From Andalucia godoyi And28 (lineage: Eukaryota > Protista > Jakobida), in contig VRVR01000053.1 of the NCBI GenBank assembly GCA_009859145.1, positions 1-64,000 on the forward strand: 64,000 nucleotides of DNA, written 5' to 3'. The notes under the pieces were generated by a model. It was not told the origin of the DNA and ran no database searches. It saw only the letters and a list, made by a program, of their open reading frames with translations. Positions 1-64,000 of the stretch are shown here, piece by piece. Each line of letters begins with the position of its first letter. The first letter of the stretch is position 1. A program made the position numbers and the translations under genes.

Positions 1-1
1 A

Positions 2-526
2 GCTGACATGGTCGTATTATTTCGCTGCATTCTAGCGAACGGAACCATGATCAATGCATCGGCATCTGAAAATTCGGACTTGTATGCATCTCTTCGAGGT
101 GGTGGAAGCATTGGTCGATTTATGCTCGTGCATGAAATGGTTTTGCTATTGCCCCCGAATCCTGTCGACAACGTCACTGTAATCTCTCTTTCAGCGAGAT
201 GGACCGATCCTAAACAGGGTAAGGCTTTCTTGCACATTTTTTCCAGCATCTGTCCTTATTTCCACAAGAACGTCACATTAACTGCGCATCTCCAGACTGG
301 TCGAGAAGATCCGTTGCTTCGACTGAAAGGAACGAGCTTTCTTTCCCTTAATGAGACTCGCACCACTCTAGCACCTCTCCTGGATCATTTGTACCATTTG
401 CCTGCAGGTGTTGTGGAAGACACTATCGAACTCCGTTCTCCCTTGGAGATTTCTGCTATTCTTTCAGAATGCGGTTCCCTCGAAAGTTGTATAGAAGCTG
501 GGCATATGTTTCCTGGTGATGGATAG
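2..526 (+). CDS. FAD-linked oxidoreductase (FAD_binding_4/BBE-like), 5'-partial, ends at an in-frame TAG
   Basis: Frame is open from the window edge: ADMVVLFRCILANGTMINASASENSDLYASLRGGG resembles the family motif DNVxxxxVVLADGxxxxASxxENxDLFWALRGGG. It stops at TAG 524-526, earlier than expected for the family. Confidence 0.6.
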   Translation, partial: ADMVVLFRCILANGTMINASASENSDLYASLRGGGSIGRFMLVHEMVLLLPPNPVDNVTVISLSARWTDPKQGKAFLHIFSSICPYFHKNVTLTAHLQTGREDPLLRLKGTSFLSLNETRTTLAPLLDHLYHLPAGVVEDTIELRSPLEISAILSECGSLESCIEAGHMFPGDG

Positions 527-853
527 TCGGTGTATCGAGATGGAAGCAACGCCTGGTTCGGTCATAGCTCCTTCGTCGAGATGATCCGTCGCATGTGCAA
601 AACTCAGTGCGATTTTCGTTCGACTGTCTTTGATTCAGACAACTGCAGCATCTTTGATCCGCCTGTTTGCGCACCATGCGACTCCCAAGCATCAGCCCCA
701 TCTTCATCCAGCAAAAAAGATCAGCTTGGCAAAGGGGCCATTGCTGGGATCGTCGTGTCTTCCATCGCGGTTGCGGTCGCCGCTGTGATTGCCGTCGTGC
801 GTGTTGCCCGAAAAAGACGAAACAAACAGAATGGGCACGTGCAAATTGCTTGA
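527..853 (+). CDS. In-frame continuation after the TAG: Cys-containing segment, single TM helix and basic cytosolic tail
   Basis: Same frame as 2-526. GAIAGIVVSSIAVAVAAVIAVV followed by RVARKRRNK is a typical type-I membrane anchor. Confidence 0.4.
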   Translation, partial: SVYRDGSNAWFGHSSFVEMIRRMCKTQCDFRSTVFDSDNCSIFDPPVCAPCDSQASAPSSSSKKDQLGKGAIAGIVVSSIAVAVAAVIAVVRVARKRRNKQNGHVQIA

Positions 854-1276
854 TTTGTATCGCAGCTTCGTCTTTATGGAATTCTTTCTGACGCTCGAAT
901 GAATGAGCGACTTCTTGTTTCAGCGTACCTAGCGACGCCGAATGTGTGTCGTTCATTAGGAGTGTCGTTGGAAGAACGGGGATTGCCAAATGATTTTCAT
1001 CTACGGCTTTGCTCTGTTTTAAGTCAAGTCGATATAGATTGAGATGAAGGAGGTTCACTCAAATTTAGCGTTTCTGAAGGGATGCCATTGGTGGTGACGG
1101 AAACTGAAAAGAGACTGATAATGAACAGATTTTAATGACAACGTAATGTGCAAACAAGGATGCTGAACACGAATTCCATCTGATGAAAGAAAAAATTCGT
1201 CGTAGGGAATTCAGAAATGATGCTTATCTGCAACGCCCCAACTCGATTTTGACCCAACTCGAGTTCGCCCGATTTT

Positions 1277-1647
1277 ACGCCTACATTATACACTGAACAT
1301 GCATATCTACGAACAGACATGCATGGATCTCACCACAGCGCCCACACGTTTTGGACGTGTACTCCTCCGTCACGATGGCAACATGGCGCTCGCGATACTC
1401 GGTCGCCTTATGGAACAAACGCTGCAAAAACCAAACCAACGAATGATAGAATAAATGGCTACGGATGTTGCGTTAAAGAGTGTCGAAAATGCGGAGCCTG
1501 TGTCACCGGCTGAATTCTGGCCGAGCGTGCGTCAGCACGAATTCCCTGTGAAACAAAACGTGCCAGTGTCGGCCAGTATTGACCGTGTGTGTTTATGCAT
1601 ACTTCCGTATGCGTGACAATGACGTGCTATCATTAAACGGCAAGATT
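1277..1647 (-). mobile_element. Non-autonomous, internally deleted Fanzor/TnpB-type element, copy B
   Basis: Reverse complement of about 1433-1647 matches 40175-40388 at roughly 85% by eye. Reverse complement of 1277-1324 matches 40725-40775 with 1 substitution and one 3-nt indel. The interior encodes a Fanzor-like fragment. Confidence 0.85.
1323..1430 (-). pseudogene. Fanzor/TnpB fragment (RuvC-II region and first half of the Zn finger)
   Basis: Translates as FLQRLFHKATEYRERHVAIVTEEYTSKTCGRCGEIH, matching the Fanzor-type VxExYTSKxCxxCG motif. Confidence 0.85.
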
Positions 1648-1855
1648 GAAAATAAGAAAACGAAAGTGGAAGATCCGGCAGAGCGACGTTTTTTTTTCCC
1701 CACCAGTTGTAGACGTAGCGCCAAGAAACTGCAAATCACTGTCACGAATCAGAAAAACATCGCAACTCGCAAAAAGTGCTAAATCTCTCGTTGCCCCGAG
1801 ATTTCGACGTTGTGTTATTTTGCTGTTTCGAATTCCTCGATTCCTGTGAAATGAA

Positions 1856-3478
1856 ATGAACGATCTCGAGGAAAAGTACCGAAAGACTTCCAGACTATGG
1901 ACAGTGCTCCGAAACCACAGAATTGCTTGTTCTGCAGGTTTGATAGTAGTTGTATTCCTTTTTGGTTCGCTCCTCACACCCCGATCCCCCACTCCGCAGC
2001 CGCAAGTGGCCACAGTCAAGCGTAGTCAAAGTGGATCCTCGAGACCTTCTGTTCCAGTGCGCCTGCCCCCACAGAGGAAAATAACTCCAGAACAAGACGA
2101 TGAGCCTGTAGAGTCGGAGGAAAATCAAGACCAAAAGCCGCAGGACGATGGTGCACGCCGAAAGCGAGAGGGAAAGTCTCCTGCCCCAGCGTCTCTTGTC
2201 AAGTCAAAGCCTGCGACAAAGTCCGCCGTTGTGGATACGATTTCCGAGGCTATTGAAAAGCCTGTGGATGAAAGCACTTTGAAAAAGGCTGCCGGAGCGT
2301 CGTCTTCTTCGACTGTGATGCGGCACCCGGTTCTTCAGCAGATCATTGACAAGGTAGATCCGATTGATTTTCTTCCTCCCATGACAGATGCCTTATTAGA
2401 AAAGCTCGAATACTGGAGACAAATCCAGCTTGCCGCGACCGGAAAGCCGTCCTCTGCAAAGTGGGACGGCAAGTTGGTTCGATGTTCGCCGTCGGCGCAG
2501 ATGGGAAATCGGGTTCGTTTTACGCTGGCATGCTTCTTCTTTGCGCTTGTAACAGACCGTGCGCTTTCTGTGGAGTTTCTTTCTGGCTTCTACGCTTCTT
2601 TGGACGATCTGTTCGACTTACCAGCGCCTCTGGAGGCCACTGCGGTTGGCGCACCAGCAGCAGGGACCTGGGGTGGCACATTTCCAGGTTCCGAAGAAGA
2701 TATCACCTGTTCGGACCTAAAGCAAAGATTCAAGGACGTTGGCTCTGTCCAGTTTTCGGGATCAGGTGCTTACTACTTTGCGCCCCACATCTGGCACAAT
2801 CCTCATCACCATGATGAACTCCTCGCCCTGTTTCCGGATGAGCGTTTCATCGACAAGTTGACTTGGTGGCTGCTCCCTCCGAACAAACAGGTATGGCAAA
2901 TTGTTCGAGACGTGTATGATGCGCACTTGTCTGATTCCACCTTCATAATCGGCCAGCAGATCCGATCCAACTGCCCGCCGGAACCGAAGACATTTATTTC
3001 AGACGCCGAATTTCAATCGCACCACGATTGCGCGGTGGAGATTACTCCAAAGGAGCACCGCAAAACTGCAAAGTGGTACGTTGCTGCGGATTCGGGAAAT
3101 GCCATCAAAGACTCTATGGAAAAGCTGGAGTTCGACGGAGCGGTTTTCCGGTGGAAGCCCGATGAGTTTGTGCTGAGTGGTGATCCAACTGGAGTTCGCC
3201 AGGCCCTTGCCGACATTATGCTGCTTGCTGTTTCAGACGAAATGATCATGTCCACCTGGTCGAGCTACGGACAGATGGCTGCCACGTATCATTTGAAGCC
3301 GTCCTACTGGGTCTCCGACTACGGTTTCCCGCTAGGCAATGACTACGCTCTCCAAGAAGAAGTGCTCCCGCATTGCTACCGCCTCTTGACAACGGAGTAT
3401 TCTGCACGCCAATACACGGAATTTGTAAGCCATGTCAGCTGCTTCACGAAAGATATGGCACCTTCCTGGTGGTTGTGA
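1856..3478 (+). CDS. Type II membrane fucosyltransferase (GT37/alpha-1,2-FUT-like)
   Basis: N-terminal TM helix and long stem, then motifs GNRVRFTLACFFFALVTDRAL, IGQQIRS, WYVAADS and ALADIMLLAVSDEMIMSTWSSYG. Confidence 0.7.
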   Translation: MNDLEEKYRKTSRLWTVLRNHRIACSAGLIVVVFLFGSLLTPRSPTPQPQVATVKRSQSGSSRPSVPVRLPPQRKITPEQDDEPVESEENQDQKPQDDGARRKREGKSPAPASLVKSKPATKSAVVDTISEAIEKPVDESTLKKAAGASSSSTVMRHPVLQQIIDKVDPIDFLPPMTDALLEKLEYWRQIQLAATGKPSSAKWDGKLVRCSPSAQMGNRVRFTLACFFFALVTDRALSVEFLSGFYASLDDLFDLPAPLEATAVGAPAAGTWGGTFPGSEEDITCSDLKQRFKDVGSVQFSGSGAYYFAPHIWHNPHHHDELLALFPDERFIDKLTWWLLPPNKQVWQIVRDVYDAHLSDSTFIIGQQIRSNCPPEPKTFISDAEFQSHHDCAVEITPKEHRKTAKWYVAADSGNAIKDSMEKLEFDGAVFRWKPDEFVLSGDPTGVRQALADIMLLAVSDEMIMSTWSSYGQMAATYHLKPSYWVSDYGFPLGNDYALQEEVLPHCYRLLTTEYSARQYTEFVSHVSCFTKDMAPSWWL

Positions 3479-3878
3479 TATCTTGCCATCTGCCGTAAAA
3501 ATGTCCACCAAATCCCATGAAACGTTCGTAGTCCCGCTGCGAGGTATAAAAAGTCCGTCTGCGTGTGTAGCGGATAATTCCACTGGTCAAAAAACAACAG
3601 GCGACTCTTTTCTTGCCTCTTTCTTTCTATTCCGGCTGGGCAATGCTTGCACGATTGCTTCATGTTCGAAAGAAACACGCTCGTCCTTTCGCCCAACAGC
3701 TTCTTCTTCTGTTTTTTTTGTTTTTTTTTTTAATTTTAAATTTTAAATTTCTCCTTCTTCCTGTCACTCCCTATTTTTCCACTTTTTCTTCTTGTTTCTG
3801 TTGTTCCTCCACTTCTCCCGTTGACTGTGTTCTTGTCTTTCGATTGCAAGACGTCGTGTAGTTCTTCCCGGAATTAAA

Positions 3879-5291
3879 ATGCTTTCTCGGTCTGCTATGC
3901 TCCACCGTGCTCCTGCGTTCACTCGATCATTTGCGAATGGAGGAGATGCGTTGAAGGCAAAACTCAAGGATGTGATCGTTCGTGAAGGAGAGAAGGTGAA
4001 GAAGATCCGAAAGGATTACGGAAACGTAATCATTGGTGATGTGACGATCGATATGGCATATGGTGGAATGCGTGGAATCAAGGGTCTCGTGTACGAGACG
4101 TCGCTTTTGGACTCCGAGGAGGGTATCCGTTTCCGTGGCCTGTCTATTCCAGAGTGCCAGGAACGGTTGCCCAAGTGGCACGACAAGGGAGAGGAGCCGC
4201 TTCCCGAAGGTCTCTTGTGGCTTTTGTTGACCGGTGAGGTTCCCACAAGCGAGCAGGTAAAGGGTATCACGCGCGAGTTTCACGAACGTGGCAATGTTCC
4301 GGAGCAGGTGGAGGCCATTATTCGCTCGTTTCCGAAGGATATGCACCCTATGACCCAGTTCTCCGCAGCCATTCTCTTGCTCCAACCACAGTCCAAGTTT
4401 GCAGCAGCGTATCGCGAGGGAGTGAACAAGTCCAAGTACTGGGAATATGCGTTTGACGACTCTCTTACTCTTCTTGCGCAGCTTCCACGCGTCGCAGCCC
4501 TCATTTACCGCAACGTTTTCAAGGACGGAAACATTACCGCGTCGTCGACACATCTGGACTGGTCTGGCAACTTCTCGCAGATGTTGGGCTTCAACGACCG
4601 CAAGTTCCATGAACTCATGCGTCTGTATCTGACGATCCATGCGGATCACGAAGGAGGCAATGTTTCTGCCCATGCCACACATCTCGTCGGCTCCGCTCTT
4701 TCAGATCCGTTCTTGTCTCTTTCCGGAGGTATGAATGGTTTGGCTGGGCCCCTCCACGGGCTTGCAAACCAGGAGGTGCTCCGTTTCTTGAAGAAGATTC
4801 AAGCACAGCTCCCTGGTCCGCAGTACACCAAGGAGGATCTTACGAAGACACTGTGGAACCATCTCAATGGGGGCCAGGTGATCCCTGGATATGGACACGC
4901 CGTACTGCGAAAGACCGACCCTCGCTACACGTGCCAACGCGAGTTTGCTCTCAAGCACATGCCCCACGACCCGAACTTCAAGCTGGTTTCGGATTTGTAT
5001 GAAGTGACTCCCAAGGTTCTCACGGAACATGGAAAGACAAAGAACCCGTTCCCCAATGTAGATGCTCACTCGGGAGTCTTGCTGCAGCACTATGGCCTTG
5101 TGGAAGAAGATTATTATACTGTGTTGTTTGGAGTTTCGCGAGCAGTTGGCGTGCTCTCGCAGCTGGTCCTTTCTCGTGCGCTGGGTCTTCCGATCGAACG
5201 TCCGAAGTCGGTTACCACTGAATGGGTTGAGAAGTACATTGCCTCCAATAAGGACAAGCTCCGTGTTGCAAAAGGTGCCGCCGAGGAATAA
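3879..5291 (+). CDS. CS: Citrate synthase, mitochondrial type
   Basis: Presequence-like N-terminus. Motifs [54 protein letters not shown] and PNVDAHSG. Confidence 0.97.
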
Positions 5292-5524
5292 GAGTGGCGT
5301 TTGTGTGTGTGTGTGCACGTGACGAAGGGAAAAGTAAAGACATTTTCTACGTGGTCGAAACACAAGATTTAATATTTTTCGCTGTTGGCGACCCCATCGC
5401 ATTCCGCAAACGCATGCGTTCGGTATTGTCATTTAAACTTGCAAGCCTTTGATTATAAATAGAAATATATATATATATTTGTCATCCCCCCGGCCACTCA
5501 CTTCTCCTCCACTCCCGGAAAACC

Positions 5525-6652
5525 CTATAAATCGCAACCATCTTGCGGACTATCGCCGACATCATCCTCCAAAAGGGGTTCACGAGTGACACTGGAAGGA
5601 TTCATTGACCACTCCTTGGTAGCTACCGGAGCCGCAACTGCGCCCGCTCCTGTATCGGAAGCCAACAATCCTTGGTTGGCCTTGCTGTCGCCAGCGTTTA
5701 TGCTTGAAAACACGCGCTTTGAGCCACGAAACGGATATCTCCCGCAGGTGACAAACCGCAAGACATCTCTCAGAATCACGTAATATCGGCCGTGCGAATA
5801 CACCAGAAAGTTGAGGAAAAAATACGACGGGGTGAGCAGTACAAAAAGCCAATTGACCACAGGACTCGGGTCGGAGTCTGTGACGGCTTCGCGGAACGAC
5901 AGGTATGTCGGAACTGTCCAGCAGACGACGAATGGAATGAGAAACGACAAGAATCGAATGTCGCGGGTGCGCATTTGTCTTCGTTGGAACAGTCGATCTG
6001 AATCTGTCAGATGTCCTTGAATGTTTCCAAACGATTTTCGCAGCCGCAGGGAAACGACAGCAAAGCAGATGCAGTCAATGATGACGACAATTACAAGCAA
6101 GATGCCATGGCACAAGGGCGCAACGGATATTCCATTTATGCGCCGAGCACCTTGGATTTCATTTAAGACTGCAGTCGGGATTAGAATCGAAATCGGAATT
6201 CCAAACGAGATGCCTTGTACCAGAATGCGGAACCACGATTTTCTCGACCACAATGACAGCACTTTCTTGTTAACGAGGGAATACGCCAACCAGGCAGTCA
6301 ATATCCACGAGGCCCATTCAACCCACTCGTGGAAGATGGCGACGATTCCGAGAAACACGATTGCGCCGTCTGATGACGATTCGTCTGTCAGTCGAATAAA
6401 GACTTCGTGGGATGCGGCCATGAATGTAAAGGCTGACCAGCAAATCCCAGTGAAACTCATCGTCCCCAAGATGGCCTTTGAGAATAAACGCCCACCATTC
6501 CGGCTGTTCGGCGACTGGAGTGCCGCGACAGACACCATCATCAGCAACGGACCGACAAACGACAATACACACAGAAAGCAAATCACCCAAAGCTGGGCCA
6601 TATTAAAGTCGTCAAACTCATTTTGAAAAGGCAGATCCGTCGAGCTCACCAT
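5525..6652 (-). CDS. 7TM GPCR-like protein (cAMP-receptor/Git3-like)
   Basis: About seven hydrophobic segments. The TM6 motif RFLSFLIPFVVCWT and TM7 motif LTPSYFFLNFLVYS resemble CAR/Git3-like receptors. Start placed at ATG 6652 (MVSSTD). Confidence 0.6.
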   Translation of the reverse strand: MVSSTDLPFQNEFDDFNMAQLWVICFLCVLSFVGPLLMMVSVAALQSPNSRNGGRLFSKAILGTMSFTGICWSAFTFMAASHEVFIRLTDESSSDGAIVFLGIVAIFHEWVEWASWILTAWLAYSLVNKKVLSLWSRKSWFRILVQGISFGIPISILIPTAVLNEIQGARRINGISVAPLCHGILLVIVVIIDCICFAVVSLRLRKSFGNIQGHLTDSDRLFQRRQMRTRDIRFLSFLIPFVVCWTVPTYLSFREAVTDSDPSPVVNWLFVLLTPSYFFLNFLVYSHGRYYVILRDVLRFVTCGRYPFRGSKRVFSSINAGDSKANQGLLASDTGAGAVAAPVATKEWSMNPSSVTREPLLEDDVGDSPQDGCDL

Positions 6653-7585
6653 GTCTCCAACAACGCACAGAGTTAATGTGGCAGCAGTGGCGGTTTGTCG
6701 TGCTGGTGGGGGGTGCTGGTGGTTGTAGAGTGAAGCAAAGTGAAGCAAAATCAACAAACCAACCAAGGCCTTGTATTGTGCTGTAGGCAGGACAAGTGCG
6801 CCGCAGTGGAGGAGGGTAAACGACAGACGGGGAAAAACGACTTGGCGAGAGACGGCGGACCGTTTTGTGCATCAGCACTGAACATCAAACAAATACGATT
6901 TTTTCTTACCGTAGTCAAGACTAAAAATTTCTTATTTTTCTTCGCTTTTTATTCTTTCTATTTTATTTTATTTTTCTTTCTGTTTGTTTGTGTTTTATAA
7001 CCGAACCCTCAAGCAGCAGCTTTCATCAGAGAGACAAAACATCTCATGGCTCCAGAGAGGGATCTTCCCAACAAACTCAAATTGGCTATGCCCGGAGACA
7101 GCAAGAACCAAAAAACCCGTTGATCTCGCCGTCGACATTCCGTTTTCTCCAACGTTCATTTATTGAATGGTGAATCGACCGGGGAACATGCTGGTTGCGA
7201 TGACCCTTTGATGCAGAGTTGGTACTCGCCTTAAATTGGATCCGCATTTTCCTTCTATTTCCCTCTTTTCTTCTCGATAAACAAAAAATCGAATTATATA
7301 TTTACTTTTTATTGTTTTTACAGAAGATACGAAAATGGAAAGAAACCCTAGACAGAAAACAAAATTGGCTGCACCAAGCAACAAAACAAAACAAAAAAGT
7401 ACGATAGCCCTAGCATGAGATGAAGAGGGTAGTTTTTTGCAAGCTTTTTTTGGGCTTTGACCAATGCTCGTTTTGCTTTCCTTTTTCTCTGGCTTCTTTT
7501 TCATTCTTCTTGTTTCTTCTTGTTTGATCTTTGTTCCAGAGGGGGAAAAAGAAGAAGAGAAAGAAAAGAAAAAAATTCACAAAAA

Positions 7586-8980
7586 ATGCAGCGCCGCCTG
7601 TTGTCGACAGCGACTCTAGCTGAGCCTCTCTTTGGACTGCCTACTCTTTCGGCGTCTGCAGCATCTGCGTCGCTTTCTGCTGCTGCAGCGACGCCGAACG
7701 GAGTTTCGACGATTTTGGCCTCTGCGCCTTCGTCTGGCACGTCCACGGTCTCCATTGCTGTTCGTGGTGGCTCTCGTTTGTCAACCGTGTCTGCTGGTAC
7801 GGCTGCCGTGTACCAGCGCGTTGCTTTGCAATCTGCCACGCCGTCGGCATCCGCGTTCCGTCGCTCCCGTGCTCTCGAGGCACTTGGAGCTACCGCATCT
7901 GTGACGACCACGCGTGAGGCAACCCTTGTTTCCGTTTCTGCACAGCCAGAGAACTTGCAGCCCGCATTCGATCTGGTGGCAGATGCACTCGTGAACTCGT
8001 CGTTGCGTGAGCATGAGGTTCGTGAAGTCCTCCACCAGCTGGTTGACACTGGAGATGCAGCCGATGCTCTTGCGGACCCCGTTGCCCGGACTCTCGAGGA
8101 GCTGAATGCAGCGGCTTTCCGCTATGGCGAACTTGGGCGATCGGTTTATCTTGCGCCAAACGCAGACGTTGTGTCCACTGCAGACGTCAAGGCGTTCCAT
8201 GCGCAAACCGTTGGCGCCTCTGGCTCCAACACGGCCGTTGTAGCTGCCGGAGCCGTTCCATTTGAGACTGCCGAAGCGTTTGTCCAGGCCGTCTCGGCAT
8301 CGGCGCTGGGCTCAACGCCCAAGACGGGCGCAAAGGTTGCGTTCGCACGGTCCCGGTACACCGGCGGAGAGACACGAGTTTCCGTTGGTGGCGCAGAATC
8401 GTATGGTGCTCTTGCGTTTGGATCCGCGTCCGTTTCAGAGTCTTCTGCTGCAGCAATCCAGGTGCTTGCGGCTGTCCTCGGAGGTGTTGACAAGCTTTCG
8501 CATGTTCGCGGACCCGTGGCATCACAATCGCTGGTGGGGCTCAAGCTCAAGAACAACGCTGCTGTGCGTGTTGCACGTGCGTTTGCAAGCATCTACTCGG
8601 ATGCGCAGCTGCTTGGATTCTTCTTTGCTGCCCAAAATGGCGATGCTTTCCGTGGTGCGGTAAATTCCGCTGCCGAGAGCATCAAGCAAATTGCTTTGAA
8701 CGCTGCCTTGCCCGCGGAAGCCATTGCACGTGCTCGCAATGCAGTGCTGGCCGCACAGGCTGATGCTCTTGGATCGGCCGCGGGCTTCTCGGCACAGACA
8801 GCTTTGGAGCTTGTGGGAGCATCACAAAAGGTCTCCGTAGAAGCCATCCGTAAGGTCTCCGCCGAAGATGTCGCACGAGTTGCCAAGGAACTTGCGGCGG
8901 CCAAGCCGACCGTTGTTGTCCTCGGTGAGATTTCATCTGCACCCTTTGCAGACGAAATTGCCCAAGCTCTCAAATTATAA
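7586..8980 (+). CDS. M16 family non-catalytic subunit (cytochrome bc1 core protein 2 / MPP-alpha-like)
   Basis: Mitochondrial presequence MQRRLLSTAT. Motifs VSIAVRGGSR, ALEALGATASVTTTRE, YTGGETR and FASIYSDAQLLG. No HxxEH motif. Confidence 0.8.
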   Translation: MQRRLLSTATLAEPLFGLPTLSASAASASLSAAAATPNGVSTILASAPSSGTSTVSIAVRGGSRLSTVSAGTAAVYQRVALQSATPSASAFRRSRALEALGATASVTTTREATLVSVSAQPENLQPAFDLVADALVNSSLREHEVREVLHQLVDTGDAADALADPVARTLEELNAAAFRYGELGRSVYLAPNADVVSTADVKAFHAQTVGASGSNTAVVAAGAVPFETAEAFVQAVSASALGSTPKTGAKVAFARSRYTGGETRVSVGGAESYGALAFGSASVSESSAAAIQVLAAVLGGVDKLSHVRGPVASQSLVGLKLKNNAAVRVARAFASIYSDAQLLGFFFAAQNGDAFRGAVNSAAESIKQIALNAALPAEAIARARNAVLAAQADALGSAAGFSAQTALELVGASQKVSVEAIRKVSAEDVARVAKELAAAKPTVVVLGEISSAPFADEIAQALKL

Positions 8981-9267
8981 TTGCTATCCTTGCCCGTTTT
9001 TGGTTCTTCTTCTCCGTTCCTTCCCTTTTTTCTCATCCGCTTCCTGACCCCCACCCCCCTTTACTCTTTATCTGTTGTTGTTGTTGTTGTTTTAATTTCC
9101 CATTCCTCCCATTCCTCATGCTGTTGTCGAGTTTGTGTAAAACAACCAAATAGATTATTCTGCTTTTATCAATGGCTCTTTGCCTCTCTGTACAACGAAA
9201 AGACATATCTGTCGTCAACTCTCTTCTCTGTTTTCTCCCTTCCTTCCTTCCTCCTTTTTTGTCCACT

Positions 9268-9759
9268 CTAAGCCGAAAACGTAGACTCGGCAGACAGCGC
9301 GGCTCGAGCTTGTTCATCAAACCGAACTGCAGAAAATTTGCGGCCCTTTGCATCCGTTATTGTTTCGTATGTAGACAAGACACTGGTAATTTCCTGCAGA
9401 GTAGAGACCGGAACATTGAACTGCGCTTCAAGCGATTGCCAATCCACCACTGCACCTTGCTTTGTGGCGTACACTGTCTGCAACAGAGAGTCCAGCTGCT
9501 GGTGCGTTAGCCGACGCGCATGACCCGTGTCAGAACGCCGATTGTGAGAAGCAAGACCAGAGGGAGGAATCGGACGATCCATCTTGACTGACCGGCTGTG
9601 GATTGCGCCCGAAATTTGCTTCAATGCATCACGAAACTCTCCTTGTGCGGAATCTCGCTCTGGCATTATCGAGGTTGGAATCAACGGCGGCGCTGCATTT
9701 CGAGATGCTGCGGCAGGACGGATCCCTTCCGACACCGCACGTGTCGCCCTCTGACCCAT
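9268..9759 (-). CDS. Small protein, possibly NDUFAF4-like complex I assembly factor
   Basis: MGxxxTR start, and RRLTHQQLDSLL...WQSLEAQFNVP resembles the UPF0240/NDUFAF4 C-terminal region. Weak by-eye match. Confidence 0.4.
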   Translation of the reverse strand: MGQRATRAVSEGIRPAAASRNAAPPLIPTSIMPERDSAQGEFRDALKQISGAIHSRSVKMDRPIPPSGLASHNRRSDTGHARRLTHQQLDSLLQTVYATKQGAVVDWQSLEAQFNVPVSTLQEITSVLSTYETITDAKGRKFSAVRFDEQARAALSAESTFSA

Positions 9760-10102
9760 ACTGAGCTCGGCTCTTCGTTCTTATGCGTCGTCTTTCTTTT
9801 ATTGCTGCTCCTCGAAATGCACCTCCACGGTTTCTGCTAGTCGAGGGATCGACCATTGAGAGAAGGGCCGAGTTCCTTCCCTTCTTTTTTCTTTCCTTCT
9901 TTTCTTTTGGCGTCAAATGATGCATGCGTTTTCCAAACGGACAGCAGCGACAATTTGTTTTACTTTAAAATAATCATTCTGATATAATATATTTTTATTA
10001 TTATTATTATTATTATTTGGGAAGCACCTGCCTTTCGTGGTGGCGACACAGTCTGGGGTGTTGAAGGCAAGAACAGAGGGAGGTAGGGGATTGGGGAGGA
10101 AA

Positions 10103-10507
10103 ATGGAAGATCTCGACACACCAGCGTTTGTCGTGAGACTGGAAGTGTGCCAGCGGAATTGTGAACGAATGCTCGAAACAGCACGGCAGAACGGAGTGAA
10201 GCTGCGACCGCATGTGAAGACTCACAAGACTGTGGAACTTGGGTTGCTGCAAGTCGGTGGTGACCGATCGCGAGGCATTGTGTGCTCGACGATCGCTGAA
10301 TGCAAGCACTTTTTAAGCCACGGCTTCTTGGATGTGCTGTACGGAGTCCCCGTTTCCGAGGCGAAAGTCCGACGCATTGCCGAACTGCGACTCGCATTTC
10401 CCGATGCACAAATCCATTTCATGATTGACCACATCGATCATGTTCGTATGTGCGAGTCGCTTGTCTCGCAATCCAAAGTTGAGCATCTCCATCCTCTCCA
10501 TCAGCAT

Positions 10508-10538
<31 letters not shown>

Positions 10539-11293
10539 GTCCATTTTCAGTGTTTCTCAAGATTGACTGTGGATATCATCGTGCGGGTGTGGAACCGATG
10601 TCTGCCGAGGCTGCGGAGTTGATGAACGCAGTGGCGCTATCGAGCAATGCCATTACTTTGAAAGGACTGTATGTACATGGCGGCCACTCGTACGGAGCAC
10701 GGAATGACAGTCAGATCCGGCAAGTTGCGGAGGCGGAACGAAATGCTCTGATCGAGTCTGCAAAGCTTCTGCAGTCTTTGGCACCAGGAAGGGACTGGAC
10801 ATCGCTGGATTTGTGCATGGGATCCACTCCAACATGCAACGTCTTTGGCTCGATGGACCAAATCACAGAGATACATCCTGGGAACTACGTCTTCTTCGAC
10901 GCAATGCAGTGCGAAATCGGCTCGTGCAGACTCGACCAAGTCGCGTGCTTTGTCTTGTCGCGTGTCATCAGCAAGCATGTCTCAGATGGCAAGAAGAGGA
11001 TCCTTGTTGACGCCGGTGCGCTTGCACTGTCCAAAGATCCCGGATGCTCTTCCAAGACGTCCCCACTGTATGGCGTCATTCTAGACCGCCCAGACTGGAT
11101 GCTTGTGTCCATTTCTCAAGAAATGGGCATCATTTTGGTTCCGGATTCATGCGACCTGGACGCTATTCCAATCGGAATGCTTCTCAAAATCCTCCCACAG
11201 CATTCTTGCTTGTCGGCTGCGCTCTTTGACAAGTACGTCGTCACGGAAAATGACATGATTGTGGACACTATCCGACCCGCCCGCGGCTGGTGA
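10103..11293 (+). CDS. DSD1: D-serine dehydratase / D-threonine aldolase family (fold-type III PLP enzyme)
   Basis: LDTPAFVV, LRPHVKTHKT (PLP Lys), HGGHSY, EIHPGNYVFFD and PQHSCL. Contains a poly-His/Gln insertion. Confidence 0.9.
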
Positions 11294-12061
11294 CAGGCGC
11301 CATTTCTGGAACATCACGCTGGCACTCACCTTAACGGTGCATTTTCTTGCGTTAAGTACTTTGCTTTAGGTACTGCTTGTGTGTTTGCAATCGCCTGTCT
11401 CCGTGAGTGGGCTGTTCGTAGAAGATGACGCTTCTGGAGAGAAGGTCTGCGGGAATCCGAAGAACCGATTTTTGTTCCGTGCAAGCAACTTTTGAACTGT
11501 TCTCATCGGGTTATATTTCGTTTTTCATCTTTTTGACAAAAATGCTAGAAACCTCAACGCAGGGTTTGCCCCCGTCATCCGATCTAGAACTGTGTCAAGT
11601 AAAGAAACACTTCCCTCTCTTTTCCCTCGGAGGCATGCTCGAAACTGCACGAACGATCCGAAAAAGAAGCGCGATGGTTCAAGCCAGGTGCTTCCGAAAC
11701 GGGCCGCGAGCGGAAAAGCCGCACAGTGCATCCGCACTGCTCACCAACGACTCTACAACACCCAAGGTGAGAGAGACGATCGGTTTTGCAGGATCGATCG
11801 TCGTGCAACACTGCAATATCATACCAATTAGAACCAATTAGTATAATGCGTGTTTGGGTAAAAAAGGTGTGATTCCGATAGTTTTCTTGTTTTTCAGCAT
11901 TCTTTTTTCTTTTTTCTTTTTTCTGTTTTCTTTTTTTTTTTTTGGTAGTTTTGAAATTCCGGTTTTCTCTCTGCGCTCATCGCTGTGCATTGTCTCTTGT
12001 ATCTCTTCTTCAGGCTGCGGTTTCATTCTGTGTTGCTGAATGCTTTGCTTGCAGTCAAAAA

Positions 12062-13252
12062 ATGAGTTTGGGTTATGAACAAGAGTTTGACAAGTCTTTT
12101 CTTCGGAACGATGCCGATCGGCAGCAGCGGCAGATCAAGAGCCTGTTTGAGCATATGCAGAAGTTTCTGACAGTTGCGTGTCTGCAGCCTTGTAAATCGG
12201 CCACCGTGAACGCATTTACGTTTGTGATCGCGGTCGCACTAGCCTTGATTTTAGTCGCGTGCGCAGTGGTGTCTTTCATGCGATACAGAACGTCGAATCT
12301 TCTGTCGGACTTGGTGAGTGGAATATGGTTCCTGGAGGGCGCCGTGTTCATCGTGATATTCCGTGTCATAAACCGGAAGCCGCAGTTCACATTTGACGCA
12401 AATGTCATCGATGACTTGTTTCCTGGTCGCGATCATCCTTTGTATCAGAAAGTGCTTGCAAGATGCAGTCGGATTCGCATCACCGTTCTCATCTCGGTGA
12501 TCCTAGCGTATACCTTCTTGATTCTCAATATCGTCATCCCGACTGTTGCGGCCACTATTACTGCTGAGTCGGATGACGGAACGTCAATACAGCTGCTCCC
12601 GATGCCTCTGTTTTTCTTGGCACTGTATGGATGTACGTTTGTGCAGCCGTTTCAAGCAGCGTGGATCGTGTCATTCGCAAAAATTGTCCAGACAGTGATG
12701 CACACTCTGAAGAAGGAGATTGAAAGCGAGAATATAGGCCTCTCCACGGACGACGCGCTAGAGTACTTTGGCAAGATCCAGAGACATGTAGAGCAAGTGA
12801 ATCGGGTCTTCCGTCTCTACTTTCTGTTCATGACGTTCTCTGGACATTTTCTCATCGCCGTGCTGCTGGCAGGACAGATCTTGTTTGATGCTCCTTGGGG
12901 CAATATTGGATGGATGATGAGTTTATTCTGGTGGTTCGGCTCCGCTTTTGTATTCATATTCTCCACCAGTTTCCACGCGTCCTCTGTTCACAGCATGAAT
13001 CGCAGGATCTCCAAGGCCTTGTTGCGGAGCAGCAGAGCAGAATTCGGACGCAGGTCGATGGATGCTCAGAAGATCGGCATCTTTGTGCAAAGAGTTGATG
13101 CCGTTGATCCCATGGGCTTCACGGTGGGACCTTCGCAACTGTTCATCACTTCATCCATGATGGCCAAGATCGCCGTGCTCATGGTGACGTACTTTATTGC
13201 TATCTGGGAGTTGCAACGCTCTGGAAATTATAATTTTTCATCCAAGAACTAG
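12062..13252 (+). CDS. Gustatory-receptor-like (GRL/7TMIC) membrane protein
   Basis: About 396 aa with about seven TM segments. The C-terminus GFTVG...ITSSMMAKIAVLMVTYFIAIWELQ matches the GR-family TM7 signature TYhhhhhQF. Confidence 0.7.
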   Translation: MSLGYEQEFDKSFLRNDADRQQRQIKSLFEHMQKFLTVACLQPCKSATVNAFTFVIAVALALILVACAVVSFMRYRTSNLLSDLVSGIWFLEGAVFIVIFRVINRKPQFTFDANVIDDLFPGRDHPLYQKVLARCSRIRITVLISVILAYTFLILNIVIPTVAATITAESDDGTSIQLLPMPLFFLALYGCTFVQPFQAAWIVSFAKIVQTVMHTLKKEIESENIGLSTDDALEYFGKIQRHVEQVNRVFRLYFLFMTFSGHFLIAVLLAGQILFDAPWGNIGWMMSLFWWFGSAFVFIFSTSFHASSVHSMNRRISKALLRSSRAEFGRRSMDAQKIGIFVQRVDAVDPMGFTVGPSQLFITSSMMAKIAVLMVTYFIAIWELQRSGNYNFSSKN

Positions 13253-13447
13253 AGCATGCGCCGCTCTATGGGGATGCGTCGGTTGTTTGATGAATATATT
13301 AGTTAATATAAATTTTGTTAAAAAGAAGAAGAAAAAAAGGAAGGAAGAGAAGAGAAGAAAATGTGAGATGCACGCACGCATGGAGGCTGATTCCCGCCTC
13401 GGATGCGTGTTCGGGTTTTGATGCGACTGGTCTGTGGCAGTAGACGG

Positions 13448-14541
<1,094 letters not shown>

Positions 14542-15109
14542 CTCTCTCTTTCTCTTTCTAAAAAACCAAAGATTAATTACTCTTATAAGCCCAACAATAT
14601 TCGTTTGGAAATGCTGAAGGAACCGCGAAACATGCTTTTTTGGAAACTCGCGTTCGAATACAATGAACGGAATCCGCACACGGAATCCAATTTTCAAAAA
14701 ATATTGATAGACAGCGTTTGTACTGTGAGAGTTTGCTGGGAAACCAAAATTCAAAGACCGCGTCAAAAACAGTCGTAAAATCAGTCAGCGGGTCGGCTTT
14801 TTTCCTTTTTCGGACGGGTTTTATTCCCGACTTTGCAGGTCCAACCGCGTGTTTTTCGCATGTTTGCTGATAGATTTTTCGACCGTGAACTCCTATTATT
14901 ATGATTATTATGATTATTATGATTATTGTTATGATTATTATTAGTTCTCTGTCCCATTCTCCCGCCTCTCTTCCATTTCAAAGTTCGCTATCAACTCACC
15001 CGACCGAGTCTTGCGATTCCAAAGAACCTCAAAAAAGAAAAAGAAAAGAAAGAAAAAAGAGAAGGAATCGCACACAGGAGGGGTGGTTTCAAAGGGGAGA
15101 AAACACTCG

Positions 15110-16747
15110 ATGATGCACAGTAGTTCACAAGGGGCGTCTTATTGCCCGAAGCCAAACCACACTCTGGCAAATGCACAAGGTATTCGGTTTTCCAAGCAGC
15201 GGATATTCTCGCTCATGATGTTCTTGTTGATTCTGGCGCCATTATGCGTTGTGTTGTGGTTGTCACTTCCTCTGTCGACGCCGCAGTCATCCTCCATGTC
15301 ATTCCCGCTCTATTGCTTGTTTTTCTTCTTTTATATTTATCCGTCGATCGCAGTTGGCCACTTCATGCTGGGCACCCGGCTTCCCGTTGTCCGCATTCGC
15401 GACCAAGCTTGGTGGCATCTTGTCGGCTCCGTCCCGTCTTTCGTGCTGCTCGTCATTTTGCAAGGCTATCTTTCGGACTACTATCTGATCATTGTCAGCT
15501 TGGTTTCCGCAACATCGTTCATCATTCTCATTCCAACCGTCATTCTACACGCCTGGTACAGATTCCTTCATCCAAGTACCTACACGCTGCTGTCAAATGC
15601 ACAAGGCAGCGAGGGGGGCTGGAAGTCCAAGACTCCGTTGACGTCGAGCGCAAACTTTTCAGACATTGGAGTGAAAACCTTGAACGAACCGCTGGTATCT
15701 GCAAAGGAATGGGATGATTCGGGAGCAAGTCTTGGGCAGAAGAGCATCAGCGGCGTGTGGCACCTGACTGCATTTCGAACACTTCTGCAATCTGCACCAA
15801 CAATTCCCCTCACAAAGGCAGATCTCAAGGCAAAATCGATCTTTTGTGCCGCCTTGTACATGACTCTGATTTGTTGCTACGCTTGGTGCTGGATCTTTTC
15901 GTACTTGTTTGGACTGTATTTCAAATCAAGCACTCTAACTGATTCTGATACCAAGAGCTTTGAACTTCAGCTCTCCGGTGCTGCATTGTTTGCATTTCTG
16001 TTTTCGCTGAGCTTCGTTCCCTTTCGGGGGTTCCTTGGGTTTTTGGTTCGTAGGTCCTGCGGGGCAGCTTCCGTCATGGATGTCGACATGTGGACGGACG
16101 ATGATTCCGCAGACGCCAAAGAGTTCTACTCGTCTGTGGGCGTCGAAGCTTGTGCCTCTTTTTTCTTGGAACTCATTTTTTTCGTCTTCTTCCGCAACCT
16201 CTTCTCGGACATACACACCATTCCCGTGTTTTTGGTGATGGAGTCCACAAAGTATGTTGTCGAAGATGTCACTCGATTCTTTCTTCCCCTGTCAGAGAAG
16301 TGGTATGTCTTTCGCTTGCGGTACTTGCGTACAATCCCGGTCATTGGGCGACTGTTTTTCAGCACGTCGGCGCGGTCATTTGAAGAAGAGGTTTTCAACA
16401 AGGCATTTTCGTACACAACCCATGTATTTGCGAGCATGTCTTCGGGAATATCATATATTGTCATGTTGATTGTTCTGCGATTCAACTATAATTCGCAGTT
16501 TTTTCCGTATGCGGAACTGTCGGAAAAGGACTTCTTAATGCTGTTGTCCTTTTACGGGATGAGTTTCGGGTTTATGCTCATCAACATGCTCGGCATGTCG
16601 TGGTACTTGTCCGCACGATACAATTTAGACCTGCTTTCGCTAGGATGGTTTCCCTTTGTGAAGAACCGCGTTGCAATGATTTGTCTAGTGTTTATGACAC
16701 CTCACATCATGCAAGACGTCTATCTGTCCGCAATTACATACAAATAA
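15110..16747 (+). CDS. Multi-pass membrane protein of unknown function
   Basis: ORF of about 545 aa with roughly ten hydrophobic segments and no recognisable motif. Confidence 0.75.
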   Translation: MMHSSSQGASYCPKPNHTLANAQGIRFSKQRIFSLMMFLLILAPLCVVLWLSLPLSTPQSSSMSFPLYCLFFFFYIYPSIAVGHFMLGTRLPVVRIRDQAWWHLVGSVPSFVLLVILQGYLSDYYLIIVSLVSATSFIILIPTVILHAWYRFLHPSTYTLLSNAQGSEGGWKSKTPLTSSANFSDIGVKTLNEPLVSAKEWDDSGASLGQKSISGVWHLTAFRTLLQSAPTIPLTKADLKAKSIFCAALYMTLICCYAWCWIFSYLFGLYFKSSTLTDSDTKSFELQLSGAALFAFLFSLSFVPFRGFLGFLVRRSCGAASVMDVDMWTDDDSADAKEFYSSVGVEACASFFLELIFFVFFRNLFSDIHTIPVFLVMESTKYVVEDVTRFFLPLSEKWYVFRLRYLRTIPVIGRLFFSTSARSFEEEVFNKAFSYTTHVFASMSSGISYIVMLIVLRFNYNSQFFPYAELSEKDFLMLLSFYGMSFGFMLINMLGMSWYLSARYNLDLLSLGWFPFVKNRVAMICLVFMTPHIMQDVYLSAITYK

Positions 16748-16832
16748 AGCAGATTGCATGTCGCTGCTGCTGCTGCTGCGTCAGCACCTGGATTGCTGCT
16801 TTTTTTCGTTTTTTTTTTTTTTTTTTTGGTCC

Positions 16833-18419
16833 TCAGCGGTCGAGCGACAGCACATTTCGGGAAGCTAACAGCCGCAGAAACAGGTCTAAAAACCGCTGGC
16901 AGACTCCAGTTCCTGCCAAGAGCGGCTCAGAAGCACTGACGGTAATCTGCATCCCTTGTGGGAACGCGACAATGCAAACTCGAAGCAGCGGACCCCACGA
17001 TCCATGCAGAACATCAAAATCGACCTCCGTGACAGAATTAGCAATGGCTGTCTTGCTCATCGCTGCATAATCAATGTAAATCAATTCACAATCGCACCAA
17101 CGACCTTCTGGCCTGTCCGCCGCAATCTGACTATGAACGAGGTCCAGCGAGGTTGCTCTGGACAGCAACCCCAGAGTCTCGTGGTCTCTCGACCGGTTGC
17201 CCTCGATGTCCACAAGCGCTGCTTCAGCCAAAGCCCACAGAGCATCCTCTCCGACTGAATCCATTGTCGCAACGGATTGGAGATCTTGGCAATCAAATGG
17301 CACTATGTGATGCATGCTAAAATTCCCTAGCAATAGAGGCGATGATGCCGCAGAGTTTGGATTTGCAACGAATCGCTGCTGCACGAAAATGCGGTGTGAC
17401 AGCGGCAATGCGACGGTGATGGGGCCTTTCACTTCAGGACCGAGGAAACAAGACAGGCACACCGCGCTGGTTGCCGCGAGCATCGACACAACCGAGCACC
17501 CGTGTTCGTCACACGCCTCTCGCATTCGCAGTGCCGACTTCGCGTCGATGGCGTTGCGGGTGACCGTTGAAGTGCCCGTTGCTGATCTTGAAGACTGGTT
17601 ACGAGAAAGGTGTGGCGCAAGAGCCAAGGAAGTGACTGGTCTCGTGGAGCCAGAGAGATACGGGGTGGACTCCATGCCTGTCCATTCTGAGATTATGTTC
17701 CAAAGAGTAGGTCGAACATCGATCAGTCGTTCAAGAGGCAGAACAGACTTGTCTTCGAGTTCGAAGACCGTTTCGGGGTATGACTCTCCCATTGTGGTCA
17801 TCAGAAATGCGTTGAGGAATTCAAATCCAGAAAACGCGTCTCCCAAAACGCGGTGGTAAGAAAGCAGAACAACCACGCGTGCAGGCGACATGAGCAACGA
17901 AATGCGAAACATGAACTCGCCACCCTTGGTTTTTTGGAGGCTCTCGAGATCTGCTCTTCGTCGTTGCTCAATGATTCCCTCGTCGACGCCATGTGGAGCG
18001 GAATCAGAAAACGACACAGCCTTGTTGAGAAGCATCGCATTTTGAGGAGATACGTGCCGAAGAACCATCGCTGGATCGCCGGGGTCAAACGACAAGCAAA
18101 ACCGTCCAGCTTTCCGCAGCGTTGAGCCGACGCACGCCTTCATCGCTGCCAATGAGAACTTCGCCGTTTGAGACCGATGAAACTCGCTGTTCGGAATCAC
18201 CAACCGTAAGCTGCATACAGGATTTGACTTCCCGGGAACGACGTGCAGAATGTCCAACACTCCGAGCGGCACCGGCTGGGAATCCATCGATGAGGATGAA
18301 TGGCTCGCAAATGCACGGAGCCATGCCGCCACGACCGGAGCCTTCCCAAGCTTGTACGTCTGCAATACATAAATAAACAGCGTGATGATTACGAAACTCG
18401 ACAGATACCACAGCCACAT
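16833..18419 (-). CDS. Alcohol acetyltransferase / condensation-domain-like protein with N-terminal TM helix
   Basis: LLSYHRVLGDAFSGFEFL resembles HHxxxDG, and PLERLIDVRP and CSVVSMLAA resemble AATase/PapA5-like proteins. Confidence 0.6.
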   Translation of the reverse strand: MWLWYLSSFVIITLFIYVLQTYKLGKAPVVAAWLRAFASHSSSSMDSQPVPLGVLDILHVVPGKSNPVCSLRLVIPNSEFHRSQTAKFSLAAMKACVGSTLRKAGRFCLSFDPGDPAMVLRHVSPQNAMLLNKAVSFSDSAPHGVDEGIIEQRRRADLESLQKTKGGEFMFRISLLMSPARVVVLLSYHRVLGDAFSGFEFLNAFLMTTMGESYPETVFELEDKSVLPLERLIDVRPTLWNIISEWTGMESTPYLSGSTRPVTSLALAPHLSRNQSSRSATGTSTVTRNAIDAKSALRMREACDEHGCSVVSMLAATSAVCLSCFLGPEVKGPITVALPLSHRIFVQQRFVANPNSAASSPLLLGNFSMHHIVPFDCQDLQSVATMDSVGEDALWALAEAALVDIEGNRSRDHETLGLLSRATSLDLVHSQIAADRPEGRWCDCELIYIDYAAMSKTAIANSVTEVDFDVLHGSWGPLLRVCIVAFPQGMQITVSASEPLLAGTGVCQRFLDLFLRLLASRNVLSLDR

Positions 18420-18680
18420 GGATACTCGCTATTACGGTAATACATACATACATATATACATATGTTATTTGTCGGTACTATGTCTCCTTTTATTCGCATT
18501 TCACATATGACATGAAAAGAGAGCGACCTCAAGTGGAGTCAAGTTCCGCACCTTTTTTGGGCATCAAAAAGGCAGACGGAAAAGTCCGAAAAGGCCGAAT
18601 GGAGATCTTTTCTTGCTGCTGGCTGCGTTTTCGTGTTAGTACAGACATTATCAAAAGAAACGAGAGTCGCAAGACGAAAG

Positions 18681-21600
18681 ATGTCGGCACCAAAGCTTCC
18701 GAATTTTGATTCGGATGACTCAGAAGATGGTTTGGATGTGGATGTGGATGTGGATGTGGATGCCGACGCCGACGCGGCTGATGTGCACAAACCGTTTGAA
18801 GCACTTGCTGTGCTTCATGCATTAAAGAATGATTTTGACCGCGGACTGCAAATCATTGACCCATCCGCGGCAGTGGCGTCTGCATCAGCGTCTGCAATGG
18901 ATGGAACAGATTTTGCAGACGCCGATTTTGGAGTTACCGCAAATCAAAGGTTTCTTACGGAAACCGACTGGAATGCAGCTGCGGAAGATCGAAACCAGCT
19001 GCTGCTCGATGTCGAGCGGGACTTTGATATTTCTGTTCCACCGATCGAGAATGATGATCGACAAGACTCGGCTGGTGCTGCTCGCGCGACAGCCGCCGTA
19101 AAGGACGGAAATGCGTCGACCGCAGTGAGTACTGTGAATGGCGTCGGCAAGTCGCGAAGTGCTGTGAATCGACTGCTGGCCGCTGAGCTTATCGGTGCTT
19201 CGTCAGGGTCGGATAGAAAGAAGCAGCTTCGAAGCCAGTTGTATGGAGTCGACATGAAGGACGAGATTGCTGCGGAAAGAGCTGCGAAACGGGCTCGAAG
19301 AGGTGGAGGAAAGAAAAGAGGAAGAGGGAAACGGCAGCTCCCACCTGAGCTGCAGAACATGATGCGAGTCGCGAATAATCATGTAGCGTTTGGAGACAAC
19401 TTGAAGGAGGCTGCAAAGCTGTGTCTGCAGGTTATTCAAAAGGCACCGGGATTTGCAGAGCCGTATCAAACACTGGCATCAATTTACGATCACGAAGGAA
19501 ACCATCAGCGTTCATTCTCGCTGCTGTTCATGGCGGCACATCTGTCTCCAAAGTCATCCAATCTCTGGATAGACCTGGGGAACAGCCGAGTGTGCACAGC
19601 TTCGCAAAAGGCATATTGCATGTCGCAGCTTATGACACACTGTCGGGATGAGATCACGAAGGACGACGATCAGCTGGCGTTTGTTTATGCAACACGGGCT
19701 TGTGCGTACCGAGATTTGGGGCTGGTGTTTCGGTTTATTGCCGACGCAAAACGGGCGATTGAAAAGTACGCCTCTTTGGGAAGAGTGGAGGAGCTGCTGC
19801 TAATTGTGCAAGATGCTGTTCGCGTGGAGTGTGATCGTCAGAACTTTGCTGATGCCGCGAAACTCTTGGAGCATGTGCTCCAGCTGCTCAAAGTGGATTT
19901 TGACTGCGAACATCAGCCAGCATATTTGTGGACCATCATGAACTTCTACTGCGAATGCCTTGCCATGGACCATCGCTACGGCGACATTGTGGAGAAGATG
20001 GGACGGATCGGTGGAAGTTGCAAAGATGAGATCCCGCTGGAGCTCATTGTGCGATACGCAACTGCGTTCATCCATGCTGGAGAGGTCTCAAGTGCCGAGC
20101 GGGTTTTGCAGCAGTGGTTTTCTCGTAGCGCAAGTCCAGAGGAGTTCGGAGACTTGTACATTGATGTTGGAAACGCGTACTACGATCAAATTGAGTTTCG
20201 CCTTGCTCTCCATTATTATCGACGACTTGTGGATCCGCCTACCCGATTTATGGGGCCGTTTGTCTGGCTCCGGATTGCACACTGTCAGTCAAACCTGCAT
20301 CTTATGGATGACGCCATCGAATCTTTTCGCATGGTACTGAATGATGTGCCGAATAATATGGAAGCCCGATTGGAATTGGCGCGGTTGCTGGAGAGCCAAG
20401 GTCGAAAAGACGAGCTTGTGTTTGTTCTCCGAGACGAGTCGGAGATGAATGCCGCCGAAATCATTAGGAGGTTGGAAGAAAAGGAGCGCTTGCTGAATCG
20501 CATGTCCATGACGGCTTCGACTGGAGCTTCCGGGAGTTTTGCCGCGCGATCTGCAACGACGTCGACTGTGCCCCAGGGTGCAGCAGATGTCGAACGCTTG
20601 AAGCAAGAGATTGATGTCGAGCTACGCTACTTGGCCCAAACGTCTTTGATGCTACTTGATAATCACAACATGGCAGCTTTCATGGAGGCTGCTGTGCCGC
20701 TGTTTCAGCGTGTTCTCTCTCTGCGGGACGAGGATTTTCAATCCAGTTCTCTCTTCTCGGAGTATCGACTTCATTCCCTGTCCACAAAGTCATCTCAACC
20801 GATGTCTGCTCCCGACAAAACACGGCGAAAAGCACCTGCGTGTGGAAAAAGGGCAAGCGAGAAGGATGCTGACGCCGACACGTTGGACGCACTTGACGGT
20901 GCGGATGACGACGAACCGGATGAACTGTCCGTTTCCACTGTTGATCCCGAAAAGCGAAATCTTGTTTTGTGGACGTGGAAGTCTGTTGTGAGTGCCGTTT
21001 CGGAAGAAGGGGCAGTCCGCATGGTAGCAGCACTGTGCCTTTCCTTGCGCGACGTGCGCTCGCTGGTATTTATCATGCAAGTGCTGCATCTCCAGTTGTT
21101 TCGATCCCACAGCTCCGAGTGCGAAATGTTCCGCATTTTGTACGTGCAGATTGCAATGGAGCGTGGTATCTATTTTCAGGCGTTTCTGCAAGCTCGTCAG
21201 CTAATGAGGGAGCGGCCGAGCGCCACGTCTGCTTGGAATCTGGTGGCCAAGACGATTCGCCATCTTCCTGAAGGCTTTTTGCGCCTTCACTACCGGTTTG
21301 CTGCGCGGCTTACCAGATGCGTGGAGCATGACCCGGTGCTCTCCATCAAGTCTGGCCGCGTCTGCCTGTCGGGGATCCGCGAAAGCCAAGCTCTTGACAG
21401 AGATCGGCTGTTCCTCTGCGCCCGGCTTGTTGTTATCAACCATGCGCACTCTGCGTTTCACCGGCATGCCCTTGGAGAGTATTACGCGTTGAGTCTGACG
21501 TATCCCGACGAGCCGCTTGTCCAGTTTTGTTTGGCAACTGCTCTGTTGTCCGTCAGCAGGAACAAGTCAGTTCCCTTCTGGAACCAGATGGCACTGTATG

Positions 21601-21875
21601 GCTTGGCATATCTGAATCGATCTGCTTCGCTTCGCGGCGCCAGCCACGCTGCAGAATCTCTGTACAATCGCGCAAGGTACTGCCAGGCGCTCGGGATGAA
21701 TACGTGGGCAATGGAATTGTATTCCGAGATTCTCAATGCGCCCTCTGATTCTCCGACTCTTCCGGATGTTCAAAGAGTTCGGCGAGAATCTGCACATAAT
21801 GTTGCTCTGATGTTCCGATCTGCTGGAAATGATGTGGCTGCTCGCGCGGTGGTCGAAAAACACTTGTCCTTTTAG
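18681..21875 (+). CDS. GTF3C3: TFIIIC subunit 3 (Tfc4), TPR protein
   Basis: Acidic N-terminus, then EPYQTLASIYD...FMAAHLSPK TPR block and C-terminal ESAHNVALMFRSAGNDVAARAVV. Confidence 0.85.
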   Translation: MSAPKLPNFDSDDSEDGLDVDVDVDVDADADAADVHKPFEALAVLHALKNDFDRGLQIIDPSAAVASASASAMDGTDFADADFGVTANQRFLTETDWNAAAEDRNQLLLDVERDFDISVPPIENDDRQDSAGAARATAAVKDGNASTAVSTVNGVGKSRSAVNRLLAAELIGASSGSDRKKQLRSQLYGVDMKDEIAAERAAKRARRGGGKKRGRGKRQLPPELQNMMRVANNHVAFGDNLKEAAKLCLQVIQKAPGFAEPYQTLASIYDHEGNHQRSFSLLFMAAHLSPKSSNLWIDLGNSRVCTASQKAYCMSQLMTHCRDEITKDDDQLAFVYATRACAYRDLGLVFRFIADAKRAIEKYASLGRVEELLLIVQDAVRVECDRQNFADAAKLLEHVLQLLKVDFDCEHQPAYLWTIMNFYCECLAMDHRYGDIVEKMGRIGGSCKDEIPLELIVRYATAFIHAGEVSSAERVLQQWFSRSASPEEFGDLYIDVGNAYYDQIEFRLALHYYRRLVDPPTRFMGPFVWLRIAHCQSNLHLMDDAIESFRMVLNDVPNNMEARLELARLLESQGRKDELVFVLRDESEMNAAEIIRRLEEKERLLNRMSMTASTGASGSFAARSATTSTVPQGAADVERLKQEIDVELRYLAQTSLMLLDNHNMAAFMEAAVPLFQRVLSLRDEDFQSSSLFSEYRLHSLSTKSSQPMSAPDKTRRKAPACGKRASEKDADADTLDALDGADDDEPDELSVSTVDPEKRNLVLWTWKSVVSAVSEEGAVRMVAALCLSLRDVRSLVFIMQVLHLQLFRSHSSECEMFRILYVQIAMERGIYFQAFLQARQLMRERPSATSAWNLVAKTIRHLPEGFLRLHYRFAARLTRCVEHDPVLSIKSGRVCLSGIRESQALDRDRLFLCARLVVINHAHSAFHRHALGEYYALSLTYPDEPLVQFCLATALLSVSRNKSVPFWNQMALYGLAYLNRSASLRGASHAAESLYNRARYCQALGMNTWAMELYSEILNAPSDSPTLPDVQRVRRESAHNVALMFRSAGNDVAARAVVEKHLSF

Positions 21876-22106
21876 CACTTCGTTATCTTGTCTGGGAGTT
21901 GTTGTTTTTTTGTTTTGTGTGTGTGCGTGTGTGTGTGTGTATGTATGTGTTTCCAAGTCGGCTTGGTCTTTTTTTCTTGTACAAATGGAGGAATGGAAGC
22001 ATGTACAGTGTTCTTCTTGTTGTAGTTATTATTATTATCAATACTATTGCTATTGCTGACTGTTCCGTTTGAACAACAACAACAAACAAACAAACAACAG
22101 TGGCAA

Positions 22107-22763
22107 CTAGGATGCAGAGAGGAAGCGGATGACGGAAATCAGCCGTCGAATTGTTTCGTCGCGTTCCTCTAGCTGGAGCTTCAACGACTCTACATTGTCT
22201 CCTCCATCTGCACTGTTCGACGATATTGCACCAAAGCTCGCGAACTTTGGGCCTGGTCCCGGACCTAGTCTCGGTCTTCCAATGGGGTCCTCGTCGGGCC
22301 CCGGCAAGAAGGCTGCGGTAGCTGGTGATTTTGAGACTGGGGCGGGCGACGGAGGCAGGGAGTCTCTGACGGATCGAAACCACTCGTTTTCATTTGCAAG
22401 AAATGCAAGTCCGTGATACCACGCCTGCCATGATTGAGGTGACGAAATCATGATTCTCACTACGGCATCTGCGCCCACATGCAGTTCAATGACGGAGTCT
22501 CGTGGGACAACATCCGTGACTTCGTCCAAGTAGATCACAGCGATGCACGGCTGGAACTTGTGATCGGAGAGCGACAGAGCTGAGCAGTCTCCGCTGACAG
22601 ATGCAAATCGTTTGCTTGTGTGCCCATTCGCATCAATGATCCGTACGTACGATCCGCGCTGCATCGACTCTACATACGATCGCAATCGATGATACAGACG
22701 AAAACTCTGCGGCAGAGCTTCCAACAACTGCGAGTCTTCCTGCGACGCCGATGACACCGACAT
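22107..22763 (-). CDS. PH-like domain protein with C-terminal coiled coil
   Basis: MQRGSYVRIID...IYLDEVTDV...WQAWYHGLAFL resembles a PLC-type PH fold. LKLQLEERDETIRRL is coiled-coil-like. Confidence 0.55.
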   Translation of the reverse strand: MSVSSASQEDSQLLEALPQSFRLYHRLRSYVESMQRGSYVRIIDANGHTSKRFASVSGDCSALSLSDHKFQPCIAVIYLDEVTDVVPRDSVIELHVGADAVVRIMISSPQSWQAWYHGLAFLANENEWFRSVRDSLPPSPAPVSKSPATAAFLPGPDEDPIGRPRLGPGPGPKFASFGAISSNSADGGDNVESLKLQLEERDETIRRLISVIRFLSAS

Positions 22764-22955
22764 TCTACTGCGACGAGGGGGAGCGATGTTATTTCAATTC
22801 CTGTCCAGTCTGTTCATCCGCTCGACTCGTCAAGCTTTTGTGAATTGCCAGTTGCCAGTTTGACGGCAGATTGCAGAACAAAAGGCTACGCAATAATACT
22901 ATTGGTTTTGTTGTTTTGTTTTTATTACAGCAGATGAATTGACTGACGCAGGATA

Positions 22956-23507
22956 TTAGGAAGCCTTCTTGTCAATGATGCGAGCACCGCTTTCGGGGTC
23001 GGAGCCATCATGGACGACATGAACGTCGCGGACGATGAAGACATGGCACGGGGCATGGTGGACAAGATAGTCCGAGACCGATCCAATGACCATGCGCTTG
23101 ACGGCGCCGAGTCCTCGTGAGCCGACTACGATCGTGTCGACATTGAACTCAATTGAGAGTTCTTCGAGCGCTTCTTTTGCGTGTCCCTGCTTCATAATCA
23201 GATCAATCGCAATGTCCTTGGAATCCACTCCAGACTGCAGATTGTCCAGAAGCACATCGCGGGCCTTCGCAAGCACGCTCTTTGCTCGATCGCGGTCCTC
23301 CTCCGTCGGCGGAGACACCTTGTCATGCGTAAGGAACATCCCGTCGGTGCCAGGATACGGACCCACGTACTCCACAGACACGTGAAGCGGAGACACATAC
23401 GCAAGCCAGATCGCATCGCCAGAATGCAACAGCCGCGCAGCTTCCTTCACCGCATGCATCGAAAACCGACTGCCATCCACTCCAACAAGATACTTCATTT
23501 GCACCAT
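22956..23507 (-). CDS. Universal stress protein (UspA family)
   Basis: YLVGVDGSRFS and IVVGSRGLGAVKRMVIGSVSDYLVHHAPCHVFIVR. Confidence 0.95.
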   Translation of the reverse strand: MVQMKYLVGVDGSRFSMHAVKEAARLLHSGDAIWLAYVSPLHVSVEYVGPYPGTDGMFLTHDKVSPPTEEDRDRAKSVLAKARDVLLDNLQSGVDSKDIAIDLIMKQGHAKEALEELSIEFNVDTIVVGSRGLGAVKRMVIGSVSDYLVHHAPCHVFIVRDVHVVHDGSDPESGARIIDKKAS

Positions 23508-24346
23508 CTTCCTTTTATATCCTCTCGGGGCCTTTTTTTTTCCTCTTCCTAGTCAAGCAAACACAAAAGAATAAAAGTGTTTCCAAAAGAGAAAATGCTG
23601 TTGGAAGAACGGAACCACTGGAAGCACCTTCGGAACCTTGATAAGAGAACGCTCGGCAACCCAGATTCCCTCCGCCTCGCAAAAATAGAGGGTACTCGAA
23701 GTCCTATATCATCAACTGATGCATCAGAGGAGAAACCAGAGGGTACAGCAGTTGGACGAACGGGCAGAGTCTTAGGGAAGGGGCAGCTCTGCTCTGCTTG
23801 CATACAACGTGCGGGCCGGGAAGGGTGCTGCCTTTTGTGCTTTCTTTTTGCATGCACATTTGAAGCGAATCGACTTCAAGAGTACTGGAAGGCGTGAACG
23901 GTGTCCAGTGGTGGCTTGAAGAACGTTCACGTGAAGTGGTGCTCGCGAGTCCATACAACACAAGATCCACACACCCCCTGCTTTCCTAACCTCCCCCTCG
24001 ATTCCTTTCCCCCTCAAACGATGCAGCTTTTTCCCACAGCCGTTCCGCAGAATCCGTTGCTGTGTTTTCTCTTCTTCTTCTTCTCCTTATAATTCTCCTT
24101 CTTATCCTTCTCCTCTTCTTTGTTCTTATTCTCCTCATTCTTCTTCTGCGTGTCCTGTCATCTGCTTACAACTTCATATACGCAACGCCAAAAGAAAAAG
24201 GGAGGGAGAAAATACGTACACCCTGCCACCTTTGCTTTTATATATCCGGTTCGGTCCATTTGCACCCAATCCTTCATTGACTTTTTGTTATTTTATATTT
24301 CCTTTATTTATTATTTTTGCACAATCTGCGTTCAACAGATATCAGC

Positions 24347-26086
24347 ATGTTCAAACTTCGCGGTCTGCTGTGCAATTCTGCGGTTTCGTCCGCAAGATTC
24401 TTTGCCTCTGCAAAGACAGACCCGACGTCTTTTTGTTTCCGATCCAACCTGATTCAGAAGTCTTTATTTGCCAGACGGTTTACAAGCGGTCTTTGGTTCG
24501 GAGAGGGACACACGGGCACCAGTGACAGTACAAGCGCAAGCGCAAGTGTCAGCAGCAGTTCGAGCAGCAACAGTAAGAATAAGCCCGTAGTGGAAGGACA
24601 TATGCATCCAGCACAGACGTTTTCGCCAGACGTCACGCCCGAGGTGACATCGCCTCCTGAGCCTGTTCTTACATCCGTGGTCCACGAATCGTCAGATTAT
24701 AAGCCCCACCATAGCGGCACCAACGTCAAAGAGGCTCGCATGGGAGCCATGTTCTCCGGGTCACCTCCGAACCCGGAGCACGAGGCGCTGGCAAAGTCTG
24801 CTCTTGCAGATCTGAGATCCTTGATTCAGAGCGGAAAACTCGCGGAAGCCAGCGAGCTGTATGAGCACCAGAGCGCCACCCTCGGATCTGATTTCTATTC
24901 GCCGGTTTTTGCCCCATGGGCTCTGGAGCTGTGCAAGGCGCATCTTGCTCAGGGGCAAGCCAGTCGTGTGATGAATGCGCAGAATGGCGGAACAAAGGAC
25001 CTCATGCAGTTCTGGAAAGAAAGCTTTGACTTCGCCTGCGACGCGATTCTCATGCAGCTGGGGCATGACAGTGCGCAGTACAAGAAGCTGGAAGAAACCG
25101 AGTGGTTCTCTGCGTCGGAGCATCCGTTCCGAGACCTTTGCGTCTTGTGTGCACGGCCCGTTTCGCAACGTGTGGACACGGTTTCGCTGGCGCAAACCCG
25201 TATTTACGCAGCTCGATCGCTGTTTGGGATGGCGCACTATGGCGGACAATGGAAGTCTGCGGAATCGCTGTACGACTTGTCTGCGATGCTGTACAATGCG
25301 GCGCTGAGCAGCCTGCTCAAATCGGACACTGCCGAATACTCTGACGTGTTGGAATGTCGCAGAATGCTCGCGCTGTGCTATCGACGGCGCAAAATGTACG
25401 AATGGGCGTGGCTGGTGCTGGAAGACGGCCTTCGGGAATGCAAGCACGGTGATACCGCAATCCAGACTCTGTACTGGGCCGATATCGGCGCATTGTGCTT
25501 GAATGCCGGGCGGTTCAATGCCGGAGGAGAGGCGTTTGACAGAGCTCTCAAGACGAGATCGCGCTGTCCTCCCGAGCTGCAAACGCAGATCACGATTGGA
25601 ATGGCACAGTGTCTTGGAGGCATGTCGAATGCTCGTGGAGCGATTGTCGCCTTCCAAGAAGCCATTGAAGCAGCTACGGAGGCATACGACGCTGGAAAAC
25701 TCAGCTTGACGGAGTCCGCCGAGATCCACGCCACAGCCTTTGACTACGTCTCGCACTTTGACAAGGGATTCTTCAAGCCATCCGAGTTCCCCGAATTCGA
25801 AAGGATCCGCGACTCGATTGTTCAAGCCACTGCGCGCGTTCTCGATCAATGGGAACAAGCAAACGACATTCGCAGAGCTAAAAAGCAATTCGATGGAGAG
25901 GACGATTCCATTCTGACGGTTGGCGATGTTGACGTGCATCGGCTGCGCATTGGCGGGCGAAAGACGGCGTGGACGCAGGGCGACTATCTCAAAGATGTTC
26001 GCGAGGTCAAGAAGCCTGTAGGAGATGAAATTGCCCAAGCCGAGTTGGCCACAGGGAAAATCCAAGGCATCGACACGTTGATGTGA
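24347..26086 (+). CDS. Probably mitochondrion-targeted TPR-like helical protein
   Basis: Presequence-like MFKLRGLLCNSAVSSARFF, followed by repeated Ala/Leu-rich helical pairs. Confidence 0.65.
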   Translation: MFKLRGLLCNSAVSSARFFASAKTDPTSFCFRSNLIQKSLFARRFTSGLWFGEGHTGTSDSTSASASVSSSSSSNSKNKPVVEGHMHPAQTFSPDVTPEVTSPPEPVLTSVVHESSDYKPHHSGTNVKEARMGAMFSGSPPNPEHEALAKSALADLRSLIQSGKLAEASELYEHQSATLGSDFYSPVFAPWALELCKAHLAQGQASRVMNAQNGGTKDLMQFWKESFDFACDAILMQLGHDSAQYKKLEETEWFSASEHPFRDLCVLCARPVSQRVDTVSLAQTRIYAARSLFGMAHYGGQWKSAESLYDLSAMLYNAALSSLLKSDTAEYSDVLECRRMLALCYRRRKMYEWAWLVLEDGLRECKHGDTAIQTLYWADIGALCLNAGRFNAGGEAFDRALKTRSRCPPELQTQITIGMAQCLGGMSNARGAIVAFQEAIEAATEAYDAGKLSLTESAEIHATAFDYVSHFDKGFFKPSEFPEFERIRDSIVQATARVLDQWEQANDIRRAKKQFDGEDDSILTVGDVDVHRLRIGGRKTAWTQGDYLKDVREVKKPVGDEIAQAELATGKIQGIDTLM

Positions 26087-26414
26087 AGCTGTGTGACAAC
26101 AGATCCGTGGTTTGCATCGCGGTTTCCCCGACATTCTCTTTGCTCAACTGTCTTCATGCGTGACCGCACGGTTCCATGCATGGACTATGCCTCTCCAACC
26201 ATCGCCGCGATGCAGCAGTCACTGCATGTCGTAGACGAGCTCCTTTGGAGGGTGCGGAAATAACTGTCAAAATAATAATAATAAACAGAAATAATAATAA
26301 ACAATAGTAATAATAATAACAGGCACAAAATAATTCACAGCCATATATCACCTACTCCAATCCGCCCTGCTCGTCCAGAGCAGCGTCCTTCAGTTCGCTT
26401 CACCGGAAATGTCT

Positions 26415-26448
<34 letters not shown>

Positions 26449-26841
26449 CGTTTCCGACTGACAGGCCGCAGAAGAATGCTGTGAAGGCTGGGTGTTTTTC
26501 CCTGGACTTGCATTTCCCTATTGGGATGTGGAAGTGGACCGGCAGAACATATGCAGGTTTTTTATAAATGTTGTCCATAACTTCAACTGAACGTGCATAG
26601 TCGCGTGCGTGTGTTGTTGTTGTTGTTGCATGGTGGAGAGACGCAAGTCCCCCCACCACAAAATTGCCTCCAGTCTCCCCATGTAGGATGACTCGGAGCA
26701 CTCTTTGGATTTCTCGGTCTGTTTGTTTTTGGTTTTGTTTTCCCCCCTTTTTAAAAATAATAATTAATCGTTTCATTTCGAAGCACTACTGCACATACAC
26801 ACAATACACACCACGCAGCAAGCAAGCCACCACCACCATCA

Positions 26842-27864
26842 ATGACGGACGTGAACGATAATTCAAAAATCGACCCGGTGCTGTCCAGCGCCACGGTTGC
26901 AGAGAAGTCAAAAATGCAGAGTGCAGGCAGCGGCGAGAGGAAGATGAAATTCTCGTGGGAGGACCTGTCGAAAGACGGGGAATTCAAGAGGACGCCTGCG
27001 CAGTTCAAAGGAAGAGTCTCCAAGGAAAAGTGGTTTGCAAGTACGGACCGCTACCACCTGTACCTCTCTCCCGCGTGTCCATGGTCCCATCGGACGATGC
27101 TTGCAAAGTCCATGCTGGGATTACCGGACGCAATGCTGTCTGTGGAGTGGGTTAGCCCGCATCTCGATTACACCAAGGGCTGGGAATTCTGTCGCGACCG
27201 TGGGGATTCTGTGAACAGTTTCAAGACTCTTCGAGAGATCTATGAACAGACGAAAGAAGGATACGACGGGAGAGTGACCGTTCCTGTGCTGTACGATAAG
27301 CAGGAACTGAAGGTCGTTTGCAACGAATCGACCGACATTGTCCGAATGTTGCCTGGCTTCAGAGAGAGGTTTATTCCATCCGAGCTGGAGCGGAAGATCC
27401 TCGAGGTCGAGGAATGGATGTACAATGACTTCAACAACGGAGTGTACAAGGCGGGCTTTGCGGGTCATCAGCATGCGTACGAAACGGCATGCAAGGCTGT
27501 TTTCCGCTCGCTGGACAAGATGGAACATATTCTCAGTACGCAGCGATGGCTGTGTTCGGATGAGGTGTTCACGGAGGCAGATCTGTTTGCGTTCCCCACC
27601 CTGTACCGCTTTGACGCGATTTACAATATCCATTTCAAATGCAGTGTTCGCAGAATCTGCGATTATCCGAATGTTTGGGACTACGCTCGAGCCATTTATC
27701 AGCTTCCTGGGGTTCGCGATACCTGCCAAATGGACCACTGCAAGATGCACTACTATACCTCCCATCGCGACATCAATCCAAAGGGAATCATCCCTCTGAC
27801 ACCGAACTCCGACTGGGAGGCACCATCTGCCCGTTTGACCAATTGGACCTTCAGCAAGGCATAG
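26842..27864 (+). CDS. Glutathionyl-hydroquinone reductase (GST Xi/omega-like, ECM4/YqjG family)
   Basis: RYHLYLSPACPWSHRT, GRVTVPVLYDK, VCNESTDI, NNGVYKAGFA, PTLYRFDAIY and HYYTSH. Confidence 0.93.
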   Translation: MTDVNDNSKIDPVLSSATVAEKSKMQSAGSGERKMKFSWEDLSKDGEFKRTPAQFKGRVSKEKWFASTDRYHLYLSPACPWSHRTMLAKSMLGLPDAMLSVEWVSPHLDYTKGWEFCRDRGDSVNSFKTLREIYEQTKEGYDGRVTVPVLYDKQELKVVCNESTDIVRMLPGFRERFIPSELERKILEVEEWMYNDFNNGVYKAGFAGHQHAYETACKAVFRSLDKMEHILSTQRWLCSDEVFTEADLFAFPTLYRFDAIYNIHFKCSVRRICDYPNVWDYARAIYQLPGVRDTCQMDHCKMHYYTSHRDINPKGIIPLTPNSDWEAPSARLTNWTFSKA

Positions 27865-28043
27865 TTCGAAGAAGAACAAGAACAAGAACAAGAACAAATA
27901 ATAATAATAATAACAATAAAACACAAGGGTAACCTTGCACAAAAAAAAATAAGGACTCGGTGTTTACAAAACCCATATGGCACTACTGCCAACAAAGGTA
28001 ATAAAAATAAGAAAAATAAAAATAAAAACAATCATCTGCGATC

Positions 28044-29411
28044 TCAAGATTGGTATGGAGGCGGCCCACCGCCAGGATAAGCGGTCTTGTTTGCTTCCGC
28101 TGCCGGCACATATGCGACGCCAGACGCCGGTTGTGCAACATATGGTTCCATCGAATGCGCGGGAGGTGCGCTTGGTTGGTACGGCGACGGAGCAACGGGA
28201 TAGCCTGGTGCCGGTTGCGCATATCCTGGCTGCGGCTGTGCGTACAGTGGCTGAGCATGCTGCTGCTGAGGCTGAGGCTGGTTGTAGACGGGATACGGTT
28301 GCGACACGGGCTGTGCTCCATACCCTGGATTGACAAATGCTCCCGCAATCGGCTGCCCAGGTTGTGCGAAAAGCGGAGACATTGGCTGCTGTGGTGCTTG
28401 ATGGCCTGGTGGAAAATCAGAACCGCTGCTCATGAAATCCGAGTTGACAGGCGTCGGAGAACCAATGGACGGAGCAACGGGAGGAGCACCGGGTCTCATG
28501 GGATGCACATCTCGGAACTTCCTGAAAAACAGAATAGCGACAACGTCCAGGAGCGTCACGGCAAGGAAGAACCCCGTGGCCAGGGAAATCGTAATCAATC
28601 CTGCACCTGCGGCAATCCCCTTTGAGGAACCCGAGCTCGAGGTCGTGGGAGTGAGCTGTGTCACGTTCTGCTTTGAGGAGTACCGAAGAGTGGACGCAAG
28701 CGACAGAATCCCAGCGATGAATGCAAGCCCCAGATGCACCATCACAACCCGGATGATGCGCACGTATCGCAGATACTCAGCTTCCGAGTCCGGAAGTGCT
28801 CTGCAAAACATGCAAGAGGACACGACGACGACTGTCATGCAAATCGCAGCAACCAGTCCAAACGCAAATGCCGCAGCTGTCAACCCCGGAAGACCGTCCA
28901 CTGCATCCTTGTACTTTTTGAACTCGGAACACCTCGAGAATCCCTGGCTGCAGATGGCGGACGTGAACGACGACCACGACTTTGACACCTTGTTCGTGCA
29001 GCCCGATCCACTGCCAACTTCCGATCCCGTGCAGACGTCGACAAACACATTTTTCAAAGATGCATAAAACACACCCTTTGCTGCTGCGCTCGGCCCAACC
29101 GTGAGCACCATGAGCTCCAGATATGACGGAGGAGGAGACACAGGCGCCGTCTTGAACGACGACTGTCCCGAAACAAGCCACATTGTGTCATAGGTTGTAG
29201 GAATTGCCGAGATTCCAGCCGTGATGATTCCGCCCAAAGTCAGCAGTACCACGAATATCGTGAATGGGATCAAGCATGACAGGTAACGCTGGCCCAGCGC
29301 GCCTGCTCTTGGCGGCGAATACGTGCGGCCGCCTCGTGAATGAGAAATGTGGGAGTGGTGGTGGTGGTGAGTCACATGGGAGTGGTGGTGGTGCGAATGA
29401 GACCGCCCCAT
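28044..29411 (-). CDS. Four-TM (claudin/amastin-like) membrane protein with His-rich N-terminus and Pro/Gln/Tyr-rich tail
   Basis: Four hydrophobic segments, Cys residues in the first loop, and a C-terminal PPPY motif. Confidence 0.65.
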   Translation of the reverse strand: MGRSHSHHHHSHVTHHHHHSHISHSRGGRTYSPPRAGALGQRYLSCLIPFTIFVVLLTLGGIITAGISAIPTTYDTMWLVSGQSSFKTAPVSPPPSYLELMVLTVGPSAAAKGVFYASLKNVFVDVCTGSEVGSGSGCTNKVSKSWSSFTSAICSQGFSRCSEFKKYKDAVDGLPGLTAAAFAFGLVAAICMTVVVVSSCMFCRALPDSEAEYLRYVRIIRVVMVHLGLAFIAGILSLASTLRYSSKQNVTQLTPTTSSSGSSKGIAAGAGLITISLATGFFLAVTLLDVVAILFFRKFRDVHPMRPGAPPVAPSIGSPTPVNSDFMSSGSDFPPGHQAPQQPMSPLFAQPGQPIAGAFVNPGYGAQPVSQPYPVYNQPQPQQQHAQPLYAQPQPGYAQPAPGYPVAPSPYQPSAPPAHSMEPYVAQPASGVAYVPAAEANKTAYPGGGPPPYQS

Positions 29412-30139
29412 TAATAAGTGCAATCAGTAAGAAGCTGCGTACTAAAACAACAGGAGGGGAGAGAAGAAAGAAGAAAGAAGAAAGGAGAAAGAAGGAGAAA
29501 GAAAGAGAAAGAAAGATATGAATTGGCTGCAATGCAGAAGAAGGCTGAAGAGCGTGCGCAGCCTGAGAAGAGAGGGTTTCGGAGACACGAGATTCGATGA
29601 GGTCTGCGCGACGAATCACAGCGGTGACGAGGGTTTTGCTCGTCTACGGCATTTTTGGGGCAAGCGCGCAAGGCATGCAAAAACTGCAACATTGCCAAAA
29701 GAAGACTGGAATCCCGCTACTACAGCCGACGGAGAAGCAAAAAAGAAAGACAAAACGAGCACATGCAGGATAAACCGAAAGATGATGAGGCATATACGGG
29801 CAGAAGAGCTAGACCGTATACATTTATTGCGAAATGATGAAACAATCTAAAGCGCACGCAAACAAAAAACACTGCCACGCGCCATGCGCATGCGTCTGTT
29901 ATCTTAAGCAACTCCGTCGCACGATGCCCGATTCGTTTCGCCCCCATTTTGATCAGGAAATCCCTATAAACACGCCGCCGCGCTGCATTATGCATGTTGT
30001 TGGGTTGCAGCATTGATTATGGGTGATCAGCGATGATTATCCGTGGATTAGTGTACAGTGTATGGATATACATTTATTATGCATATATTTCATTTTAAAA
30101 TTGGTGTATGGCGGACGGACGAGATTTGGGTATTTGGAA

Positions 30140-31990
30140 TCACGAAAAGTCGTCTGTGATTTTGGTTTCCGTGTCAAAGATGCGGCGCTTGAGCATGTAG
30201 TATGGTCTGTTTTCCCATCCATCCAGCGGCCCGACTGCCGCATCCTTGCGCCGAACTGCATCTCGCCACAAGCTCCACACCAGCCACGCGCACTCCTCGA
30301 TGTCGTCCGACACTGAACCGTCATCTGGAGAGAGCTGTAGCTCATAGTCGACGGGCTTCTGCCATGTCGTGACTGGATGCGTGCGAATGGCACTATATTG
30401 CAGAGAGTCCACCAAGGCAGCAGTTCCCGCCACAGACGACGACAGCCTCGTGAAACTTCCTGAACGGGAGCCCGAAGAGAAGGACGCGCCCCCACTTCCA
30501 CTACCAGCACTCGCCCGGCCAGTCGGCGACTTCTTGTCTCCGTTTGTTGCAGAAGATGACGAAAACATGAAGCTTGCCCCTCGCAATCCATTTGGCTTTC
30601 CATCTACCCTGTAAACATCGATGCATACAAGATCGGCGAGCCGCAGGATTTTGTATCCTTTGCTTTCCACAAAGGTGTTCTGCTTTGGACTGAACGCGCA
30701 CGAAGCCATGGACGACGATGTCAGGACAATCCGTCGCCTGTCCCTCGTTCCTTTGTGATTCGCCTTCACAAAGTGGGAGTAAACCCGCAGCGGCTGATTT
30801 CCAAGAGCAGCTGCAGATGCTTGGATCTGGCGAACATCCGCTTCGATTGGAACATAAAACCCCCGAAGCCCCTTTGCAATCGACTCTAGCATGCGCTCCG
30901 ATGGATTTCCGTTGACGTTATTGATCCCCGAGTTCGCATAGTTGGCGGTGATCGACAGTCGGGACGCAATGGATGTAATGGAAGGCGAGCACGCATGAAA
31001 CCACGACATTGAAGTAAGTAACGTCCGTCTTGATACAGTCGATGCGAGGCCGGTGTAGCAGACCAGTGCTGCCACAAAAATCAAGCCTACATTCGCCAAC
31101 GACGATGCATCTGATGGATCGTGCACTTCAGGAACCGAGATCTGCACGCCGTCCTCCACAACCTCCACCATCACGAAGGTTTGCTTTGCTGCACCACCGT
31201 CCGCCCCATCCTCTCTATCCGCCGTCTCCGCCGTGCTCGCTGCTATCTCCTGCTTCTTGCCCTCGTGTTGCTCGCTGTTGCCAGCGAGCATCTTTGGCGG
31301 TTCCGAGCTCAACGCTTTGCGAGTTACGAACCGAACGCAAACCAGAAACTCGGAAAAGACCTGGGTTGGCGGCATAGACCCGTCGAGAGAGTCTCTTCTG
31401 GTCCTCAAGCTGTCCTTGATTTGCTCGGGAGAAGTCAGCAGTGCCGCCAGCACATCTGTCCGAAGCGCGGCTCTGCACGACTGAATGACCTTTTCAAGCA
31501 GCGAAACGGACACTTCTGGATCCGCAACGACGCAAATCTCGCTCGGCTGAAACACAAACAAATGCTGGATGAAAAGCGAGAGGTCTCTTGCCATTTCCGC
31601 GACTTGCGTCCTTACCCATCTTGACTGCACCAATGAATTTTTCAAAATCGACACAAAGGGGATGGGCTGCATGCGCACCGATGGCACATGAACAGTAAGG
31701 ACGGCGGTATGGCAGTCAGCCCAGTCAACCGTCACCGGCTGCACACCATCCTCGAAAACTGTCGACGCAGTCAGCACAAAGTTCTCAAGAGTCCCTGCAG
31801 GTCGCGGGCTGAGCTCCAACACAAGCGAAACAAGTTCACAGTACTCGGAATCTGTCCATGCAGTAGCAAGAGCTTCCAGCGTCGGTCTCAAAAACGTCTC
31901 GGACTCGTGCGCAAGCCGGAGCTCAACATTCGCCTCGGATATGGAAAACGTGTCTGCCAGACGGCTTCGAATCGTACTTGCAAGTGCCAT
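30140..31990 (-). CDS. Hypothetical protein with possible C-terminal PH-like domain
   Basis: 616-aa ORF. FVKANHKGTRDRRRIVLT resembles the first strands of a PH domain. Confidence 0.6.
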   Translation of the reverse strand: MALASTIRSRLADTFSISEANVELRLAHESETFLRPTLEALATAWTDSEYCELVSLVLELSPRPAGTLENFVLTASTVFEDGVQPVTVDWADCHTAVLTVHVPSVRMQPIPFVSILKNSLVQSRWVRTQVAEMARDLSLFIQHLFVFQPSEICVVADPEVSVSLLEKVIQSCRAALRTDVLAALLTSPEQIKDSLRTRRDSLDGSMPPTQVFSEFLVCVRFVTRKALSSEPPKMLAGNSEQHEGKKQEIAASTAETADREDGADGGAAKQTFVMVEVVEDGVQISVPEVHDPSDASSLANVGLIFVAALVCYTGLASTVSRRTLLTSMSWFHACSPSITSIASRLSITANYANSGINNVNGNPSERMLESIAKGLRGFYVPIEADVRQIQASAAALGNQPLRVYSHFVKANHKGTRDRRRIVLTSSSMASCAFSPKQNTFVESKGYKILRLADLVCIDVYRVDGKPNGLRGASFMFSSSSATNGDKKSPTGRASAGSGSGGASFSSGSRSGSFTRLSSSVAGTAALVDSLQYSAIRTHPVTTWQKPVDYELQLSPDDGSVSDDIEECAWLVWSLWRDAVRRKDAAVGPLDGWENRPYYMLKRRIFDTETKITDDFS

Positions 31991-32210
31991 CGAAAGACGG
32001 AGTTTACGAAAGAAGCGTCGTCGTTTCTAAATTGCGAGTTCTCTTTCACTGAATGTAACCTCCTCCACACAAGGGAGCAATCGTCAAAAGAACCGACAAC
32101 CCTCTTGTGCAAAACATTAGCAAAAAGGTCGGGCTTGTTTTCATTCTGTTTTTTACAGTCGTTTGAGAGCGCCAAAGAAAATAATCACGCCCCTGATTCT
32201 TAATGTATAT

Positions 32211-32258
32211 AATAAATAATAAATAATAAATAATAAATAATAAATAATAAATAATAAA
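32211..32258. repeat. Heptamer tandem repeat (AATAAAT), about 7 units
   Basis: Read directly from the sequence. Confidence 0.9.
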
Positions 32259-32349
32259 GAGGGGAATTGTAATTATTATCTATTGGAACCATTCGTTTCA
32301 TTCATGATGATCTCATTGTACTTTTTGGATGGGTGGGCAACTGTTTGAC

Positions 32350-32802
32350 TCAGAGACCAAACTCTCGGATGTAGTCTTGGGTGGTGATGATCTGAAATTG
32401 GCTGAGAAACACAGTCATTCTCTTGTTGAGCTCTGTGATGGAAACCGGTTCGGTCGTCTGGAGCGAAAAGTGGTCCGTGTGCTCATGAAGCAGCGTGAAA
32501 TGCGCAGGTAGTGGCGTGCCTTCCACGAGCCGAAAGATGATCGGAGGTTTCTGAAACGTCTCGAGCGTTTCCTGGAAATTCCCACCTGGTGGTCGCAAAC
32601 TCATTCCATTGGGCCGGACGAACTCTGTGGTGCTCGGTGGAATTGGATGCACCAGTCCGTCGTCCTGCAGCTTCACATCAAACGACGTCCGTCCAAGCTT
32701 CTGCTGCGCCGCAAAGTCACGCAGACGAACCGCTTTCCCGCTCTGCATCCGCAGCAACAGCTGAGGAACCACATTAAAGCGGCCAATGATGCTGCGCCCC
32801 AT
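32350..32802 (-). CDS. Tse2-like ADP-ribosyltransferase-fold protein
   Basis: PQLLLRMQ...PNGMSLRP...GTPLP...LLHEHTDHFSLQ...ELN pattern recalled from the ADPRTs_Tse2 family. Confidence 0.7.
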   Translation of the reverse strand: MGRSIIGRFNVVPQLLLRMQSGKAVRLRDFAAQQKLGRTSFDVKLQDDGLVHPIPPSTTEFVRPNGMSLRPPGGNFQETLETFQKPPIIFRLVEGTPLPAHFTLLHEHTDHFSLQTTEPVSITELNKRMTVFLSQFQIITTQDYIREFGL

Positions 32803-32876
32803 CTTCTCTCCTACTCACTACTGACCAGAGGCAGCAGCAACAGCAACAGCAATAACAATAACAATAACAATATCAG

Positions 32877-32912
<36 letters not shown>

Positions 32913-33098
32913 GACGCAGTTGGTTTGCTATTGCTTTTGGTTTCATCCTCCTGTGTGCAGCTTGATGCTTGATGCTACAGTCGACCGGTTCAAAGTCTAT
33001 TTTTGCAACTTCATTCGTCATGGTGGAAAACCGCAGTCGTGAGCACGCCGTAGATGGTGTAGTCAGTGGACACATCGTCGTGGAGGTGGTGATATACA

Positions 33099-34340
33099 AT
33101 GGAAGAGAGTTCTGAAAGTGGAGTGTCGTATACGACGGGTAGTCAGCAACCGTCGCCGCCGCTGTCTGTAGAGACTGCCTTGGGGACGCTTGTGGCTTCG
33201 GAGCCGCCGAAGCTGAGCGTGACGGTTGTGCGGGACGAGGATCTCCACTCGATTGTGCTGCGGTCTGTGTTTGCACCGGACCCAACACCTGTACGCATCC
33301 GCAAGAACCTCCGAGACTTCCAGACGCTGCGTGCGCACCTGTCAGAGGAGTTCCGAGGCGTGTGTGTGCCGCCGCTGCCTGCAGGCCTTGCGTTCATGGC
33401 GCTGAATGTCGGTGGGTTTGGACTGGGCTCCATCTCGATCTCGGGGACTGCAGCGAGCATCTCGAACAGCTTCCGAGGACGCAGTGCGAGCAAAGGGGGC
33501 GGCGAGGATACCCTGTCTGTGAGCGCTACGCACCGGTTCCTGCTCCGGTTTGTACAGGTCTGTGCTGACCATCCGGTGCTTTCCAAGAGCCATACATTTC
33601 TGCGGTTCCTTGGAGACACGAGGCAGATCGTGGATGAACAGGCGAGAGCTATCCATCTGTACGACGTCCTGCCTTCTCCAACTCTTGTCGTCCAGCACGC
33701 TTCCGACAGCAGCACCACCACCAGTACCACTATCATTGGTGGTGCTGGAACACAGGGAAATGAAATGACGACGGACCGCTCACAACCGCAGAATTCGCAG
33801 CATGCTGTGACGGAAGAGACGGAGCATCCACACGCCAACTATGCGTCTGTGGTGGGAAGAGCACAGCCCATTTGGATGGAACATGTGATTCAGAGCGCAT
33901 CGAGCGTTTGTGCAGTGCTGAAAAACTTGAAATCGGAAGTGTCGCACATTGCTCAGCACATCCGAGGACTGGATAAGTCGCTTGCATCGCTGCGTGGGGC
34001 ACTGCGCAAAGCACACGAAACTTGTGATGCGTTGCCGCCCCAGCTGGACGACGTACTCGTGAGCACGGAGCAGTCGCTCGCAGTCGCCCTGAGACCCGAT
34101 GCATCCGTGGACGAAGTGACTGCGGTGCTGTCGGAGCGCATTGATTTTGCAGACTCGTACGCTTCTGCATTCATTGAGATGGCACAGTCGCAATGGCTTG
34201 TCGTCTCCAAACAGCCAATGGCAAAGAGCAAGCACTGGGAAGGAAAGGTTGCAGAAGAGTGGACGGTCGTGAGTGATTGGATGACAAGAGAAATGACCGT
34301 CATTCTCACCGACATTCGAAGCCTTTCTCGTCGATGGTAG
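33099..34340 (+). CDS. PX-domain (sorting-nexin-like) protein
   Basis: VRIRKNLRDFQTLRAHLSEEFRGVCVPPLP and HPVLSKSHTFLRFL, followed by a helical C-terminal half. Confidence 0.75.
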   Translation: MEESSESGVSYTTGSQQPSPPLSVETALGTLVASEPPKLSVTVVRDEDLHSIVLRSVFAPDPTPVRIRKNLRDFQTLRAHLSEEFRGVCVPPLPAGLAFMALNVGGFGLGSISISGTAASISNSFRGRSASKGGGEDTLSVSATHRFLLRFVQVCADHPVLSKSHTFLRFLGDTRQIVDEQARAIHLYDVLPSPTLVVQHASDSSTTTSTTIIGGAGTQGNEMTTDRSQPQNSQHAVTEETEHPHANYASVVGRAQPIWMEHVIQSASSVCAVLKNLKSEVSHIAQHIRGLDKSLASLRGALRKAHETCDALPPQLDDVLVSTEQSLAVALRPDASVDEVTAVLSERIDFADSYASAFIEMAQSQWLVVSKQPMAKSKHWEGKVAEEWTVVSDWMTREMTVILTDIRSLSRRW

Positions 34341-34590
34341 GATACGATGATTGCACTCTGCTTTTCTTGCGTCTCCCAGACCGCTGTTCGTTTGTTTGCT
34401 TGTTTGCCTATTGCTTCGTTTTTCGGATTTCTGGTTTCCTTAAATTCTTTTTTGTTTATATTATTGAATTGACGTGGTTTCATGATTTTGCGGTCGGAAA
34501 GTGGCCGAGGGGTCTCGCACCTGTAAAAACACGAATGCTTCGTATGTACACAAACAACAAATCATCGATTACGTGTGTGCACTTTCGATG

Positions 34591-36372
34591 TCAGCAGAGC
34601 GGTGGGGGAGACCTGTGATCTGCCGGCACCGAACTTGGAACAGGGACCAGGTGGAGGTGCGGTGGGTTTGACTGCACAACACAAGCAGATGGATGCTTCG
34701 CATGCGAACCGTGCGGAGAACAGCGACACTCTAGCAGCCTGCGGGCAGAGTCGGGATGGATGTGCAGGCGATGATGGTGCGTCACGAGAGCAAGAACTCG
34801 TTTTTCATTCAGCTGCGTGTTGAAAGCACTCTGGACAACGACTCGGCCGCCGACAAACCGAGAAACGCAAAACCGGCCGTTCTTGTCATAGCCCATCACG
34901 ACGCGCCTGCCCACGCTTGATGCCGTCGGATGGTTGCATCCCAAACGGATGCATGCATGGAGCTGAGAATGCGGATGAAGCATCGCAGCTCTTTCGCGAG
35001 GCAAGCGCTCGAAAACTGAGCTTGTTCCTTGGGAGTACACGATGACAAGAGCGTCTCGTGAAGACACTGGAACAAGCACATCGCGCTTGGGCAAAATCAC
35101 AGTGTCCCACACGCTCCTCCACTGGTCTACAATCCGCATGCGAACCGGAAATCGGGTAGTATTGCACACTAGCTGGCAATCACTTTCATACACTGGGGCA
35201 GGAGAATTCGGAAAGTACAGCATGGCTTCCGGGTCAATTTGACAAGTAGACGTCGTACTTTCGTGGTCTGTTGCGGGGGTCTCATTTCCCCTGCATGCAT
35301 TGCCTGCCCGTTCTCGAGGAGTGAGCTTCCCGTGACAAGACTGCACAGGAATCGGCAACACCGAGAGTGGCGGAAGTCCGTCCACAAGGGCTGCGTCGTC
35401 GACGGACATTCGACGGCATCTCTTCCTTACCACATTACAACGAAGAAGCTCTACAATGGCCTGCGTATTCGCCGATTCATTTGCCTTTTCTTCCTCTGCA
35501 GCAACACCACTGTCCCTGCTGTTGCTGGTGCTGATGCTCATCTTTGATGAGTTTTCGTTCCATACATTGTGTCGTTCTCGCTCAGGAGACAAGAATGAAT
35601 TCCGCTTACTCATACCCAGGAGAACAGCATTGGACTCGGACTTTCGCATACGGATGATAGTTGCTGGTCTTTCCGCCACCAACGGCGTCAACAGTCCGGA
35701 CTCGGGGTGACACGCCACATCATGCCCGTTACCGTCACTGTTGCTTCTCTCTCGGTTGCCGTCCGAAGAGGCGGAGCCAGACAGTGCGCCGAGATTGGTG
35801 TCCATCGACCGTCGTGCATGCGGACTTTGCGGAGCCATGTCGCACACAGTGTCTGTATCTGTATCTGTATCCAGCAAGCCCACTGACAATTTCACAGACA
35901 CAAACTCATCATGTTCATGTTGATGTTGATGATGATGGTGGTGGTGGTGGTGGTGGCGGTAGTGGTTGTTCTTGTTGTTAATGCTGCTGCTGCTGCTGTT
36001 GTTGCTGTCGTCGTCGTCGTCGTCGTCGTCACATCGGACGACTGGTGTTGTGGAAGGCGGAGGTGGGACTCCGTGCATGATCACCGACTGGCTGTACGCA
36101 GTTGGTCGAACAAGACAAGGATCCGAGGACTGATGAAGAAGAATGCTTGGTGGCCGTTGGTGGTAAATCGTCCGACGACTGCTCGTGCTGCCACGGACGC
36201 CAGGCGAGGCACCCTTTGGAGAATCCTCGCATCCCTCCGAGGTGGCATCCGAAATCATATCTTCCGTCACGCTGTTATGTCGCTTCAGCCAAGGCATCAT
36301 CACACGATGGAGCCCGGGATCCACGATGTTGCTGTCGCTGCTGCTCACTTTTTTGGAAAATCCACAACCCAT
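34591..36372 (-). CDS. Hypothetical low-complexity protein with N-myristoylation/palmitoylation-like start
   Basis: Long ORF. Start placed at MGCGFSKK because the upstream in-frame sequence is microsatellite. Confidence 0.6.
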   Translation of the reverse strand: MGCGFSKKVSSSDSNIVDPGLHRVMMPWLKRHNSVTEDMISDATSEGCEDSPKGASPGVRGSTSSRRTIYHQRPPSILLHQSSDPCLVRPTAYSQSVIMHGVPPPPSTTPVVRCDDDDDDDDSNNSSSSSINNKNNHYRHHHHHHHHHQHQHEHDEFVSVKLSVGLLDTDTDTDTVCDMAPQSPHARRSMDTNLGALSGSASSDGNRERSNSDGNGHDVACHPESGLLTPLVAERPATIIRMRKSESNAVLLGMSKRNSFLSPERERHNVWNENSSKMSISTSNSRDSGVAAEEEKANESANTQAIVELLRCNVVRKRCRRMSVDDAALVDGLPPLSVLPIPVQSCHGKLTPRERAGNACRGNETPATDHESTTSTCQIDPEAMLYFPNSPAPVYESDCQLVCNTTRFPVRMRIVDQWRSVWDTVILPKRDVLVPVSSRDALVIVYSQGTSSVFERLPRERAAMLHPHSQLHACIRLGCNHPTASSVGRRVVMGYDKNGRFCVSRFVGGRVVVQSAFNTQLNEKRVLALVTHHHRLHIHPDSARRLLECRCSPHGSHAKHPSACVVQSNPPHLHLVPVPSSVPADHRSPPPLC

Positions 36373-36474
36373 TTCAAAACCCAAGCACCACTGACCGATC
36401 CTTGTTTTCCTCCTTTTTAGAACAACAACAAAATAAAGAATTAAAAAAAGAACACGGAACAAGGAACAACAACC

Positions 36475-36518
<44 letters not shown>

Positions 36519-37180
36519 TTTTTGTTTTTAAAAAGAAAACAAAACAACGCGTTCTTTTTCCTGCTTTTTCCCTGTTTTTTCCCTTTGAAAGTTTCAATTC
36601 AACCAAGAGTATAAATATATACTGCACTTGCAGAAATTGCGGGCGGAAAGAGGACACCTCTCAGCTTTCAGTGTGCCAGCAGATGGAAGTCGTCTGACGT
36701 TGTTGGTACTTGGCCAGTCAAGGCATGTTGCTTATCCCCCTTGTCCTTTTTCCTTGGCGAGAACATGGGTATGAGGAAACCTGGGAAAGCGCGTCGCAAT
36801 GTGGTAGCGGTTAGAAATAGCATAGGCGACGCAAAGGCAAAAATAACAAAATGGTGAATGCGCAATAGCGGGAAACGAGGAAGCGGAGCACGAGAGAGAT
36901 ATTTTTGTCCGTCGGGGTTGCCTTTTTAGGACGGGAATTTCCGCTTCGTCGGCATTTTGTCCAAAGCCGGGAATACTCGAGTTGGCTCCATTTGGTTCAA
37001 GCATTGAATCCCCTGCTCTCTGAGATGCCAAACCCGAGTGAGTAGCGCTTCTTAAGCGATGCTGCGCGGATGCGTGCACGTTTCGGAAAAACTCGATTCT
37101 GAAATATCTGACATCACGAACTCGGAAACAACCAATACTACTACTACTGCTGCTGCTGCTACCACGACGTGTTGGCCCCT

Positions 37181-38255
37181 ATGAGTTGCACTGATTTTGA
37201 AAAGATAAAGGCGCTGGCGAGCTGCAAGGGACTGACGGTGTCCTCGATGATTACTTATGTGATTCCGTCGTCCGTTAACGGCCTTTAGCCATGCGCTGTC
37301 CTTTGTTGCAAAGGAGCAGGCGACCGCGTACAATATCCGGGACCGGTTGAATCGCCGCAGCGTCGTCCGCGGTCTTACGGTCCTTCGTGAGCGCCTGCTC
37401 AAGCTGTCTTCCGAGGAAAAGAAGCGCAAAGCAGTCGAAGAGAAGGGGCTCGGGTGTCTTGTGGGTATTGAGGAACACGGAGACGAGATTGTGGAGTGCT
37501 TAGTACCCGTCGCGCCGTTTGACCGAGGCTGCTATTTTTGCAAATCCACGTTTGAAGTCGATGCAATGCTGTTCCACTTCGACGAGTCGCAGCACGCAAG
37601 TTGTGGCCTCGTCAAGATGGATGGCCACGAGTGCGTAGTGGGCCTGCTCACCGAAGGCCGGTTTGTGGTGCGAAAGACAGTGTGGGCAAACATTGCAAAA
37701 CGACACAAGAAAGGCGGGCAAAGCAGCTTACGGTTCGCAAGACTTGCGGAAGAGTCTCGGCAAGCATACGTCCAAGAGTGCGTCGATGCAGTGCACGCAG
37801 CGCTCAAGCCCGACTACCCAATATTTGCATTCGGGAGCGAAGAACTGCTGTCGATGCTTTTGGCCAGCAAAGCATGTTTGGTCGAGCTGATCAGGAAACA
37901 GGCAGGTCCGTCGGTCCGCTCAGATAGTCCTTTTGGAGTCGCAAAGAGCACCGTCCAGGAGTGGATGGCAGCTTGGAAAGAACAGCACAAGGAGACCCCG
38001 GCCGTCGAACGATTCCAAGAGCTTGTGCACCGGCACCCAGACATGCTCGTATTTGGAGTCGCTGAAGCCCTCCAGCACGCCGTGGACTGTCGGTCGTTTA
38101 TATGTACCACCCAGGTCTTCCATACCCTCAACGAAGACCCTGCAATCCAGGAAAAGTGTGTGGAAATACGCACAGAGTCTCCGCATTATGCGTGGATCCG
38201 CGCTTTTGGCATTGTAGGACTGCGATTCAGCGCCGCTCCAGCAAAGTTTGCCTAA
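37181..38255 (+). CDS. Divergent eRF1-family class I release factor, about 357 aa, requiring a +1 shift at 37283-37289
   Basis: Frame 0 gives MSCTDFEKIKALASCKGLTVSSMITYVIPSSVNGL* (compare eRF1 [20 protein letters not shown]). The +1 frame gives SHALSFVAKEQATAYNIRDRLNRRSVV (compare TASNIKSRVNR), YFCKSTF (YxCxxxF) and KKGGQSSLRFARL (GGQ). Confidence 0.85.
37283..37289 (+). other. Candidate programmed +1 ribosomal frameshift site CTT-TAG-C
   Basis: Lies exactly at the frame break of the eRF1-like gene and parallels the bacterial prfB site CTT-TGA-C. Confidence 0.65.
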
Positions 38256-39064
38256 TTACCATCTCCTATTCCTCTACCATGTTTCCTTGTTCCTCCCCGC
38301 TCTCCCTAAATTAAAAGGTTCCTATTCTTTTTCTTCCAGGAAAGACAGACATCATGCTGAATTGACACTTTAGAAGCAGTTGCAGCCGACATTGTACATG
38401 AATCATCCATGGCCATCGCTGACTATGCATGATGACCGTACAACAAGCTTGCTCTTCAAAACCATTCCCCGACGTCTGAGAAAACTTCGGGGAAAAAGAG
38501 TGCGATCGGGGTCCTTTCCAGGCTCGAACCTTCAGTCCGAGACTGTGCACAGCGTCTTTCTTATTTGTCCCGGTGAGAGGCGTAACCGTGCCGAGTACCA
38601 CGAGTACTGCATCAAATTGCGCCAAGAGCCATTCAATGAGATCGATGTTGTACATGTGGTGAGACCCTCTCGTTCAGACGCTTCTGATCGGTCGCATGAC
38701 GAATTGAGCGGCATTGATCAACAGAAAGAGAAACGTTCGTAGGGCGTAGAATCGCTTGAGTCGCTGGAGACCACATAATTAGGTATAGGAGAATCGGTAA
38801 TTACGCGGGGCTGCCGGATCTTTGGGGTTTTCAACAACCCTAGGTTGCAGGAAAGGGAAATGGTTCACTGTTTTGGAAGGCCCTAACCCTACCCATTCAC
38901 CACATTTTCGAATTTTCCAATGGTCCCCACAGTTCCCAATCAGCCTTCCTGTTTCTTCCAATTGGGTTTTCTTCCTTTTGGTCCTTCTTCTTTTTTCCTT
39001 TCCTCTCTCTTTTTTTTTTTCTTTCTTGTGTGTGTCGCTGCGTTCATCCTTTTCTGCTTGAGAA

Positions 39065-39679
39065 ATGACCGGATCCAAGGCCATTGTCGTAGACGCCCGT
39101 GCCCATCTTTTTGGAAGACTTGCATCAGTTGTTGCCAAGCAGCTGCTCCAGGGACAGCGTGTTGTCGTTGTCCGCTGCGAGGAACTCAACGTTTCGGGTT
39201 CTTTGTACCGCAACCACCTCAAGTATGCCGAGTGGAAGCGTAAGCGTTTCTCCACGAACCCTACTCGTGGTGCCTTCCACTACCGTGCACCGTCTCGTAT
39301 GTTCTTCCGCGCTGTCCGCGGAATGATCCCGTACAAGACCGTCCGTGGCCAGGCTGCCCTTGAGCACCTGAAGGTGTTCGACGGAGTGCCTCCCCCATTC
39401 GACAAGGTCAAGCGCATGGTTGTCCCTGCAGCCCTCCGCGCAATGCGTCTTGCCCCGGGCCGTGAATTCACTCGCTTGGGCGATCTTTCCAAGATGTACG
39501 GCTGGAACGCACACGACGTTGTTGCACGTCTCGAGGAGAAGCGCAAGGCTCGCTCTCAGGCTTTCCACCTCCGCAAGAAGGCTCTTGTCAACATCCGTGC
39601 AAAGGCCCTCAAGACGGTCAGCAGCAACAAGGATATGCAAGCAAAGGTCATTGCACCTCTCGCTGCAGTCGGATACTAG
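39065..39679 (+). CDS. RPL13A: 60S ribosomal protein L13a (uL13)
   Basis: [41 protein letters not shown] and [10 protein letters not shown]. Confidence 0.98.
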
Positions 39680-39908
39680 ACGCTTTTGATTTCTTTGTTA
39701 CCTTCTTGTCATTTCTCTCTGTAAGCAGCCAATCCATTTTTTTTAAAAAGAAAAGAAAACCGAAAGTCAAGGTCAATTTCTTGTGCTTGTCTGTCTGTCT
39801 GCCATGAGCCAATCGTGTACGCAGTGTTGCGCTTTACCCATCCCATATGTTTTTATTCTGCTTAAAAACGGATACGACGTGTCCACGAATGACGAAATCG
39901 TACTGGTA

Positions 39909-40112
39909 TCAGCTCTTTCCAGCTTCACGTTCAGACGACGCGTGCTTCTTGACGCACTCCTGGAAAGCCTGGATTGCGTCCTTGCAAGCTTCTTGCTTGT
40001 ACGCATTATCTGCTAAACAAAACTGAATCGCACATGCCTTTGCTTGGCACGGCCCGTTGTCCGTAGACTCGGCCTCCCACTTTTCCCCCTTCTTGGACGC
40101 CGAGTTTCCCAT
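39909..40112 (-). CDS. CMC4: Cx9C-motif protein (CMC4/p8-MTCP1-like)
   Basis: PCQAKACAIQFCLADNAYKQEACKDAIQAFQEC matches the CMC4 cysteine spacing. Confidence 0.75.
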   Translation of the reverse strand: MGNSASKKGEKWEAESTDNGPCQAKACAIQFCLADNAYKQEACKDAIQAFQECVKKHASSEREAGKS

Positions 40113-40406
40113 GACACTCCCGCAGACACAGTTTTTCGTTCCTCGAGAACGAGAGCCGAGGACGATGAGCAGCAAAGCTCGCCGTTGAATAATAACACGT
40201 CATTGTCATGCATACAGAAAGAAAGTATGCATAGACACGGTCAATACTGGCCGACAGTAGCACGTTTGCTTCACAGGCATTCGTGCTTACGCACGCTCGG
40301 CCAAAATTCAGCCTGCGACACAGGCTCTGCATTTTCGACACTCTTTAACGCAGCATCCGTAGCCATCTATTCTATCATTCGTTGGTTTCACTTTTTTAAT
40401 TCAAAT

Positions 40407-40771
40407 ATGGGCGTGAGTGCGCTGGGACGACGCATTCGCCTACGCCTACGCCGCCCGATGCAGGGCCTCCTAGGTCCCGCAGACCTCCTAAAAGACCACG
40501 TATCTCCAGTTGCATCAATCGCTGCAACTGAGGGCTCGAAAGCGCCTGCTGCTAGGGCCGTCAGAATCAAAATGCACCCTTCTCAAGAACAACGTGTCAC
40601 GCTGAGAAAGTGGCTCACCGGTTGATCGAGATTGGGAACGGAGCGCGGAACATTTATCTGAAGAACGCCGTGAGGCGTGTTGGGGGCCTATCCCCTTCCC
40701 GACAACGGGGATGCAAGACTGAATATGCATGTCTATTCGTAGATATGCAGCATGTTCAGTGTATAATGTAG
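40407..40771 (+). pseudogene. Fanzor/TnpB remnant: N-terminal HTH fused to RuvC-III
   Basis: RAVRIKMHPSQEQRVTLRKWL (40554-40616, HTH_OrfB_IS605-like), then VDRDW, one extra G at 40636, and NGARNIYLKN (40621-40666). Confidence 0.85.
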
Positions 40772-40775
40772 GCGT
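40679..40775 (+). ncRNA. Candidate omegaRNA (guide-RNA scaffold) of the Fanzor element
   Basis: 17-bp stem with UUCG loop (40719-40759), potential crossing stems at 40679-40712, and GCCTAT(40686-91)/GTAGGC(40768-73) pairing. It overlaps the ORF 3' end, as in TnpB/Fanzor loci. Confidence 0.6.
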
Positions 40776-40971
40776 TTTTCAAAGACTCCCAAGCTGCGCG
40801 TGTCCCAGCGACCGTAATAAATTCGTGCTCCACGTTCCCGGACTGTAGTGCCCCGGGACCAGTGATTGGGTTGGAGCAAAGAACAATCGTATGTGGCGAT
40901 AAATACAAAGAATAGGACATTCGAAGAGCGTGTGGAGAGGGGCGTATTGTACATACTTGTATGGTGTTTGT

Positions 40972-41487
40972 ATGAGTGGAAGCGGGGACGAGCGCAGAGA
41001 CGGGCGTGGAGGCAGAGGCGGCGTTCATCGGAAGGATCTATTGGGACGTTCCGACCGCGAGTACGAGACGGCGGAGCGCATCAATGCGTCGTACCGGACG
41101 GACAAGATTGAGCGGACAAAGAGCTCTACGGCCGGTGCTTCGTCCGCAGAGTTTTTTAAATATCGGAAGCAAAAGCAGACGGAGGCAGAGCGACTGGCGC
41201 GGCTTTCCAAGGCTGAGAAGGAAAGGGAGGCGGACGCGGCCTGGCTGGACCACGCAGTGTCGATTGCCGAGAAGGAGGAAAGGGCGACGCGCAAGCGAGC
41301 GGCGAAGAGAGCCAAGCGAAAACAGTGCAAACGAGCCCGGAGAAGCTCCACGGACCCGCACAACGACACCAGCAGCAGTCACAGTGACAGTGACAGTGGC
41401 AGTAGCAGTCGTAGTGACGACGCGCATCACAGCGATGATGACAGCGACGGCAAAACCAATCCATCCAACAGCTGTAACATTAAATAA
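40972..41487 (+). CDS. PRKRIP1: PRKR-interacting protein 1-like (DUF1168)
   Basis: SSTAGASSAEFFKYRKQKQTEAERL...TRKRAAKRAKRK. Confidence 0.8.
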   Translation: MSGSGDERRDGRGGRGGVHRKDLLGRSDREYETAERINASYRTDKIERTKSSTAGASSAEFFKYRKQKQTEAERLARLSKAEKEREADAAWLDHAVSIAEKEERATRKRAAKRAKRKQCKRARRSSTDPHNDTSSSHSDSDSGSSSRSDDAHHSDDDSDGKTNPSNSCNIK

Positions 41488-41937
41488 CCCTCTTTCGCTC
41501 CCTTCCTCGACTCTCCAGTCCTCAGTCCTTGAAATTCGAATTTCTCGTGTCTCGTCTTTTAATTTTTCCTTTTTGTGTTTCTCCAGCTGTTTTTGTCATT
41601 TTCCTTTTGTTGTAATTTATGTATATTTCCATATATATATATATATATATATATTTTATATTAATAATAATAATAATAATAACTTTTAATTGATTTTTTC
41701 TTCTTCTTTCTTTTTGGCTTATTTATTTATTGGTGCTCTTTTGCTGGAATGCGCCGTGTGATTTTCCGCAAGTTTCCGCAGTTTGCAGCGGTTCCTCTGT
41801 GCCATCTCTCGCTTTACGGTCATTCACAACAAGAAGGACAGCAACTGCGGGCGTTGGAAGCAGAAGAAGCAGGAGGAAGAGGGGAGAGAGAAGAAAGAGA
41901 AGGAGGAAGAGAGGTGCGGTCTGCAGACCGAGTTGCA

Positions 41938-43107
41938 ATGGATGGAAATCGCGCTGTGAGACATTTGGACCCTTACGAGGCTTCTTTTGCACGGACCGCT
42001 GTTCTTGTCGCTTTTGGCGCGACTTGCAAGTTTGTGACGAACTTCTTGAATAAGACGCATATTCGCGGGATTGAGCACTTTACAAATGCCTATGCTGCAC
42101 AAGGTCCGCTGTTGACTGTGTCGAATCACACGTCTGCGGTGGACGATCCGGCAGTTGTGCTGTCGCTTTTGAATGTGTCTGATCTTGCAGATTCAAAGCG
42201 GATGAGATGGACGCTCTGTGCGCACGATCGGTGCTTTTCGTCGGGCGTGAAGGCCCTGAACGAGTTTTTCCATGCGGCAAAGGTCATTCCTGTTGTGCGT
42301 GGGAAGGGGCTACGGCAGGACGGAATGGAATTCGCAAAACACAAGCTCGAGAATGGCGACTGGGTGCACATCTTCCCCGAAGGCACTCGCTCACGGGATG
42401 GATCGCTCGGTGCAATTCGGTCGGGCGTCGGTATGCTTGTGGCGGAAAGCAAGGTGCTGCCGACAGTCATCCCCATTTATCATGCTGGAATGGAAAATCT
42501 CCTTGGAGTCGGCGCAGTGCTGCCAAGTGTGTTGGAGCACGTGCACGTTGTGGTCGGCGAACCCATCCCGCTGGATGATTTATTCACGAATTCAGCGGCT
42601 TTGCAGGCGCAGAATCCCGAAACGAAGGGCGTGTCTTCGCTGTTTTTGAACAGCAAGGTTGACGGCGAGGTTCTGAAAGAGGAACTCTACCGGAAAGTAG
42701 CAGATCGCATCGGGGAAACGATGTGGAGGTTGCGACAGGTCACCTTGAAGTGGAGAGCTGAACAATTGGCCGAGATGGAAAGGCTCCCAAACTACGCGGA
42801 AACAATGGCAGACATGGGGATGTTCGAGAACCCCGTGTGGACTGCGACAAAATTCGTGGACGAGAAGCCGGACGAGAAGAAGTTCAGGCTGGCCAAGTTG
42901 ATTCGGAATGTTTCCAGGAAAGACTTGCTCGCCGAAGCAGTCAACGACGAGGAGAAGAAATGGCTGGTGCGACATTGGACGGAATCCGACCGCTTGCGAA
43001 AAATCTGGAGGGAAAAGAAAGAGCGCATGCGCGATCGGCAACTCCTTTGGTATCAGCGTCTTCTTTCCAAGTGGCATTCAGTAATGCCAATGAAGAAGTC
43101 GTCGTAG
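41938..43107 (+). CDS. TAZ: Tafazzin (phospholipid transacylase)
   Basis: LLTVSNHTSAVDDP, MRWTLCAHDRCF, WVHIFPEG and IPIYHAGME. Confidence 0.92.
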   Translation: MDGNRAVRHLDPYEASFARTAVLVAFGATCKFVTNFLNKTHIRGIEHFTNAYAAQGPLLTVSNHTSAVDDPAVVLSLLNVSDLADSKRMRWTLCAHDRCFSSGVKALNEFFHAAKVIPVVRGKGLRQDGMEFAKHKLENGDWVHIFPEGTRSRDGSLGAIRSGVGMLVAESKVLPTVIPIYHAGMENLLGVGAVLPSVLEHVHVVVGEPIPLDDLFTNSAALQAQNPETKGVSSLFLNSKVDGEVLKEELYRKVADRIGETMWRLRQVTLKWRAEQLAEMERLPNYAETMADMGMFENPVWTATKFVDEKPDEKKFRLAKLIRNVSRKDLLAEAVNDEEKKWLVRHWTESDRLRKIWREKKERMRDRQLLWYQRLLSKWHSVMPMKKSS

Positions 43108-43308
43108 GAACCCCAAACGCACCCCCCCTCCCGTGTAATATAAACGAAACAATGAAACGATGCCGGTAGACGGACGCGTCGACAATTTTTCTGCTTGTTT
43201 ACCATTTGATTATTACGTGTTGTTGTTGTTTTTTTTAAATTAAAATTTAAATATAAAAACCTTGCAAATCAGAAAACACCTACCGCCAAGAACGTCATTC
43301 ATCCGTTC

Positions 43309-45528
43309 CTACAGCTTGGACGCAGGGCCGTACTTGCGCGCAAACGAGCCTATCGCCCAGATGGGGAAAATGTTTCGGTAGTTCGAATAAGAGATCATGC
43401 AGTTGCGGTTGAAGACACCCGAGATGCGCTCCTGGGGGAAGTCGCCATTCGGCATCTGCCGTCTCATCAACAGTTCGACTCCCTTGCGCATGACGTTCAT
43501 CCCCCCGTCAATCCGGTGGTAGTCAGCTTGCATGAGGGCAAGAAGCGCCCAGGAGGTGTTGAAGATCTGGGACCTCTCCGCCTGCGAATACTCCCACTTC
43601 ACGCAGCTCATATACGTCTCGCCCCATCCGCCGTCCGGCAGCTGCTTTTCAACTAGATACTTGCACGCCTTCCGAATGTGGTCTGACGTGGCGTACGTCT
43701 CACCAGCGGCAATCAGCCCCCAGACACCAAACCAGGTTCCATACGTGAAGCACACCCCCCAAGATCCATACCAGCCACCATCCGGCCGCTGGATGGACTT
43801 GATGAACTTGACACCGTTCTCAATCGATTTGCTGATCTCACGGGTCTTGTGATCGGGATACTGGGCACGGAACGCACACAGTGCCTGGATGGATGCACTC
43901 GTGCACTCCACATAGGAATAGTCAATCATAATGTCCCCGTACACTTCCGAAGGGTTCAGCCACTCAAGAAGCCGAGATCCACGCGTGTTTTCATACGTTG
44001 CCCAACCACCATCAGTGTTTTGCAACGACAAGCTAACGTTGACAGCATCAAACAACCGCTCCTTCTCAATGCGCTTGATCGGCGTGCGCTCCGCATTCGG
44101 ACATCGATCGGAAAGCACAATCGGACAATTTGCATGGATCTTCAGAACTGCCTTCAAGCCCTCGGAGGTGCAGTCCGAGATCGGCCAGCCGTGGTCGCGA
44201 GTCGAAAATGGCCATGCTCCTTTTGAAATGTGCCGATAGTACTTTTCCTTCTCGTCCACATCCTCCGGAACTTGCGAAAGCTCAATGTACGAATATGCCT
44301 TGCGAAGACAGTCAGGAATGACATCGGCACACTGCGCATCCACAATCGCCTGGACGGCAAATGCGGTATCCCAAAGCTGCGATCCGTTGTAGCCTTGCAT
44401 TTTCATACCATCGTCCGACAACCACAGGTAGTCAAACAAACGGTCCACATGCTTCTTAAAATGCTCCGAATTTCCTTCCGCATACCAAACGGAAAGCATA
44501 TTGATCGTCTTGTTCACCGGACCAATGTCGATGAAGCGAGTAGTCTCGTCTTCGTGCTTGATGTGGTCAAGCGTAAACGCCAATGCACGCTGTCGGATCG
44601 CCGACGAATGAATCTTCTCATAAATAGTCACGATGCCTTGGACAAATCGCAGAAACCGTGAGTTCGGGCGGTACATGTCGACCTTTGCGCACCGGGTAGG
44701 ACAATTGTGCCAGTCAATGCTGCTGTACGGCCGAGTGTACAGTTCGGTTCGGAGCAGTTTGATCAACGGCGTCTGCTCGCAAGTGTACTTGCCGCCATAA
44801 ATAAACGACATCGGGAGATACACGACTCGGCAGTGGCACCAAAACTTTGAGGGATGGAAAGGCAAGTATGACGGCAGGTACCACATCTCTGGGGGAAGCG
44901 GATCCAAGCCGACCCATTCGTAAACACCGAGCGTTGCAAGCCAGAACTTGCCCCAGGACGGAATATACTCTGCTCCGCCCAACTTGTGCAGCAACGCACG
45001 CGCCTTGACCATCCAATCCTCATCTGGTGCCGCCCCCAACAGCCGCGCCGCAACATAATTGAGCGAAGTTCCAAACACTGTCGAATGGCTTTCAATGTGC
45101 AGACCCCAGCCACCATCCGAGGCCTGCCGGTTCTTCAAATAGCGCAGCATTTCCCTCACATACGGCGCAGGCAGCTGCGTTTTCGTGATGTAGCACGTCA
45201 TGACGAGTCCCGGCAACAGAAACATTGGTCCACCGTAATCGCCAGCCCAATGGCCATCCGCAGTTTGGATGGTCGCATAGAACTGCGCTGCCGCCCGAGC
45301 AGACTCTGCAGGTGTTGCAAACTCTGGTTTTGCATTCTCATACGTGCAGCTTGGATCATTGGACTTTTTCGTCAACAAATGCTCTTCAATCGTCCGGTTC
45401 AGCTTCAAGGCCTCTTCACGAGCGAGATACTTCCACACTTGCCGGCCCTCGTCAACCTCCAGCGTCCACAGCCCAGCTCCCTCCTCCGTAACTTGGTGCA
45501 ACGGCGCAACGTCACGAGCCAGCGACAT
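43309..45528 (-). CDS. CAS1: Oxidosqualene cyclase, cycloartenol-synthase type
   Basis: DGHWAGDYGGPMFL, WCHCRVVYLPM, GYNGSQLWD, DHGWPISDCTSEG and QW repeats. Start placed at MSLARD. Confidence 0.93.
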   Translation of the reverse strand: MSLARDVAPLHQVTEEGAGLWTLEVDEGRQVWKYLAREEALKLNRTIEEHLLTKKSNDPSCTYENAKPEFATPAESARAAAQFYATIQTADGHWAGDYGGPMFLLPGLVMTCYITKTQLPAPYVREMLRYLKNRQASDGGWGLHIESHSTVFGTSLNYVAARLLGAAPDEDWMVKARALLHKLGGAEYIPSWGKFWLATLGVYEWVGLDPLPPEMWYLPSYLPFHPSKFWCHCRVVYLPMSFIYGGKYTCEQTPLIKLLRTELYTRPYSSIDWHNCPTRCAKVDMYRPNSRFLRFVQGIVTIYEKIHSSAIRQRALAFTLDHIKHEDETTRFIDIGPVNKTINMLSVWYAEGNSEHFKKHVDRLFDYLWLSDDGMKMQGYNGSQLWDTAFAVQAIVDAQCADVIPDCLRKAYSYIELSQVPEDVDEKEKYYRHISKGAWPFSTRDHGWPISDCTSEGLKAVLKIHANCPIVLSDRCPNAERTPIKRIEKERLFDAVNVSLSLQNTDGGWATYENTRGSRLLEWLNPSEVYGDIMIDYSYVECTSASIQALCAFRAQYPDHKTREISKSIENGVKFIKSIQRPDGGWYGSWGVCFTYGTWFGVWGLIAAGETYATSDHIRKACKYLVEKQLPDGGWGETYMSCVKWEYSQAERSQIFNTSWALLALMQADYHRIDGGMNVMRKGVELLMRRQMPNGDFPQERISGVFNRNCMISYSNYRNIFPIWAIGSFARKYGPASKL

Positions 45529-46194
45529 GCTCCCCCTCCTCACTCGGTCCAGCCAGCAAAACAAAAACAAGCAACGGATTCGAATATAAAAAGATGCAAA
45601 ACGAAACGAAACGAAACGAAACGAAGCGAAACATAAGGAATAAATGACGCACTGACAACGCACTGACACTGACAACGCACTGACACCCGTCCAAAACGTA
45701 TTTTTATTCACGGATTTAATGCTCCGTACTACAGTGGATGATTCCTGGCCAATCCCTCCGATGTGTGCAGCGTGTGGACTGCAGTTCTGACGTCTGCAGA
45801 GCCACGAATATTGAAAAAAAAAAATCCTCAAAAAAGCGTGAATGCAGCAGAATGACCGACCACCAACAAGAAAGGCCACGAGAGCATTTACCACTGCTGT
45901 GTTAAACACTGACATGCAAGCCAGGAAAACCGCGCAAGATATTTCCTGCTGTAGATACATGCAAACTGCCCCCTTCTCATTTAATCTACGACCGGTTGCC
46001 CAGTTATCCTGCATTATGGATTCGACGATGGAGGCGGATTCGCGAAAGATCGCTCATTTTTCGTCTATTCCGTTGTTTTCCGCCGTGTTTCTTCAGGCAT
46101 TCATTATTTTGAGGCATACTACATAGATAGCTTCGTGTTTGTTTGTTTGTGATTTTTTAAAAGGAACCTTTCCCTACCCCATCTAAGCGAAGGT

Positions 46195-49100
46195 ATGGAC
46201 GCGGACGACTTGTTCTCGGCTTTTGAAGCTGCGCCCTCCCGGAAGCGTGAGCATGCTGAGATTGCAAATGCGGGGAATGCACTGAGTAATAGCAGTAGCA
46301 GTAGCAGTAGCAGTAGCAGTAGCAGTAACGATAACAGTAACGGTAGCAGTAGTGGGAGCGAGGATGTCGATGCGAAAAGGGCAAAAATAGAAGCCTCCGA
46401 GCCCCCCGCATCGTCGTTGGTGGCGTCGCTGCCGGCGGCACCTGCATTCATGGAGCCGTCTGCTGCAGTTCCCGAGGTGGAAAAGGTAGAAAGTTTGGCG
46501 GACAAGACGGAGACAGCGGCGAAGTCGAGCACTTCACCTCAGGACTCCATCTTGTTTGCAGTGTCTTCGCGGTCGTCGTGTACGCATGATATTGTGGTAC
46601 CTGATGGGTATGTAGGGCCTGATCCGTTTGCGCAGGAGTCGCAGTCTGAAGCAGGGGCTGAGAGACGCCCGCCAGCAAAGACGTATCCTTTTACGCTGGA
46701 TGCATTCCAATCGCGCTCCGTCACTGCTTTGGAAAAGGGCCATTCTGTGTTGGTTTCTGCGCATACGTCAGCTGGAAAGACGGCCGTTGCCGAATACGCA
46801 ATTGCAATGGCTCTGAGAGACAAGCAGCGCGTGGTGTACACATCGCCGATCAAGGCCCTTTCGAATCAAAAGTACCGAGAACTGCAGGAAGAGTTTGGGG
46901 ATGTGGGGCTGATGACAGGTGATGTTACGATCAACCCACACTCATCTTGCTTGGTAATGACCACTGAAATTCTGCGATCTATGCTGTACCGCGGCTCGGA
47001 AATCCTGAGAGAGGTAGCATGGGTTATTTTTGACGAGGTGCACTACATGAGAGATAAGGAACGCGGCGTCGTTTGGGAGGAGACAATGATTCTGCTGCCG
47101 GACACTGTCAAGTACGTTTTCCTGTCTGCAACGATTCCGAATGCCAAGGAGTTTGCACGATGGATAGCCGACATTCACAAGCAGGTTGTGGAAGTCGTGT
47201 ACACGGATTATCGGCCGACTCCTTTGCAGCACTACATCTTCCCTACAGGCGGGGACGGTCTCTATCTCACGGTTGATGAATCAGGAAGGTTCAAAGAAAC
47301 AAACTATCAAAAAGCCATGCAAGTATTGCAAAATGCACCGGGCCAAAAGGCTCGAGACGTCCGTGGTGCGTCTGCAGACGGAAACATGAACTCCAACATG
47401 AATTCATCCGGCTCTGTGAACCGAAGAAACACAAAGCAAACGGGATCGGATGTAAGACTGGTTGTGCAAATGCTGATGGAGCGAAAACTGCAGCCGGTCA
47501 TCGTGTTTTCGTTTTCCAAACGAGAGTGCGAATCGTACGCGCTCGCACTTTCCAAACAAGACTTCAACACTCCGGAAGAAAAATCCTTGGTTCACCAAGT
47601 CTTCACAAATGCGCTTCAGGCGCTCTCCGAAGAAGATCGATCTTTGCCGCAGATTACGTACATGTATCCTTTGCTGAAGCGCGGCATTGGTATCCACCAT
47701 TCGGGTCTTCTGCCCATCCTCAAGGAAATCGTCGAGCTCCTCTTCCAAGATGGACTGCTCAAGGTACTCTTCTCCACAGAAACGTTCTCTATGGGCCTGA
47801 ACATGCCTGCCAGGACTGTCGTCTTCACGTCGATTCGCAAGTGGGACGGCGCGCAGTTCCGATGGATTTCATCGGGCGAGTACATCCAGATGAGTGGTCG
47901 AGCGGGTCGTCGTGGTTTGGACGACCGCGGCCTCGTCGTCCTTCTCGCCGACGAGCCGATGGAGGAGACAGTAATTAAGAACATGATGAGCGGAAAGGCG
48001 GACCCCTTAAATTCGCAGTTCCACTTGTCGTACAACATGTTGCTGAACCTGATGCGTGTCGAACACGTGACGCCCGAGTATCTCATGGTGCGCTCCTTTG
48101 GTCAGTTCCAAAGAAACGCAACCGTGCCGCAGATCACCCTCCAAATTGAAGCGACAACCCAGAAAATGGCGGCGCTCGAAAAAGACTTGGAGCATCTCAG
48201 CAAGGATATAGCACTGCCCCTCGCAGAGGATGTTTTGCCAGTTGCAGCGAACAAGACATTGGCGATCGCTGCAGCGGCCAAAGAGTACGTGAGCATTCGG
48301 TCGCGCATTTCGCAGTACCGATCCCTGATTCAGCAAGCATTCGCGAAGGGAGACGTGATTGGGAAGTTTTTGCATTTAGGCCGCATTGTTGCGCTTGATG
48401 ATTCGCTGGCGTATGCGGTTGTTTTGAAATTCAATGCGAAAGAAGACAAGGTGGACGTCTTTGCACCGGTGCGATCCTTTGCGGAGCTTTTGGACGTGGA
48501 GCGGCTGGATCAGGCATCGCTCGGGGAGGCTCGCATCTTCGTGGTGCCTGTGAACAAGATCCACGCCGTGACTGCATTCAAGCTTCTTGTTCCTCCTGAG
48601 TTGAAGACCAAGGATTCCAGATCACTGTTGCTTGCCCGATTTGTGGAATCCGTTCGCAGATGCCGCTCGGGTTCGCTCGCAGGTTCGACTGCGCCGAAGT
48701 CAATGTACACTGATCAGAAGACGACCATGTCAAAGGATCAAGCACAAACATCACAGCCGCAGGGCTCTGTTGCGATTGGACAAGTCCCTCTGTTGGATGT
48801 CGAAAAGGACATGGGAATCAAGGACGAGCGCGTGTTGGTCTCGCTCGGCAAGCTTCGCGCGCTGGAATCAGATCTTCTGCAGAATCCTATCCACCAAATT
48901 CGCAATGCTGACCAGCAATCTCGTGTTGTGCAGCATGTCAGCGAAATGCTGAAACTCGAAGAAGAAGTCGCGATGCACAAGCGGGAGCTGAAGTCGAGCA
49001 ACTCCATATTGATGCGCGATCAGCTCAAATCGATGAAGCGCGTGATGAAGCGCATGGACTTTGTGAAACTGGAGGAAGATGTGATTACGACGAAAGGACA

Positions 49101-49632
49101 AGTTGCCTGTGAAATCAACACGGGCGATGAATTGCTTCTTACCGAGCTCATCTTGACGGGCTTCTTCGTAAACAAGGATCCTGCAGTGGTTGCTGCACTG
49201 CTGTCGTGCTTTGTGTTTGACGAAAAATCGGGTGATGCTAAGAAACAACAAGCGCTGATGGACAGCCTCGACCCGGAGCTAAAGGATGCGTATGATCAAA
49301 TTCTCGAAGTTGCCAAGCGGATTGCCAAGGTTTCGATCGAGTCTAAAGTCGAGCTCGACGAACAAGAGTATCTCGACACCCTCAGGGCCGGTATGATTCC
49401 CATCGTCCACTCCTGGGCGAAGGGTGTCAAGTTTGCAGAGATTTGCAAAATGACAGACATCTTTGAAGGGTCCATCATTCGCTGCCTGCGACGTCTCGAA
49501 GAGCTTCTTCGCCAGTGTGCAGTTGCATGCAAATGCATTGGCGACGAAGACCTTTCCAACAAGTTCTCCGACGCCGGAACCGCCATTCGCCGCGACATTG
49601 TGTTCGCAGCAAGTTTGTACCTCCAAGGATAA
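46195..49632 (+). CDS. MTR4: Exosome RNA helicase MTR4
   Basis: VSAHTSAGKT, DEVHYM, SATIPNA, STETFSMGLNMPA, QMSGRAGRRG and C-terminal IRRDIVFAASLYL. Confidence 0.95.
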   Translation: MDADDLFSAFEAAPSRKREHAEIANAGNALSNSSSSSSSSSSSSNDNSNGSSSGSEDVDAKRAKIEASEPPASSLVASLPAAPAFMEPSAAVPEVEKVESLADKTETAAKSSTSPQDSILFAVSSRSSCTHDIVVPDGYVGPDPFAQESQSEAGAERRPPAKTYPFTLDAFQSRSVTALEKGHSVLVSAHTSAGKTAVAEYAIAMALRDKQRVVYTSPIKALSNQKYRELQEEFGDVGLMTGDVTINPHSSCLVMTTEILRSMLYRGSEILREVAWVIFDEVHYMRDKERGVVWEETMILLPDTVKYVFLSATIPNAKEFARWIADIHKQVVEVVYTDYRPTPLQHYIFPTGGDGLYLTVDESGRFKETNYQKAMQVLQNAPGQKARDVRGASADGNMNSNMNSSGSVNRRNTKQTGSDVRLVVQMLMERKLQPVIVFSFSKRECESYALALSKQDFNTPEEKSLVHQVFTNALQALSEEDRSLPQITYMYPLLKRGIGIHHSGLLPILKEIVELLFQDGLLKVLFSTETFSMGLNMPARTVVFTSIRKWDGAQFRWISSGEYIQMSGRAGRRGLDDRGLVVLLADEPMEETVIKNMMSGKADPLNSQFHLSYNMLLNLMRVEHVTPEYLMVRSFGQFQRNATVPQITLQIEATTQKMAALEKDLEHLSKDIALPLAEDVLPVAANKTLAIAAAAKEYVSIRSRISQYRSLIQQAFAKGDVIGKFLHLGRIVALDDSLAYAVVLKFNAKEDKVDVFAPVRSFAELLDVERLDQASLGEARIFVVPVNKIHAVTAFKLLVPPELKTKDSRSLLLARFVESVRRCRSGSLAGSTAPKSMYTDQKTTMSKDQAQTSQPQGSVAIGQVPLLDVEKDMGIKDERVLVSLGKLRALESDLLQNPIHQIRNADQQSRVVQHVSEMLKLEEEVAMHKRELKSSNSILMRDQLKSMKRVMKRMDFVKLEEDVITTKGQVACEINTGDELLLTELILTGFFVNKDPAVVAALLSCFVFDEKSGDAKKQQALMDSLDPELKDAYDQILEVAKRIAKVSIESKVELDEQEYLDTLRAGMIPIVHSWAKGVKFAEICKMTDIFEGSIIRCLRRLEELLRQCAVACKCIGDEDLSNKFSDAGTAIRRDIVFAASLYLQG

Positions 49633-49807
49633 TCATAAACACAGTGCAGAATATACAGTGCTCTTTATTTTTGTTTTTATCCTTTCTCTCTCCCTCTCTT
49701 TCCGTATCTCTTTTGTTGTTGTTGTTGTTGTTGTTGTTGACAGTAGTGGTGGTGGTGTTGCTTTTCCCACAACGCCCTGCACAGAAGATTGAATTGGATG
49801 AGAAGTG

Positions 49808-50812
49808 TCAGGCAAGGGAAGGTTGATAGACGTCATAAACATCGACGTGCGCGCCGGATTCAAACGAGTCATCCTTGAGCAGCTTCGCAAGCACTCCGAC
49901 CGTCGTTCGAACGTGCAGTACTGCTCCCTGGTTCTTCATTCCCACAAACGCGGCATGAACATTCCGATCCATCGTTTCGGAATCCAGAATCTGCGACATC
50001 ATGTCCGTATCAAGCGGCCCTGGAGCATAACTCAAGGTCTTCACATCAAACTGGATCGCGTCGTTCTTGGACCACGTCGATGCCTCGACAGCCACCGCTC
50101 GCATTGCCATGTCCCGCGCAGCCTTGACAGTCGAGTACATCCCAAACGACGAGGCCGGCTGCACAGCCAGCAACGTCGAGATGTTGGTGATGCGCACCTG
50201 GACTTCCACCTGGACTTGCTCTTGAATCTGGATCAAGTTCAGCGACGACGACGGGGAGTCACACGACTCGTCGGGAACGACTGGGTCGACAGTCCTTGTT
50301 GAAAACCGAGTTCGGATATAGTGAAGCAGATGCGATGTAATTACCATTGGCGAAGTGACGTTAAGGAGCACATGGGTGTTCCAATCTTGCACACTGTACG
50401 TATCAAAAGGCGCCAAAACACCAACGGACCCCGCGTTCAGCACCAGATCAAACCGCATACGGTGCTCGTGACGATAGTGGCGTTCCTGTTGTTGTTGCTG
50501 TTGTTGTTGTTGTTGTTGTTCTTGTTGCTGTGGTGGTGGTGGTGGTGGTGGATGATCATGGGTGGTCGAGCTGTCGGCGACCCATGCATCCAGCACACGA
50601 TCGATGGAATGCAGGCCTCGTTCGACCGACGCAAGATCGGTGAGATCCAGTGACACGTAGGACTGGCGAGACGACAGCGGACCGACAGACGACTCGGGAA
50701 GCAAGGACCGCGAGATCAGCAGCGTCCGGTCCCATCCGAGCTCTCCTGGAAGCACACGCACCAGTTCTGCTCCAAGTCCACGTGAGCAGCCAAGCACAAT
50801 TCCAATTCTCAT
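49808..50812 (-). CDS. SPR: Sepiapterin-reductase-like SDR
   Basis: GCSRGLG, NAGS, NISTLLAVQP...YSTVKAARDM, YAPGPLDTDM and FESGAHVDVYD. Confidence 0.8.
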   Translation of the reverse strand: MRIGIVLGCSRGLGAELVRVLPGELGWDRTLLISRSLLPESSVGPLSSRQSYVSLDLTDLASVERGLHSIDRVLDAWVADSSTTHDHPPPPPPPQQQEQQQQQQQQQQQERHYRHEHRMRFDLVLNAGSVGVLAPFDTYSVQDWNTHVLLNVTSPMVITSHLLHYIRTRFSTRTVDPVVPDESCDSPSSSLNLIQIQEQVQVEVQVRITNISTLLAVQPASSFGMYSTVKAARDMAMRAVAVEASTWSKNDAIQFDVKTLSYAPGPLDTDMMSQILDSETMDRNVHAAFVGMKNQGAVLHVRTTVGVLAKLLKDDSFESGAHVDVYDVYQPSLA

Positions 50813-51216
50813 TCCTCGTTTGTCTCCTCCGCACAAAAAACCCCTGCCAATCGATTCCACGCTCCAAGTTCCCAACACCTCGGCGCGCACTTTGCCTGCT
50901 CTGGAGAATCAATTCAAGCAAAACAACGCTTAATGGGAACCACTTGTGCTTGGCAACGCTGTCGTTTTTTGTCTGCTTCCAGTTTCTACAACAGAGAAAG
51001 TGTTTTGTCTTTTTGCTCGTTCAAACGCAGGGGATGATTGCATCGCGTCTGGGGGTAGGATGTCTGTGGCACGTATGGTGGCAATAAAATGGGAGGCACT
51101 GGATTTACTTCACCATGACGGATTAGAATACGCAAGTAAAATAGGTCGTGCGGAAGTAGGGAAGGACGGAAGGACGAGAGGAAGGGCACTGAACAACCGA
51201 CAGTGAAAAAGGGTTG

Positions 51217-52134
51217 TTATAGGAAGTAGTCTGGCGTTTTGCGCGTGGACGGCTCTCCTCTTCCCGGAGCGCTTTCGAACTGCAAGAATTGGAAGTTCAT
51301 GCAATCGTCGCACTCCATGATGCATGCCATGTTTCCGCACCGATAGCAGTAGTTTGGCGCAGAGAAGATGGTGACGACATGATCGTGGTGGGTTCTCTGG
51401 AAGCCCTCCATGACGAGCTGATGAGCTCTCGCGATCATTCGAAGGCCGTTCCTGTGGTTGAACTGTCTACTGACGTCTTCTCCAAAGGTGTAGCCTGCGC
51501 CTCTGGGGCTGGCTGCCCACCCGGGCCGCTCGTCCGGGTCGCTCCACAGCAAGTCGCACATTGGACCTTCATGCGGCACCTCCTGTGCGCGATCGAGCTG
51601 GCGCACATCGTCGAGCGCAAGCAGAGCCGGCGAGAGTCCTCCATGCAAGCAGAACACATCCGAGTCGATGATCGCCGTCAATGGCAAATAGTCAAACAGA
51701 TCCGTAAACATCTTCCACACGTTCGGCGACCCGTACTTGCGCACGCACTCGTCGAAGAACCCATAGACCTGCGTGATCTGCCGCGACTCGTGGTTTCCAC
51801 GCAGGATCGTCACCCGCTCGCGAAACCGCAGCTTCATCGCCACGAGCAGTGACACCGTCTCCACCGAATGGTATCCGCGGTCCACATAGTCGCCCATAAA
51901 CAGCAGGTTTACATCAGGGGGTTTCCCACCCACCCGGAACAGCTCAAGCAGGTCGTAAAACTGCCCATGCACATCTCCACACACCGTCACAGGTGATCGC
52001 ACCGGCTGCACATTCGACTCACTCAGCAGCACCTCCTTCGCCTTCTCACACAGCCGCTTGATCGCATCCTCGGGAAGTATCTTGCACTCCAGCAGCGTCG
52101 AGATCCACACATCCAACTCGCTATTCGACACCAT
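51217..52134 (-). CDS. PPP2C: Protein phosphatase 2A catalytic subunit
   Basis: [45 protein letters not shown] and C-terminal TPDYFL. Confidence 0.93.
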
Positions 52135-52172
52135 CCCCCCACCTTGATCTCGATCTCGATCTCTCTCTGTGT

Positions 52173-52209
<37 letters not shown>

Positions 52210-52534
52210 TGTATACACCTTGTGTGGCAAAAGGCAAGATAAAAGAGAGGGGAAAATAGCCGATCGAGGTGGGATTGCAACACAAATGATAATAATACCC
52301 AACACACATACCGTACGTGACACAATGCACTACGGTAGGAAGGAAACAGATGTGAGACTAGGATGTGAGACTAGATGGAGATAGTCGTTAAAACAGCTCC
52401 CGTTATTTTAAATTCTTTTATTGCTCGTGTGTGCGACGTGCATCCTCTTTGCGAGCCCGTAACTCGTTATTTTTGATTCTCAGTTTCTTGTTTGTTTTTT
52501 GAAAATTATCTTTTGAAAGGTGGAGGGAGAGAGA

Positions 52535-54217
52535 ATGGCATCGAGTGGGCTGCAGTGGGATGATACTTCCTTGTCGAGTCTTCGTGCGAGAATCGAGGCG
52601 TCGATGAATTTACAGATTTCTGCTCTGAAACCGTCGATTTCGGTCCCGGCGAGTGGGAGCCTGGGCATGAGTGTGGGGGTGGGGGTGGGGATAGGGGCGG
52701 GGATCAAGAAGAGTGTGAACCGTGTTTGTGCAGACTCGAAGAAGCCACGGCCAGGATCTGCAAAGCCGCGGCCGGTCTCTTCATACGCGAGCTGCAACGG
52801 TCCCACGACGATGACGGGTGCCGGTGTTGGTGCTGGTGCGGGTGCGGGTGCGGATGGAGGTGGAGGGGGCTTGCAGGAGCAAAAGGAACCACTGACAAGT
52901 AGGGTCGTGACTGTAGCAAAGGCGCCTGTGTTTCATGAATTGTCGCGTGGGGAAGCTCGGAAGCGATCCGCTTCCCGCGCTGCGGCCGTCGTCGAGGAAC
53001 GGTCAAATCGGTCTCGATTGCAAAAAGATCGAGTTCGCGAAAAGGAAAAGGAAAAGGACAAGGAGCGGGAAAAGGAAAAGGAAAATCGATCTCCAAACCC
53101 GAATCAGCGTCCGAGTCAGAGTGCAAAGCCAATGACAGTGGCAAGAACGACAACGGCGGCTCCAAAAACGCCGCTTGGAGCTCGGGGACTAAGTTTGGCG
53201 ATGCCGTCAACACCGGGGACGTCGCTGCTGATTGCACCGATGATTTCAAACTTGTACGCAAGACTCGACGAGGGTGCTGGGACGGGCAAGTATGTAAGCA
53301 CGAGAGAGACGGATAGGAATGCGGATCGGCTGGTGACTGCGATCCATTCGTCAATGCGCATGACCCCGTTCGATAAAAAGGTCAATGCGCAGATTGCAAA
53401 ATCAGAAATGAATGGAGTCTCGAGAGCCCTCTTTCTCGACGACATTGTGTCACCCACAAAGCGGCGCACGACCGAGTTCGCAAAATCAGAGACTCTGACA
53501 CAGCAGCAGCAGCAACAACAACAACAACAACTAGAACGAGTGGCAACAACAAGTGTACAGAAGCCGTCGCTGCAAGAAACACAAACTGGGTCGTCTAAAC
53601 TTCCACCACCAGTATCGGCTCCTGTGTCGGTGTTGCACTACCCTACCTGCACACCAGGTCGAGAGCCCCACCCCCCATCATCATCATCGTCATCGTCGTC
53701 AGCACTGGATGTGACGCAGCATCGAACAGAAACATCGTTCTACGTGCCGCAGTCACTGTCGTCAAATCCGCTGTTTGCACAGTATGCAGGGCTGACATCG
53801 CTGACGTCAACGTCGACGTCTTCTGCGTTTGCACTGTCGTCTGTGATTTCCAAACGTGCATTTCTGGATGTCGAAGAGTCGGAGCTTCTCGAGATTGAAG
53901 AAATGCGCATGAAGGACGAGGAAGATGACCTTGAATATGAAATTGCTTGGATGGAAAACCACGGGCACTTTCCGCTCCAGTGTCCTATTAAGAAGTCCAA
54001 ATTCAGCAGACTCGCTGGCTCTGCTGATCGATTGGGGATCCAATCGATCAGCATGAAGGAAGAACTTCAGAGAGAGAAGTTTGCGGCCCCCAACGCCCGT
54101 GTGCAACGACCAGACCACATCACATTGTTTCAAGGATGGGAACGACGTCAGTTCAACGTCGATCCCGTTGGCCAATTCCTCGCTTCTACTGCTTCTACCG
54201 CGTGTTCAAACGTATAG
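52535..54217 (+). CDS. Hypothetical low-complexity protein
   Basis: ORF of about 560 aa with Ser-, Gln- and EK-rich tracts and no recognisable domain. Confidence 0.6.
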   Translation: MASSGLQWDDTSLSSLRARIEASMNLQISALKPSISVPASGSLGMSVGVGVGIGAGIKKSVNRVCADSKKPRPGSAKPRPVSSYASCNGPTTMTGAGVGAGAGAGADGGGGGLQEQKEPLTSRVVTVAKAPVFHELSRGEARKRSASRAAAVVEERSNRSRLQKDRVREKEKEKDKEREKEKENRSPNPNQRPSQSAKPMTVARTTTAAPKTPLGARGLSLAMPSTPGTSLLIAPMISNLYARLDEGAGTGKYVSTRETDRNADRLVTAIHSSMRMTPFDKKVNAQIAKSEMNGVSRALFLDDIVSPTKRRTTEFAKSETLTQQQQQQQQQQLERVATTSVQKPSLQETQTGSSKLPPPVSAPVSVLHYPTCTPGREPHPPSSSSSSSSALDVTQHRTETSFYVPQSLSSNPLFAQYAGLTSLTSTSTSSAFALSSVISKRAFLDVEESELLEIEEMRMKDEEDDLEYEIAWMENHGHFPLQCPIKKSKFSRLAGSADRLGIQSISMKEELQREKFAAPNARVQRPDHITLFQGWERRQFNVDPVGQFLASTASTACSNV

Positions 54218-54630
54218 TGAGTTCTTTTTGCTTTCGCCCCCTTCTACTCGCTGCGTTTTTCATTTTTGTTTGGACACATTCACACTCGCGCCCACACAGG
54301 CGGCCGCGACCAGGCAACACGTATTTTTCTTGCATGACCGCAGTTGCGTAAAATGACCCGTCGCTATCCAGTGAAAGGTAGATCTACACTTTTTATTAGA
54401 CAGCAACACAAAAAGGAAAGAAAGAGGAGAACCAACCCTCTGGATTTCCCTTTCACCAACCAAAACGTGCACTCTTCACACAAGACCAATGAACGGGTGG
54501 GTGAACAACAAGACAGGCGAATAGAACAAGAAAAGCACAGGCAGCAGCAGCAACAACTACTACTGCTACTGCAACAAACAAACAGCAACAACAACAACAA
54601 CAACAACAACAGCAACGAAGGGACTGCTCA

Positions 54631-55816
54631 TTATGCAGAGCCCAAAGTCGGGAAGTCACGGTTGTTGGCAAGCTCGATCTTTCCACCACGGGCACCCGAT
54701 CCACGAACGGCACCTCGGCGGTCGCCACCACGGAAGTTTGCGTTATCGCGGCTCTGGTTGTTGTTGTAGGACGAAGTCGAGGCCGGCGCCGGTGCATCTG
54801 CCAAGAATTCCTGGATGTTCATACGGTTGCCAGTCGACTTCTTGGAGGCGGTCGCCGATGCATTCTTTGCAGCCTGCTGGCTCTTTGCGTCTCCAGCGTA
54901 GATGATCTTGGCGCCCTTGAGCACATCATCACCTTCGTTGGGCTTGCGGACCTGCTTTGCTGCCGCCGCCGCATTCGACGCCTGGCGCTGCTTCAGGTAC
55001 TCCGCGTACGGGATCTTTCCATCATCCACATGCTCGGGCTCGGCAGGCGCTGCAGATGCCTCCACAACGGCGGGAGACGATGCAGCTGCTGCATTCGTGG
55101 CCTCGGCATTGGCGTCCTGGACAGCTCCGGCTTCCGCGGCAGGTGCATCCTTGTTGGCACCCCAGTTTCCACGGCCTGCACCGCCCTTCTTGGGACCAGG
55201 TGGACGACCGGTACCGGACTTGCGGTCATACTCGCGCTTTCCAGGGCGAGACGGCTTCTGGAAATGCTCATGGTGCTTCCCATCTCCAGCCTCAGGACGA
55301 CGGCGGTTATCACGGGCCTCGTCAACATGCGCATCCGTTGATCCACGAACTGCACCACCTAAAAACATTTTCCAATCCGGGATAACCACACATCACATTA
55401 GTAAACCGTACAAACAAAACTCTCGAGACTAGTGCAGAACGAAGACAATCATGATGATGATGATGATGATGGTAATGATCTACGCTCTTGTCAATTGGCA
55501 GCATAAATCACACACGCAGAAGCGCGACTCGAAGACTTCATTCCTCTTCATTTACCCGAACCAATCATCATCATCATTCTCATCTTCGCGATTGGTGGGG
55601 GTGGGGTGGGGGGGGGGGGGGGGGGAGGAAGAAAAAGAAGGGAGAAAAGGACAAGGACAAGGACAAGGACAAGATCAAGATCAAGATCATACCGGTGGGC
55701 TTCTTGGGCTGGACAGGAGCAGGGGCGGCAGCAGGGGCGACAGGCTTGGCAACCGGCGCAAGAGTCTTGGGCGCGTCCTCGGAAAGGAGAGCAAACGGGT
55801 TCGATGAAAGCGACAT
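54631..55816 (-). CDS. SERBP1: SERBP1/HABP4/Stm1-like RNA-binding protein, two exons (55816-55693, 55358-54631)
   Basis: Exon 1 MSLSSNPFALLSED. Exon 2 KREYDRKSGTGR...KKGGAGRGNWG and C-terminal DFPTLG. Both splice junctions are phase 1. Confidence 0.85.
55359..55692 (-). other. Spliceosomal intron, 334 nt
   Basis: Donor GTATGA, branch-like TACTAAT (55403-55397) and acceptor TTTTTAG. Removal joins the two ORF pieces in frame. Confidence 0.85.
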
Positions 55817-56551
55817 TGTGCTTATTACTTTTTTTTTTTCTGTTCGACTAGTTCACTTGAAGAAACAGCGAAACGAGAACAAAAAGGAAAACGAAAATTT
55901 AAAAATCTAAAATAAAATAAAAAAGTCGTATATGAAAATTGCCCAGGTTCAAATTTCCCTTTTGGCAGGCTTGTTTTTTGTCCATGCTTTGCACAAGGCT
56001 TGCTGTGTTTTCTTGCGAGGTCAACCTCAGGTTTTTCCAAAAGAAAGAGAGATGTCATGTACGACCAGCATTTGCGAAGAAGAAAAAACTTGCACTTAGG
56101 GTTTAGGGTTAGCTCGATCGTTTCCCCCAAATCCCTCCTGTTTTCAAACACTGCTGTCCATGCTTTTTGTTTAAACCCTCTCCTTCTCTCGATCGCTTAA
56201 TTAATTTTTTGAGGTGCAACCACCCATCATTCCCGTCATGAATAAAAACGCTGCTAGCATCATCTGATGCTTGCAAAAGTGCAACAAAAAAAAACGACTC
56301 CTTGGGGCTTTACGAATCAACCGCCATCAGTATTTAAGAAAAATATTACTTTAAATGACCTAAATGATCATCTGGGTCATTCGTTCTTCACAGTTTTCTT
56401 CTCTTCAAACCCACCTTTTTGTTTTTGTTTTTGTTTTTTCTTTTGTTTATTCCTTCTTCATTGTATCTCAATATTGTAATTCCTTCTTTTTTTTCTTCGT
56501 CTTTTGCTTTCACCCGTGGGAAAAAAGAAAGATAGAAACAGGACCAAAAAG

Positions 56552-57412
56552 ATGACGTCGTCTGGTGAATCTGTGTATAGTTTGATTCCTCGGGACGCAG
56601 TGAATGCACCGAAGCAGCCTTTGTACCGGTCGAAGTATCCCGGGGATGCGCCGCCGACTGGCTCGACACTTGGGCTTCGGGGGACTTCGAAGAGCGTTGC
56701 GAATGTGTCTGGTGATTTTGTGCATCCGGACGCAGGCCCTGGATCGAGCCACACAATCCGAAAAACCGGAGCATTGTTTGGAACAGGTAGCGCCAAGGAG
56801 TCTGTGGATCCGCAATCGTTTACTCGGAAGCGGCAAGGGGATCGCAGCCTTCCTGAGCCGACGCGCTTTGTATATGCGGATGAGTATGCGCGGAAGCCTG
56901 CTGTTCCCGCACGAATGGAAAAGCCTGTGATGGGGCTGCACTCGGAAAAGAACTTTGTGGTTGAGAATGCAGTCGATGCGATTCTGTCGAAGCCGAGCGC
57001 GATAGCTGCGGGGAAGCGCAGCAGCAGCAACAGGAAGAAGTTCGATGACGACGGTGTGGACTGGACACGAAAGAAGGACTACGGCCAACCTCCAGAGTAT
57101 CTCGCGAGCGTGAAGGCGGATGTCGAGCGCGAGTATGAAATGGTGAGAAAGATGCATGCGGATCGAGCGCGGCGGATGGAGGAGCATAAGAATGGAGGTA
57201 TGAGACTCATGACGGATGATGAAAAGAACGCCTTGTTGGACGGTCTCAAAAACAGGTGGGAGGAAGTCATGAGACACTTCCAGACGATCTCGTTCACCAT
57301 GCACACTGCTTCCCAAAAGTCTGCAAAGGACAAGGACGAGCAGGAACTGAAGTTTTTGGAAAAGGAAATCGAAAAACTCGCAAGACCACAGGTGTGGATC
57401 GTCGACAACTAG
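56552..57412 (+). CDS. ENKUR: Enkurin (ciliary microtubule inner protein)
   Basis: ESVYSLIP...KQPLYRSKYP, RKPAVP, KNFVVENAVDAI and DYGQPPEYL. Confidence 0.9.
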   Translation: MTSSGESVYSLIPRDAVNAPKQPLYRSKYPGDAPPTGSTLGLRGTSKSVANVSGDFVHPDAGPGSSHTIRKTGALFGTGSAKESVDPQSFTRKRQGDRSLPEPTRFVYADEYARKPAVPARMEKPVMGLHSEKNFVVENAVDAILSKPSAIAAGKRSSSNRKKFDDDGVDWTRKKDYGQPPEYLASVKADVEREYEMVRKMHADRARRMEEHKNGGMRLMTDDEKNALLDGLKNRWEEVMRHFQTISFTMHTASQKSAKDKDEQELKFLEKEIEKLARPQVWIVDN

Positions 57413-57897
57413 CGGAGTCGCACAGCTACCCTCCCACACACATCCATATCCGCACGCACGCATGCACAGTATCCGCCATTGGTTTGCTTTGTTTTGTTTT
57501 ACTGTTATTTTTTATTTTTTTTGCTTTGTTTTATTATTTTTTTTATTACTATCTTTTACTATCTTTTTTTTTTCAAAATGAAAAGTGAAGTGAAGTAAAG
57601 TACAAGAGATTTATTGATGATCGCCACACACACACACACGCACACACACCGAGAGAGAGATGCTTGACGAAGTTGAAGCACACCGCAACAACACTCCTGG
57701 ATGTTATCATTAATCATCATAGCATAATTGTGTGCGATTGTTTTTCCTTTGGATAATTTTTTTTTCTTTCTTGCTTTTTCTCTCATTTTTTATTTTATTT
57801 TAATTTTTTTTGGTTTTGCTTACTTGTGTTTTCGTTTTCTCCAACTGCAGATTGATTGGAGAGACGGTGGTGGATACGAATGGAATAGAGACGGACT

Positions 57898-58018
57898 ATG
57901 ATTTCTGGGATATCACACGTCGAGTTCTTTGCAGCGAATGGGCTCGCAACCGCGCACATGTGGACTTCTGGCTTTGCATTTTCTAGCTTGTTTGCGAATG
58001 CACCACCTCCACCACAAA

Positions 58019-58053
<35 letters not shown>

Positions 58054-59283
58054 AATCAGCACTATTATAATGACATATGGGCAGCAATCACCCCTGATGT
58101 GCACCTTTCAGTAAAGACCGTCACGACTCGCAAGCTGCAATCTGGAACCGCAACGATTCTCGTTACTTCGTCGTCATCGCTACCCTGTGTTCGGTCTTCG
58201 ATTGCCCATGGAGGCGCTGAGGAGGAGGAGGAGGAGGAGTTTGGCGATGTGGTTCGGGAATGGGTCATTCGGCATGGCGATGGCATTGGATGCGTTGGGT
58301 TCTTTTCGAGTGATGTTGTGAGCGATGTGCTGGCTGCGCAGAAGGCAGGGTGTCGTGTGCACCGAATCGGAGAATCGCGATGTCTGCTCAAAGTTCCGTT
58401 TGCAGATTTGTTCCACGAACTGGTCCCTGCCGAGTGTGCGAAAGATGGAAAGACTGCGCCGGAGCAGGCATCGGAATGGAACAGGAAGCCATGGTCGTTT
58501 CTGAACATTGATCATCTTGCTCTTGCGATTCCCTCTGCGTCCATGACCTCCGTGTCGCTCTTCTACGAATCTGCGTTTGGGTTTACCCGGTTTCTGTGCT
58601 CGGACGACGACAAGATGGAGGAGGGGCTGGTCGTGGATTCGCAGTCTGGGAGAACGGCTGGACTCCGTACCAAGGCTATTGCAGCAGCCGGTGGTGCAAA
58701 GCTTGTTCTCGTCGAGCCGCTCGACGACAGCCGCAAACAACGATCGCAGATACAGGAGTTTATCGACTGCTTCGGTGGGCCAGGGGTCGCGCATGCCGCG
58801 CTGCAGACGGACAGCGTTGTTGAGGCAGTTGGGTACATGCGGAGCCAGGGAATTCCATTCGTCGACGTTCCGCATGCATACTATGGATACTCGACGATTC
58901 ATTCGTCCTTTCCTCCGTTCTACCGCAATGCCGCCCCTGCGAATGCACATGCAGCTGCGGGTGCGAACGAGGATGAGAGTGAGAGTGAGTGTGCGTGTGT
59001 AGGGGACGACGACACGGAATGCTTTTTGAAATCAAGGTATGATTTGCTGCTGCGGTTGCTGAAGTCACACAAGGCGGTGCAGGATGTTTATAGAGAAAGA
59101 ATCATGGTTGATGGGAACCGGTCTGGAGTATTGCTGCAAACGTTTTCGCTTCCGTTGTCAGACCGACCCACGTTTTACATCGAGGTGATCGAGCGAAGAA
59201 ACGGCGCCGATGGATTCGGAAAAGGAAACATTTCATCGCTGTTTGACGCCATTGAACGAGAACAAGCAAAGCGAGAACGGTGA
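57898..59283 (+). CDS. 4-hydroxyphenylpyruvate dioxygenase family protein
   Basis: SHVEF, IDHLAL, QIQEFIDCFGGPGVAHAAL, LLQTFS and FYIEVIERR...GFGKGNISSLFDAIEREQ. The His-His-Glu triad is intact. Confidence 0.9.
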
Positions 59284-59859
59284 TGGCTGTGGCCCGTCAT
59301 GCGTTGTCATGTGTCCTTGTTTTGTTGTCTTTTTTACCCTTCACCATTCTCTTCTCATTAATTGTTAGTTTAACGCTTTATCTTTTTCTCTTTTGTTTTA
59401 ATTCTAGATAGAACCCAGACCGACGCTCGCAGCATGCGTGTAAAATATGCTACAGCTCGTCAGTAGACCGATGCCATGTTCCTCGTTTCTCTCTCCAACC
59501 CAAAACTTCTCGCGACGGCCTGGCAATCCATGCAATGTACCAGTACCGGATAAAAACCTTAAAGACGAAGAGTCGATGCTGTTGCGCAGACTCTTCATCA
59601 TCATCATCATCATCATCATCACACGTACACGCACACACACTCACATACCTACTGTATAAACGCACTCACATCCCCCACGCCCCGCAGTTCAAACTTGAAT
59701 CGGGGAATTCGGAGAAATGCTTTATTAATTATTTATATATTTATATTTATGTATGTTTATATATTTGTTTTGTTTTGTTTTTGTATTTTCTGCCTTTTCA
59801 CTGTGTTGTGGATTATGATAGATACTTTATTAGTTGTTTTTGAATAAGGTTGGTGGGGG

Positions 59860-60675
59860 ATGTTGGCTTCTGTGTTTCAAACGCGTGGAGCTCGTCTTGC
59901 GCTTGGAGTCGGTGGTCTTGTCGTAGCTGGTGTGTCACTTGCCGCAGCGACTTCAGCTCCACAGCGATTATCGACGCTCTCGACGAGTCCGTTCCTCACA
60001 GGCATCCAATCTTTATCGCCGTCATCATCGCAGCTGTTGGAAAAGGATCGTCGCGCATACCTCGCGAAGGCGGCCTCGACAGTGCTGTACACGTCTGCCG
60101 TTGCAGCGTCTTCGGCATTCTTGCTTCGGCGCGCAACGGTCTCGCTGCCGAAGATCCTTGGAATCAGCGCAGGTATAATTAGCTCGCAGATTGCAGTGCA
60201 CAGTCTGGACATCCACACGCAGTTTCCTCTCAAGATCGCAGCACTCTCTGCATTCGGTGCTGCTACAGGCGCATCGCTCATGGGAATGCGGTACTTTGCA
60301 TCGCCGCAGATGCTTGCTACGGCAGCTCTCGGAACACTCGCAGTTGCGGCCGGTGCTGCGCTGACTTCATACGTCGTGAAGGACATCGATAGACTGCCGG
60401 GATATGCTGCACTGGTTGGAGGCTCTGCCGCCGTCTCGCTGTGCGGACTCGGCTCCATGTTCTTCCCACATGCAGTGCTGCACAACGTATGGTTGTACGG
60501 AGGCCTCGGTGTGTTCTCGGTCTTGATGATGGTCGGCATGCATCGTATCCAGCGAAATGCACTGGAGAACCCAAGGCATGCAGACTACATCAACGACTCA
60601 ATGCATGTGTACGTCGACATGTATCAGGTCTTCTCAAGGCTTTTGCTTCTAAAAGGCGGCACCAATCGCCGATGA
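59860..60675 (+). CDS. GHITM: Bax inhibitor-1 family membrane protein (GHITM/MICS1-like)
   Basis: Multiple TM segments, LHNVWLYGGLGVFS and DYINDSMHVYVDMYQVFSRLL. Confidence 0.75.
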   Translation: MLASVFQTRGARLALGVGGLVVAGVSLAAATSAPQRLSTLSTSPFLTGIQSLSPSSSQLLEKDRRAYLAKAASTVLYTSAVAASSAFLLRRATVSLPKILGISAGIISSQIAVHSLDIHTQFPLKIAALSAFGAATGASLMGMRYFASPQMLATAALGTLAVAAGAALTSYVVKDIDRLPGYAALVGGSAAVSLCGLGSMFFPHAVLHNVWLYGGLGVFSVLMMVGMHRIQRNALENPRHADYINDSMHVYVDMYQVFSRLLLLKGGTNRR

Positions 60676-61529
60676 GTGTTCATTTTTTCACTGTTCGCCA
60701 TAAACCACAAACAAGCTGATGCCCCCTGTCCCGTGGTTCGGAGCGGGAATAAATACACACACACGCACACACACGCACACGCACACGCACCCGCACGAAC
60801 GCACGCAGTCACGAGCTGTCCGCGTTCCAAAACGGAAAAGAACCTCAGAACGGTACACGGTCCGACTGTGCCTCCGACGTCGATCTGGATCATGAACGAC
60901 GAGATGCACGCATCAGGAGTACCAGTGACGAAGATCGTAATACTGTGTGATGGTGAGCATGGGGTGTTCTTTATGAGAGGAAAGAACTGCGGGCTGAACG
61001 AGGGAACTGCACTGCTTTCTCACCCAGCGTGTTTTTGATGCACTCTTGTTCAGCATACCGCCCAAGCAAAGCGTTGCCGGTCCGCGATAGGCCGGGGCGA
61101 GGATGAAACTCGTTTCTTCGCTGGGTTTGTCGAGGACATCCCAGACCGCAAAGCCGTAAAGCAACGGTTGGCTGCCGAGAAAGGCGAGGCACATGCATTC
61201 CTGCAGCGCGGATGAATGTGAAGCTGAATCAGTTTAAAGGAATGGAATGGGCGGTGCACGCGTTCTTCGTCAGACACACCCAGAACTCCTCGTCTAAAAT
61301 GGGGGCGGCAGCACGGGTTGCTCCGTACCGATTCTTGATATGAAAACTGGCAAACTGGAGAAGATGTTTCTTCTGCAGTTGCCCACGCCCTTCTGTTGGA
61401 GTATACCTTGTCTTTTATCGTTAATGTCTTACGTTGTCCATCACAAGTGAGACGAGAGATAGTTGGTGGTTTGCGTATGTACAGACTATCGAATTAAGCA
61501 CAGCTTTTTTTTTAATAAGGCACGCGAAC

Positions 61530-61742
61530 CTATTCCATCTTGTGTGATTTTGGTCTGCTTAACGAAGCTATGCGTTTCCGCCGCGGCGATTCAATCTTTT
61601 GGAGTCCAATGATTTCACGGAGGATATTGAACCTCCACAAGAACAGATTCCAAACGACCCACCATCCAGCTCCGACAAGAACCACAAACACTCCGAAAAA
61701 CAAGAGCATCGCAACAAGATCCCATAGCAGCGACAGCAACAT
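61530..61742 (-). CDS. SMIM13: Small integral membrane protein (SMIM13-like)
   Basis: GWWVVWNLFLWRFNILREIIG resembles GWYFVWHLFLSKFKFLRELVG. Confidence 0.7.
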   Translation of the reverse strand: MLLSLLWDLVAMLLFFGVFVVLVGAGWWVVWNLFLWRFNILREIIGLQKIESPRRKRIASLSRPKSHKME

Positions 61743-62236
61743 CCCGCAGCCGGTGCACTCGTCAGATTGCCTCACGGAGTCAGAACTGACGCTATACTAA
61801 TCCAAAGCAGAACGGAACGGAACGAAACAGAACAGCGACCCCCCACCAGCGCGACAATGGCTTTTCTTTTTGTGTGCATTGACGTCCTCTTGCCACGGAA
61901 TGTGGGATCCCTTTCCAGGAAAAGTGGAAACTCTGCTCCGACTTCAAAAACGCCGTACAACAGACGATACCATGCACCAGCGCTGAAACGGTTATCGTCC
62001 CACGCATCCTCGCAGGACGCTACCTCTGGTACTTGCCGGTGCTCGACGGTGAATCAGGAGGTTATCACCAGTGTGCGTCTGTCTGTCGAATTTTTTTAAT
62101 TTTTAATTTTTTTTTGTGGAACTGGAGCGAGCAAAAAGTTTACGTCGGACATCTTCACCATCATCATCGTCGTCGTCGCCCCCGGTAGCATGCACGGAAA
62201 CAAGAGCCAAGTACACCTCACGCTGCATCAACGATC

Positions 62237-64000
62237 TCAGATGCATGACACTGCAACGGCCTGGGAGACAGACACCAAATCTGCCATGCAGACTTGCCGA
62301 ACGGTATGAGAAGTGCGATTGGCTGCTCGCGCCGCAGCACGCACCACAGCATGGTAGATCTTTCGAGGAGTAAACTCAAAAGTGGACCCGAGTTCAGCGA
62401 AATCAACGTCTTCGGAGAGAGGAAGGAGCTTCGGCGTCAATGCTCGGAACAGTTTTGACCGCGTCGTCGCATCAGGAGTCGAAAACTTGACGATATGTTG
62501 GAATACATGGGTAAGGGAGGTCGAGTCAAATGCGTCAGAGTAAGTGCAGACGATGATTCCCGTGTGGCCGATCATCTCCTTGATAAGCCGAGACGTCAGC
62601 AAATCGCGATCGACATCCTCAAAAACAACCATTGTTTGCGCAGACGAAGCATAGGCTAAAATGCCTCGCAGTGTCTGCTGATCATGAATCGACAGCGCTG
62701 GAACAAAATGAACAGACAGGCCGAGATCAAATGCCATCGCAGCTGCGGCAGACCGCTTTCCAACTCCAGGCACTCCAAGAAGTAAAGCTGCGGTCCGAAA
62801 AGCCCCCGTCGCGTTCTTGGATTCCGCTGCACAGTACACTACCTCTGAAAGAGAGTTGTGCACATCAGCAGAGAGAACCAGGGTCTCCACGCCGCCCCGT
62901 GGAACCACGAAGCGAACCGCGTCTCCCATAAACGCGGCATAGCCTCCAATGGCCTTCTTCAATTGTGCAGACGCGGAATCATGCAAGTCAGAAGCGGTAA
63001 GCAAGATGCTGGAACGGGCATCGTCTCTGCAGCGGCCAAACGCTTCTGCGACGGCCAACGACATTGCATTTCGGATCAGGCCGCCCGTCAACTCGAACTG
63101 GACCGCGAGTGCACCGAAATCAACATCATTGTTCAGCGTGACAAAATCTGGGACATGAATCTTCCATATTTCTGAGCGGAGCTCTGCATTCGGGACCACA
63201 AACTCTTGCGTCATCGTGATTCGACGATGCAACGCCTCGTCAAGATCGTAGGATCTGTTCGTAGCCAAGATGCAGACTCCGTGGAACTTCTCCAAGTAGA
63301 TCAGAAATTCGTTGATCAGTCTATTACCTTTGCTGCGACTATGGAAAAGATCATCGCATTCATCAAAGAAGATGAAAGCATCCTTGAGATACGCTTCACG
63401 AAACACCAACTGGATGGCGTCTACCGAGAACATCCGAGAAGCTACTTTCAGAGCCATTAGAGTCGGCATATCCAGGTGCAACAACATCTTTCCGAAATGG
63501 TTCGCAAGACCCTTGGAAAACATGGTTTTGCCAGTGCCGCTTGGGCCATGCAACAGCAACACAAAACTGGAGCTCATCAGAGTTTTCACGCCACTTTTTG
63601 CAGAAAACGATTGGTATCCCAAGAAATCTCGAACTCTGTGCACCATTCGATCCTTCATCGCCGGAGGCAAGATCACTCGATCCAGGTTCTCGGTTGGAAT
63701 CGACATGGAAGAACCTTCGACCAAATTGGAAAGGGAAGAATCGACACCGAGAAAGAAGTCGAGCATTCGCTGATCCATGAAGAACGAGGATGCAGAGAAC
63801 AGCCCACCAGCAGAAACAACCTTTATGAGACCGCTGGAGACAAGCGGCGCAGAGCGGAAGAACCGGGATATCATTTCCACTTGCATCATCAACGATTCTC
63901 CACAGTACAGCTGCACCATGCTACGAATGTTGCTAGGAAAGCTGCCCGCCATGTTAGCTCCGGCATCGTATCGCAACGACGAACCAATGCACACAGCCAA
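62237..64000 (-). CDS. Tandem AAA+ ATPase, 5'-partial (second module degenerate)
   Basis: LHGPSGTGKT, FFDECD, ILATNRSYDLDEALHRRI and ELTGGLIRNA. The second Walker A is GVPGVGKR. Confidence 0.85.
   Translation of the reverse strand: MAVCIGSSLRYDAGANMAGSFPSNIRSMVQLYCGESLMMQVEMISRFFRSAPLVSSGLIKVVSAGGLFSASSFFMDQRMLDFFLGVDSSLSNLVEGSSMSIPTENLDRVILPPAMKDRMVHRVRDFLGYQSFSAKSGVKTLMSSSFVLLLHGPSGTGKTMFSKGLANHFGKMLLHLDMPTLMALKVASRMFSVDAIQLVFREAYLKDAFIFFDECDDLFHSRSKGNRLINEFLIYLEKFHGVCILATNRSYDLDEALHRRITMTQEFVVPNAELRSEIWKIHVPDFVTLNNDVDFGALAVQFELTGGLIRNAMSLAVAEAFGRCRDDARSSILLTASDLHDSASAQLKKAIGGYAAFMGDAVRFVVPRGGVETLVLSADVHNSLSEVVYCAAESKNATGAFRTAALLLGVPGVGKRSAAAAMAFDLGLSVHFVPALSIHDQQTLRGILAYASSAQTMVVFEDVDRDLLTSRLIKEMIGHTGIIVCTYSDAFDSTSLTHVFQHIVKFSTPDATTRSKLFRALTPKLLPLSEDVDFAELGSTFEFTPRKIYHAVVRAAARAANRTSHTVRQVCMADLVSVSQAVAVSCI

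Follow-up and report, generated by a model that had tools for sequence, protein, structure and literature searches.

A release-factor gene interrupted by a shifty stop

The window, by which we mean the whole 64-kb stretch of DNA analysed (64,000 nucleotides), lies on the Andalucia godoyi nuclear contig VRVR01000053.1. On its forward strand, an ATG at 37181 opened ORF1 (37181..37285), a run of 35 sense codons (MSCTDFEKIKALASCKGLTVSSMITYVIPSSVNGL) read directly as the start of an eRF1 N domain and including the equivalent of the GTS loop (..GLTVSSMITYVIP..). ORF1 ran into the shifty-stop heptamer CTT TAG C (37283..37289; CTT 37283-85, TAG 37286-88, C 37289), and no stop interrupted the frame from ATG 37181 up to this site. 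The same 35 codons ending in CTT TAG had been described in an initial annotation of this DNA. In the +1 frame, ORF2 (37287..38255) continued for 322 codons from AGC at 37287 (to 38252) and closed at TAA 38253-55, with T as the next base. It coded for the remaining N domain, the M domain and a short C domain. The motifs claimed for this frame at the outset were all located on the forward strand: NIRD (37332..37343), which is the NIKS-equivalent decoding motif and was read in the sequence (family consensus NIKD); YFCKSTF (37533..37553), the YxCxxxF decoding motif, in which Y83, C85 and F89 were invariant in the family alignment; and GGQ (37713..37721), the peptidyl-tRNA hydrolysis motif, with G143 and G144 likewise invariant. 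The range 37181-37400 given initially does contain the junction, but the gene as a whole spans 37181-38255.

A stop closed the ORF2 frame immediately before 37263, and the first ATG of that frame, placed about 90 codons downstream by the initial annotation, lay at codon 94 (37566..37568). The database gene model P0001 (229 aa) starts from this ATG and leaves out the NIRD and YxCxxxF region; our reading of the locus corrects it, the database protein being a fragment without a decoding domain. Upstream, a 41-codon ORF on the same strand (37059..37184) ended in a TGA that overlapped the ORF1 start codon (ATGA); how far it matters would depend on where transcription starts. RNA structure was not significant either 3' of the shifty stop (z -0.03) or 5' of it (z -1.87), and in relatives such structure was weak or absent.

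Homology on both sides of the junction

ORF1 and ORF2 were searched separately throughout, never as a joined protein. A word-based protein search recovered only 2 relatives, and the family became visible with an exhaustive profile search. Against a profile HMM of 38 viral-type short release factors, from which the window sequence was left out, ORF2 scored 215.6 bits (E 4e-68) and aligned end to end (hmm 4-296 of 301); against the canonical eRF1 profile it scored 113.6 bits over the N and M domains only. ORF1 matched a profile of 18 viral ORF1 peptides with an E of 4.3e-10, and was the sole match to that profile among 1669 six-frame segments of the window, the next best having an E of 0.31. The assignment to the eRF1 family made initially agreed with these motifs, with a Pfam eRF1_2 match to ORF2 (5.8e-11) and with matches of ORF2 to solved eRF1 structures in the PDB (S. 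pombe 3e20, 5e-18, from chain residue 55). A weaker Pfam match, to acVLRF1, lay across the GGQ domain.

The 64-kb window held 131 NTT-stop-Y sites, so the heptamer alone was not above chance, and many of these sites had long +1 ORFs downstream because they sit inside genes. The significance of the shifty stop comes instead from the homology on both its sides, found with the ORF1 and ORF2 profiles, and a chance motif was rejected on that basis.

An AlphaFold2 model of ORF2 had a pLDDT of 91.7, and a Foldseek search with it ranked eRF1 first (E 3e-16), aRF1 second and Pelota third. The best viral structural matches were the eRF1s of Hyperionvirus, Bodo saltans virus, Yasminevirus and Catovirus. 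The protein is thus predicted to adopt the three-domain eRF1/aRF1 fold, with GGQ, YxCxxxF and a NIKS-like motif in place.

The shifty stop is conserved in giant-virus relatives

Comparison of giant-virus orthologues had been proposed as a check in the initial annotation, and among the relatives whose DNA was read (L001-L007 and L009, and the IMG/VR giant-virus contigs L011-L021) it bore the proposal out: NTT-TAG/TGA-C/T followed by a +1 continuation was present at the homologous position in 18/18 short-family loci. Many predicted family proteins start with '..[VIA]FS.F[LI].KE', which corresponds to TTT AGC in the ORF2 frame. In two further loci (L031 and L044), ATT or CTT TGA C occupied the homologous position with the downstream ORF in frame, indicating that the stop itself is the conserved feature. 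A termination sensor would be expected to leave just this signature, a stop kept under either a +1 shift or in-frame read-through. All other family members whose DNA was available were on AT-rich, virus-like contigs, and the A. godoyi gene was the sole cellular copy seen.

Published work reports frameshifting at CUU UAG C in the interrupted eRF1 gene of Mimivirus (R726) and gives CUU UAA C for that of Megavirus (PMC3521657), in line with the initial statement that the eRF1-like genes of these viruses need recoding. The R726 shift has been addressed experimentally, and the authors state that two internal stops are bypassed to give the full-length protein (PMC3521657). The shifty-stop consensus in Mimiviridae is CUUUAG, and factors of this type have no mini-domain and a truncated C terminus (PMC6582330); the eRF1 assayed in that study was that of Marseillevirus, which belongs to a different, eukaryote-like class and not to the Mimiviridae type. 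An extra upstream UGA-C read-through stop was absent from L001-L021 and from the A. godoyi gene, and is therefore not a defining feature of the wider family.

A viral-type paralogue on a nuclear contig

The sequence and architecture of the A. godoyi gene make it a short eRF1 of the Mimiviridae type; this membership does not extend to its carrier, since the gene sits on an A. godoyi nuclear contig. The comparison set comprised giant-virus metagenome contigs, together with named Imitervirales eRF1s compared by structure, and R726 and mg280 taken from published descriptions. Judged on its sequence features, the gene is a divergent giant-virus-type paralogue and not the organism's canonical eRF1. 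To that extent the wording 'cellular eukaryotic release factor' of the initial annotation is not supported: TAYNIRD replaces TASNIKS, VSS replaces GTS, the ORF is interrupted, and the alignment to the canonical profile ends at 211 of 425. There is neither a mini-domain nor a C-terminal tail; the C domain is short and ends ..IVGLRFSAAPAKFA without an acidic tail, and the segments found only in canonical proteins correspond to about residues 331-382 of the canonical representative.

That the gene is cellular, as claimed at the start, agreed with its position on the A. godoyi contig among housekeeping neighbours (citrate synthase, M16 peptidase, oxidosqualene cyclase, MTR4 and uL13). A Pfam search of the 28 large ORFs of the window returned cellular families or no match, and no viral hallmark genes; an ORF without a Pfam match 5 kb upstream (30143-31990) had no relative in IMG/VR. 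An endogenous giant-virus island was rejected, as neither search gave it support. Codon usage of the gene gave a mean log P of -4.01, inside the -3.95 to -4.05 of the host, and its GC3 was host-like too (0.625 versus 0.59 in the host), so a long residence in the host is most likely.

Quick and careful trees alike put the gene on the branch that separates the short viral clade from canonical eRF1 (support 85/94), a position to be read in the light of trees built without an archaeal outgroup, and of the long branch and odd composition of the gene. When the gene was forced inside the viral clade, the AU test did not reject the placement (p 0.58) and the likelihood was slightly higher than that of the quick free tree. 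Its terminal branch measured 1.6 substitutions per site, a length that makes a changed function possible. The gene was probably acquired from a giant virus. A bolder version is that Mimiviridae may have taken their release factor, together with its shifty stop, from a cellular lineage that the jakobid copy represents; this host-to-virus direction is compatible with the tree, because the gene lies at the base of the viral clade and not robustly inside it. If it were true, the RF2-like circuit would be an old eukaryotic invention and not a viral oddity. Literature searches for Andalucia with eRF1, or for Andalucia godoyi with Nucleocytoviricota, found nothing relevant; no viruses of jakobids are known to us, and the searches brought up none. 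The gene attests to an exchange of genes between jakobids and viruses of the Mimiviridae kind, and bears on the source of viral translation genes.

Alternative explanations for the interrupted frame

Several protist lineages have reassigned TAG, and a variant genetic code in which TAG is a sense codon would make recoding unnecessary. Such a reassignment was excluded because TAG ended 7/17 Pfam-supported genes in the window, where all three stops were in use as terminators and long conserved ORFs ran without an in-frame TAG. Moreover, homology resumed in the +1 frame and not in frame, and this change of frame at the TAG already refutes a variant code; on these two grounds, three working stops and the frame change, we gave it next to no credence. 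Splicing of a very small intron would require a GT..AG segment ending at the TAG whose length is 1 mod 3, and such candidates do exist: a 22-nt segment (GTCGTC...TTTAG, 37267-37288) and a 49-nt one (GTCCTC...TAG, 37240-37288), with GT..AG candidates ranging over 19-148 nt. The 5' sites of these two segments, GTCGTC and GTCCTC, fit the usual 5' splice site, GTRNGT, poorly, splicing would remove conserved N-domain residues, and the viral relatives have no consistently placed mini-intron candidate, yet all have the stop and the +1 continuation. A 22-nt intron is also implausible because none of the 134 verified introns of A. godoyi is shorter than 55 nt (range 55-756 nt, mean 151; PMC7050145). 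With intron lengths of at least 55 nt and no conserved equivalent in relatives, a tiny intron was rejected as very improbable, and of the 'recoding or splicing' offered by the initial annotation for an intact N domain only recoding stands, in the form of a required +1 shift at CTT TAG C. We regarded an indel in an otherwise continuous ORF as extremely improbable: single-base indels are common assembly errors, but this one would have to fall exactly at the conserved site of the family and remake the Mimivirus heptamer, in a genome whose agreement with RNA-seq was reported as excellent (PMC7050145).

Translation of the downstream part only, from ATG 37566, would give a protein with M and C domains and GGQ but no decoding domain, that is, a codon-independent rescue factor. 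Although the database model begins at this ATG and acVLRF1 is matched across the GGQ domain, the protein sequence of ORF1 and of the 93 ORF2 codons upstream is conserved, with NIRD, YxCxxxF and the strand of the GTS loop among the conserved parts, which would be unexplained if these regions were untranslated, and an internal start therefore appears improbable. A greater share of doubt attaches to the possibility that the gene is a dead or dying viral relic, into which the shifty stop came with the gene, and which has no productive expression, either through termination at codon 36 or because the locus is silent. The lone cellular copy among relatives on AT-rich virus-like contigs, the long terminal branch and the truncated model of the annotators all fit such decay. 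Against decay, codon usage and GC3 like those of the host point to a long stay in it, and both ORFs have nonetheless stayed intact over 357 codons: the start codon and the heptamer are still there, as are GGQ, YxCxxxF and almost every residue that is invariant in the family; under neutrality, 322 stop-free codons would be expected with a probability of about (61/64)^322, or roughly 2e-7. We consider a relic unlikely.

A candidate sensor of termination efficiency

We favour the reading that the locus is a viral-type eRF1 paralogue, probably derived from a giant virus, that is expressed by programmed +1 frameshifting at the shifty stop, and put its probability at about 0.65. Ribosomes would initiate at ATG 37181 and arrive at CUU UAG C after 35 codons. 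Prompt recognition of UAG would release a 35-residue peptide, whereas with slow termination the P-site tRNA-Leu would re-pair from CUU to UUU (+1), making AGC the next codon and yielding a protein of ~357 residues with N, M (GGQ) and short C domains. As termination capacity falls, more full-length factor would be made, and the site could for this reason act as a sensor of termination efficiency; if the product itself reads UAG, the result would be a negative feedback loop. The +1 shift in A. godoyi, peptide release by the product and feedback are what we infer from this scheme, and by analogy the gene may be autoregulated by the efficiency of termination at UAG. The integrity of the gene is consistent with a working product: it has kept GGQ, YxCxxxF and, in the KE..NI[KR]D region, the E, and its 322-codon ORF is unbroken despite the long branch. 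Counting against this reading, TAG-C was not visibly avoided as a terminator, ending 2/17 genes in the window, no significant RNA structure lay 3' of the site, and the database gene model starts at the internal ATG.

It is a tentative suggestion, at odds clearly short of even, that the gene is a working cellular sensor of termination capacity and the first nuclear eukaryotic class-I release factor under +1 frameshift control at a stop read by its own product or by canonical eRF1. To our knowledge, +1 frameshifting in release-factor genes has been reported, among eRF1-type factors, only from giant viruses. By that comparison, this could be the first candidate for a cellular eukaryotic release-factor gene whose output possibly depends on stopping efficiency. 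The novelty lies in the cellular setting of a known viral type: the gene is like the host in composition and sits in the nuclear genome of a protist that is free-living and branched early. It offers a cellular system for testing feedback control of eRF1-type factors by termination efficiency.

Comparison with known systems

The closest system is the interrupted eRF1 of Mimiviridae (R726 and mg280, and those of Bodo saltans virus, Klosneuviruses and Tupanviruses; PMC3521657, PMC6582330). The A. godoyi gene has in common with it the eRF1 fold, GGQ, YxCxxxF and an altered GTS and NIKS (NIKD/NIRD), the lack of a mini-domain and a shortened C terminus, and NUU UAG C ~15-20 codons before the NIKS-equivalent followed by the +1 frame. 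Its heptamer is identical to that of R726, and it ends in TAA-T as does the Mimivirus gene. It differs in lying on a nuclear chromosome among housekeeping neighbours with 55% GC, against 19-43% in viral loci, in lacking the upstream UGA-C read-through stop of Mimivirus and Megavirus, in a 3-residue insertion after the junction, and in a long branch that joins the tree at the base of the sampled viral clade or close to it.

Bacterial prfB, which encodes RF2, is the textbook autoregulatory circuit of this kind, with a +1 frameshift at CUU UGA C. The A. godoyi gene resembles it in a short ORF1, a stop after CUU that would terminate poorly, a proposed slip of tRNA-Leu to UUU and a class-I release factor as predicted product. 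With an eRF1/aRF1 fold in place of the RF1/RF2 fold, and UAG in place of UGA, it is not a bacterial RF2, and the logic of the heptamer is shared by analogy only; the gene also belongs to a eukaryote, which has no Shine-Dalgarno-like stimulator. Among eukaryotic +1 sites, antizyme (UCC UGA U), yeast Ty1/ABP140 (CUU AGG C) and Euplotes (AAA-UAA/UAG) likewise involve +1 re-pairing of the P-site tRNA during slow A-site decoding, but the heptamers, genes and stimulators are other ones and none is in a release-factor gene.

Canonical eRF1 and Dom34/Pelota belong to the same three-domain superfamily as the A. godoyi protein. Canonical eRF1 has neither its TAYNIRD nor its interrupted ORF, and possesses the mini-domain and acidic tail that it lacks, the tail being preceded in the canonical description by GILRY. 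Dom34/Pelota proteins have an eRF1-like fold without GGQ and the stop-codon decoding motifs; the A. godoyi protein, with GGQ, YxCxxxF and NIRD, and with Pelota structures ranked below eRF1 and aRF1, does not belong with them. Plant eRF1-1, which is autoregulated through stop-codon read-through and nonsense-mediated decay, is a precedent for a cellular eukaryotic eRF1 that senses termination efficiency at the stop of its own mRNA (PMC5397192). There, read-through and decay act at the normal stop of the canonical gene, whereas in A. godoyi the candidate +1 site lies early in a paralogue.

Anatomy of the interrupted gene

Direct reading of the sequence bore out the initial annotation of an interrupted eRF1-type gene on the forward strand. 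An upstream segment of 35 sense codons (ORF1) ran from ATG at 37181 to CTT at 37283-37285 and was closed by TAG at 37286-37288, followed by C; the +1 frame (ORF2) then stayed open for 322 codons from AGC at 37287 to TAA at 38253-38255, and contained the motifs NIRD (37332-37343), YFCKSTF (37533-37553) and GGQ (37713-37721). The ORF2 frame was closed just upstream, opening at 37263, and the gene's own terminator was TAA-T. The first ATG of this frame, placed about 90 codons in by the annotation, was indeed codon 94 (37566), the exact start of the database gene model P0001 (37566-38255, 229 aa), which is therefore truncated and leaves out the whole decoding region. A 41-codon ORF in the ORF2 frame (37059-37184) ended in a TGA overlapping the release-factor start (ATGA, 37181-37184); should it be transcribed, the start of ORF1 translation might hinge on termination followed by re-initiation. 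Trinucleotide repeats, (ACT)n(GCT)n, lay just 5′ of the start codon at 37139-37165. Further trinucleotide tracts occupied 35900-36560, with long poly-Cys, poly-Asp, poly-His, poly-Asn and poly-Thr/Ala codon runs in and around a 688-codon minus-strand ORF (34591-36657) without a Pfam match.

Homology to giant-virus eRF1

By itself the heptamer CTT TAG C was not statistically meaningful, as the window held 131 NTT-stop-Y sites; the argument is built on the homology that flanks the stop on either side. Given that abundance, the TTT TAG C (21870-21876) forming the normal stop of a TPR-repeat gene (18633-21875), a heptamer of the same kind, is most likely coincidence. ORF2 matched Pfam eRF1_2 (5.8e-11) and, among solved structures, eRF1 (PDB 3e20, E 5e-18) from chain residue 55 onwards; the first ~50 residues of the N domain must thus be encoded outside ORF2, and they are provided by ORF1. 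A word-based search of 5.8 billion proteins returned only two relatives, each located on an AT-rich contig directly downstream of a short ORF. An exhaustive profile search led to the short, interrupted eRF1 type of Mimiviridae-like giant viruses (hereafter the short family), with 78 cluster representatives at E < 1e-30, mostly of 270-350 aa. Family profiles for ORF1 and ORF2 were both built without the window sequence. ORF2 scored 215.6 bits (E 4e-68) end to end (hmm 4-296 of 301) against 38 short-family members, and 113.6 bits against 20 canonical eRF1s, where only the N and M domains aligned. ORF1 matched a profile of 18 viral ORF1 peptides at E 4.3e-10, the next best of 1669 six-frame window segments reaching 0.31. 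Together the two profile tests tie the gene to the short family. The AlphaFold2 model of ORF2 was confident (pLDDT 91.7), and its best solved-structure matches were eRF1 (E 3e-16), then aRF1, then Pelota/Dom34. The best viral structure matches were annotated eRF1s of Hyperionvirus, Bodo saltans virus, Yasminevirus, Catovirus and Moumouvirus; most of these have listed lengths of 160-305 aa (364 aa for Hyperionvirus), as expected for ORF2 fragments. The predicted fold agrees with the profile-based assignment to an eRF1-type family.

Conservation of the stop

The junction was examined at 18 distinct short-family loci (L001-L007, L009 and L011-L021; L015 duplicates the L003 site, and L007 is also represented by a second contig, L008). 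In all 18, a short, ATG-containing ORF1 encoded the conserved peptide ..G(L/x)T(V/P)SS(L/M)(I/V)T...(P/S).... and closed with NTT, then TAG or TGA, then C or T; homology resumed in the +1 frame as S.F(L/I).KE...NI(K/R)D. The P-site codon was CTT in five cases (window included), TTT in six, ATT in six and GTT in two, with TT-stop invariant. Many predicted N termini in the family read ..[VIA]FS.F[LI].KE...NIKD, in which FS corresponds to TTT AGC in the ORF2 frame and hence, read in the frame of ORF1, to NTT TAG C. In two further loci, L031 (a 1.47-Mb viral genome; ATT TGA C) and L044 (CTT TGA C), the stop stood at the homologous position (~1490 in the locus) with the downstream ORF in frame, and bypass would be by read-through, not frameshift; further upstream, L031 had one more in-frame stop, a feature reported for Mimivirus. 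Three short-family proteins (P0150, P0156 and P0170) appeared uninterrupted at the protein level, the N-terminal peptide being joined directly to the rest without an intervening stop. Interruption in the short family thus appears to be common, not universal.

The shifty stop of L009 (a Logan SRR12113420 contig, 52% GC), CTT TGA T at 4375-4381, was followed by a second TGA and came closest to the bacterial RF2 motif; ankyrin repeats were the only Pfam hits among its neighbours. A second class of viral eRF1-like genes on IMG/VR giant-virus contigs (L037, L038, L039, L041, L042 and L043, the last on a contig of 56% GC) had a +1 shifty stop elsewhere: ATT, GTT, CTT or TTT, then TAG or TGA, then C or T, at locus position ~1480-1500. 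This lies ~85-105 codons in, past NIK(S/D) and just before the ..PP...YxCxxxF strand, so within viral release-factor genes the same signal must have emerged or changed place at least twice.

Cellular setting and origin

The relatives are carried by giant viruses: L003 and L011-L021 were IMG/VR contigs, 9 of 11 named GVMAG (giant-virus metagenome-assembled genomes), and the gene in L006 was surrounded by RNA polymerase Rpb2, TFIIS, Bro-N, P11_C and HSP70. The window itself is not viral. Its Pfam-matched large ORFs, nearly all uninterrupted and on both strands, included citrate synthase, M16 peptidase, D-serine dehydratase, bestrophin, GST, a PX-domain protein, ribosomal protein uL13, acyltransferase, oxidosqualene cyclase, MTR4 helicase, a PP-type phosphatase and Bax inhibitor, and Pfam searches of the large ORFs saw no viral hallmark genes. 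An ORF without a Pfam match 5 kb upstream (30143-31990) had no relative in IMG/VR, and uL13, encoded at 39065, had none above 66% identity, as expected for an isolated lineage. An exact match to this uL13 protein places the window as the first 64 kb of contig VRVR01000053.1 (assembly GCA_009859145.1; A. godoyi accession VRVR00000000). A GT37 (xyloglucan-fucosyltransferase) domain protein at 1856-3475, unusual outside plants, was also present in this jakobid genome, which is compact (~20 Mb) with a majority of genes lacking introns (PMC7050145). The release-factor gene looks native in composition: its GC content was 55%, against 19-43% in viral relatives, its GC3 0.625 against 0.59 in host genes, and its in-frame codon log-likelihood under host usage -4.01 (host range -3.95 to -4.05).

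In trees the gene joined the branch that connects the viral short clade with canonical eRF1; its terminal branch was long and its composition deviant. A careful tree, with no archaeal outgroup, kept it out of the viral clade (support 85/94); a constrained tree that placed it inside that clade was retained by the AU test (p 0.58) and scored marginally better than the quick tree. As the family counts a single cellular copy and many viral ones, and the protein searches gave no further eukaryotic homologue, virus-to-host transfer is favoured, old enough for host-matching codon usage; the reverse, host-to-virus, is possible. This is a known gene type in an unexpected, cellular carrier. We found no literature linking Andalucia with eRF1 or with giant viruses, and the genome paper (PMC7050145) mentions neither eRF1 nor viruses.

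Alternatives to recoding

For ALTERNATIVES we considered a variant code, a tiny intron, an assembly error, an internal ATG and a relic. A variant code was ruled out by the use of TAG (7), TGA (6) and TAA (4) as terminators of 17 Pfam-supported genes, and also by the change of frame in the homology. Removal of a tiny intron would restore the frame, and GT..AG candidates of suitable length were present (22 and 49 nt among others), but donor sites were poor, the 134 introns verified in A. godoyi all measure 55-756 nt (PMC7050145), and no comparable mini-intron was conserved in relatives, though the stop was kept in all; we reject it. An assembly indel is unlikely, as it would not reproduce the family heptamer at the family site, and so is translation from the internal ATG only, which would not account for the conservation, at the protein level, of ORF1 and the first 93 codons of ORF2. 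The main rival, that the gene is a relic, is possible; it must accommodate a long-resident sequence in host codons that has kept its start codon, the heptamer, 357 open codons and both catalytic and decoding motifs.

Proposed mechanism and comparison with known systems

The comparison of loci showed that, as read from DNA, a stop at a fixed early N-domain position is conserved across the short family, and that in most members a +1 shift from NUU onto UUU would be the only route to the rest of the protein. The stop is kept however it is bypassed, which is what a termination-efficiency sensor predicts. In A. godoyi, the cell's release factor would compete with +1 re-pairing of tRNA-Leu at CUU UAG C, and slow termination would yield the full-length paralogue. 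We therein hypothesize an autoregulated cellular release factor. A stimulatory RNA structure was not found, and avoidance of TAG-C as a terminator was not obvious in the small sample of 17 window genes. If the paralogue reads UAG, the loop would be self-limiting, as in bacterial RF2.

The giant-virus precedent cited in the annotation was confirmed by the motifs of Mimivirus R726 (CUU UAG C) and Megavirus mg280 (CUU UAA C); frameshifting there was addressed experimentally, and R726 is stated to bypass its two internal stops to give a full-length protein (PMC3521657). Bodo saltans virus, Klosneuviruses and Tupanviruses likewise carry interrupted eRF1 genes, with the consensus CUUUAG; such factors have no mini-domain and a shortened C terminus (PMC6582330). 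The recoding reading is well supported through homology to this known, experimentally studied viral system, and the traits described for these viral eRF1s are common to the A. godoyi protein.
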